Shown here: positions 1 to 28,453 of the stretch, in pieces
How the letters are laid out: the number at the start of each line of letters is the position of its first letter
Position numbering within the stretch: position 1 is the first letter of the stretch
Virus record (IMG/VR): IMGVR_UViG_3300044724_001100
Coordinates: 1-28,453 of that record
Origin: a virus
Lineage: Duplodnaviria > Caudoviricetes
Strand: one strand, 5' to 3'
Length of the DNA stretch: 28,453 nucleotides
Made by a program: the position numbers and the translations under genes
The notes under the pieces: model-generated
The model's database searches: none
Seen by the model: the letters and a program-made list of their open reading frames with translations, nothing else
What the model was told of the DNA's origin: nothing

Positions 1-1
1 A

Positions 2-133
2 AAAAGAACTTTAAAACAATGGTACGGATTTTTTAAATGGCTTAATGAAGAAAAATTTATTGAAAATATAAATCTTTATGAATTACAAAAGAAAATTAAT
101 AACTTTGAAAAAATATCTAATGAGGTTAACTAA
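2..133 (+). CDS. 3' end of an upstream ORF (partial, unknown product)
   Basis: Open frame from the window edge (KRTLKQWYGFFKWLNEEKF...EVN*). Its TAA overlaps the erf ATG (TAATG). Confidence 0.6.
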   Translation, partial: KRTLKQWYGFFKWLNEEKFIENINLYELQKKINNFEKISNEVN

Positions 134-654
134 TGAACATTGAAGATATTGAAAGAGAAATTGCACCTTATGCTAATGAACATAATCAGCCGCCATCACT
201 AATTCAATCAGAAGAAATTGGTAGTTTAGTATTAGCTTTATCTAAAGCGCAAGGTGAGTTTCCTATCATTGGTAAAAATCAAACAGCAAAAGCTGGAGCA
301 AGAGTTTATGATTGGGCAGACTTATCAGCAATACACAAAGGTATAAAAGAAATACTAAGTAAGCATGAGTTAGCTATAATTTTTACACCAAATAGAGTTG
401 TAGATAAAAATGGTGTTACCCTAATGTTATCTATGAAGTTATTGCATTCATCCGGAGAATATACTGAAGGTTCACTACCTTTAATGTTAGATCAATCTAC
501 ATCACAAGCAATGGGTTCAGCAATCTCTTACGCTAGAAGATATTTAATGTATTGTATGTTAGATATTTCTACAGATGATGATGATGATGGACAACAAATT
601 ACTGCTGAACAAACAAAAAAAAAGCCAGTAGCATATAACAATTATGGTAGTTAA
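133..654 (+). CDS. erf: ERF-family single-strand annealing protein
   Basis: ALSKAQGEF...YDWADLS, LLHSSGE, QAMGSAISYARRY and acidic DDDDDG motifs typical of the ERF superfamily. Confidence 0.9.
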   Translation: MNIEDIEREIAPYANEHNQPPSLIQSEEIGSLVLALSKAQGEFPIIGKNQTAKAGARVYDWADLSAIHKGIKEILSKHELAIIFTPNRVVDKNGVTLMLSMKLLHSSGEYTEGSLPLMLDQSTSQAMGSAISYARRYLMYCMLDISTDDDDDGQQITAEQTKKKPVAYNNYGS

Positions 655-715
655 GACATTAAGTAATTCACTCAATGGCATTAACAATAAAATTTATTTA
701 AGGAGATTAGCAAAA

Positions 716-1180
716 ATGCAAGAACAAAATAAAAAACCACCTGAATATTATAAAAGTAATATTACCTATTTAGACTTTTATATTAAACGTAATTTTAGTG
801 ACGCTGGACGTAATATTGGTGTTGAATATCAAAGTTGTTTTGTAACTATTTCAAAAGAACAAATTACACATTTATTAAGAGCAATGGGAGACAACAATGA
901 AATTATGTTAACTGGTAAAGGATGGTTAAATGATATTTCTGATCCTAATAAAAGTAATTTACACGTTGAGTTGGTTTCACATAGTCAAAATGATATAGAT
1001 TATTTAGAAAAATATAATGAAAGAAAACAATCTAATAATTTTCAATCTTCTACTTTATCAGATTATTCTAATGCTAAAAATAATTCAAACAATAACCAGT
1101 TTGTAACTGAAAATGATTATACTAATAAGGTTACTAAACCAAATTTAAAAACGGATATGGATGATGACATACCGTTCTAA
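716..1180 (+). CDS. Single-stranded DNA-binding-like protein
   Basis: Asn-rich linker and C-terminal DDDIPF tail; follows erf. AGGAG at 701-705 favours ATG 716 over the 644 start. Confidence 0.7.
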   Translation: MQEQNKKPPEYYKSNITYLDFYIKRNFSDAGRNIGVEYQSCFVTISKEQITHLLRAMGDNNEIMLTGKGWLNDISDPNKSNLHVELVSHSQNDIDYLEKYNERKQSNNFQSSTLSDYSNAKNNSNNNQFVTENDYTNKVTKPNLKTDMDDDIPF

Positions 1181-1433
1181 TAATGAATTTTTTAAGTATG
1201 AAGGTTTTGGTGAGTTACTAACCACTAGAGAAGTTTGTAATATTTGTTGGCAATCAGATGACCACAAAACTAGGTCAAAATTATATCGTTTAATAAAAAA
1301 AGGATTGTTTCCTAAACCAAGAGTAGATTTAGGAACTTCTAAACGTCACAAATTTTACTTTAGTAATGAAGAAATTTTTAGATTTAATAGATCAGGAGAT
1401 TTTGGAAATGGGAATGATAATTCTGTAGGATAA
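1161..1433 (+). CDS. AlpA/excisionase-like helix-turn-helix DNA-binding protein
   Basis: LLTTREVC...LYRLIKKGLFPKP pattern of AlpA/Xis winged HTH proteins. Confidence 0.75.
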   Translation: MMTYRSNNEFFKYEGFGELLTTREVCNICWQSDDHKTRSKLYRLIKKGLFPKPRVDLGTSKRHKFYFSNEEIFRFNRSGDFGNGNDNSVG

Positions 1434-1590
1434 AGTGTCCTAACAAATGTGAGATTGTTTTGAATATATTTTTGTTTGCTGTATGTGGTTTTAACATTAT
1501 GGGAGATACAGCCGAGGATTTAAAATTAGTAATTCGTAAAAATACTACAACTGCGGAAATAATTATTAACGATTAAAATAGGAGATAAAT

Positions 1591-2049
1591 ATGAATAGAG
1601 ATAATATACCACCACTACTTTATGAAAGTGAACAAGATAGAATAAATCAACAAAAAGCTATAGAGTATTTAATGACTAAATGGAATTTTACAGCGTATGA
1701 TTGTCCACCTAATTATCCATTAGATTATTTATGTAAGAGAGATAAAGATACTGTAGCTTTTGTTGAAGTTAGAGTTAGAACTAATAAAATGAATAAATAT
1801 CCCACTATGATATGTTCATTAAAAAAATATAAATTTGCTAAAGAAATTGGTGATTTATTTAACATCCCTATTTTGTTCTTAGTTCATTGGACTGGATGTG
1901 GAACTACAGCTTTTATAGATATGGTCTCCAATGAAGCAAAACTAGACATTCAATTAGTTGATTACAGGAATGATGTTAGGGATTTAGAACCTATAGTCCA
2001 TTGGAGTATTGATAGCTTTACTATATTAAATAAAACAATTCAACACTAA
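1591..2049 (+). CDS. PD-(D/E)XK-superfamily nuclease-like protein
   Basis: YPLDY...AFVEVRVR core, followed by YPTMICS-KK and ILFLVHW. Strong AGGAG RBS. Confidence 0.65.
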   Translation: MNRDNIPPLLYESEQDRINQQKAIEYLMTKWNFTAYDCPPNYPLDYLCKRDKDTVAFVEVRVRTNKMNKYPTMICSLKKYKFAKEIGDLFNIPILFLVHWTGCGTTAFIDMVSNEAKLDIQLVDYRNDVRDLEPIVHWSIDSFTILNKTIQH

Positions 2050-2094
2050 ATTTTTAAAATTTGACCTTCATAGAAGCTCGTACAGACGTTTTTA

Positions 2095-2118
2095 GGTAGT
2101 CTTTGATACTAGACTACC
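2095..2118. terminator. Hairpin between convergent early and late transcription units
   Basis: GGTAGTCT-N8-AGACTACC perfect 8-bp stem at the convergence point. No clear U-tract on either strand. Confidence 0.4.
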
Positions 2119-3217
2119 CTACAGATTTAGACCTTTTGTAGTTTAAAAACTCTGCTCCTTCTTCAGGATCACTAAAACAAGTCACAAAAGATTGCTCTGA
2201 TTTAGCATCAGGATCAACTACCACAAAGATACTTTCAAAACCTTGTGCATGAGCATCAAATTCAAAATTTAATCTTTCATGTGCGTAACTATCCCACCAC
2301 TTATAACCTTTAGCTCTACATACCCATACAGTCTCACCACTTTCATCTAAAGGTGTTTGCATGATGCTACCAGTATGTAAATGTCCGGCTATGTATAAAT
2401 GACATCCACGTCCTTGACCTAACATAGCAGCTCTTAATACTCCATGTAATTTATTGTAAATACTTGAGCCTTTAAAGTTATGTTTGTTATACATTTTAAA
2501 TTCCCTACCATTAGGAAATTGAAAATTAACTTTTATACCCCAATCATCTTCAAGAATATTTTTTGGTTTTAACATCCATTTAACTGGATCACCTGATCCT
2601 GACCATGCACCATGATTACCACTAATTGCACAAATAGGATTACATCCTTCTTCAGATACTAACCATTGTACTAATTGCCATGCTTGGTGAGTAGTTGTCT
2701 CAGAATAGGCGTAGTTTCTAGCCAAGAAGCCTATCCAATTATCTAAATGGTCGCCAATCATAATACCTCTTACGTGAGGTTTATTGTCTTGTACTACCTT
2801 AATATGTTTTAATAATGTAGGTATATCTGCATGAGGACTATCAATGTGAATATCACCAAAGACATTAAATCCTACAGCACCATCAATATTAACTTTAATT
2901 TTAGTTTCATCTTTATATATTTTGTGAGCTTTTTTCTTTTCAAAACTCGTAGCCATTTTTTCTAATAGTTGATCTACTGGTAATTCATCAGATGGTATAA
3001 ATGGTACTTGAAACGCTTCAAATGAAGATTCTTTTTTTTGCTCTACATTTCCTGATTCTTCTAAATCTACTAATGATCTAGCTTGTTTTAAACGTGATTT
3101 TAAAGCGTATATAGTTAAACCAAGTTCAGTAGCTAACCCTTGTTGATTTTTTAATCTTTTACCTTCTCCAACATCTTCTAGTTGTTGTAAAAGCCTTCTA
3201 GCTTCTTGTATTAACAT
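2114..3217 (-). CDS. Calcineurin-like metallophosphoesterase with N-terminal HTH
   Basis: All five motifs present: GDIH, GDHLD, GNH, H, GHLH. N-terminal QQGLATELGLTIYALKSRL resembles an HTH. Confidence 0.85.
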   Translation of the reverse strand: MLIQEARRLLQQLEDVGEGKRLKNQQGLATELGLTIYALKSRLKQARSLVDLEESGNVEQKKESSFEAFQVPFIPSDELPVDQLLEKMATSFEKKKAHKIYKDETKIKVNIDGAVGFNVFGDIHIDSPHADIPTLLKHIKVVQDNKPHVRGIMIGDHLDNWIGFLARNYAYSETTTHQAWQLVQWLVSEEGCNPICAISGNHGAWSGSGDPVKWMLKPKNILEDDWGIKVNFQFPNGREFKMYNKHNFKGSSIYNKLHGVLRAAMLGQGRGCHLYIAGHLHTGSIMQTPLDESGETVWVCRAKGYKWWDSYAHERLNFEFDAHAQGFESIFVVVDPDAKSEQSFVTCFSDPEEGAEFLNYKRSKSVG

Positions 3218-3513
3218 GATTGAAATCTATTACATTTTCCACTTGTTAGCATTTTTTCAGATATACTTTCACCCCCCACCATTATATCAGCAATAATTAA
3301 GCCACCATCCATTTTAGTCTTAATAGAAAATTTTTGTGGCATAATACTTGTTAAATAATCTTTAGCATCTTGACCAGCTACACCACTAGGACTTTCAATG
3401 TTTAAAAGTTTTATTTTCATGTTTTGTAAAATAATACAAAAACCTAAATCTATATTACAACGTACAGTATCACCTGAAACAACTCTTATTAAATTAGCTT
3501 TATAAATATACAT
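3211..3513 (-). CDS. SNase (thermonuclease)-like protein with degenerate active site
   Basis: YKANLIRVVSGDTV..NIDLGF N-terminus of the phage SNase family; later catalytic motifs are altered. Confidence 0.7.
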   Translation of the reverse strand: MYIYKANLIRVVSGDTVRCNIDLGFCIILQNMKIKLLNIESPSGVAGQDAKDYLTSIMPQKFSIKTKMDGGLIIADIMVGGESISEKMLTSGKCNRFQSC

Positions 3514-3514
3514 T

Positions 3515-3649
3515 TTATTCTTCAGATTGTTTTGTTGTAATTTCTATTTTAATGTCCTGATCTTTTGGTATATCAGCATTTAACAATACTCTAGCTGAAC
3601 CACATCCAGTTAACATTAATACAGTAATACAAATAATAAAATTTTTCAT
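3515..3649 (-). CDS. Small lipoprotein, 44 aa (o-spanin-like or lysis regulator candidate)
   Basis: Not in the ORF track. MKNFIICITVLMLTGC|GSARVLL...; LTGC lipobox; AGGAG RBS upstream. Confidence 0.75.
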   Translation of the reverse strand: MKNFIICITVLMLTGCGSARVLLNADIPKDQDIKIEITTKQSEE

Positions 3650-3661
3650 TTTTTACTCCTT

Positions 3662-4225
3662 TTAACGTGTGATTAAATACAATACTTCGGAAATTTTCAT
3701 AGCTGACGCTTTTACAGTTTTTAAATTAGGTGATGTTCCATTTTGATATGTAACTAAAAGAACGCCCCAAGCGTCCTCAGATGACATTATAGGACAAGCT
3801 ATATTAGGAACATTTCTTTCAAGAGAAGTACATTGGCTTAAAACAAAGTTTCCAATAACATATTCATCACCCTCCATCCAATAACCAGTAGGTAATAAAT
3901 TTTCACTATTTCTAGGTTCAGTAATTAAAGGAACTAAATTCCTAGCATCTACCCAATCATATAACCATATTGATTCGATACTTCTGTCATACCTAAGAAG
4001 TCTAGTAATTAAATCTTCTACTTTAATTACTTTTTCAGGATCATTTTCAAATACCTCTACTATTGGTATTTCAGTATCTTCTTCTACACTAAGATTTGTA
4101 TATTGTTGAAAGCCAATATAAGCAATTACAGAAACTACAATTAATCCTGTAATTTTCATAACAAAAGCTGACCAACTTTGTTCAGGTGAAATAATACTTT
4201 TTATTGTGTTAATAATTTCATTCAT
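3662..4225 (-). CDS. Single-TM membrane protein with GAF-like C-terminal domain (T4 T-type holin candidate)
   Basis: One TM segment near aa 20-40, then SIWLYDW...QC...IACPI...WGVLLVTY...helix, a GAF-like pattern with two Cys. Confidence 0.5.
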   Translation of the reverse strand: MNEIINTIKSIISPEQSWSAFVMKITGLIVVSVIAYIGFQQYTNLSVEEDTEIPIVEVFENDPEKVIKVEDLITRLLRYDRSIESIWLYDWVDARNLVPLITEPRNSENLLPTGYWMEGDEYVIGNFVLSQCTSLERNVPNIACPIMSSEDAWGVLLVTYQNGTSPNLKTVKASAMKISEVLYLITR

Positions 4226-4429
4226 TTACTTTTCTACCATAGTTTGTGTTTCTATATCGTATTTAAATGTTTCTGTATCATACGATTTATCAGTAGACAC
4301 AAAACCTACACAACTTTTTCTAAATTCTAATAAATCATCCATATCATTTAAGTCACCATAACCTAAATAATATTCTAATAATTCACCTTCAGAATTATAA
4401 AAATATCCTCTTAACTTTTCAAAAGCCAT
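4226..4429 (-). CDS. Small acidic protein, possible tail-tip/fibre assembly factor (67 aa)
   Basis: TAATG-coupled start MAFEKLRGYF at 4429, directly after the tail-tip C-terminal fragment. Confidence 0.55.
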   Translation of the reverse strand: MAFEKLRGYFYNSEGELLEYYLGYGDLNDMDDLLEFRKSCVGFVSTDKSYDTETFKYDIETQTMVEK

Positions 4430-5394
4430 TATCTTTTTAACTCCGTTATAGTTAATCCACTTCCACCAAATATCCAATATTGATCTGTTGTTTCAGTTGT
4501 TTCATACAAAAATAAAGCGTATTTAGTTCCAGTAGTCCCTGTAACTCCAGTAGCACTATCTATAAAGCTAGTAGAATAATTACCTTGTATACCCTCTGTA
4601 GAACTTTGACTTGTTGCGTCACCAGTACCTAAAAAAGTACAAAAGTTACCACCATCAGTAGCTTTTTCCCAATAAGTGTTAGATGGTAATTTTTGTAAAA
4701 CAATGGCATAAGAATATTTATTGGTTGCTATAGTTCTTTTAGAAGCCATTGCATTAGCATTTATTAATAAACCAGCTACTGTACTAGGAATAGTACCCAA
4801 AGTTATTTCATTACAAATAAAACCATTTAAGGTAACTACACTTGAACCATTGTAATAAGATATAGAATCTTGAGTAGTGCTTTCACCAGTAACACTAGAA
4901 CTTACAACAGAATTAAATACACCTGATACAGCGTTTAAAGTAATATCTCCAGTATTAACAGAAGAAAAAGATGCTGTAACTTCACTACTATAACTAGATG
5001 CTACAACACTTGTATTTACAGCTCTTACAGTAAAATAATATGTTTGATTTTGTGAAAAAGTAACTGAGTCATAAACTAAATTATATTCTTGATTAGCTGA
5101 CCTTACTGCATCTATAGAACCAATAAGATTTTTAGTACCACCTGAAGATGTGGAATAATATATTTCTACTGATTTTAAATCTTTATCACTAGGATTAGTC
5201 CAAAATAACGTAATAGCTAAAGGATCACTAGACGCTGATAAACTTGTAGGAATAGATGGTGTAGAACTAGATGCTGGTACTGATATTTGTTGTACATTGT
5301 TAAATGCACTATAATTACCTGCCATGTTTCTAGCACGAACTTTTACATCATAGCTTTTTCCTGAACTTATACCCACTATTGGTAATTTTGTCAT
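4429..5394 (-). CDS. Tail-tip (J-like) C-terminal part: half FN3, full FN3 and putative receptor-binding domain
   Basis: Begins with FN3 strands E-F-G (IVGISSGKSYDVKVRARNMAGNYS), then PTSLSA..ITLFWTNPSDKDL..VEIY..YYFTVRAVN. Confidence 0.8.
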   Translation of the reverse strand: MTKLPIVGISSGKSYDVKVRARNMAGNYSAFNNVQQISVPASSSTPSIPTSLSASSDPLAITLFWTNPSDKDLKSVEIYYSTSSGGTKNLIGSIDAVRSANQEYNLVYDSVTFSQNQTYYFTVRAVNTSVVASSYSSEVTASFSSVNTGDITLNAVSGVFNSVVSSSVTGESTTQDSISYYNGSSVVTLNGFICNEITLGTIPSTVAGLLINANAMASKRTIATNKYSYAIVLQKLPSNTYWEKATDGGNFCTFLGTGDATSQSSTEGIQGNYSTSFIDSATGVTGTTGTKYALFLYETTETTDQYWIFGGSGLTITELKR

Positions 5395-5777
5395 TTTCTT
5401 GCTACACCTTTACTTTTTTCAAAACTTCTACTAGCAGATAGTCCTAACATACCCATTAACACTGGATATAACATTGCTAAATCAAACTCAGGAAATTTAA
5501 AATCTAATCCAAATGCTCTTAAAACAACTTCTAAAATAGGTTGTGCCATTGCATGATAAGTTATAGCTATTCCACATGACCAACCTATAAAAGGTCTCCA
5601 TCCACTAACAAATAATGAACTGTGTTTAGCTTCTTCTTTGTTAACTTCTATTTGTGCTAAATCTAATTTTTGTAAACCACTCAGTAATTCATGTTCTAAT
5701 TTTAATTTTAAATCTTTGTCTTGAACAAATTTATCAAGAGTTTTTGTAATTGATGGTAGTAAAGATAATAAATTCAT
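5391..5777 (-). CDS. Holin, GTA-type 3TM family
   Basis: QIEVNKEEAKHSSLFVSGWRPFIGW and LMGMLGL..RSFEKSKG motifs. Confidence 0.85.
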   Translation of the reverse strand: MNLLSLLPSITKTLDKFVQDKDLKLKLEHELLSGLQKLDLAQIEVNKEEAKHSSLFVSGWRPFIGWSCGIAITYHAMAQPILEVVLRAFGLDFKFPEFDLAMLYPVLMGMLGLSASRSFEKSKGVARK

Positions 5778-5784
5778 TTTTCAC

Positions 5785-5952
5785 CTAAAAAAAAGATAAT
5801 TTAACTAACAGTCCAATAACAGTAGCTGTTGAGCCAATCATAAGTTGTTCAATTCTTACTAAACGTGCCTTAATATTGTCATATTTCTCTAAACATAATT
5901 TTTCGTGATCCTTTATTTTTTGATCTACTATTGCTACTGTTGGTTTAGTCAT
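5785..5952 (-). CDS. Small coiled-coil protein with C-terminal TM helix (XhlA-like lysis accessory, 55 aa)
   Basis: Not in the ORF track. MTKPTVAIVDQKIKDHEKLCLEKYDNIKARLVRIEQLMIGSTATVIGLLVKLSFF; TAATG-coupled to the J-like gene. Confidence 0.75.
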   Translation of the reverse strand: MTKPTVAIVDQKIKDHEKLCLEKYDNIKARLVRIEQLMIGSTATVIGLLVKLSFF

Positions 5953-7640
5953 TATACATCCCTCAATACACTTAATGTTTCATAATTAGATGCTGTACTT
6001 TCTTTCCAGTAAACATCATATTCAATAATATGTGGATCAGCAGCATCATCAGTTATTGTAACTTCTATTGAATCTTGAATTGTTCCATCCTCAGCAGTAT
6101 TACTAACAATAGCTAAACTAGAAGTAGGAATAGCAACATTCATATAATTAGTCGCTGTTGGTGCTGATGTTTGTGTATATCCAATTTCTTCAGCGCTTGT
6201 CCATCCATATACTAAGGCATCAGTTTCTTTTAAAGTAACTGCTACACCTAAAATGTTATCTTGATTTTCTAAACTCCAGTTAACAATTTCAAAAGTTTTA
6301 TTTTGATAACCTAATGATGGTAATGTAACGTTAACAACTTGCATAGGTTCTAAAGCAAATTGTTTTAATGATAACAACATTGTAATCATTACTTGCCTTC
6401 TATTTTTCTCTAAACTAATTTTAGCTATTCTTTCACATTCAACCGCTGTATTAGTCATTGGCAAAGGTAATTCTTTTTCTAAAATTTGACCATCTTCTGT
6501 AATTGCTGTAGTTGATTTAATAGTGGCATAATCCGCTGGAACATTATCTGTTTCATCACCCATAAAAACACCTTTTATAGTGTTAAATTGATCTCTGCGT
6601 GAATTTTTAGTGTGAATATCTACAGTACCTACAATATCATTTTCAGTAATAGTAGCAGTAGGTGATCTGTATTCTCCACCATATAGTTTAAATTTTCCAC
6701 CTGAATATACTAAGTTACCAGCAAGTGAAGTAGTTAAAGTTTGTAAATTATCTTGAAAAGAACTAGCAGTATCTAATACACCATTACAAGTGTATCTTTT
6801 TTGAGTTGACCCATCAGCTAAAGTTACTGTTTCATCACATAAATTTGCAGCTGAACTAAAAGTTGTATCATCTATTCTTGATGTAGAAACACCTAATCCA
6901 TATTCAGTATTTGTTAAATAATCTCTAATAGCTAAAGCAGGATTATCACTCCATGCTGTAGTATTATTTCTAGGATCAAATATTTTTGCTCCTTTTACTT
7001 TTGCAGTTATATTAGGAATACCATTAACGTATATTTCTTGATTATAACCAAGGATTATAGGTAAACAAGCTATGCCTTTAAAAGTATCTGAAGATGTTAA
7101 CTCAGTATATGTAACAAAATTTGTATTTTGTGTTTGTCCTGTTTGTCCTTTCATAGATGTATCAATATTAGCAAAATGATTACCTGAAGATGGATTTGGA
7201 TAATATCTTGATGGTGCTTCTACTTGACCATTTACTATAGTTAATTCTTCACCATCAAAATAAACTGTTTCAAAATCCTCTACTTCATGTCCTACCATTC
7301 CTAGCAAAATATATAAATTTCCTCTATCTACAGTTCCACCACTTTCACTTTCAGAAATAAAAAGTATTGTGCCACCTAGTACAGCACGTCCATAAACTAT
7401 TTTTCTACTTTGAATAGGACTTCTTATAGTATCGGTTCTTCCCATCATAGTAGACATTTTTGGTATCATAGATTGAGCTGCAAAAAACAATGGAGTACCA
7501 ATTATTATTGTTTTAGCTGTCCATGCTATTGCATTATAAGCAGCCATTTGACCTGCTGTATATACACCACCACCTGATCCAACAATAGTTCCGGCTATCC
7601 ATTTAGCTGCACCAGTAATAGCTGCTCCGATTGCTTCCAT
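5952..7640 (-). CDS. Tail-tip / host-specificity protein (lambda J-like), N-terminal part
   Basis: RKIVYGRAVLGG, GIPNITAKVKGAKIFDPR...WSDNPALAIRDYLT, RYTCNG motifs. Ends after the first four strands of an FN3 domain. Confidence 0.9.
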   Translation of the reverse strand: MEAIGAAITGAAKWIAGTIVGSGGGVYTAGQMAAYNAIAWTAKTIIIGTPLFFAAQSMIPKMSTMMGRTDTIRSPIQSRKIVYGRAVLGGTILFISESESGGTVDRGNLYILLGMVGHEVEDFETVYFDGEELTIVNGQVEAPSRYYPNPSSGNHFANIDTSMKGQTGQTQNTNFVTYTELTSSDTFKGIACLPIILGYNQEIYVNGIPNITAKVKGAKIFDPRNNTTAWSDNPALAIRDYLTNTEYGLGVSTSRIDDTTFSSAANLCDETVTLADGSTQKRYTCNGVLDTASSFQDNLQTLTTSLAGNLVYSGGKFKLYGGEYRSPTATITENDIVGTVDIHTKNSRRDQFNTIKGVFMGDETDNVPADYATIKSTTAITEDGQILEKELPLPMTNTAVECERIAKISLEKNRRQVMITMLLSLKQFALEPMQVVNVTLPSLGYQNKTFEIVNWSLENQDNILGVAVTLKETDALVYGWTSAEEIGYTQTSAPTATNYMNVAIPTSSLAIVSNTAEDGTIQDSIEVTITDDAADPHIIEYDVYWKESTASNYETLSVLRDV

Positions 7641-7641
7641 G

Positions 7642-8055
7642 TTAAATCCTTAAACTTCTTACGTTAAAAAAATGTTCCCCAACATCTAAATCAAAGGTTT
7701 TTAATCCTTCTTTTGATGGTGCTAATAATTTATTTTTATAATAAACTAATGATATATCTTTAAAACTATCATCTATTCTAGCAATGGTAGATGTGGCAAT
7801 GTCACCATCTTTTAGTTTATTAATATTAGTATGTTGTCTAAAACGAACATCAAAAATATCAAACATTGATTTGTATTTTAATTTTTTCATTAATTTTTTT
7901 ACACTATCAACATCATGCCAATTTCCAATACCTTTAGCATGATTAATACCAGTAACTATTTCTACCGCTTCATTAGCAAATAAAATACAATCATTAGTAC
8001 CCCATTTAAAAGGTTCTTGTAGTTTACGTTCTACAAAATCATCTAATATATTCAT
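7642..8055 (-). CDS. NlpC/P60-like tail assembly protein
   Basis: PFKWGTNDC motif and GDI; conserved position between the hub and J genes. Confidence 0.75.
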   Translation of the reverse strand: MNILDDFVERKLQEPFKWGTNDCILFANEAVEIVTGINHAKGIGNWHDVDSVKKLMKKLKYKSMFDIFDVRFRQHTNINKLKDGDIATSTIARIDDSFKDISLVYYKNKLLAPSKEGLKTFDLDVGEHFFNVRSLRI

Positions 8056-9030
8056 TTACAGTCCATTTAAGTTAATACCATTTAAAACAATATCTTCTAT
8101 TATTTTATCAATTTCAGGTTGGCTTAAAGGTTTTATTTCTTTTGGAACTTGTGAATAAGGTATACCCCACAATATCTCTTTATTTTGTAAATCAGCTACA
8201 TAACGTAATGATGTATCACCAGTGTGTAAATTTTGTTGATCTTCGTCAGTAAATCTATTAATTTTTGTACGTTTTAAATTAATTAATGAAGATTCTACAT
8301 TTAATGTAATATTAGAAGTATCACCATTTTGTGTAACATTCATTGTGTCCATTAAACCAGTAAAAATCTCATACGGAGCAACTGTTAATTGACCATTAAC
8401 TAAACATCCAAAGTAAATAGTACAATTTCTGTTTTGATACGTTTCATACAAAGCACTTGTCATTAAATTAGAAGGAATACCACTTAAAGATAAAGTTATT
8501 CCTTTAGCTTCAATTTGATTGGACTCTCCTATTGATGATATGCCACCTAATTCGCCTGAACCTAAATAAGTATCAGAACCAATTGTTATATTACCATATC
8601 CAGTCCATAATCTAACTGCTGGATCAACAACTCTAATTCTTGCACCCATTCCACTATGATTAGAACATTTATACCACACTTCATCAGGAGCATTAGCTGC
8701 TACCACCCATGTAGTTTTTCCATCAGTACCAGCTGTTCCTGATACTGTTACACCTGATACTTGTGTACTACCATCTTCAGTAGTAACTAAAAGTAATGGA
8801 TGACCAGTATTAGAGTTATCAGATTGATCAAATATAACAGTATTTCCCCTAGCTACTGTAAAATCATATTGTTGTAATCCATCTACCTGAAATTTATTTC
8901 CATTACCAGTTGCCATGACTTTTGTATAAAAAGTTCTTGTTACAATTCCTGAAAAGTCACAATCAACAGCATAAAATGGCTCTACTACATCACCAGCAAT
9001 CTGAGATGAAAAGTTAATATTTCTAGACAT
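8056..9030 (-). CDS. Minor tail/hub protein (gpL-position) with inserted cupredoxin-like domain
   Basis: PFYAVD..F / VRLWTGYG..TYLG, ITLSLSGIP, FTGLMD, RFTDEDQ. Insert at about aa 29-137 contains GHP...YKCSNHSGMG. Confidence 0.8.
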   Translation of the reverse strand: MSRNINFSSQIAGDVVEPFYAVDCDFSGIVTRTFYTKVMATGNGNKFQVDGLQQYDFTVARGNTVIFDQSDNSNTGHPLLLVTTEDGSTQVSGVTVSGTAGTDGKTTWVVAANAPDEVWYKCSNHSGMGARIRVVDPAVRLWTGYGNITIGSDTYLGSGELGGISSIGESNQIEAKGITLSLSGIPSNLMTSALYETYQNRNCTIYFGCLVNGQLTVAPYEIFTGLMDTMNVTQNGDTSNITLNVESSLINLKRTKINRFTDEDQQNLHTGDTSLRYVADLQNKEILWGIPYSQVPKEIKPLSQPEIDKIIEDIVLNGINLNGL

Positions 9031-9193
9031 AGAGATGCTTCCTCATTTCTTCTATTTTCATTTGTTTTTTTCTTTTCTTACGTTGTGATTTATGACCTTG
9101 AATAAACAACTCAGGATATAATTCTTTCATCCATAATACTTGACCTTTCATTCCTCTATGACTCCTTTTACCATGTGGATTTTTGTCTTTCAT
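9023..9193 (-). CDS. Small Lys/Arg-rich protein (56 aa)
   Basis: GGAG RBS then ATG 9193 (MKDKNPHGKRSHRG...KSQRKKRKKQ); stop overlaps the next gene start. Confidence 0.6.
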   Translation of the reverse strand: MKDKNPHGKRSHRGMKGQVLWMKELYPELFIQGHKSQRKKRKKQMKIEEMRKHLYV

Positions 9194-9204
9194 TATTTTC
9201 TCCA

Positions 9205-9233
9205 TAAAAAAAGGAGAGTTAAAAAACTCTCCT
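9205..9233 (-). terminator. Rho-independent terminator of the moron, inside the tail operon
   Basis: Minus strand AGGAGAGTT-TTTT-AACTCTCCT 9-bp stem, immediately followed by a U-tract. Confidence 0.8.
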
Positions 9234-9260
9234 CTTAATTTTATATTTTAATTATTTTAA

Positions 9261-9506
9261 TTAAACTTTGATGCCCTTTCCTAAAAATTCAATAAAATCT
9301 TCAATTTTTCCATTTTTAAAATCAATTATTGTTAAAGTTTTTTTAATTTTTTCTTGATTTTGTTTTGAAGTATTTTTTATATAATTAACAACAACTGCGT
9401 AAGTCATTAAATTAAAACCATTTTCATTTTCAAATTCAAAAGCTGTTTCTGTATCAATTCCTTTTTCTTCAATTAAAGTATCTATATAAGTGTTAAAAGT
9501 TGTCAT
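9261..9506 (-). CDS. Moron-encoded hypothetical protein (81 aa)
   Basis: AGGAG RBS before ATG 9506 (MTTFNTYIDTLIEEKGID...IDFKNG); has its own promoter and terminator. Confidence 0.8.
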   Translation of the reverse strand: MTTFNTYIDTLIEEKGIDTETAFEFENENGFNLMTYAVVVNYIKNTSKQNQEKIKKTLTIIDFKNGKIEDFIEFLGKGIKV

Positions 9507-9524
9507 TGTTTTCTCCTGTTTATG

Positions 9525-9590
9525 ATTATAAATTACCATATTGACAGGATATGTCAACAATAAAAAACACTTTTTTTAATTTTTTTTTAT
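9525..9590 (-). promoter_or_regulatory. Sigma70-like promoter with UP element and palindromic operator
   Basis: A/T tracts, TTGACA (9557-9552), TGnTAATTT 16 nt downstream and TATAAT further on. Dyad TTGACA-N5-TGTCAA at 9541-9557. Confidence 0.65.
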
Positions 9591-10220
9591 TTACGTTATA
9601 GACTCAATAGCTGTAAACCCTAAACCATAAAGAGACGCTTGATTTACATTAAAATTTGTTTCATTACTCGCAAGTCTAAATATACCAGTAGCATTAGTTG
9701 TTGTTATAGCTTCTGAGCCTGTTAGGTTCGTTCTAAGAGCTGGATATATATCTAATACCACATTACCACTAGAATCTGTATTTGCGTTTGTAAGCACCTT
9801 TAAAAGCTGTCTACTACTACCAGTTAAAATACTAATAAAATCACCTGCCTTTAGCCAATTTGTCGTTGAGGTAGTTGCACCTGTTACTGATAAAGATTGA
9901 GAATTAGCCGAATGAGAACCATTGACTGTAGGACTACCACCACCATTGCCTTGAGGACTTAAACTATCAGGATTAGGTTGCATATAAAACGTACCTTGCA
10001 TACCACGTAAAGAAGTTAACCATGCTATCCATGTTTCAGCGTTTTCACGTTTTAATGGAATAAGTCTAACATCAGCTTCCCAAGTTTCTCCACTCCATTT
10101 ATAAATTTGTTGTTGATAAGTAAAAGGAGAAATATTGATGCCATTGGTTGATCTTGCTGTTAAGGTTACGGATTGAAAAGATGTTGTATCAGGTAATGTT
10201 AAAGGATAAGTAATAGCCAT
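9591..10220 (-). CDS. Distal tail protein (gpM/Dit position)
   Basis: MAITYPLTLP, SPFTYQQQ, W.AWLTSLRG, LKAGDFI, GIFRL motifs; directly downstream of the tape measure gene. Confidence 0.8.
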   Translation of the reverse strand: MAITYPLTLPDTTSFQSVTLTARSTNGINISPFTYQQQIYKWSGETWEADVRLIPLKRENAETWIAWLTSLRGMQGTFYMQPNPDSLSPQGNGGGSPTVNGSHSANSQSLSVTGATTSTTNWLKAGDFISILTGSSRQLLKVLTNANTDSSGNVVLDIYPALRTNLTGSEAITTTNATGIFRLASNETNFNVNQASLYGLGFTAIESIT

Positions 10221-10221
10221 T

Positions 10222-11847
10222 TTATCTCCTTAAAGCTGCATCTTGTACAGCACCTTTTGATACTTGTGCTATAGCTGGTAATAATTGCAATACTTCACTT
10301 CGTACACTTGCTTGAATACCAGTAGCAAAATTAATATTTTGTTCAATGGTAATACCACCACCTGATCCTAATTTATTATTAGGAATAATAGCACCGTTTG
10401 TTGATGGTACAAATAACTCAGGTTGTCCATTTTCTCCAACCATGTAAGGTCTACCACCAACCACATTTCTACCTACTACACCACCTGCCGGCTTAGTAGC
10501 TCCACCAAACATATCACCAAACATACCACCAAAGACATTAGTAAATGGTGCAACTATTGACTTCATAACAAAAATTCTAACAATTTGAGCTAAAATAATT
10601 TTTCCCAAATCTTTAAAGGCATCACCTGCCTTTTTAGTTCCCATTATTATATCTTCAAATGCAGTTCCTAATGATGTAGATATGGTAACACCTAACGCAT
10701 CAAATTGAGTTTGAACATCAGCAGCTTTTAAATTTAATAAACTTAACGCATTTAAGTTATCTCTCCAAGTATCAGGTAATTCATCAAGTGATGTTTGATC
10801 AACAGGACTATTTAAATCTGTTAAATTTGCTTTAGCTTGTTTATTTTTAGCTTCAATTTCAAATAATTTACTATTTATTTTTACTCCAAGATTATCTAAA
10901 TCTGCTAACAATTTTGCATTATTTTTTCTAAACTCTTTACTATCAAAAAAGACATCACCACCAAAAAACTTACCTTCTCTATTTATTGCTAATGCTATTG
11001 ATTGAAATGTTTGTATAAAAGATTTACTAAATTCAATTAAATTAAAAACACCATCTCTTAATAATTGATAAAATGCTTCAAAAAACATTTCTAACTTACC
11101 ATCTTTTAAAAACTTTTTCATAAAATCAGTTAATTTGTCTGTTACTAATTGCATAGCAGGTGCAAATTCAGCAGTTATATTGTTAGCAACTCCTTTTAAA
11201 GTAAATTTAAACTCAGATAAACTATCATTAAAATCTTCAACACCTTTTGCAGAAGCATTAGATAAAGCTATTCCTAAGTCTAATGCTTCTTCTTGCATTT
11301 TTGTTAGTCCTTCAGCACCAAGATCAAGCATATTAACCATAACTTGACCAGCTCTACCAAATAACTGACTTGCTACACCTAATTTTTCTGATTGTGTGCT
11401 TAATTGAGAAAATCTTTCTGAAATTAATTTTATCTGTTCATCAAATGATAATTTTTCTAATTCTCTAGCTTCTAATCTTAATTTTTGTAATGCCCTTAAT
11501 GGAGTTGATAGTCCCTGACCAGCTTCAAAAATATTTTTAGCCAATTTTTGAAATGCACTTTGTACTGTTTCAACACTTTCACCAGCTAAAACAGAAGCTA
11601 ATTCAAATCCTGCTAGTTGTTGAGTAGTTAAACCTAATCTATCTGCTAATTTTTTATTAGCATCAATAGTTTTTAAACTACTTCTAATCATTAAGCCAAA
11701 ACCAGCAACACCAGCAACACCCACTAAGGCAGTTTTCATGCTAAAAATAGATTTAGTTAGACCTTTTAAGCTACGTCCAACACTACTAAACATAGCTTTA
11801 GTTTTATCTTTACCGGTAATTGGAATTTGTACTGGTACTCTTGTCAT
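10222..11847 (-). CDS. Tail tape measure protein
   Basis: Helical Ala/Leu-rich sequence, LFGRAG, C-terminal GRPYMVGENGQPELFVP; follows the G/GT chaperones. Confidence 0.9.
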   Translation of the reverse strand: MTRVPVQIPITGKDKTKAMFSSVGRSLKGLTKSIFSMKTALVGVAGVAGFGLMIRSSLKTIDANKKLADRLGLTTQQLAGFELASVLAGESVETVQSAFQKLAKNIFEAGQGLSTPLRALQKLRLEARELEKLSFDEQIKLISERFSQLSTQSEKLGVASQLFGRAGQVMVNMLDLGAEGLTKMQEEALDLGIALSNASAKGVEDFNDSLSEFKFTLKGVANNITAEFAPAMQLVTDKLTDFMKKFLKDGKLEMFFEAFYQLLRDGVFNLIEFSKSFIQTFQSIALAINREGKFFGGDVFFDSKEFRKNNAKLLADLDNLGVKINSKLFEIEAKNKQAKANLTDLNSPVDQTSLDELPDTWRDNLNALSLLNLKAADVQTQFDALGVTISTSLGTAFEDIIMGTKKAGDAFKDLGKIILAQIVRIFVMKSIVAPFTNVFGGMFGDMFGGATKPAGGVVGRNVVGGRPYMVGENGQPELFVPSTNGAIIPNNKLGSGGGITIEQNINFATGIQASVRSEVLQLLPAIAQVSKGAVQDAALRR

Positions 11848-12367
11848 TTCTTCATCCTTTTAGATTCTAATGAATAAAAAGCTATCCATTGGTAGAATTC
11901 TTCTAAAGTCATATCTTTAATGGTTTGCAATGGTAATTGTAAGCGATCCGCAATCTGAAATTGTGCCATCAGTTGAGAATCGCTTATTATTTTTTTTCTG
12001 CTGCTTCCAAGCTAATATCTTCAGCAAATAATTTTTGTAACATTTGTGAGGAAATGTTGGTAACAAAGTTAATATCCATTCCTAAGAACGCTTGTCTATC
12101 ACCTTCATCAAATATTTTTTTGCCTTCACTATCTTTAGCTTTTAGCATAATTAAGTCTAAGAGAGATGCAAAAGATGGAACATCACCATTCATAATTCTA
12201 TTGTAAAAATCAGGATGTTGTTTTCTTATTCTTTCATCTTCTCTAACAGTCATCTTAGTGAAATAAATGTGTAATGGTTCACCATCTACACCTAACTCAG
12301 CAACTTCAATACAGAATTTATCTTGATCTTGTTGCAACGCTTTCATGCGATCACTAATTGATGACAT
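11844..12367 (-). CDS. Tail assembly chaperone GT (-1 frameshift product, about 174 aa)
   Basis: A-AAA-AAA at 11996-11990 before TAA. The -1 frame reads IISDSQLMAQFQIADRLQLPLQTIKDMTLEEFYQWIAFYSLESKRMKK*, and its TGA overlaps the tape measure ATG. Confidence 0.85.
11987..12367 (-). CDS. Tail assembly chaperone G
   Basis: Lies between the major tail and tape measure genes; ends EAAEKK on a slippery A-run. Confidence 0.85.
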   Translation of the reverse strand: MSSISDRMKALQQDQDKFCIEVAELGVDGEPLHIYFTKMTVREDERIRKQHPDFYNRIMNGDVPSFASLLDLIMLKAKDSEGKKIFDEGDRQAFLGMDINFVTNISSQMLQKLFAEDISLEAAEKK

Positions 12368-12369
12368 TA

Positions 12370-12777
12370 TTAACTAGCTGTAGCTTCTGTTAGTGTACCA
12401 GTACCAGTGATGCTGACGGATGCTGTAAATACTCCGTTGGCTTCACCATTCCAGCTAATTCCTGAAATTAAACCATTTCCAGTTAAATATTTATCTACTC
12501 CTGCTGCTGTACCTTCATAATAAAATGATACGGCAACTGGTGCTGAATTACCAACTGCGGCAGCTAAAATTGCTGCTGTTGCTGTATCTGTAGAATCATA
12601 AAAAATTTCAAGACTAGCGGTAAAACTGTCAAGAGTGTTAACAAAAGTTTTTGAAGTTGTGCCTATTGCACTAGTTTCGGCATTGTCTACGGTTTTATCT
12701 ATAGAAAATGCACTACATTGAGTAAGTGTGTCTGAGCCAATTTTAATAACTGCATCAGAACCGGTTGCGTATGCCAT
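12370..12777 (-). CDS. Major tail tube protein
   Basis: G.DAVIKIG, FSID...AETSAIG..SKTF...FTAS.E.FYD, C-terminal SITGTGTL. Confidence 0.85.
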   Translation of the reverse strand: MAYATGSDAVIKIGSDTLTQCSAFSIDKTVDNAETSAIGTTSKTFVNTLDSFTASLEIFYDSTDTATAAILAAAVGNSAPVAVSFYYEGTAAGVDKYLTGNGLISGISWNGEANGVFTASVSITGTGTLTEATAS

Positions 12778-12788
12778 TTAAATCTCCT

Positions 12789-13232
12789 TTATAATGGTGT
12801 TGATGAATCCGTTACAGTATTCATGTAACGAACATTGTACGTGAGTTTACAGATGCCTAATGGCTTTTCACCCTCACTTGTGAAATCAATATCCGTACTG
12901 GATAAAAATTGTGTTATACATAAGTTGTTTAAAGTTAAATCAGTTCCTAAACTGTTCTCAACTTCACCAGCTATTGTATCTAATGTGTTTTCAATATTTT
13001 GATTAGCTTCCGCATAACACTCAATTATAACTTCTAGTTCTCTATCAAGAGTTACATTAGGTGCTATTGTAGAAATTTCAGATGTTTCATTTTGTGTATA
13101 GACTGCTAGAGCAGGTAATTCACCTTGTAGGATATTGTATAGCTTACTATCGTAAACATTTGCTCCAGTAGTCGTTAAACCAGTTACATCAGCTATTATT
13201 CTGTCTCTTATTTGTTGTCTAATATGTGCCAT
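12789..13232 (-). CDS. Tail terminator protein (gpU-like)
   Basis: HIRQQIRD, LPALAVYT..E, LDTIAGEVE; precedes the tail tube gene. Confidence 0.75.
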   Translation of the reverse strand: MAHIRQQIRDRIIADVTGLTTTGANVYDSKLYNILQGELPALAVYTQNETSEISTIAPNVTLDRELEVIIECYAEANQNIENTLDTIAGEVENSLGTDLTLNNLCITQFLSSTDIDFTSEGEKPLGICKLTYNVRYMNTVTDSSTPL

Positions 13233-13555
13233 TATTGTTTTTGTAAATGTATCATAGTTACATTCGTTCCATCACGTTCAATAATTTTTACTTTATATGT
13301 TACGTCTACATTGTTTATTGGAATAATTAAAAAATCGTTTTCTTTTCCGTTTTCAGGAATACTTGATGTTTTTAATGTAAAAGTAGGTTGGCTTGTAGAT
13401 ACTGGTGCATTTAATTCATCAAAACCAGTAAAGAATTGATTATCAAATATACCAGTAACTACATATTTATCATTATTTGACGCATATCTCCATGTAGCAC
13501 TTACTGCAAAATCATTGAGATTAAAAAACGCATCATTAGCTAGATTGAGATTCAT
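13232..13555 (-). CDS. Head-tail joining protein (gpFII-like)
   Basis: FFNLNDFAV, VTGIFDN, QPTF, DGT motifs; position in the operon. Confidence 0.75.
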   Translation of the reverse strand: MNLNLANDAFFNLNDFAVSATWRYASNNDKYVVTGIFDNQFFTGFDELNAPVSTSQPTFTLKTSSIPENGKENDFLIIPINNVDVTYKVKIIERDGTNVTMIHLQKQ

Positions 13556-13724
13556 TTTCTTCTACTTTTTCTTGAGGTTTAACTTCAGATTGACCTAAAT
13601 CTAATGTAGCTACATTATGATTAACTAATTTATCGGCATAAACACCACCAACATCCACAATATCGCCTTTTTTATAAGAAACGCCTAATATTTCAGTTTT
13701 TATTAGTAATTTAATTTTAGCCAC
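13536..13724 (-). CDS. Small capsid-downstream protein, copy 2
   Basis: GTG start; KIKLL...KKGDIVDV...LV.. VATL, similar to the upstream ORF. Confidence 0.65.
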   Translation of the reverse strand: MAKIKLLIKTEILGVSYKKGDIVDVGGVYADKLVNHNVATLDLGQSEVKPQEKVEENESQSS

Positions 13725-13983
13725 GATTTTTTACCTCTTTAGTAGTAGAAGATTTTAAACCGTCACTTCTATCAGTTTTTTTTTCTTTCTTAGTAGATGA
13801 TAATGTTGCTACACCAGTATTAACAAGAAAATTTCCATCTTTTTCAGAAATTTCAATAGTATCACCGGAATTAACTACTTTTCCATCTACTCTAGTTGCT
13901 CTAAGTAATGTTATTTTCATAGTATTCATGGGAGCGGATTTCTCCGCTCCCTTCCCTTTAAATTGTTGTTGAGTTAATGCCAT
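13717..13983 (-). CDS. Small capsid-downstream protein, copy 1 (start uncertain: 13983, 13929 or 13920)
   Basis: MKITLLRATRVDGKVVNSGDTIEI...FLVNTGVATL followed by a basic tail. Confidence 0.7.
   Translation of the reverse strand: MALTQQQFKGKGAEKSAPMNTMKITLLRATRVDGKVVNSGDTIEISEKDGNFLVNTGVATLSSTKKEKKTDRSDGLKSSTTKEVKNRG
13930..13951 (-). promoter_or_regulatory. GC-rich GAAA-tetraloop hairpin after the capsid gene
   Basis: GGGAGCGGA-GAAA-TCCGCTCCC; no U-tract. Confidence 0.7.
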
Positions 13984-13985
13984 AA

Positions 13986-16289
13986 TTAAGCAGAAACACA
14001 GAATGAAACAGGATGTTTCACGCCAAAGTCAACTGAACTAAGAGCTACAAGTCTTAATCCACCTGAAGTAGCTAAAGCATACGGATCAGATTGAATTTCT
14101 AATCCTGCCCATGTTGCTACAATAAACTCTGAGAAGTCCCCAAGTATTACTGTATTAGCTGTTACTTGTGAACTAATTAAAACCTCTCTACCGTCTACAA
14201 AGCCGTCTCTTTGGGCTACCGGAGAACCTGCACCGTTAGTCGCAAGAGTTTTCATGTAACCATTAAGAGCTGGAGTTGTAATCCAATAAACAGAATTTCC
14301 GTCTAATGAAGCATTGTCTGCAAAGATAGCAGATTCCATAGCAATTAACTCAGCATAAGTAGGAGCGCCAGCTACACCAAATGCAGTTGCATTAACGCCA
14401 GCGGTAAACTCAATACCTCTAGGTGAAGCAGCTACAGCAGCAGGATTACCAGCTACAGAAGCAGCATCCCATGCAGTACCCATAGCACGTAAAAGATTAT
14501 TTCTAACCATTTGTTCTACGCTAAAGCCATCAGTATTTTGTAAAAGTGTACGAGTCATATCCGTATAGCACCCATTTGTATGCTCAGAAAGTGTAACACT
14601 ATCTAAAGTTGGATCTGAAGCTGCTACTGCAACGCCTTCTCCTACCCATGCACTAGTTTGTGTAGCTGTAGTTCTAGGAATAGATACATTACCTGTATTA
14701 TTAGCTAGAATTGTTGGATTAGCTCTTAAAACTGTTGAAAATGGTGTTAAAGCTGAAATCATATCCTGATAACGTAAATCATTATAGACAACATTTGCAC
14801 CTGAACCAGAAGTTGATAATGTTCTTTCTGACCATTTATTAGTTACATCTTCAGGTACAAAAAACCCTTTGGATTCTCTACCTAATTTTTGAGCGTATGC
14901 TTCAGCAGCTTCTAATTCAAAAGCAGCATCTTCACGTGAAATTAAACCAGCTTGTGCTTTTGCAGCTCTAACTATTGAGAATGATCTTGATTCTGTTTCA
15001 TTTAGACCAATTTCATTAGTTTCTAATGGTTTATTTTCGATTTCTTGTAATAAAGCACCTCTAAAAGCGTCTAATGATAGACCTTTAGCAACAGCTTCAT
15101 CCGCCATTGGTGTTTTATTGTGTCTTGAAGCTAGAGAGTAGATTTCTGATATATCTTTTTCTCTTTTTTGTACAGCTTCGGTAGATGCAACACGGATTTT
15201 TTCTTCAATGTTAACTTCTACTTTGTTTTCTTCTGTAGTTTTTTCCATAATAGTCTCCTTTGTTATGGTTTTGGGTTGTAAAGATAAAGAACGTCCAATG
15301 CCTACGGTTTGATCTGCACCCATTGATACAATACTTACTTCATGTGGAGTAAAAGAAGCTCTATAGGCTTCTTCTTCCTCATCATCATAGTAAGATTCAC
15401 GTTCTAGGTTGGTTATGGTATATCCAATACTAACTTGTGTACGGATTCCATCTAAGACATCATCAAATACTTCCCTAGCCATAGTAGATTTACCAAATCG
15501 TACTGTAGAGTAAAGCCGTCCCTGACTTTCATCTAGTCTAGTATTTTCTATAACACCTATTTGTTGTCGGCTATCATGATCAAGCAATAATGGTGCTTTA
15601 TTATTTAGCCTATTAAGATCAACGTCACCTGCTCTATGTGAAAGAATTTCCAATCCAAATTCACGCATAACAGGAGATTCAGAAGATACAGACATTGTTA
15701 TAGTTCTGTTTTCTACTTCGTCCCTCTTAAATTCCATAGGAAAAGCTGCTCTATGTTCTACAGTCTTTTCCTGTTTAGTTTCAATTCTAGATTCTTCTAA
15801 AACTTCACTATTTTCAATAGTTATTTCTTCTGTTTCTTCTTCTGTAACTTCTTCTGTTTCTTCTTCTTGATAAGAATCAGCTTTTAGAAATTTTACAGTA
15901 TAAGAGTCATCAGTTTCAATAACTTCCTCAATATGTCTTTTAACTTCTTTATTTTTAGTCATTGACTTCTCCTTCTTCATTTTTTCAACAAGTTTTCGTG
16001 ACCAGCTAAAGCCTGCGTCTCCACCCCATAACGCCCAAGCTATTCTGCCATTAGATGGATAACCTTCTTCACCTTGCTTAAATCCTTCAGCTTTTTTAAC
16101 ACCTTCTTGCCTACTAAAAAAACTAAACATTCTTTTAACTGTATCATCAGATAGATTTTCACCAGCAATAATTTGTCTAGCCCTAACAGCACCAACTCTA
16201 GTACCACCTCTACCAAATTCTTCACGCCAAGCAATGCCCTTACGAGCTTCATCTTTCATGCCTGCGTTTGGATAATTACTAACTGGCAT
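13986..16289 (-). CDS. Polyprotein: unknown N-terminal domain + HK97-type prohead protease + major capsid protein
   Basis: PLLLDHD and HEVSIVSMGAD protease motifs; HK97-fold C-terminus (WVGEG, ILGDFS, DPY, DFGVKHPVSF). Likely start MPVSNY at 16289, overlapping the portal stop. Internal AAGGAG-N6-ATG at 15962 and 15248. Confidence 0.9.
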   Translation of the reverse strand: MPVSNYPNAGMKDEARKGIAWREEFGRGGTRVGAVRARQIIAGENLSDDTVKRMFSFFSRQEGVKKAEGFKQGEEGYPSNGRIAWALWGGDAGFSWSRKLVEKMKKEKSMTKNKEVKRHIEEVIETDDSYTVKFLKADSYQEEETEEVTEEETEEITIENSEVLEESRIETKQEKTVEHRAAFPMEFKRDEVENRTITMSVSSESPVMREFGLEILSHRAGDVDLNRLNNKAPLLLDHDSRQQIGVIENTRLDESQGRLYSTVRFGKSTMAREVFDDVLDGIRTQVSIGYTITNLERESYYDDEEEEAYRASFTPHEVSIVSMGADQTVGIGRSLSLQPKTITKETIMEKTTEENKVEVNIEEKIRVASTEAVQKREKDISEIYSLASRHNKTPMADEAVAKGLSLDAFRGALLQEIENKPLETNEIGLNETESRSFSIVRAAKAQAGLISREDAAFELEAAEAYAQKLGRESKGFFVPEDVTNKWSERTLSTSGSGANVVYNDLRYQDMISALTPFSTVLRANPTILANNTGNVSIPRTTATQTSAWVGEGVAVAASDPTLDSVTLSEHTNGCYTDMTRTLLQNTDGFSVEQMVRNNLLRAMGTAWDAASVAGNPAAVAASPRGIEFTAGVNATAFGVAGAPTYAELIAMESAIFADNASLDGNSVYWITTPALNGYMKTLATNGAGSPVAQRDGFVDGREVLISSQVTANTVILGDFSEFIVATWAGLEIQSDPYALATSGGLRLVALSSVDFGVKHPVSFCVSA

Positions 16290-17772
16290 CATCCTCACCA
16301 TCTTCATCAAATGGTACACCAGTTTGAGCATTAAACTTAGTTCCATAAGGTTCATAAGCTAAATCAATTCCCATTTTAGCAGCTAAACTAGCTTGTGCGT
16401 CTAATTCTGAGAAATGTTGACTTAATTCTTTACCACTTTGATTTAAAACATCCTGTATTGTAGATAGTCCATTTGTTAAGTTAAGCTGATTGGCTTGTGC
16501 TTCTTTTAATGGATCAACAGAATGATAACCTCTAGCAGAAAATTCTATTGGATTAGCCCACTTTTCATAACGAGTCATGGGTAAAGGTAACGTACCTGAT
16601 ATAATAGCCATTTCTAACCATTTTTTATAAACTGGTTTACAGAAATGCTCTATAATAAAAGATTGCGCGTGTTTATAGCTGTCTCTCTCGTCCAATAAGC
16701 CTACTCTAGCACTACTATAACTAGTTTGCGTCAAATCATTGGACAGCGACGCATAAGATACGCCTAGTCCACTAGCAATCGTTCTAAGCATTGCTTTATC
16801 AAATTCACCTACACCAGTATTAGGATGATTCCAATTAGCAAACTCAATATCTGTACCTTGTGGTAAAATATCTATAGTTGCAGGTTCAAAATTCATTGCT
16901 GGCATTGTAGCTGCTTCACCATCTAAATACGCTTCAGTAGTCATTGAATCACCTGATGGTGTTTTAATAAAAGCCATTTTAGATGCGGCAGCTTTACTAG
17001 CTACTAGTTCTGATAGTCTAAAATCTTGTAACCATTTGATAGCAGTCATAGTAGATGCTAATTTTTTTGGATAACCTCTAGTTTGTCCAAATCTATCAGG
17101 ACTATAAAGGTGTAACATTTCAGAAGCATCAATTCTATCTTCTTTAGATGGATTACTATAGTTTGATACAACTGTAGAACTATAAGGATCACGATTTATC
17201 CAATACGCTAATGGTTTTTGAGTATATTTATCAATTTCTACACCCATCTTAATACATCTACCATTACCTAATTCTTTATTAAGTGTAGAATCAAGATAAT
17301 CAGGTTCTAAAAAGCTAAGTTTTAATCCTTCTTTAGTATTTATATAATGACATAATACCTCACCATCTCTAGCTAAACCTTCTACAATCATATTATAAAT
17401 ATCAGGCATTGTATAAGTGTTGCTAACTTCAGGATTTTGACACCATTGATACCAACTTCTTTCAATCAAATCATTATCATAATCATCTAAAGTACCATCA
17501 TCATTTCTACTATGGACTTGAATTTTAAATCCTTGTCCATTTCCTACAGTGCCTTGTTTAATTAATTGAAAGTATCTTTGAACAATAGGATTATTTCTAG
17601 CTAAGTCTCTACATCTATCTCTTAAAATCTTTAGGTTGTTTTCAAGTTCTGCATCAGGACTAGAGCTAGTTGCTTTCCAGTCATTAAATAATCTTCCAGC
17701 GTTTGCACCGGTAAAGTTTCTTTTACCAGTTTTTTTATTCTTTTTTCTTCTAAATCTATCTAAAAAAGCCAT
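16279..17772 (-). CDS. Portal protein, lambda gpB family
   Basis: LRDRCRDLARNN, GVEID, QTRG.P, IASGLGVSY..LSND...SYSSAR, VDPLKE motifs. Confidence 0.93.
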   Translation of the reverse strand: MAFLDRFRRKKNKKTGKRNFTGANAGRLFNDWKATSSSPDAELENNLKILRDRCRDLARNNPIVQRYFQLIKQGTVGNGQGFKIQVHSRNDDGTLDDYDNDLIERSWYQWCQNPEVSNTYTMPDIYNMIVEGLARDGEVLCHYINTKEGLKLSFLEPDYLDSTLNKELGNGRCIKMGVEIDKYTQKPLAYWINRDPYSSTVVSNYSNPSKEDRIDASEMLHLYSPDRFGQTRGYPKKLASTMTAIKWLQDFRLSELVASKAAASKMAFIKTPSGDSMTTEAYLDGEAATMPAMNFEPATIDILPQGTDIEFANWNHPNTGVGEFDKAMLRTIASGLGVSYASLSNDLTQTSYSSARVGLLDERDSYKHAQSFIIEHFCKPVYKKWLEMAIISGTLPLPMTRYEKWANPIEFSARGYHSVDPLKEAQANQLNLTNGLSTIQDVLNQSGKELSQHFSELDAQASLAAKMGIDLAYEPYGTKFNAQTGVPFDEDGEDDAS

Positions 17773-17781
17773 TATATATCC

Positions 17782-18375
17782 TTAAAATCCTGAATTACCG
17801 GTAAAATTAGCTCTAATAATTTGTCCAGTTTCCAGTCCTTGCTTGGCTCTGTTTTGACGTAATTCAGCTATAACTATACGTTCATACTCATGTTTAGTTT
17901 CTATTAACTCTAAAGGTGTTAATTTTGTAATACTTCTACCGGCTACAGAATAAGATGAAGCGTCATCAACAAAACGTCCTTCTAATAGTGCCTTTATAGC
18001 TTCTAATACTTTTTGAGCATGGGTTCTTAAATCTTTACCAGTTGACTGGAGATTAAAGTCAGGCAGTATTTCTAATTGCCCTTGATAGACTATAAATCTA
18101 TCATTTCCACTTGTTACAAAGCCTTGACCTTGATAAATAGCTGGAGCTATATCATCCGTACTTGTAGCTAAGTGATTTACCCTAAAAGTACCATTGTTAT
18201 TGGTAGCTGTTACGTCAAAACTATATTTTCCATCAGATGATCTAAAGAAATACTTTAAAGTCCAAGTTGCTGGTGGGAAATTAGATAAATTACGTTCCCA
18301 TCTCCAAGTTGTACCGGCATAAACTAAAGTAGGTTCTACAGGTAAATATTCTACACCTAAATCTGAAACACTCAT
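17782..18375 (-). CDS. Head completion protein (gpW-like) with N-terminal Ig-like domain
   Basis: C-terminal LEAIKALLEG...SYSVAGRSIT..L.ELI motif, immediately upstream of the portal gene. Beta-rich N-terminal ~105 aa (AGTTWRW...ILPD). Confidence 0.75.
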   Translation of the reverse strand: MSVSDLGVEYLPVEPTLVYAGTTWRWERNLSNFPPATWTLKYFFRSSDGKYSFDVTATNNNGTFRVNHLATSTDDIAPAIYQGQGFVTSGNDRFIVYQGQLEILPDFNLQSTGKDLRTHAQKVLEAIKALLEGRFVDDASSYSVAGRSITKLTPLELIETKHEYERIVIAELRQNRAKQGLETGQIIRANFTGNSGF

Positions 18376-18677
18376 CTCGGTTGTACTCCTATAGAAAATA
18401 ACCTAACCATAGTTCTACCTTGATCGGTTACAATAGTATTTTTTAAATCATAATAGTACGCATCACGTCCACCTGAAATAAAAACACTTGTTGATGTATT
18501 ACTAATGCTACTAGAAACAATAGTAATATCTGTACTAGATGCTGTCCACGTTGAAGTGTTGATAGTTTCTGTACTAGATATTAATGCACTCCAATCTATA
18601 GAGTAGTCTAAAGTTGCACCAGCACTTTTGATAGCGTCAACACTTTGTAGAGCAACATTATATGGTGATTTAACCAT
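18372..18677 (-). CDS. Ig-like virion protein (putative fibre base)
   Basis: LDYSIDWS...ETI..STW...VFISGG...Y..KNTIVT..GRT..R beta-sandwich pattern seen in phage structural proteins. Confidence 0.6.
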   Translation of the reverse strand: MVKSPYNVALQSVDAIKSAGATLDYSIDWSALISSTETINTSTWTASSTDITIVSSSISNTSTSVFISGGRDAYYYDLKNTIVTDQGRTMVRLFSIGVQPR

Positions 18678-18700
18678 TTTAAGCTCCTTTTATTAAAGTG

Positions 18701-19123
18701 TTATGAAATAGTTGCTATACCATTCGCATTGATTGTTACTTGAAACGTGCTATTGCTACTTGAAACGCTGCCGCCACCAGTATCTAAGTCAACATACGCT
18801 AATAAATCATTAGATGCTGTTGAACTAAATAATACTAAATATTTAGCAGTAATTGTTACGTTGCTGCCAAATGAAATATCTGCGGCATCAAATTTTACCG
18901 TACCACCTGATTCTGTAACTGTAACTGATGTAAGAGTTTGTCTTGCATAGTCTGAGTCGGTTACTTCATTAGTAATATCAGTAAGGTTGCTTTGAGTAGC
19001 TACATTAGGTGTATAACTTGATGTAGTCATTAGTGCAATAAATGTATCGCCATCTAGGTCGATTGTGTTGTCGGCAATTTTTAACTTGCCTGAGTTGTAA
19101 AATGTAAATGATCCAGCTGCCAT
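18701..19123 (-). CDS. Beta-rich virion protein (putative fibre shaft subunit)
   Basis: IDLDGDTF...YTPN...NEV...YARQTL...FDAADISF...LLAYVDL; strong AGGAG RBS. Confidence 0.6.
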   Translation of the reverse strand: MAAGSFTFYNSGKLKIADNTIDLDGDTFIALMTTSSYTPNVATQSNLTDITNEVTDSDYARQTLTSVTVTESGGTVKFDAADISFGSNVTITAKYLVLFSSTASNDLLAYVDLDTGGGSVSSSNSTFQVTINANGIATIS

Positions 19124-19132
19124 GTTAATCTC

Positions 19133-20275
19133 CTATGCTGCTTTAATTGTGACCTTTGGTGTATTTTTGTATGTTCTAAGAACTCTACTATCAGATGCAA
19201 TTAAAATTCCACCTGCACCACCTGAGTCTGTTGTTACGGACGGTTGAAGTCCAGTTATTGTAAGCGTTCCAAGTCCTGTTGTTACGTTTACCTCTATATT
19301 AACAGCAACACTTTGTCCTGTTAAAGCTAACGAACCATTACCAACTAAAATATTGTCACCATCTTGTATGGTAACTTGTTGTCCAGTAATGGTTAAACTA
19401 CCTGTTTGTGGTTGTATATTTTCATTTTCCACAAATGTAGGTTGTAATCCTGTTATGGTTAAAGCACCTGAACCTAATGATATTACATTACCATTATTAA
19501 TGGATGGTGATTGACCACTTATATTTAATGAACCATTAACAGGTTCAGTTTGTATTCCTATATCTAAAATAACTTGCTTACCATCTATTACAAGTGAAGC
19601 TGTAGATGGGAATACATCTACATCTACTTTAAATTCAACTTGTTGACCTGTAATAGTTAAACCACCAGTATTTGTTGTAATATCATTACCATGACTTACT
19701 GTTGGTGTTTTACCATCAAGAGTAAGTGTTCCATGTATAGGTGTAACAATACCACCAATAGTTTCTAATACTTGCTGTCCAGTTATTGTAAGTGAACCAG
19801 TATTAGGTGTTACATTAACACCACCTACAGTTGATACTTGTTTACCATCAATAACTAATGCACCAGCAAATACACCAATATTATCACCATCTATAACCGC
19901 TACTGATTGACCAGCTATAGTTAATGAACCCTGACTAGGTGTTAAATTGTTTCCTTGTACTAAACTAGGTTGCAATCCTGATATACTTAAACTACCGGTT
20001 GACGGTGTAGCGTTTACACCGGAACTTATTGTAGCTTGTTTACCATCAATAGTTAAACTACCAGTATTAGTAGTAATGACATTACCACCTATTACAGCAG
20101 CTTGCTTACCACTTATTACTAATGATCCAGTTGTAGGTGTAGCGTTAACACCACTATTTGCTGTTGGTTGTAACCCAGTTAAGGTTAGACTTCCAGTACC
20201 AGCTGTTAACTCAACAGCTTGACCAGCTGAAACATCAGAAAATGGTAGTTCACTAAATGTAGTAAACCCAAACAT
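19133..20275 (-). CDS. 22-aa tandem repeat protein (15 repeats)
   Basis: 23-aa leader MFGFTTFSELPFS..., 15 x 22-aa units (xPxxGSLxIxGxQxxxxxGxNx) and a 27-aa basic tail: 23+330+27=380. Confidence 0.85.
   Translation of the reverse strand: MFGFTTFSELPFSDVSAGQAVELTAGTGSLTLTGLQPTANSGVNATPTTGSLVISGKQAAVIGGNVITTNTGSLTIDGKQATISSGVNATPSTGSLSISGLQPSLVQGNNLTPSQGSLTIAGQSVAVIDGDNIGVFAGALVIDGKQVSTVGGVNVTPNTGSLTITGQQVLETIGGIVTPIHGTLTLDGKTPTVSHGNDITTNTGGLTITGQQVEFKVDVDVFPSTASLVIDGKQVILDIGIQTEPVNGSLNISGQSPSINNGNVISLGSGALTITGLQPTFVENENIQPQTGSLTITGQQVTIQDGDNILVGNGSLALTGQSVAVNIEVNVTTGLGTLTITGLQPSVTTDSGGAGGILIASDSRVLRTYKNTPKVTIKAA
19217..20206 (-). repeat. 15 x 66-nt degenerate coding repeats
   Basis: Exact 22-codon periodicity with no indels in the translated sequence. 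Confidence 0.85.
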
Positions 20276-20279
20276 TTAG

Positions 20280-20570
20280 TTATTCTCCGTTGTTTTCTTC
20301 TAGTCTTGGATCAATCCATCCTTCAATAGCTACCCACCCATCAGTTTCATTGTAACTATATTTGTAGCCAAAATAATCATCAGGTGTATCTACTCCTGTA
20401 TGCAATGTTGCATTACTTGAGTTAACGTCTGAAATAATTAATGTTGGATTACCATTTGCGTCTTTTATTGTTGATTGATCTGCACCAATCTCAACAATTT
20501 CATCATCATTAAACAAATAGATTGAAGTATTAGCGTTATCACCACTACTCCATGTTATAGTTTGTGCCAT
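20280..20570 (-). CDS. Acidic fibre-associated protein (chaperone or cap candidate)
   Basis: IISDVNSSNATLHTGVDTPDDYFGYKYSY...W..GW; directly follows the large fibre gene. Confidence 0.6.
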   Translation of the reverse strand: MAQTITWSSGDNANTSIYLFNDDEIVEIGADQSTIKDANGNPTLIISDVNSSNATLHTGVDTPDDYFGYKYSYNETDGWVAIEGWIDPRLEENNGE

Positions 20571-20580
20571 TTTGGTCTCC

Positions 20581-23500
20581 TTATGATTTAATTAAAATTT
20601 TTGTACTTGATAAAGCAGTACCACCTAATACTGATGGATCTCCTGCTGTAGTCGACAAAGTACCATCATTCTGAACGTAGTATTGTGAAGCTGTTGTTAA
20701 GCCTGTTTGATTTTCGTCACTTTGTGATATTACTTTTACTTTTACATCTTCATTATCAGCAACAGTATTTTCAGCAAAGCCTATAAAATTATTAGAAGTT
20801 AAATTTGAACTAGATATGCTACCTGCAGGATATACAACTAAAGCCTGTGCGTCTTTTGTAGCATTTTCAACATAAAATGGTACAACATTATAAGTTGCAG
20901 AATTATAAGCAATACTAACCCCTGTAGCATCTACTGAAACTGCCTGACTGTTTAAAGTAGTTGCACCTGCATAGGATAAACTTGTGCCACTAACAGTAGC
21001 TTGTAAATAATGTAAATAATATGGTGAACTATCATCTCTATTTATTAAAGCAACAACACCTTGTTTTGTCCAAACACAAGCAAAAGTATTACTACCATTA
21101 TTATATGTGCTATCTACAGCAGTTCCCATACTAATAGTAGTTCCACTAACTGTTCCTACTATTCCCTGAACATTATCTGAACTATCTTTAAAAAATAAAA
21201 CAATTTTCTGATTTGTTTCATCATATGTCATGCTATCAGCAGACATTGTTGTGTTACTTGCTTGGAAAACAATAGCAGTATTCCAAGTTATTGATGTGCC
21301 TGAAATAGATATTGTTCGTATGTTACCATGAGCAGATGAATCTCTGTAAGAAACAACACCTACAGAACTATTTTTATCATAAGCTGAACTGTAATAATTT
21401 GAAGAAGTTACACCTGAATCTGATATAGTTCCAAAACTTATAGATGTACCACTAACTGTTCCAATAATAGCTTTTAATGTATATGCTGATCCATTAAATT
21501 CTCCACCTACCCAAACAACTTTTTTATTTGTGCTGTCATAAAAACAAGTTCCTCTATAATATGTGTTAGCTGAATTAAAAGCGACAGGTGTTCCAAAAGT
21601 TACACTTGTACCTGATATTGATGCGACAACCGCATAACCATATTGATTAACTCCGTTGTAATAAAAGATTACATGATTTCCACTTTCCTCATCATAGACT
21701 GAGTCTATAATGTTCATATTTGCACTTCCTGAAAAATTAGATGATTTTGAACCTACTGATAATGTTGTGCCACTTGTAGATAATACATTTGCATAACCAT
21801 AACCATCTCCTTCATCTTTATAAACTGATAAATATTTATCTTCATTAATATCATAGGTTATATTTGCATATTGTATATTTCCAGAACCTGCCTGAACTTC
21901 TGTTTCACTTCCTGCTGAATAAGTAACTGATGTACTCGTACCACTAACTTCTTCAAAATCACCATCCGTTCTTAAAATAACAGGTTTACCCTTAGTAATT
22001 GCACCATTAGCTGTTCCAACTAATTCTGTTGGTGGTTCTGCTAATTCTAAATCTGTTCCTGATCGTGCTGTACCGACAAACTGTGATGCGTTTATTGTTG
22101 TTGATGTTGTTGAGCCAAGACTTAAAGTAAAGTTAAGAATACTTGGTGAACTATCTGCCCCTCCTAAAGAATAGGAAACGCCTTGCCCTGTTACAAAAAC
22201 AGACGCATTTGTTTCATTAGAACCTGAATCTACCACACCATTAGTTGTCAATTCTTCTGAACTTATAGAGGTTAAAGTTGAGCCATTACTTGTAAAAATA
22301 TCACATTGTATATGGCTATCTCCATAAGCACCATAAACCATAAATAATTTATTTGCATCACCATTCCACGCTAGTGAAACAACTTGCGTTCTTTGTGTAG
22401 TATCTGAAAAGGCATAGGCGTCAGCAGTATAACTTAAAGTATTTGTTCCACCACCTGTTACAGTAACAATAGAATATTTTGGTAAATATGATAAATAACT
22501 TGGAGCACCTAAATTAACATCATACATAATTATAATTTTATTATTTTGTGTGTCGTAGGCTAGAGTTAAATAACCATTACTATTTGGCGTTCCTGTGAAA
22601 GATGCAGTTTGTGTAGAGCCTTGAGTTATAGTTGTTCCTGAGCAAGAAAAAACAATACCGTTTACTGTTCTAGTACCTGCGTCTAATATATAAAAGAATA
22701 CAGTCCTATTAGTATCAGGGTCGTAAATAGCGTTAGTGCTTTTAGCAGACATATCTATTCCAGATGCAAATGTTACAGCATCAGTAGAACTATAAGAATA
22801 ATTAGCACCGCTCATTTGCAAAGGAAAAACTTTATGTAGATAACCAGATTGCCACCCTAAATCAAAAAAAGCTAATATAGTATTTTGTGATGTATCATAA
22901 ACTATTGAAGTAGGTTGAGTGTTAGAGCCACTTGTAGCTAAAGTATTAACAGTTGTTGTAGTGCCTAAAGTTAAACCCCCTGAACCTGATATAGCTACTG
23001 GAGTAACTTTAGCATTTTCATTAGAACTTTCTCTTGTGCAATAACTACAATGAGCATATCCACCGCCTGTAGCTACTCTTACTCGCTGACCTCTAAGTGA
23101 GTTAGATGATAAAACAGTAGGTGTATTCCATGTAATACCTGCTGATAATGAACCCCATGTTCCTGATTCAACAACAGGATAGTTGGTAGAACCATCTCTA
23201 CGACCTCGTACATAATAGCCTGAAGTAGACTCATAAGCTATTGAGTTATCCCAATACGAATAAGTTGAGCCAGCTTGTGTTGTTATTGTAGATATTGTAG
23301 GATTTGTATCAGGTGTAGTTGTTGTCGTTGTCCTTTCAACAATAGTACCATCATCTTTAGCGTAATAATCTTTGCCTGCTGTTAATCCTGTTTGATCATT
23401 GTTAAATGAACCTGCTCGATTAACTCCTACAACTTCCGTATCACTTGCTGTTGAAGATGCAATGCCAAAGTAATTGTCATTAGTTAGATTGGTTGATGTT

Positions 23501-24987
23501 GAAGGCATAGTAACGACTGCACCATCATAATTATTGTTACTATTATCAACATAACTAACTATAGATTTTGCACCTGCTGAAGCTGTTGCTATATCATTAC
23601 CATTTGCATTAGTTGTAGATACTTGTGTTTCAGTACCAAAACTAACTGTGCTACCATTTAATGTTACACTTCTAGCAATAGGGTAATTATTGCTTGTGTT
23701 TCTATATCCCAATAATGTACTTTTGCTTGTAGCGTTATAACTTATTGTTGCTTCATTTGATGTTGTTGAATATTGGTTTGCAGAACCCCACGTTGTACTA
23801 CTGCCACTTACTGTTATTACATAAATTTGATTTGTGTTTGATGAGTAAAGATTTAGTAATAATTTCTTATTTTCTTCATCATAAGTCATAGCTCTTTCAT
23901 TATCTGGATAAGGACTACTTGCAGATATTTTGACCGAAGATGTGTATGTAATATCTGTACCTGATATTGTTCCTAATTCTTCAGTTACATAATATGAATT
24001 ACCTGCATCTCTATGCACAATAAGAACTTTTTGTTGATCTGGATCATAACCTATACATGTATTATTTGGAGTAGAGTTTATAACATCAGCAACAGTACCA
24101 AAACTTAAAGTAGTACCAGACAAACTTACTACCCTGCTTTTTTGGGTTGATGAATTTTCATAACTAATAACAGTTTTACTTGATCCTGTATAAACTGCTG
24201 AAACTTCACCTGTATTATTACTATTAAATGTTTGTGCAGAACTAACTGTTCCATTACCACTAGAGTCTAAAGTAATAACATTTGCTCTGCCTTCTCCTGC
24301 TGTATTGTCATTATAAAAAACTATTGTTGCTTGTTGCACTTCATCATAAACAGCAAATAACGAGTGCATGCCTCCTGTAGTTATATTTGCTTCTGAACTA
24401 TAAGTTATAGTGTTAGCAGAAGTATTAATAGTACCAACTCTATAAACTAAATTGTTAGAACCAGATCCTTTTCTGTATATTGCTAAAACTTTATTTCTAT
24501 AACTATCGTAAATATTAAAATAATCACTATTGCCAGAACTTGAATCTATTTCTTGTACTGTGCCTAAACCAAAAGTTATTGAAGTCTCAGCAATTTGTGA
24601 AACTGTATTATCAGCATTTAAGATTAATGGCTTGCCTGCGGTGATACTACCACTAGCTGTGTAGTCACGATTAACACCGATGTCACGATAGGATGATTTC
24701 TCAGCAGGATAAGTAACAAAGACTGTTGAACCTGTAGCTGATAAAGAAATAGCATTTCCTGAATTACTACTTTCAAAAATAGTATCTCTTGTTAAAGTAT
24801 TAGAATTATAAGTTCCCTCGCCCACTTCAAAATCTGTTGTGTTTACATCCGTAATTGTGTAATAACACTTTGTTCCATTACCTAATACACTAAACGCTTG
24901 AAAGCCTGACTCAGCTCCAGTAAGTGTTAATGTTCCAGTACCGGTGGTACTCGTCAACTCTTTAATTCTATCCAAACTCTTTAACAT
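20581..24987 (-). CDS. Large fibre/adhesin with multiple propeller-like repeat modules
   Basis: N-terminal DRIKELTSTTGTGTLTLTG attachment-like domain; recurring ~50-aa blades (YD...K.V..Y...VGT.SGT.I.FGT); S/T/N/G-rich. Confidence 0.85.
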   Translation of the reverse strand: MLKSLDRIKELTSTTGTGTLTLTGAESGFQAFSVLGNGTKCYYTITDVNTTDFEVGEGTYNSNTLTRDTIFESSNSGNAISLSATGSTVFVTYPAEKSSYRDIGVNRDYTASGSITAGKPLILNADNTVSQIAETSITFGLGTVQEIDSSSGNSDYFNIYDSYRNKVLAIYRKGSGSNNLVYRVGTINTSANTITYSSEANITTGGMHSLFAVYDEVQQATIVFYNDNTAGEGRANVITLDSSGNGTVSSAQTFNSNNTGEVSAVYTGSSKTVISYENSSTQKSRVVSLSGTTLSFGTVADVINSTPNNTCIGYDPDQQKVLIVHRDAGNSYYVTEELGTISGTDITYTSSVKISASSPYPDNERAMTYDEENKKLLLNLYSSNTNQIYVITVSGSSTTWGSANQYSTTSNEATISYNATSKSTLLGYRNTSNNYPIARSVTLNGSTVSFGTETQVSTTNANGNDIATASAGAKSIVSYVDNSNNNYDGAVVTMPSTSTNLTNDNYFGIASSTASDTEVVGVNRAGSFNNDQTGLTAGKDYYAKDDGTIVERTTTTTTPDTNPTISTITTQAGSTYSYWDNSIAYESTSGYYVRGRRDGSTNYPVVESGTWGSLSAGITWNTPTVLSSNSLRGQRVRVATGGGYAHCSYCTRESSNENAKVTPVAISGSGGLTLGTTTTVNTLATSGSNTQPTSIVYDTSQNTILAFFDLGWQSGYLHKVFPLQMSGANYSYSSTDAVTFASGIDMSAKSTNAIYDPDTNRTVFFYILDAGTRTVNGIVFSCSGTTITQGSTQTASFTGTPNSNGYLTLAYDTQNNKIIIMYDVNLGAPSYLSYLPKYSIVTVTGGGTNTLSYTADAYAFSDTTQRTQVVSLAWNGDANKLFMVYGAYGDSHIQCDIFTSNGSTLTSISSEELTTNGVVDSGSNETNASVFVTGQGVSYSLGGADSSPSILNFTLSLGSTTSTTINASQFVGTARSGTDLELAEPPTELVGTANGAITKGKPVILRTDGDFEEVSGTSTSVTYSAGSETEVQAGSGNIQYANITYDINEDKYLSVYKDEGDGYGYANVLSTSGTTLSVGSKSSNFSGSANMNIIDSVYDEESGNHVIFYYNGVNQYGYAVVASISGTSVTFGTPVAFNSANTYYRGTCFYDSTNKKVVWVGGEFNGSAYTLKAIIGTVSGTSISFGTISDSGVTSSNYYSSAYDKNSSVGVVSYRDSSAHGNIRTISISGTSITWNTAIVFQASNTTMSADSMTYDETNQKIVLFFKDSSDNVQGIVGTVSGTTISMGTAVDSTYNNGSNTFACVWTKQGVVALINRDDSSPYYLHYLQATVSGTSLSYAGATTLNSQAVSVDATGVSIAYNSATYNVVPFYVENATKDAQALVVYPAGSISSSNLTSNNFIGFAENTVADNEDVKVKVISQSDENQTGLTTASQYYVQNDGTLSTTAGDPSVLGGTALSSTKILIKS

Positions 24988-26816
24988 TATATATCCATCC
25001 AGTTACCACCACGCCTTATAAAAGGATTAGGCTTTTTTGGTTTTTCTTCTTTTGTTTTTTCTGTAGCACGGTTTAGTTTCTCGTGCAGTATTCTTAAATT
25101 TACATTTAAGATATTGTAAGCTGCGAAGGCATAACATAAGCAATCCCACGCTTCATTTCTTGCACGTTTTTTAACCCATTGGCTTCTACGTACACCTCTA
25201 ACAACTTTCTCAGTTCTACTTTCACTAGCTAGTTGTCTAAAATATTCTTCATCTAAATGATCAGGTAGATGTATATATCCACTACCTTCTTCAGTTATCT
25301 TTAAACGTCCATACACGTGGTTCTTAATAGTATCTGAACCTACTGGATATAAACGAACCTTACCGGTGTTATTTCTACTAGGTCTACCTACCATTGGTCT
25401 ACCTTCACCGCCTACACCTTTAATAGCAAAATAACGGCGGTCTACTTTCTTTTTTGTATAATCATAAGTTTGCTGTGTAAAGTGACCACCGCTATCTATA
25501 CAAGCACACTTAATAGACAACTCAATGCCTTTAGGATGCATGTATTTTTCTTCTAGTATCTCCGTTAACTCATCCCATAATTGAGGAGTTGAAGGATCAC
25601 CAAAAATAATTTTATGATCTATAATATATACTTGTTCATCTCTACAGAAACCAGTAATGGTAATCTCTAATCTATCGTCTTGTACGTCTACCCCAGCTAC
25701 TAAAAGAACTACATCTTCAGGTAAATCTTTACCCCAATTATAAGCACGTTTTCTTAGTTGGTATTCTTCGACTTTTTCGCCTTCGTTTTCGTCCCAGCTT
25801 TCTGCGAGGACGGTGTTGACGAACACTCGCAACGTTTCCGGAAGATTTTTTGCTTGAAGGAAATGAGTAGCGATTTCACCCATTGTAGACCAGCTACTAT
25901 ATAACCCATTAAGATGGAAGCTAGCTGTACCAGTAAATTTACTATTCGCTTTCCAGTAGCCACGCTTAATGTTAGCAAGCCTTTTGCTATCGTCCCAAGC
26001 GCTTCCACATTCATTACAAACGTATACAGCTTTCTCAGGTTCTCCTTCATTCCATTTAACATTTTTCCACTCCAATTCTGACTCATGTTCACAATCGTGA
26101 CATGGTACAATAAATTTTCTTTGATCACCTTGTAGGTAAGCGTTTTCTATCTTACTACTACCTTTAGTTGTTGGTGTACTAACTAACGCTATCTTACGAT
26201 TATAAAAATTACTGGTACGTCTTGTACCTAACGCAATTATATCACCTTCTGTAGTTCCTAATACAGAATATCTATCTATCTCATCACATAATAAAATTCT
26301 TATTGGTCTACTACTAACACTAGCAGCAGAATTACTACCAACTAAATCTAGTGAACCACCAGTAAACGATTTAGCATAGATAGTATTATTACTATCTCTT
26401 GATCTAGCTGGTAAAACTTTGTGAGTTAAACTAGCTGTATCACGTATCATTGGACTAATTCTATTCTTACTAAACGTACCTGCCATTTGTAATGTTGGTT
26501 GAATCATCAATATAGGTGATGGATCAATATCAACATGAAAGCCTATTATGTTTAATAAGAGTTCTGTTTTACCTATCTGACTAGCTGACATCACAACTAT
26601 ACGTTCAACTGATGGATCAGTAAAACAATCCATAATCTCACGTTGAAATTCTGCTCTACTTGTATTCCATTTACCAGCTTCAGCACTAGCTTCAGAACTT
26701 AAGTATCTATTCTTGTCTGCCCATTGACTTACGGTGTACTTTGGTGGAGGTCTTAGCATCATCATTGCTTGACGTGTTGTCTCTACTATATTCTCCGTTG
26801 GCACTTGTATTGTCAT
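24987..26816 (-). CDS. terL: Terminase large subunit, lambda gpA family
   Basis: SQWADKNR, Walker A SASQIGKTE, Walker B ILLCDEID, STPT, CxxC...CxxC, nuclease GVDVQ, IDSGG, RNEAWDC. Confidence 0.97.
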   Translation of the reverse strand: MTIQVPTENIVETTRQAMMMLRPPPKYTVSQWADKNRYLSSEASAEAGKWNTSRAEFQREIMDCFTDPSVERIVVMSASQIGKTELLLNIIGFHVDIDPSPILMIQPTLQMAGTFSKNRISPMIRDTASLTHKVLPARSRDSNNTIYAKSFTGGSLDLVGSNSAASVSSRPIRILLCDEIDRYSVLGTTEGDIIALGTRRTSNFYNRKIALVSTPTTKGSSKIENAYLQGDQRKFIVPCHDCEHESELEWKNVKWNEGEPEKAVYVCNECGSAWDDSKRLANIKRGYWKANSKFTGTASFHLNGLYSSWSTMGEIATHFLQAKNLPETLRVFVNTVLAESWDENEGEKVEEYQLRKRAYNWGKDLPEDVVLLVAGVDVQDDRLEITITGFCRDEQVYIIDHKIIFGDPSTPQLWDELTEILEEKYMHPKGIELSIKCACIDSGGHFTQQTYDYTKKKVDRRYFAIKGVGGEGRPMVGRPSRNNTGKVRLYPVGSDTIKNHVYGRLKITEEGSGYIHLPDHLDEEYFRQLASESRTEKVVRGVRRSQWVKKRARNEAWDCLCYAFAAYNILNVNLRILHEKLNRATEKTKEEKPKKPNPFIRRGGNWMDI

Positions 26817-27291
26817 ACGATTCTACATCCGTTTCAGATAGTTCAATCAATACTTCATCAACTGAATTTTCTAATGTTGCTCTAACTTCATTTATATTTC
26901 TACTAGCAAATACATCACCAGCTACTTTAGATGGTAGTGATAATAGTTTAGCTTTTATTAGTCCTGTTATACTTCCCCATACCTGAGCTACATGATCTTT
27001 ATGAACTAACTCAGATGCTTTTTGAGCTGCGTCTAATTCTAATAGTTCCGCTCTTGCCTTCTCTACTCTTAGTTTAGCATTAGCAATATCGGAGTCTGCA
27101 TCTAATTCTAAAGATAACGATCTAAGGTATTTTATATAACCTTGAATAGAACCAACTAAAGGATAACGTCCACGCTTACCATCAATCTTAGGAATGTGAC
27201 CTGCTTTCGCTAATTGCTGTACACGCCTTTCGCTTAAATCAAGTATTAATGCAATTTCTTTGCAAGACTTGTTACTCCCAGTTTTCTCCAT
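26707..27291 (-). CDS. terS: Terminase small subunit, Nu1-like
   Basis: N-terminal wHTH (EIALILDLSERRVQQL..G.IP), coiled coil, LLSLP; upstream of terL. Confidence 0.88.
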   Translation of the reverse strand: MEKTGSNKSCKEIALILDLSERRVQQLAKAGHIPKIDGKRGRYPLVGSIQGYIKYLRSLSLELDADSDIANAKLRVEKARAELLELDAAQKASELVHKDHVAQVWGSITGLIKAKLLSLPSKVAGDVFASRNINEVRATLENSVDEVLIELSETDVESYDNTSANGEYSRDNTSSNDDAKTSTKVHRKSMGRQE

Positions 27292-27429
27292 TTTTTAAAA
27301 CCTTTTGTTTTTAAATTTGTTTGAGTTCAAACGAACTCGTACTAAGATTTTCTGTGACTAGCAGAGAATCGTTCTCGAGAAATACCCTCTGATCAATTAT
27401 CCATAAAGTACCTTTTGATAACCCTTATA
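27292..27429. other. Candidate cos (packaging initiation) region
   Basis: Non-coding gap directly upstream of a Nu1-like terS, as in lambda. Palindrome TTCTCGAGAA at 27372-27381 and dyad GAGTTC-N4-GAACTC at 27323-27338. Confidence 0.5.
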
Positions 27430-28143
27430 TTACCTCACTTTTACTAACTTTGATTTAAACTTCTTGTTAAATTGAAACTTAATCTGTTTCTGTAATTGTT
27501 TTTCAAGTATCTTAGGTATGAATGTTCGTGTTAATTTATCAAATGGAAATAACTTATTAAAGGTTTGTCTAGGTGTAAACTTAGCTACCATTCTTATTTT
27601 TTTATTCTTTTGAGTTCCATATCTTTCCCATATACCATTAAATCTTTCTCCTTGTTGTCCACCACTAGGAGTACCAAAGAAATATTTTTGTTTGTTTGCC
27701 TTCTTTGTTTTTGTAAACGTTCTAGGAAAGTTACCATACTGATTTAATTTAGAATGTTTAGCAGGTGTTACTATATACTTTCTATTAGGTGTACGTTCAC
27801 CACCATCAGTCTGCAATCTCATATACTTAACACGTCTGTTAGTTCCAGCTGTATCACTACCGCCTTTTATATTTGGTTCACCTTTAACACCTACATAAGC
27901 GACCTTATCATTAACAGTTTTTTGTGAGCTACTTGTTTTAGTAAATCCAAATGCAGTCTCAGTAAATCTAACAGGTTTATCAAATGACTTACTTGTATTC
28001 ATGTTATATAGCTTCATCATCTTACGTGCTGTATCATTCATAGCAAAACCTACCGCCATAGGTAGATCAACACCTTGAAACTTCTTAACTCTTTTAGTAA
28101 CGCTTCTTATGTTAGTTTTTACAGTTATATCTAAGTTTGTCAT
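27430..28143 (-). CDS. Basic gpZ-like tail completion/neck protein
   Basis: LPMAVGFAMNDTA...FDKPVRFT...Y...QTDGGER...GIWER...FPF; AGGAG RBS. Confidence 0.65.
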   Translation of the reverse strand: MTNLDITVKTNIRSVTKRVKKFQGVDLPMAVGFAMNDTARKMMKLYNMNTSKSFDKPVRFTETAFGFTKTSSSQKTVNDKVAYVGVKGEPNIKGGSDTAGTNRRVKYMRLQTDGGERTPNRKYIVTPAKHSKLNQYGNFPRTFTKTKKANKQKYFFGTPSGGQQGERFNGIWERYGTQKNKKIRMVAKFTPRQTFNKLFPFDKLTRTFIPKILEKQLQKQIKFQFNKKFKSKLVKVR

Positions 28144-28161
28144 TTATTCTCCTAAAGTTAT

Positions 28162-28359
28162 GTAGAGCCAATTACCACTAATGGGAAAGCATTTGAGTGA
28201 TAATGTGAGATAGTCCAAAAATATGAAAAAAGGACTACTATTGGCTCTACTGCACTTTGGCACAATTAACTCTTACTGTAGTGTTTAAAGTTAAACAGGG
28301 GAAAGAATACACTATTGGTTAATTGTTGGCAGGTGATATAGACATAATATGTCTCACCT
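28162..28359 (-). ncRNA. Structured late-operon leader RNA candidate (three stem domains)
   Basis: Inverted repeats 28162-72/28240-50 (11 bp), 28211-16/28232-37, 28262-70/28318-26, 28279-84/28309-14, 28331-36/28354-59 and 28340-45/28349-54. Confidence 0.45.
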
Positions 28360-28367
28360 TAATAAAA

Positions 28368-28410
28368 AAATTACGTTGATTTGTACAAAGTTGTCAACAA
28401 TAAAAAAATA
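28368..28410 (-). promoter_or_regulatory. Putative late-operon promoter
   Basis: TTTTTTATTGTTGACA (TTGACA at 28397-28392) then TAATTT 18 nt downstream; TTTGTACAAA palindrome in the spacer. Confidence 0.55.
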
Positions 28411-28453
28411 AATATACTATATGTTGTTAAAACTAAAGAAATCGTTAGGTGAT

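Follow-up and report, generated by a model that had tools for sequence, protein, structure and literature searches.

The window, by which we mean the whole stretch of viral DNA analysed (28,453 nt), carries a tail-tip J gene in two parts, here called JN and JC, with two other genes between them (Table 1). All four genes are on the minus strand, in the order JN, a gene for a small membrane protein of 55 aa (X), a 128-aa holin-family gene and JC. The JN stop and the JC start are 560 nt apart and out of frame. The initial annotation had placed a split of J in the middle of an FN3 domain, with a gap of about 560 nt and translationally coupled junctions; the coordinates and the alignment of unbroken homologs agree with the split, and both junction overlaps were present as described.

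Table 1. Position of the parts of the split J locus in the window
Feature	Coordinates	Strand	Description
JN	5952..7640	-	562 aa; N-terminal part of J/baseplate hub; hub domains, long linker (residues ~484-505), four FN3 strands
N-half of split FN3	5955..6134	-	JN residues ~503-562; from AF2/DSSP and in-register alignment to unbroken homologs
5' junction	5950..5963	-	R-D/E codons; JN stop overlaps X start, TAATG (5954-5950)
X	5785..5952	-	55-aa protein, hydrophobic C-terminus
Holin-family gene	5391..5777	-	128 aa, GTA_holin_3TM
3' junction	5391..5394	-	ATGA, holin stop overlaps JC start
JC	4429..5394	-	321 aa; C-terminal part of J; starts MTKLPIVGISSG
C-half of split FN3	5269..5394	-	JC residues 1-42; interpreted as strands E, F, G; aligns in register to unbroken homologs
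Second, complete FN3	4966..5259	-	JC residues ~46-143; fn3 match 49-130, seven-strand region of pLDDT ~90
C-terminal beta domain	4432..4917	-	From JC model; exchanged between clades
67-aa ORF	4226..4429	-	TAATG coupling to JC end

JN matched phrog_5616 and phrog_31; its PF13550 score was at the cut-off (23.2 bits versus 23). The best Foldseek matches of its AF2 model (pLDDT 84, pTM 0.77) were DT57C and T5 pb3 (TMq 0.66 and 0.63; E 5e-27 to pb3), a comparison in which JN has the gp27-like hub fold with insertion domains, while the family profile matched pb3 at E 1.9e-39 and also lambda J. The strands of the JN half (DSSP of the model: 506-515, 521-530, 540-545 and 554-559) were interpreted as A, B, C and C', and the protein ends in YETLSVLRDV. 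Only JN and JC combined give a linker with two FN3 domains in tandem behind it; the FN3 domains are not all whole in one chain, the stop and the gap lying inside FNIII-1.

The JC protein gave an fn3 match that was below threshold. Its model (pLDDT 79) opens with a poorly stranded stretch of 40 residues, then a full FN3, and its best PDB fold match was the C-terminal part of lambda gpJ (8xcj). From its position in J, the C-terminal beta domain is likely the receptor-binding one; an Atlas search with this domain returned scores of 0.84 or less only. There were 43 other stand-alone JC relatives (300-323 aa), and M1-T2 was invariant across 29 aligned relatives. The 67-aa ORF directly follows JC in the related contigs reaching that far.

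Between the two parts, the 128-aa ORF was assigned to PF11351 GTA_holin_3TM (55 bits versus a cut-off of 24.8), and X (54-63 aa) was present in 36/36 full haplotypes. No match of X to Pfam XhlA (PF10779) was found at E<=1; its ESM-Atlas neighbour scored 0.92, in a cluster with XhlA on 44% of its members. The initial description of the gap as two intact genes, one of them a holin, stands, whereas XhlA-like is kept for X as a lead only. Both genes may act in lysis, judging by their family labels.

The position of the break was examined on unbroken homologs. In L187, Pfam fn3 scored 26.7 bits (cut-off 25) over residues 33-100 and the break position is residue 70; across the same position fn3 (PF00041) scored 16.6 bits in L170 and gave no match in L092. 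The JN half alone had no fn3 match, and the JC half had a weak match to positions 47-75 of PF25059. The last residue of JN and the initial Met of JC both align to residue 586 of L092, so that contiguous homologs align across the break, as had been expected. The break position was shown to lie in FN3 and, as judged from these alignments, the two halves are exactly complementary, no residue being missing relative to the unbroken homologs.

Besides the window, 58 locus records had the same break, some of them a single contig present in two collections, with 33 distinct junction pairs and 36 full haplotypes. The gap varied from 533 to 778 nt and used all three frames (32, 11 and 16 of 59 loci), and hub identity among the loci sharing the break was 42-100%. 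The R-D/E codons at the 5' junction read AG.GA invariantly, possibly a Shine-Dalgarno-like motif. In all 33 junction pairs the next gene's ATG fell between -1 and +4 relative to the JN stop, and JC started with ATGA; among the loci displayed, the holin stop was always at +4. In the tree, the 35 split rows formed one branch (SH-aLRT 100) apart from 44 unbroken rows, a phylogeny by which the split is shown to have arisen once, and no unbroken member was seen inside the split clade. Among the library representatives reaching the break, 124/129 continue past it, 89 of them with a JC-profile match in register; L158 and L160 start too late to show their break state. Two sequences, P0225 and P0226, stop 1-14 residues before the break, without context, and may be fragments. 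No JC match was found among 50,697 phage records, nor a cultured member of the split clade, and none of 20 GTDB matches was a prophage or genome locus carrying the split. The top seven matches of TerL (51-54%) and of J (32-37%) were CRP-822-type marine siphophages; the nearest cultured phages are CRP-822-type roseophages such as CRP-701 (983-aa J), whose tail gene order the window resembles, so that terminase, J and gene order agree with this type. The split tail-tip gene occurs in a widespread marine phage group.

The dN/dS ratio was 0.22 for the JN half and 0.23 for the JC half, which shows, within codon comparisons, purifying selection on both half-domains. The corresponding ratios were 0.12-0.13 for the hub, roughly half as high, and 0.06 for FN3-2, roughly a quarter, and the constraint on the halves is therefore looser. 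The view that the layout evolved and is not simply broken was borne out by the single clade, these ratios and the constant ATGA.

We compared the inheritance of the gene parts in 24 dereplicated haplotypes. Residues 1-42 of JC followed the JN hub with a rho of 0.60, comparable to 42-aa windows inside JN itself (0.52-0.68), while rho versus the hub was 0.26-0.41 for the holin, 0.28-0.32 for the second FN3 and -0.02 to 0.12 for the receptor domain. The partial Mantel r for JC 1-42 versus the hub was 0.54-0.60 once holin, X and FN3-2 were removed, and the link between the JC half and the JN half persisted with the hub signal removed (r 0.39), although Mantel tests on related sequences overstate significance. 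Nearest-neighbour counts separated the parts only slightly (JC half 21/24, X 20, holin 19, FN3-2 20). Each of 13 JN-half types was paired with one JC-half type; one JC-half type was common to two JN-half types (window and L016), and the pairing is thus not strictly exclusive. Co-inheritance of the halves across a gap whose contents are swapped was shown by these comparisons and points to a required physical fit. It would establish that JC has to fit JN, but not that the half-FN3 is the surface contacted.

Within the gap itself, the item exchanged is, by haplotype comparison, the holin, which was replaced by a distant phrog_6637-type relative in 21/36 haplotypes. The pairs L032/L136 and L018/L019 have JN and JC in common and differ in their holins, the JC ATG being the breakpoint, while L018 and L021 have the holin in common and each keeps its own JN and JC. 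L133 and L153 are identical to +120 nt of JC and then fall to 51-61%, an exchange right behind the half-domain; in L115/L125 and L017/L126 the receptor end was exchanged behind the second FN3. The JC distal domain had a rho of about 0.07 versus the hub, its types being shuffled. The proposal that, through the split, the receptor-binding end becomes a subunit exchangeable on its own was not supported: the first ~42 codons of JC are tied to JN, and the swaps fall inside JC. A spacer of 111-134 nt, found in the gap of 24/36 haplotypes, was absent from the whole window and had no consensus fold on the coding strand, and is therefore not needed for the split. A sequence, AATGAC.AAA, that looks alike at both junctions was considered as a target-site duplication and rejected; two overlapped start codons explain it, and it varies in relatives.

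Complex prediction gave JN-JC a score of 0.50 versus 0.02 for the best control, a weak support with no interface obtained. Runs agreed in at least 96% of contacts, with a partner pLDDT of at least 74. The score mark was reached by 116/157 solved complexes and 2/215 mismatches, and scores at the mark of 0.60 or less came from only 18/157 solved complexes plus both mismatches; split-gene halves can also pass through likeness to solved FN3 folds, and the alignments included 32 unbroken homologs.

We consider it likely that J is split in its first FN3 and that the two separate proteins rebuild this domain non-covalently, with four strands from JN and three from JC. Trans complementation, as first suggested, remains the best reading of the co-inheritance and of the weak complex prediction. 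The halves are most likely made separately, since gap length, frame, JN tail and holin type vary and signals of bypassing or splicing are lacking. In the unbroken relatives L079, L112, L170 and L188 the holin gene follows J at a distance of 0.6-3.5 kb, and the X-holin block may have moved once from downstream of an intact J into an inter-strand loop of the FN3. The block's own TAATG in front and ATGA behind would have given the JN stop and the JC start, so that almost no residues would be lost or gained. Expression would be from a single transcript, translational coupling passing ribosomes from JN to X, holin and JC; a scan for promoters and terminators gave chance level only. Residues 1-42 of JC would then complete both sheets of the JN half-sandwich, three times per trimeric tip, and restore the order hub, linker, FN3, FN3, receptor domain as in lambda J. 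If the fit is allele-specific, recombinants with mismatched halves would be lost, while a double crossover could replace the holin, and crossovers past JC codon ~40 or ~140-160 could replace the receptor domain.

It is quite improbable that both proteins are used and one FN3 is not rebuilt, the JN stub completing itself among three hub subunits or packing on the hub and JC attaching elsewhere, like T5 pb3/pb4. The stub has a pLDDT of 76-88 when modelled without JC, a confidence that stems, however, from an alignment rich in unbroken homologs. The looser selection on the halves and the weak complex score are consistent with this arrangement, but the exact complementarity of the halves argues against it, as does the end of the JN-tied JC stretch at the end of the half-domain in L133/L153.

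Production of one polypeptide by ribosomal bypassing or RNA splicing across the gap is very improbable, as the initial annotation had also ranked it, although homologs align over the break with zero missing residues. Bypassing of the T4 gene 60 type has matched take-off and landing codons, a stop after take-off, and a conserved hairpin and gap. At the 33 junction pairs, the best matched codon register was found in 13 only, a match to the last sense codon lay close to the start of JC in 9, and neither a junction duplex nor a take-off hairpin at z<-2 was found in any; programmed bypassing of this type was rejected. Against either route, the gap takes three frames, JN extends 0-3 residues beyond R[DE], the JC ATG never varies and in 9/33 directly follows an in-frame stop, and the gap is coding, the holin being replaced right up to that ATG. 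Group I and II introns have a conserved RNA core and splice boundaries; no Rfam family reached its gathering score in the window and four relatives (one chance match, E 4.2), no pairing was conserved and the gap frame varied, and introns were also rejected.

Covalent joining of separately made and assembled halves, by an isopeptide bond or a ligase, is extremely improbable. The joint should bear load during infection, judging from the lambda and T5 structures, and residue 2 of JC is an invariant Thr, but this Thr is also found in the unbroken L092 and L187 and is favoured by the ATGA overlap, and the JN end is variable. Split inteins have intein fragments fused to both ends; here FN3 residues and 0-3 further aa make up the whole of both ends, with no intein or other extra sequence, and a split intein was rejected. 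An assembly artefact or a recent, non-viable break has negligible probability and is already refuted by recurrence: the members all come from metagenome assemblies and, among the listed contigs from other runs, none covers the whole 3.5 kb, but dozens of independent contigs with hub identity down to about 42% have the same break, both JN and JC are under purifying selection, and each junction is bridged by Logan contigs of runs without a source flag (X3, X4, X5, X7, X8; no joint listed among them), so that misassembly, which had been proposed for checking, was rejected.

JN and JC together share the hub fold, long linker, tandem FN3 pair and distal variable domain of one-piece J (lambda gpJ, T5/DT57C pb3; PF13550, phrog_31), but FNIII-1 is divided here over two genes with two unrelated genes between, and the JC model is without a long helical shaft or beta-prism. 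In lambda and T5, strings of FN3 keep the tube closed and move aside when the receptor is bound (PMC11101478, PMC10038345). T5 pb3 and pb4 are, like JN and JC, separate chains of hub and central fibre meeting in the FN3 string; T5 joins whole FN3 domains via loops and the pb4 N-terminus (PMC10038345), whereas the chain boundary in JN/JC runs through a domain. In HCF-1 SAS1/Fn3nc (PDB 4go6), half an FN3 and one-and-a-half FN3 on two chains associate non-covalently (PMC6582346). The models of JN and JC have this arrangement, and 4go6 was among the fold matches of JC (E 3.3e-4); HCF-1 is eukaryotic and proteolysis of a single precursor yields both its chains, where JN and JC have a gene each, and no homology is implied. 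In phage Aeh1, the essential nrdA gene is fragmented by mobE and function is restored by protein assembly without splicing (PMC3045599). The gene inserted in nrdA encodes a mobile endonuclease, and added tails are required; at the J locus the insertion consists of the phage's own X and holin, the protein is structural and the tails are 0-3 aa, and fragmentation of the nrdA type was rejected.

Searches of the open-access literature gave no description of a J gene divided within an FN3 domain or broken up by a holin. The locus is a natural, long-lived mid-domain split of an essential virion protein, brought about by housekeeping genes of the phage rather than by a selfish element, and the population data indicate that a segment of 40 residues has to match a gene at a distance of 550-780 nt. 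It raises the question whether a joint held non-covalently is able to transmit the receptor signal by which a siphophage tail is opened, and about a dozen natural plug and socket alleles are available for testing the complementation and specificity of a split FN3. As a possible but unlikely extension, the split FN3 could be an allele-specific plug and socket at the load-bearing, tail-opening hinge, with holin synthesis chained to the tail tip. Receptor-end proteins of co-infecting relatives with a compatible plug would then snap onto the hub (phenotypic mixing), or the receptor arm could instead be shed on infection, and the holin block nested in J would tie lysis timing to virion completion, making the holin swappable but not losable. 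In annotation, JN/JC pairs resemble a truncated J followed by an unrelated FN3 protein.

The model of JN, the N-terminal part of J (AF2, 88-row alignment, pLDDT 84), was that of a baseplate hub (Foldseek TMq 0.66 to DT57C pb3, 0.63 to T5 pb3 and 0.51 to lambda J), after which a linker and only four strands were predicted (506-515, 521-530, 540-545 and 554-559). The model of JC, the C-terminal part (29 rows, pLDDT 79, pTM 0.47), comprised about 40 poorly stranded residues, a complete FN3 (FN3-2), a low-confidence stretch (147-159) and a predicted beta domain, and the best PDB fold match of JC was the C-terminal part of lambda J. On the unbroken homolog L092, the alignments of JN (its final residue) and of JC (its methionine) meet at residue 586. 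Across the break position, unbroken L187 passed the Pfam fn3 cut-off, L170 scored below it, and the Pfam fn3 search of L092 gave no match. The in-register L092 alignment, the L187 match and the four-strand JN end bear out the initial annotation, which had placed the split of a J-like gene inside one FN3; the division of the first FN3 between JN and JC is real. The strands are presumably A-C' in the JN half and E-G in the JC half (JC 1-42), letters that we assigned from general FN3 topology.

The window is a siphophage contig with a GC content of about 0.3, in which a lambda-type terminase, portal, capsid and tail module were recognised (Pfam/PHROG), and its closest relatives were CRP-822-type marine roseophages, both by TerL (51-54%) and by J (32-37%). 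The gap between JN and JC, filled by X (a membrane-protein gene) and a holin-family gene, measured 560 nt from the JN stop to the JC start, out of frame; this gap and the overlaps TAATG and ATGA at its two junctions had been correctly read from the sequence.

Positions of features in the window
Feature	Position	Strand	Length	Match
JN	7640-5952	-	562 aa	
X	5952-5785	-	55 aa	
Holin-family gene	5777-5391	-		PF11351, 55 bits
JC	5394-4429	-	321 aa	
JC distal domain	4432-4917			
ORF following JC	4226-4429		67 aa	
ORF with hydrophobic N-terminus	3662-4225		187 aa	
Large ORF	20581-24987		1468 aa	
Variable small-gene slot	9023-9590			
Hairpin	9212-9233			

Apart from the window, profile scans identified 58 locus records carrying this break, 23 of them in IMG/VR and 35 among metagenome contigs, some being one contig present in both collections. 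Collapsed, the records give 33 distinct junction pairs and 36 full haplotypes, and the split was present in every locus long enough for both parts. In a quick-mode, midpoint-rooted tree of 79 J rows, from which rows not covering hub positions 90-540 were excluded, one branch (SH-aLRT 100) separated the 35 split rows from the 44 unbroken ones. Among 149 further representatives of the 1.84-billion library, 129 reached the break and 124 continued past it, 89 of them with a JC-profile match in register; the other five were three split-clade members and two unplaced short ends. Relatives with a contiguous J and relatives with the same break were thus both found. A holin was detected in four unbroken relatives, in each of them downstream of J. 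Because of this arrangement and the single branch of split rows, the simplest history would be a single relocation of the X-holin block into J, the block's own overlaps providing the JN stop and the JC start. The R-D/E codons at the JN end, also found in some unbroken homologs, may double as a Shine-Dalgarno-like sequence.

The dN/dS values of the JN half and the JC half were 0.22 and 0.23 (from 13 and 15 disjoint close pairs, respectively), versus 0.12-0.13 for the hub and 0.06 for FN3-2; both half-domains are under purifying selection, looser than that on the intact domains. Comparison of pairwise identities among 24 haplotypes (the 36 dereplicated at 95%) showed that JC 1-42 followed the JN hub with a rho of 0.60 (0.52-0.68 for windows within JN), the values being 0.44-0.47 for X, 0.26-0.41 for the holin, 0.28-0.32 for FN3-2 and about 0.07 for the distal domain. 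With holin, X and FN3-2 removed, JC 1-42 had a partial Mantel r of 0.54 against the hub and of 0.60 against the JN half, the latter being 0.39 once the hub was also removed (p values of 0.0002, inflated by relatedness). The nearest-neighbour count (21 of 24 for the JC half, 20 for X, 19 for the holin, 20 for FN3-2 and 11 for the distal domain) is much less discriminating than these correlations. Every one of 13 JN-half types was paired with a single JC-half type, and two JN types had their JC type in common. As far as sequences can tell, the population data show a fit between the halves.

Six locus pairs picked from the type table showed this joint inheritance directly. Identity between L032 and L136 was 86-100% as far as the holin, 26-40% across it and 95-100% from the JC ATG on, and L018/L019 showed the same pattern. 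L018/L021 had the holin in common (91-96%) to the ATG, JN and JC remaining each locus's own, and L115/L125 and L017/L126 broke near +420-480 of JC. L133/L153 were identical through +120 nt of JC, the half-domain end, and 51-61% identical thereafter, which argues against docking of JC independently of the JN half-FN3, an arrangement that we regard as unlikely. The proposal that the split makes the receptor-binding end an exchangeable subunit found no genetic support: the JC half is inherited together with the hub, and swaps of the receptor end fall behind the half-domain, as they equally could if J were unbroken. The exchange that the gap allows is that of the holin (PF11351 type in 15 of the 36 haplotypes, a distant phrog_6637 type in 21).

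Most likely, a single coupled operon gives rise to both JN and JC, and JC strands 1-3 complete the JN half-sandwich, which they would fill in every subunit of the trimeric tip. Prediction of the complex of the two halves, suggested by the initial annotation, lent weak support to this reassembly (0.50 versus 0.02 for the best control). Such a score can be reached by split-gene halves through resemblance to solved FN3 folds, and unbroken homologs made up 32 of the 56 rows in the alignment. The runs agreed in at least 96% of contacts, with a partner pLDDT of at least 74. Of 157 solved complexes, 116 reached the score mark, as did 2 of 215 mismatches; at or under 0.60 it was reached by only 18 of the 157, plus both mismatches. 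The first FN3 of lambda and T5 is described as hanging on a long linker, helping to close the tube and swinging aside on receptor binding (PMC11101478, PMC10038345), so the JN/JC joint would be part of the trigger path.

Bypassing or splicing across the gap, yielding one chain, is very improbable; the initial annotation had already ranked it below reassembly. The gap varied from 533 to 778 nt, each of the three frames being represented (32, 11 and 16 of 59), and the JN tail after R[DE] had 0, 1, 2 or 3 residues in 3, 18, 9 and 3 of 33 junction pairs. The best matched-codon register for bypassing was found in at most 13 of the 33, a junction duplex or take-off hairpin at z<-2 in none, and the Rfam search gave no family. 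JC began with ATGA in all 33, with an in-frame stop immediately upstream in nine. The supported reading is that JN and JC are two separately initiated proteins. Covalent joining of the chains after synthesis is, if anything, less credible still, the JN and JC ends having no room for the parts of a split intein. An artefact is scarcely conceivable, because each junction was bridged separately by contigs from runs not flagged as possible source (the two possible-source runs spanned both), no gap-skipping joint was listed among the contigs searched, and the break recurs in the other loci.

A half FN3 and one-and-a-half FN3 are reported to associate across two chains in HCF-1 (PMC6582346; 4go6 was among our fold matches), as proposed for JN and JC, but the chains there arise by proteolysis. 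For phage Aeh1, nrdA is described as broken up by a gene inserted into it and restored through assembly (PMC3045599). In T5, unlike JN/JC, the hub/fibre division falls between whole FN3 domains. Particular to JN/JC are the free-standing holin-block genes in the gap and a fit between halves visible at the population level. Our search of the open-access literature found no published holin-interrupted, mid-FN3-split J; the accessible portion of PMC12629253, which gives SAR86 and SAR11 as predicted hosts of low-GC members of the phage family, yielded no mention of a split tail gene, and its tables may include these genomes.

A conserved non-coding element of 111-134 nt with a terminal T run lay between X and the holin (L017:6436-6548) in 24 of the 36 split haplotypes, at a constant place (L014, L018, L025, L136 and others). 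The window lacks it, neither an Rfam match nor a coding-strand consensus fold was found for it, and its role may be that of a DNA site, a promoter or an attenuator. The JC distal domain, with no family and no convincing Atlas match, comes in several types that have been shuffled between clades, the crossovers lying near codons 140-160. The 67-aa ORF is coupled to the JC stop and also present after JC in relatives. It had no convincing family match; a fibre chaperone or a tip accessory would be a guess at its function. The 187-aa ORF, with no family match, was also present in L010 and L011 and missing from the same place in L002, L003 and L006. The 1468-aa ORF, between the terminase and head genes, had no Pfam or PHROG match, and no endolysin was recognised by either among the 34 ORFs scanned, a holin being present. 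Several related contigs were 31-35 kb, longer than the window (28453). The variable slot, flanked by the distal-tail and L-like genes, held ORFs that differed among the window, L001 and L002 and none in L003, and in the window it contained the hairpin.
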